The translations under genes and the position numbers were made by a program. The notes beneath the pieces were generated by a model, which was given only the letters and a program-made list of their open reading frames with translations, was not told where the DNA came from and searched no databases. From contig NJBF01000089.1 in NCBI GenBank assembly GCA_003144275.1, positions 1 to 6,797 on the forward strand: a stretch of 6,797 bases of DNA, given 5' to 3'. The stretch is from Candidatus Heimdallarchaeota archaeon B3_Heim. GTDB lineage: Archaea > Asgardarchaeota > Heimdallarchaeia > Hodarchaeales > Hodarchaeaceae. Below are positions 1 to 6,797 of the stretch, one piece after another; the first letter of the stretch is position 1; each line of letters begins with the position of its first letter.

Positions 1-3000
1 TTAAAAAAGGAAAACTGGGTCCAAGTAGCTGGTCATTATAACATACCTGTAACTGTCGCTTTAACAAAACTTCAGATACGCAATTTAATAGTAGATCATT
101 GCCTTGAAAATGACATAATTGACGAGGCAGCGGAAAATCCTAGTGTCGAGGTTATGCGATTGAAACTACAGTTTCAAGCAAATGAGAGGGATGAACGTAG
201 GCTAGCTCGAGAGGCTGAAATAGCACGAGCGCAAAGAGAGCATGATGCTGAAACGCAACGTGCACAGGAGGCGCAAAAAGCACGAGATGCTGAGGCGGAG
301 GCTGAAGCGCGACGTGCACAGAATGCAAAAGCCATGAGTGATGCGGAAGCGCAAAGAGAGCATGACGCTGAAGAGCAACGCGCACGGAATGCGAGAGAAG
401 CGCGAGATGCTGAAAAAGACGCTGAAGCGGAGGTTGAAGCACGACGAGCACAGGAAGCGAGAGAAGCGCGAGATGCTCAAAAAGCTTTGCAAGACGCGAA
501 ATTGGCTAGTGAAAGACAAGCTCGCGAGTTAGAAATACAAGCGGCACGCGAAAAAGCAGCCAGTGATAAAGAGGCGCGCGAATTTGAGTTTAGGGCGGCA
601 CAAGAAACAGCGGCCTTAGAAGCGCAAGAAAAAGCCAAAGCACGTGCTGCAGAATTAGTGCATGAAGAAAGAATGGCAAGTATGGGTAGGTCCCCTCCTC
701 CAGATAGAACTAATATATTTGACCCTGCTAGAAATATCAGATTAGTCCCCCCCTTTCAAGAGAAAGAGGTAGATAAATACTTTGCTCATTTTGAGAAAGT
801 AGCAGACAGTTTGAAATGGCCTAAAGACAGTTGGGTATTATTATTACAAAGTGTCCTGACAGGAAAAGCCCAAGAAATTTATGGAGCTTTATCAGTTGAA
901 CACAGTTCTGATTATAATTATGTGAAAGAAGCAATTCTCAAAGCTTATGAATTGGTCCCCGAGGCTTATAGGCAAAAATTTAGGAAGTATATCAAGTATG
1001 ATAGCAAAACACATGTTGAATTTGCTAGGGAAAAAGAGAACTTGTTTAATAGATGGTGTCATTCTAAGGAAGTTGGTCAGGATTTTGACAAGTTAAAACA
1101 AATGATTTTACTTGAGGAATTTAAAGAAAAGGTTCAGGCCGATGTTAGATCACACTTAGATGAACAGAAAGTAGAGGAGTTAGAAAAAGCAGCAGTAATG
1201 GCTGACGATTACTCCCTCACACACAAAATAAGTAGCAAGTCTAATAACCCCCAACAAAGAAGACCTTATAATCCAGGTAGATGGAATACAGGTAACAGAA
1301 ACAATTTACCCAAAAACTCTAATCAGAGAGACCGACAAGAACAAGGTAAGTCAACTGAAAGTGTTGGGTTAGTTAACAAGGTAGAGGCTGCAAAGCCAAT
1401 TAGTTGTGGACATTGTGGAAAACCTGGCCATATAATTTCGAATTGTTGGAGATTGGTAGGTAAAAAGTCTTGTGAACATTGTGGTAAAAATAATCACAAA
1501 AGTGAGAATTGTTATACTTTAAAGAATAACCCAGAAACGACAGTCCGTCCGACTGGATTAACTAGCTTGAGAGGTAAAACAGGAAAGGGTTTACTGTCAA
1601 AGTCTGTCCCCGATGCTGGTAGCATCATTGATAAAAGTAGTCCCGTTGTAGAACCTGATTACATGGAGAAATACAAACCCTTCATATCCGAAGGAGTAGT
1701 GTCATTAGTAGGAGATGAGAATAGCTCACAAACTATTAAAATCCTAAGGGATACTGGAGCAACTCAGTCACTAATGTTAGAAGGTATTTTACCCCTTACA
1801 GAAACAAGTTTCACCGGTGCAAAAGTACTTATTTCTGGGGTTGAGATGGGCATATTAGAAGTTCCCCTCCATGAAGTAAATATTAAGTCCAATTTAGTAA
1901 ATGGCAACATAGTTGTAGGGATGAGACCCTCATTACCTGTAGAAGGTATATCATTAGTACTCGGAAACGACTTAGCAGGTGAGAAAGTCATGGTTGATCC
2001 CCGAGTAATAGAAAAACCCAGAAACGATGAGAAAACTGAGAAATTATCAGAAAAGTTCCCAGGTATATTTCCTGCCTCTGTAGTAACGCGTGCTATGAAG
2101 GTGAAGGAGAGTGCAAATGAGGAACAGTATAAAGAGATAATTGATCTCTCAGGTACGTTTCTAGGTGATAAATCAGGAATAGTGGAAGAAAATAAAAAGG
2201 AGAAAAAGACATCTGTCTTATTACCGGACAAACCTAGGGATAACAAAGAGACCCCTCCACAGCAACAGGTAAATAAAGAAACTTCAGTAATTTCTAGACA
2301 GAAATTAATTGAAGAACAAGGTAAGGATAAAAAGTTACTTGATTTGTTTAAAATAGCCTTAACTCCAGAAGAAGCCGAAAAGGTGAGTGTTGGTTATTTG
2401 GTCAAGGATAACATTTTGATGAGAAAATGGTCGCCTACAGAATGTGACAGTGAGGAGAAGGTGAAGACAGTGTATCAAATTGTAATTCCTGCCATAAACA
2501 GGCAAGAGGTTTTAGGATTGGCACACGAGATGCCAATGTCTGGTCATTTGGGAATACGTAAAACCCATGATAGAATATTGCAACATTTCTATTGGCCTGG
2601 GTTGAAAAGTGATGTAACTAAGTGGTGTAGGGAGTGTCACATTTGCCAAATAGGTGGCAAACCAAATCAGAATATTCCACAGGCACCTTTACAGCCCATA
2701 CCAGCTTTTGACGAACCATTTTCCCATATTATAATTGATTGTGTAGGGCCACTGCCTAAAACAAAGTCACAACATGAGTATTTGTTGACTATAATGTGTA
2801 GTTCGACCCGATTTCCAGAAGCTATTCCCCTTAGAAATATCAAAACAAATACAATACTTAAAGCCTTGATAATATTTTTCACATCTTTTGGCTTGCCCAA
2901 GTCAGTGCAGTCAGACCAAGGAACAAACTTTATGGCCCATACATTCCAACAGGTAATGAATCAGTTAGATATTAAACAGTACAAGTCCAGTGCATATCAT

Positions 3001-5157
3001 CCAGAGAGTCAAGGAGCTCTGGAAAGATTCCATCAGACATTGAAAACAATGCTCAAAATGTATTGCACTGAGAATAGTAAAGATTGGGATGAAGGGGTGC
3101 ATTTGTTGTTATTTGCAGTTCGTGAAAGTGTTCAGGAATCACTAGGATTTAGCCCTTTCGAACTGGTGTTTGGCCACACTGTACGTGGACCTTTGTTATT
3201 GTTGAGAGAAAAGTGGCTTGATGAAGATACTGAAAAAATTAGTATCCTGAAGTATGTAGCTACCTTTAAGGATAGGTTGTTTAGAGCAGGAGAAATGGCT
3301 AAAAAGAATCTTCAGGAATCACAAGCCAAAATGAAATTGTGGTATGACAAACATGCAAGATCAAGAGTATTTGAACCTGGAGATAAAGTGTTAGTTTTGT
3401 TTCCTATAGTAGGTAACCCGTTGCAGGCTAGTTATTCTGGTCCTTATGAAATAGTTAGAAAGATCAGTGAAACTAATTACTTGGTCAAAACTCCTGATCG
3501 TCGTAAGGAAACACAACTATGTCATATTAATATGTTAAAAACATATTACCAGAAACAAGAACCAGACCTTAGTACAAAGAGAGTTGGAGAGACCAGTGCT
3601 TTGGTAAGTTTGGTTGAAGGTTCTAACGCGGTGCGTGAACCACTGGTAGATGAAACAGTTGTCCCCCCTACAAAGGTAGAGGATGTAGAAAATGAGGTAA
3701 ATTTAGGAAATGACAAACAGCCAATTAAGCTAAAAAACTCTCAGATCTTAAATGCTCTAGATAGTAAATTGTCACATTTACCCATACACAAGAGAGAGGA
3801 ATTAGCTAACATGATTAGGCAGTTTAGAGGCATATTTCCAGATGTCCCAAATAAGACTCATATAATAGAGCATGATGTGAATGTAGGAGAGGCCTCCCCC
3901 ATAAAGCAACATCCTTATAGGGTTAGTCCTCTGAAAAAAGAGTTACTTGACAAAGAGGTTCAGTACATGTTAGAAAATGACATTATAGAGGAAAGTCAAA
4001 GTAACTGGAGTTCACCATGCATCTTAGTACCGAAACATGATGGCGGGTATAGATTTTGTACAGACTTCCGAAAAGTCAACGATAAAACAAAATCAGACTC
4101 ATTTCCGATTCCGAGAATCGCAGATTGTATAGACCGTATCGGAACTGCAACATATGTCAGTACATTTGATATGTTGAAAGGTTACTGGCAGGTACCTTTA
4201 ACCGAGCGGGCAAGAGAAATCTCTGCATTCGTAACACCGAGCGGCTTATATCAGTATAAAGTCACCCCTTTTGGGATGAAAAACGCTCCGGCTACATTCC
4301 AAAGAATGGTTAACAACTTAATCCGAGATATTGACGGGTGCGAGGGATATATAGATGATGTAGTCATCTATAGCGAGAATTGGTCAGATCACGTAAGTCG
4401 GATAAAACGATTCTTTGAAAAGATGTTAGATGCAAATCTAACCATTAATCTTTCGAAAAGCGAGTTCGGAAAAGCGACCGTGAAATACCTAGGACATGTT
4501 GTGGGTCAAGGTCAAGTAAAACCCATCGATGCTAAAATCCAAGCAATAGCAAATTTTCCTGTCCCTACCTCAAGAAAAGAACTAGCTAGATTCTTAGGTA
4601 TGGCAGGATATTACCGGAATTTCTGTTTAAACTTTTCGGATATTGCATCTCAATTGACAAATTTATTGAGCAGAAAAGTTAAGTTTATCTGGACTGACAA
4701 ATGTCAATTGGCATTTGACAAAGTAAAATTGTTACTTCAGAAATACCCTGTTTTAAGAAGTCCAGACTACGGGAAACCTTTCAAGCTCATAATAGACAGT
4801 AGTGATGTAGGAACAGGTTCTGTAGTTGTACAGGAAGACTCAGAAGGATTAGATCACCCTGTTGGCTATTTCTCTAAAAAGTTCTTAAAACACCAAAAGA
4901 ATTATTCTGTCGTTGAGAAAGAAACTTTAGGTTTAGTTTTAGCTATTGAGCATTTCGATGTATATCTTGGTTCAACACCATTTACTATCAAGGTGTATAC
5001 TGATCATAATCCTCTGACATTCCTGAAAACTATGAAGAATAAAAATCAAAGATTAGTCAGGTGGAGCTTAGCTTTACAAGAATATGATCTTGAAATTCAG
5101 CACATAGCTGGAATAGATAACGTAGTGGCGGATGCGCTCTCGCGATGTATAGGTTGA
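1..5157 (+). CDS. gag-pol: Gag-Pol polyprotein (Gag-PR-IN-RT-RNase H), 5'-partial; frame is open from base 1, upstream of the ORF-track Met at 154
   Basis: Bases 1-153 translate without stops in the same frame (LKKENWVQVAGHYNIPVTVALTKLQIRNLIVDHCLENDIIDEAAENPSVEV-M). The frame then runs 1667 aa to TGA at 5155-5157 with no frameshift or internal stop, and all expected catalytic motifs are present. Confidence 0.96.
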   Translation, partial: LKKENWVQVAGHYNIPVTVALTKLQIRNLIVDHCLENDIIDEAAENPSVEVMRLKLQFQANERDERRLAREAEIARAQREHDAETQRAQEAQKARDAEAEAEARRAQNAKAMSDAEAQREHDAEEQRARNAREARDAEKDAEAEVEARRAQEAREARDAQKALQDAKLASERQARELEIQAAREKAASDKEAREFEFRAAQETAALEAQEKAKARAAELVHEERMASMGRSPPPDRTNIFDPARNIRLVPPFQEKEVDKYFAHFEKVADSLKWPKDSWVLLLQSVLTGKAQEIYGALSVEHSSDYNYVKEAILKAYELVPEAYRQKFRKYIKYDSKTHVEFAREKENLFNRWCHSKEVGQDFDKLKQMILLEEFKEKVQADVRSHLDEQKVEELEKAAVMADDYSLTHKISSKSNNPQQRRPYNPGRWNTGNRNNLPKNSNQRDRQEQGKSTESVGLVNKVEAAKPISCGHCGKPGHIISNCWRLVGKKSCEHCGKNNHKSENCYTLKNNPETTVRPTGLTSLRGKTGKGLLSKSVPDAGSIIDKSSPVVEPDYMEKYKPFISEGVVSLVGDENSSQTIKILRDTGATQSLMLEGILPLTETSFTGAKVLISGVEMGILEVPLHEVNIKSNLVNGNIVVGMRPSLPVEGISLVLGNDLAGEKVMVDPRVIEKPRNDEKTEKLSEKFPGIFPASVVTRAMKVKESANEEQYKEIIDLSGTFLGDKSGIVEENKKEKKTSVLLPDKPRDNKETPPQQQVNKETSVISRQKLIEEQGKDKKLLDLFKIALTPEEAEKVSVGYLVKDNILMRKWSPTECDSEEKVKTVYQIVIPAINRQEVLGLAHEMPMSGHLGIRKTHDRILQHFYWPGLKSDVTKWCRECHICQIGGKPNQNIPQAPLQPIPAFDEPFSHIIIDCVGPLPKTKSQHEYLLTIMCSSTRFPEAIPLRNIKTNTILKALIIFFTSFGLPKSVQSDQGTNFMAHTFQQVMNQLDIKQYKSSAYHPESQGALERFHQTLKTMLKMYCTENSKDWDEGVHLLLFAVRESVQESLGFSPFELVFGHTVRGPLLLLREKWLDEDTEKISILKYVATFKDRLFRAGEMAKKNLQESQAKMKLWYDKHARSRVFEPGDKVLVLFPIVGNPLQASYSGPYEIVRKISETNYLVKTPDRRKETQLCHINMLKTYYQKQEPDLSTKRVGETSALVSLVEGSNAVREPLVDETVVPPTKVEDVENEVNLGNDKQPIKLKNSQILNALDSKLSHLPIHKREELANMIRQFRGIFPDVPNKTHIIEHDVNVGEASPIKQHPYRVSPLKKELLDKEVQYMLENDIIEESQSNWSSPCILVPKHDGGYRFCTDFRKVNDKTKSDSFPIPRIADCIDRIGTATYVSTFDMLKGYWQVPLTERAREISAFVTPSGLYQYKVTPFGMKNAPATFQRMVNNLIRDIDGCEGYIDDVVIYSENWSDHVSRIKRFFEKMLDANLTINLSKSEFGKATVKYLGHVVGQGQVKPIDAKIQAIANFPVPTSRKELARFLGMAGYYRNFCLNFSDIASQLTNLLSRKVKFIWTDKCQLAFDKVKLLLQKYPVLRSPDYGKPFKLIIDSSDVGTGSVVVQEDSEGLDHPVGYFSKKFLKHQKNYSVVEKETLGLVLAIEHFDVYLGSTPFTIKVYTDHNPLTFLKTMKNKNQRLVRWSLALQEYDLEIQHIAGIDNVVADALSRCIG
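229..480 (+). repeat. In-frame tandem duplication in Gag (about 40-aa unit x2) encoding an Ala/Glu/Arg-rich predicted coiled coil
   Basis: Unit 1 is 229-348 and unit 2 is 349-480; both start gcgcaaagagagcatga (AQREHDAE). Unit 2 has an extra 12 nt (415-426, KDAE). A sub-repeat of the type RAQEAREARDAE occurs 4 times. Confidence 0.88.
718..1212 (+). other. Gag capsid region including a SCAN-like domain (about 958-1212)
   Basis: VPPFQEKEVDKYFAHFEKVA...W..LLQSVLTGKAQEIY...VKEAILKAYELVPEAYRQKFR...LFNRW...LKQMILLEEF...AAVMADDY. This pattern is typical of Gmr1-like Gag, from which the vertebrate SCAN domain is known to derive. Recognised by eye. Confidence 0.8.
1405..1512 (+). other. Two CCHC zinc knuckles (nucleocapsid)
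   Basis: CGHCGKPGHIISNC (1405-1446) and CEHCGKNNHKSENC (1471-1512), both exact CX2CX4HX4C. Confidence 0.95.
1729..1990 (+). other. Retropepsin-type aspartic protease domain (boundaries approximate)
   Basis: IKILRDTGATQSL with catalytic DTG at 1750-1758; C-terminal LVLGNDL motif. Confidence 0.9.
2500..3550 (+). other. Integrase (HHCC zinc domain, DD35E core, GPY/F C-terminal region); boundaries approximate
   Basis: H(2524)EMPMSGH...CRECHIC; D at 2737 (IIDCVGP); D at 2914 (SDQGTNF); E at 3022 (GALERFHQTLK), giving D-35-E spacing; YSGPY with GPY at 3439-3447. Confidence 0.95.
3900..4530 (+). other. Reverse transcriptase core (boundaries approximate)
   Basis: IKQHPYR, SNWSSPCILVPK, YRFCTDFRKVN, FDMLKGYWQV, PFGMKNAPATFQR, YIDD at 4348-4359, KYLGHVV. 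Confidence 0.97.
4774..5154 (+). other. RNase H domain (Ty3/Gypsy type)
   Basis: KPFKLIIDSSDVG (D 4795), YSVVEKETL, YTDHNPL (D 5002), NVVADALSR (D 5131). Confidence 0.95.
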
Positions 5158-5456
5158 TCTTAATACTGGTTGGAATATTCAGGAAACCTCCCCAGAATGA
5201 ATGTTAACCAGTCTTTATATAACATTGTATAATATGATTAATGCATGCTTAATAGTTTTTTCTGAAAAAGTTCTAACTTGTACATCGTGATGCATCTTAG
5301 AGAGACATAACATATTTCTTGCTACAATATTTATACATTATAATGATGTGAATTTTATTACATGGATAATATTGTTATTTAAGAAAAATGTGTTACATGT
5401 ATAATTTTTGAAATAAGAGGATGATTCGTTTGCATTGTATGCAAACTCTTTTAACT

Positions 5457-5463
5457 GAGGGGG
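5457..5463 (+). other. Polypurine tract (plus-strand primer)
   Basis: GAGGGGG directly abutting TGTTA, about 300 bp downstream of the pol stop. The position is as expected, though the tract is short. Confidence 0.7.
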
Positions 5464-5809
5464 TGTTATGGTGTTGTGAATATATTTAAGAATTAAATGT
5501 AACTTTTTAATAAATATTAGTTTATGATATATACAGTATAGTATATTTATTAGAATCATTATATCTGAGTTGGTATTGTTATAGCAGTGACAACTAATAT
5601 ATTTCATTGTTTATTTAAGAACTTATAGAGACAAAGGTATTAATTAACGATGTCATTCTTATGTATACACTATTGTATGATAATGAGGAGTGGCTTCATG
5701 CTGTGATAGCATCACTGTGTTAATGATGTAAATTGGGCCTAGCTTAATTGAGGTAATTAGTACTTGAGCTCATTTGTGTGAGGATTAAAATAATCAGTCT
5801 TGCAGAGTT

Positions 5810-5844
5810 TATATAAATGGACCCATTTAAGAATTTAATTAGTT
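5810..5844 (+). promoter_or_regulatory. Putative LTR Pol II core promoter: TATA box plus initiator
   Basis: TATATAAA at 5810-5817 and Inr-like TTAGTT at 5839-5844, with the A at 5841 31 nt after the TATA start. The AT-rich context lowers specificity. Confidence 0.5.
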
Positions 5845-6222
5845 CTTTCCAGTTGTTACTCAAGGAGAGTAGAGCTAAAATCTGCCTCCCAACAAAAAAT
5901 AGCTTATTATCAGTTAAAGTTTGATTTCTGATATGTTAAGAAGAAGCAGTCAAAGTTATGATTACTGAGATCTAAGAAGCTGAGACGTTGGCAAAGAAGA
6001 TCTATTGAAGAATTATGAACATTGATATTGTTTCAGTTATATTATAGAAGATAGACTAATTTTAGTCTAGGAAACAATAACAGGGTAAAGAGCAGAAGAA
6101 CTCATTTCAACACTACAAAAAGAAGTAGATGAGGAGAACACAAACTCGAACCCATGTTTCCAGATAGAGTTAATTAAAACTCAAAAGAATGGTGAAGTAC
6201 TGCAAAAATAGCAGTTAAAGAG

Positions 6223-6255
6223 AAGACCAACAAAAGACCAACAGAAAGACCAACA
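6223..6255 (+). repeat. Short tandem repeat AAGACCAACA x3 inside the LTR
   Basis: Exact 10-mers at 6223-6232, 6234-6243 and 6246-6255 (period 11-12 nt). Confidence 0.85.
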
Positions 6256-6408
6256 AAAGAGATGGATCCCATCAGGAGACTAGCTAGCAACAAACTTTAA
6301 GTATTTATTACTTACTACTTATATTTTTTATTTGTTCTTTTAATTTATGTAAAATGAACATCTTTAGTAGTTAAGTTTTTTAATAGATAAGATTAAAAAG
6401 TTTTGTTG

Positions 6409-6414
6409 AATAAA
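6409..6414 (+). terminator. Putative polyadenylation signal of the LTR
   Basis: AATAAA (plus ATTAAA at 6392-6397), followed about 20-35 nt later by a GT-rich tract (ttgttgtgtttgctt), about 90 nt before the LTR end. Confidence 0.55.
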
Positions 6415-6575
6415 TTTTGTATTGCATAAAAGCCTTGTTGTGTTTGCTTATTGGAAGGTCTGTTTGGTTCTGTCTATTCTGTTACATTTAACGAGCCGTA
6501 ACAGGTGTCACTGCGGTTTTCTTCTGTCCTTTCTTTGCCTTGAGGTGCTGATCTCTAATAGAGGTGCACATTTTC

Positions 6576-6583
6576 TGGCGCTG
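6576..6583 (+). other. Candidate primer-binding site for element B
   Basis: TGGCGCTG begins 5 nt after a CA end at 6570. From memory it matches 8 nt of the 3' end of some tRNA-Ser isoacceptors, but the match does not clearly extend. Not verified. Confidence 0.35.
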
Positions 6584-6631
6584 GCTCGATGTCCAAGCAG
6601 AACTCAGAAAAAGACTTGAAAATAAGCAATC

Positions 6632-6797
6632 ATGGCATTTGTGCTTCGAGAATTTATACCAAAGCTTGAAGGGTCTCATAGTCTGGATCCCGTTGGTAGT
6701 TTAAAAAAGGCTGAATGGGCCCAGGTAGCTGATCATTATGGCATCACTTTTGTTGCCAGTGCGACAAAATCTCAAATATATAAGTTAATAGAAAATT
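6632..6797 (+). CDS. gag: Gag N-terminus of element B, 3'-partial (not in the ORF track)
   Basis: ATG at 6632, open to the window end: MAFVLREFIPKLEGSHSLDPVGSLKKAEWAQVADHYGITFVASATKSQIYKLIEN. Bases 6701-6797 align ungapped to 1-97 at 66/97 nt and 16/32 aa identity. Confidence 0.88.
   Translation, partial: MAFVLREFIPKLEGSHSLDPVGSLKKAEWAQVADHYGITFVASATKSQIYKLIEN

Follow-up and report, generated by a model that had tools for sequence, protein, structure and literature searches.

The DNA analysed here (the window) makes up all of contig C13 (6,797 nt) from the genome of Candidatus Heimdallarchaeota archaeon B3_Heim, a 3.95 Mb assembly of 103 contigs (94% complete, 3.9% contamination). It holds, all on the forward strand, the gag-pol region of one LTR retrotransposon (element A), its 3' untranslated region, a single LTR, a leader and the beginning of a second gag gene (element B). 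Element A is a gag-PR-IN-RT-RNase H polyprotein ORF of 1,718 codons (positions 1 to 5157), delimited by ORF translation, Pfam and motifs. The frame is open at the 5' end of the contig, and about 23 N-terminal residues are missing compared with its relatives. In its translation, P0001, Pfam places a SCAN-like capsid at residues 320-409, the integrase zinc finger (Integrase_H2C2) at 830-884, the integrase core (rve) at 905-1001, the integrase C-terminal domain (Integrase_p58_C) at 1147-1180, the reverse transcriptase (RVT_1) at 1343-1500 and RNase H at 1564-1695 (RT_RNaseH at 1589-1695). Short motifs fall in the same order: two CCHC knuckles at nt 1405-1512, the protease motif DTGA at nt 1750-1761 and YIDD of the reverse transcriptase at nt 4348-4359.

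By the order of the Pfam domains, the integrase precedes the reverse transcriptase within a single pol. The pol itself is of the gypsy type, with matches to RT_RNaseH, RT_RNaseH_2, Integrase_H2C2 and Integrase_p58_C/SH3_Tf2-1, and copia-type families are absent. An integrase upstream of the reverse transcriptase in an otherwise gypsy-type pol is the descriptor of the Gmr1 clade (PMC8220671, PMC6238403), and element A shares this arrangement with Gmr1 of Atlantic cod and the Gmr1-like clade. In protein searches, 129,191 representatives match element A at E <= 1e-10; those of full length that match best align collinearly with it from integrase to reverse transcriptase. Placed by domain order and Pfam types rather than by a tree, element A is thus Gmr1-like, in agreement with the earlier note on this DNA. 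Set beside the Gmr1-like clade, A has a gag with a SCAN-type capsid and an LTR of about 1 kb with TG...CA termini that follows a polypurine tract. It is set apart by a long, repeat-encoded N-terminal gag region rich in E, R, A and Q, and its nearest database family shows 77% protein identity; a search for an exact record of P0001 returned none. The gag region is encoded by imperfect direct repeats of 54-66 nt (families D1 and D2, positions 228 to 484), found by a repeat search. These repeats are CpG-rich, the CpG observed/expected ratio being 1.29 in positions 1-500. The E/R/A/Q-rich segment, which varies in length across the relatives P0002-P0013, is probably a coiled coil. A SAP-like look of the gag N-terminus was also considered and was dropped, as Pfam gave it no support.

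The 3' untranslated region of element A extends from 5158 to 5463 and ends in a polypurine tract, GAGGGGG (5457-5463), which lies directly 5' of the LTR start, TGTTATGG. A motif at about 5179-5209 is common to the window and to contig C40 of the same genome, as a 31-nt local alignment that was equalled in 10 of 300 shuffles. The single LTR that follows (5464 to 6503; 1,040 nt; TGTTATGG...CCGTAACA) was delimited by its termini, by its length relative to that of C40 and by its motifs, which include a TATA-like box at 5810 and AATAAA at 6409; its terminal inverted repeat matches at 7 of 8 positions. Only one LTR is present in the window, and its polypurine tract and TG...CA termini are conserved in C40 and in two related short-read contigs, L020 and L024. 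In C40 the purine tract GGGGAGGGTA precedes an LTR of 1,045 nt that starts with TGTTAT and ends with GACGTAACA, the gag ATG lying off the contig. In L020 the purine tract is GGGTGGGGGTC, the LTR (about 1,770 nt) starts with TGTTATG and ends with GCAACA, and the ATG lies 123 nt past the LTR end. Similarly, in L024 the purine tract AAGGGGGGAGA is followed by an LTR of about 610 nt that starts with TGTGATG and ends with TTCGTAACA, and the ATG lies about 91 nt past its end. The LTR start is therefore abutted by a G-rich tract in all three contigs, as in the window. The bounds of 5464 and 6503 given in the earlier note are supported by the GAGGGGG before the LTR, by the inverted repeat and by the recurrence of the termini in the three contigs. 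Between the LTRs of the window and of C40, only the termini can be aligned. No second copy of the LTR was found in its own genome, a search of 400 genomes of the same phylum with positions 5158-6797 gave only two chance hits of 40 nt, and Rfam reported nothing meaningful for 5100-6797.

Downstream of the LTR, the leader (5' UTR) of the second gag occupies positions 6504 to 6631, as judged from the sequence. It contains GTGCACAT at 6564-6571, and the first TGG is found at 6576, 73 nt past the LTR end. Neither the window nor C40 carries a TGG-type primer-binding site immediately behind the LTR. In L020 and L024, a site starting with TGG lies 2-7 nt past the LTR end: in L020 the dinucleotide AA is followed by an 18-nt site that starts with TGGGGG, and in L024 seven nucleotides are followed by a site that starts with TGGCGACC. 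The tail of C40 resembles the window, since after its CGTAACA end GTGCACAT stands at position 60 (61 in the window) and TGG, by count, at +73; a shared 7-mer at a matching offset arose by chance in 6.4% of shuffles. Because C40, at 63% protein identity, keeps the same layout after CGTAACA, the 72-nt stretch behind the LTR is best regarded as an inherited leader feature of their sub-clade and not as the debris of a unique event. By the same features, the 225-nt tail of C40 looks like a leader rather than a host flank. Self-priming of the Tf1 type was considered and rejected: 6506-6514 and 5584-5592 are complementary over 9 nt, but 114 of 1,000 shuffles did as well or better, and C40 lacks such a match. 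No tRNA gene was found within the window, and no site of the tRNA-Pro type (at least 14 of 18 matches) in the window or C40; to our knowledge, positions 6504-6523 fit the 3' end of no tRNA.

Element B consists of the first 55 codons of the second gag (P0122; positions 6632 to 6797), recognised by its ORF and by alignment, and remains open to the contig end, so that the window holds the first 166 bases of this gag copy. The ATG at 6632, 128 nt past the LTR end, opens a stop-free frame of 55 codons that begins with MAFVL. These residues also start the full-length relatives P0002, P0003, P0005 and P0013, and B is taken to be a genuine gag start because full-length relatives begin with the same five residues. 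The new same-strand gag described in the earlier note 128 bp beyond the LTR is therefore confirmed, as is its ungapped alignment of 6701-6797 to 1-97 at about 68% nucleotide and 50% amino acid identity: 66 of 97 nucleotides and 16 of 32 residues are identical. At other offsets in the window the best value was 42 of 97 (mean 26.5, sd 4.5), which corresponds to z = 8.9 for the alignment of B with A. The differences between A and B are spread evenly across the three codon positions (11/11/9). Over the same residues, A and the 77%-identical family represented by P0002 agree at 18 of 32, with 85-93% identity in the integrase and reverse transcriptase cores. A hypervariable region within one family was ruled out as the source of the divergence, the N-termini being nearly invariant inside the ENA family (described below). 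By these comparisons B is a lineage distinct from A, about as distant as the 77%-identical family. The 55 residues of B retrieved no relative among proteins of 98-2000 residues, and with the first 200 residues of A the best match among short proteins was 59% identical.

Taken together, the LTR stands at the canonical 3'-LTR position for A and at the canonical 5'-LTR position for B. Because it is placed canonically beside both the polypurine tract of A and the leader of B, this suggests that the A and B element types both own this LTR family.

The host of these elements has to be considered before the junction. Among the 103 contigs of the genome, genes of the Gmr1-like set (gag-PR-IN-RT-RH) occur on C13 and C40 only, and these two contigs share 63% protein and about 70% DNA identity. 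When the window was compared by blastn with all contigs of the genome, the only match was the coding region of C40. Four other low-coding contigs, as well as C2, carry prokaryote-type genes; the reverse transcriptase of C2 adjoins a type ISP restriction gene. A genuine residence of the element in the archaeal genome, after horizontal acquisition from a eukaryote, would fit the binning of both contigs with archaeal ones and their G+C content of 37%, which is similar to that of the archaeal contigs. Nevertheless, C13 and C40 carry the element only and not a single archaeal gene, and a clear host flank is seen in neither. Their CpG observed/expected ratios, 0.58 and 0.35, are the lowest of the 103 contigs (median 0.76), and nothing similar was found in the 400 genomes of the same phylum. 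In addition, the nearest relatives lie on contigs of up to 4 Mb with LINE-like and chromodomain-gypsy genes nearby. An archaeal residence of the element is accordingly given practically no credence. C13 and C40 are eukaryotic repeat DNA misbinned into an archaeal MAG, and the source of C13 is a eukaryote, probably an animal; a eukaryotic source is indicated because of the low CpG, the absence from the phylum and the occurrence of relatives on ENA contigs that bear LINE and gypsy genes.

The nearest family, at 77% protein identity, numbers hundreds of copies, and all copies looked up are in ENA ERZ25072999, on contigs of up to 4 Mb. LINE-like genes were present in two of six gene maps of these contigs and a chromodomain-gypsy gene in one of six. 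On the gene maps, to which this comparison is confined, none of the six copies had a same-strand SCAN, integrase or reverse transcriptase gene within at least 5 kb downstream. A search of metagenome contigs with P0001 returned internal fragments only (L004, 87% nt identity; L005, 84%; and L006), together with a distant gypsy element (L007), and P0001 loci were found in neither genome contigs nor viral contigs. Related fragments at 84-93% identity include OFRW01003902 and OOGS01000430. Identity profiles of the window to L004 and L005, inspected for a mosaic assembly, displayed no abrupt jumps except in the variable linker between integrase and reverse transcriptase and were uninformative. Of the five relatives' contigs that were compared as DNA, two close on themselves exactly, and L021-L023 are incomplete units. 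The short-read contig L020 (6,889 nt) is identical over 1-144 and 6746-6889, and L024 (5,472 nt, also short-read) has an exact terminal overlap of 30 nt; both read in the order pol, polypurine tract, LTR, primer-binding site, leader and gag. Since these two contigs self-close exactly, unit-length contigs made of an internal region plus one LTR are a recurrent product of short-read assemblies of this clade.

Regular end overlaps mark the assembly of the genome that holds the window. Seven contig pairs share exact end overlaps of 127 nt, and C73 shares one with its own end. A de Bruijn assembler with k = 127 is therefore deduced from the 127-nt overlaps. The window is a short-read de Bruijn contig of about one unit with no unrelated flank, and it covers 1.014 units (6,700 + 97 nt). 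The offset of exactly 6700 bp in the earlier note is correct as a number, although all that it conveys is this coverage. On the other hand, the terminal exact overlap seen in C73, L020 and L024 is absent from the window: its ends share no exact 127-mer, and they are identical over the first 10 nt only and then at about 64%, so that the exact k-length end identity expected of an assembly cycle is not found. In a graph with k = 127 each 128-mer is supported by reads, and continuity across a repeat of 1,040 nt is not assured. Because each 128-mer of such a contig derives from reads, the junctions at 5463/5464 and 6503/6504 and the link from leader to gag should be locally real, and the sole site at which two molecules could have been joined would lie within the 1,040-nt LTR, by way of about 127 identical bases. 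Two cases follow from this: a single molecule carries A, the LTR and B, or one family includes both the LTR at the 3' end of A and the LTR at the 5' end of B. Even in the former case, the canonical spacing to either side suggests that A and B both own the LTR. The possibility of an assembly chimera, which the earlier note itself had named as a refutation of its reading, is a live one because the window is a misbinned contig of a short-read metagenome.

The anatomy of the window, its contaminant status, the k = 127 signature and the exact self-closure of two related contigs are established. The layout most likely (probability about 0.55) arose when the assembler walked through an LTR that was collapsed or shared. 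Both LTRs of a repeated element would collapse into one node of the de Bruijn graph, and the host flanks, being of low coverage, would be pruned from it. The walk would then lead from the 3' end of the internal region through the LTR into the 5' leader and yield a contig of about one unit with no host flank. In the present case the exit from the LTR would have led into the leader and gag of a different lineage that has this LTR family, for which at least about 127 identical bases would be needed somewhere in the LTR. The link from A to B would thus have been made by the assembler inside the 1,040-nt LTR and not on one DNA molecule, and the A-type and B-type internal regions would share the LTR. 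This walk is favoured because L020 and L024 are closed cycles. A canonical placement on both sides of the LTR also speaks for it, as ownership of the LTR by both internal types would predict this. Contig ends set by the repeat are favoured because the length is one unit plus 97 nt, which is unlikely for random ends. The eukaryote contributed nothing but repeats to the assembly and the bin, which fits a host of low coverage with an element of high copy number; with such a host, any junction that the contig contains has to be present in many copies. According to Novak et al. 2010 (PMC2912890), a circular read graph is a sign either of a tandem arrangement or of terminal repeats such as those of LTR retrotransposons. 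The evidence against the walk is that the ends of the window are not exactly closed, unlike those of a simple one-family cycle such as L020 or C73. Because exact closure fails, a second lineage with the same LTR and a gag start diverged by 32% has to be assumed, and no other copy of the LTR, of the N-terminus of A or of B was found in the searches made.

The main alternative to the assembler walk is a real heterodimer in the host, in which A and B share one LTR after ectopic or unequal LTR-LTR recombination, or after a double insertion followed by recombination; this explanation is tenable and the less likely of the two. Both junctions are canonical, as an LTR-LTR exchange would yield (the polypurine tract abuts the LTR, and the ATG lies at 128 nt, compared with 123 and about 91 nt in the relatives). 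With k = 127, reads should support each 128-mer of the contig, and ends that do not exactly close mean that the contig is no trivial cycle. Tandems with a shared LTR are moreover reported to be frequent in Drosophila and plants, where they are ascribed to ectopic LTR recombination (PMC5932611, PMC11899658). However, a junction at a single locus would need single-copy host coverage like that of the MAG, and the bin has only two host contigs, both repeats; the contig would also span one unit plus 97 nt only by coincidence. The described tandems are near-identical, whereas the 97 nt that can be compared here are 32% diverged, and in the nearest family none of the six copies is followed by a partner on its own strand within at least 5 kb. 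The earlier note had concluded from the divergence that two families are involved and that recombination is therefore unlikely; it is right that B differs from A, but the factor that matters for recombination, and for assembly collapse, is the homology of the LTRs and not that of gag. A one-off event in a repeat-rich region could alternatively have placed A in the end of the 5' LTR of B, with 6506-6570 as the last 65 nt of that LTR, or a deletion could have removed the flank of A and the 5' LTR of B. The segment 6506-6570 does start with TG and end with CA, followed by TTTTC and then TGG, and no TGG-type primer-binding site abuts 6503. Still, C40 shares the layout behind the LTR, with GTGCACAT at position 60 compared with 61 and TGG at +73 in both, and the distance of 128 nt between LTR end and ATG agrees with the relatives, so that the insertion and deletion variants are improbable even when taken jointly.

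The reading proposed in the earlier note goes further than either of these, as it holds that Gmr1-like elements target the 5' ends of their relatives or are end-joined, and thereby build mixed arrays in one orientation; retrotransposition as read-through dimers would have the same outcome. In its favour, both host contigs, C13 and C40, run from pol through the LTR into leader-like sequence with no clear flank, the closure of C13 is heterologous, and tandem insertions have been suggested to stem from one-LTR circles and read-through transcripts (PMC11899658). The collapse of LTRs in short-read graphs is nevertheless a simpler explanation for the same layout, as L020 and L024 illustrate. Only one junction is seen, and the contig displays no target-site duplication, third unit or second junction; the six nearest-family copies are all solitary. 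The "train" of elements is thus reduced to a single junction on a contig one unit long, targeting or end-joining finds no support in that junction or in the unpartnered relatives, and such a habit of Gmr1-like elements is considered very improbable. The same very low probability is assigned to the general form of this reading, namely that the junction is physical and recurrent and that different lineages follow one another head to tail, separated by a single LTR, and build mixed same-orientation arrays, and it covers jointly the routes by which this could happen, integration aimed at the LTR ends of relatives or transcripts from read-through or one-LTR circles. An ordinary origin, in short-read assembly or in repeat recombination, is a likelier account of the layout than a new mechanism of array building.

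The contention that such an arrangement is undescribed does not hold either, because shared-LTR tandems (PMC5932611, PMC11899658) and circular LTR read graphs (PMC2912890) are both known. Tandems of the form LTR-internal-LTR-internal-LTR are described by Ke and Voytas 1997, as cited in McGurk and Barbash 2018 (PMC5932611), and shared-LTR tandems also by Morales-Diaz et al. 2025 (PMC11899658); shared-LTR dimers are known from Drosophila, plants and kangaroo centromeres (PMC5932611, PMC11899658). Like these tandems, the window has one LTR between two internal regions of the same orientation, with canonical junctions; the layout of polypurine tract (5457-5463), LTR (5464-6503) and same-strand gag ATG (6632) exists at the contig level only. 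The described tandems have near-identical units, outer LTRs and target-site duplications, whereas in the window the units are 32% diverged and the outer ends lie off the contig. Near-identity is contradicted by the sole comparable stretch (66/97 nt, 16/32 aa), and the heterodimer would differ from the described cases only in that it joins two diverged internal regions. The window equally resembles the circular LTR graphs (PMC2912890) and the contigs L020 and L024, being about one unit long, running from internal region through LTR and leader to gag and having no host flank. The ends of L020 and L024 are identical (over 144 nt and 30 nt), while those of the window are 68% identical. As to the sharing of one LTR family by different internal regions, the requirement is not a peculiar one. 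In budding yeast, Ty1 and Ty2 are two internal types that share delta LTRs, which provides a precedent, albeit in another superfamily and another host. This precedent is relevant because both non-exotic explanations, the assembler walk and the heterodimer, require a shared LTR, which A and B would appear to have.

Overall, the element joins a known clade as a new member, and its arrangement is either of a known kind or a product of assembly. For the archaeal genome this means that C13 and C40 should be removed from the MAG. Asgard-type MAGs are mined for eukaryote-like genes, and misbinned repeats of this kind may pass as an archaeal "eukaryotic signature" or as horizontally transferred genes. 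For the Gmr1-like clade, the window contributes one more intact-looking element and shows that the layout of LTR and leader is conserved within its sub-clade. A heterologous shared-LTR dimer, if true, would extend the knowledge of tandem LTR elements slightly, and it would become notable only if it proved recurrent.

The contig that forms the window, C13 (1-6797), and a second contig of the archaeal metagenome-assembled genome (MAG) G000, C40 (L018, 1-5472), consist of Gmr1-like retrotransposon DNA of eukaryotic origin, which was assigned to this bin by mistake. Among all 103 contigs of the MAG, these two have the lowest CpG observed/expected (o/e) ratios, and no archaeal genes were found on either of them. 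Along the window the ratio is patchy: it reaches 1.29 in positions 1-500 and 1.34 in positions 4001-4500, and lies between 0.19 and 0.64 in all other 500-nt blocks. The second CpG-rich block coincides with the reverse transcriptase (RT) core, and no jump in identity was seen at this block in comparison with the related metagenome fragments L004 and L005.

The linker between integrase and RT (about 3530-3750) is hypervariable, sharing 51-56% identity with L004 and L005, while the adjoining segments share 79-95%. Upstream of the capsid domain, imperfect repeats of 54-66 nt (228-484) encode an E/R/A/Q-rich segment of gag, which probably forms a coiled-coil; the length of this segment differs among copies of the related family in the ENA. 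In the nearest family (ENA assembly ERZ25072999), the gene maps around three copies (P0002, P0004 and P0005) show approximately 5.9-6.2 kb between gag-pol and the nearest called gene on its downstream side, and small called ORFs are far denser upstream of gag-pol than downstream. The 3' region of these elements may be long and free of ORFs, or their LTRs may be very long.

In both C13 and C40, the LTR ends in CGTAACA and is followed by a stretch of approximately 72 nt, conserved in length (window 6504-6576; L018 5248-5320), which terminates with AGAG(G)TGCACAT plus 4-5 nt. No TGG-type primer-binding site directly follows the LTR end in these two contigs; by manual count, the first TGG begins at +73 in both. 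The related Gmr1-like contigs L020 and L024, from other public short-read assemblies, have a site beginning with TGG 2-7 nt from the LTR end. These two contigs are closed cycles of an internal region plus one LTR: the ends of L020 overlap (1-144 and 6746-6889), giving a unit of 6,745 nt, and the first and last 30 nt of L024 overlap, giving a unit of 5,442 nt. Contigs of this kind could be mistaken for circular genomes or tandem arrays. A third related contig, L021, starts with three tandem copies of approximately 30 nt each (1-90), every one containing an LTR-end-like AACAA and, after it, a degenerate site that resembles the tRNA-Pro-type primer-binding site of L020.

Within G000 itself, the two ends of the 12,945-nt contig C73 share an exact overlap of 127 nt, which closes the contig into a circle in the assembly graph; it may be a plasmid, a virus or another circular element, belonging to the archaeon or to a co-binned organism. 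On contig C2, a gene for a 417-aa RT (5626-6876 of the piece L019) lies directly 3' of a type ISP restriction-modification gene of 1,615 aa (119-4963). The RT seems to be a prokaryotic one located among defence genes, with no relation to the eukaryotic elements. As for C13 and C40, they need to be flagged as contamination ahead of any study of 'eukaryote-like genes' in this MAG.
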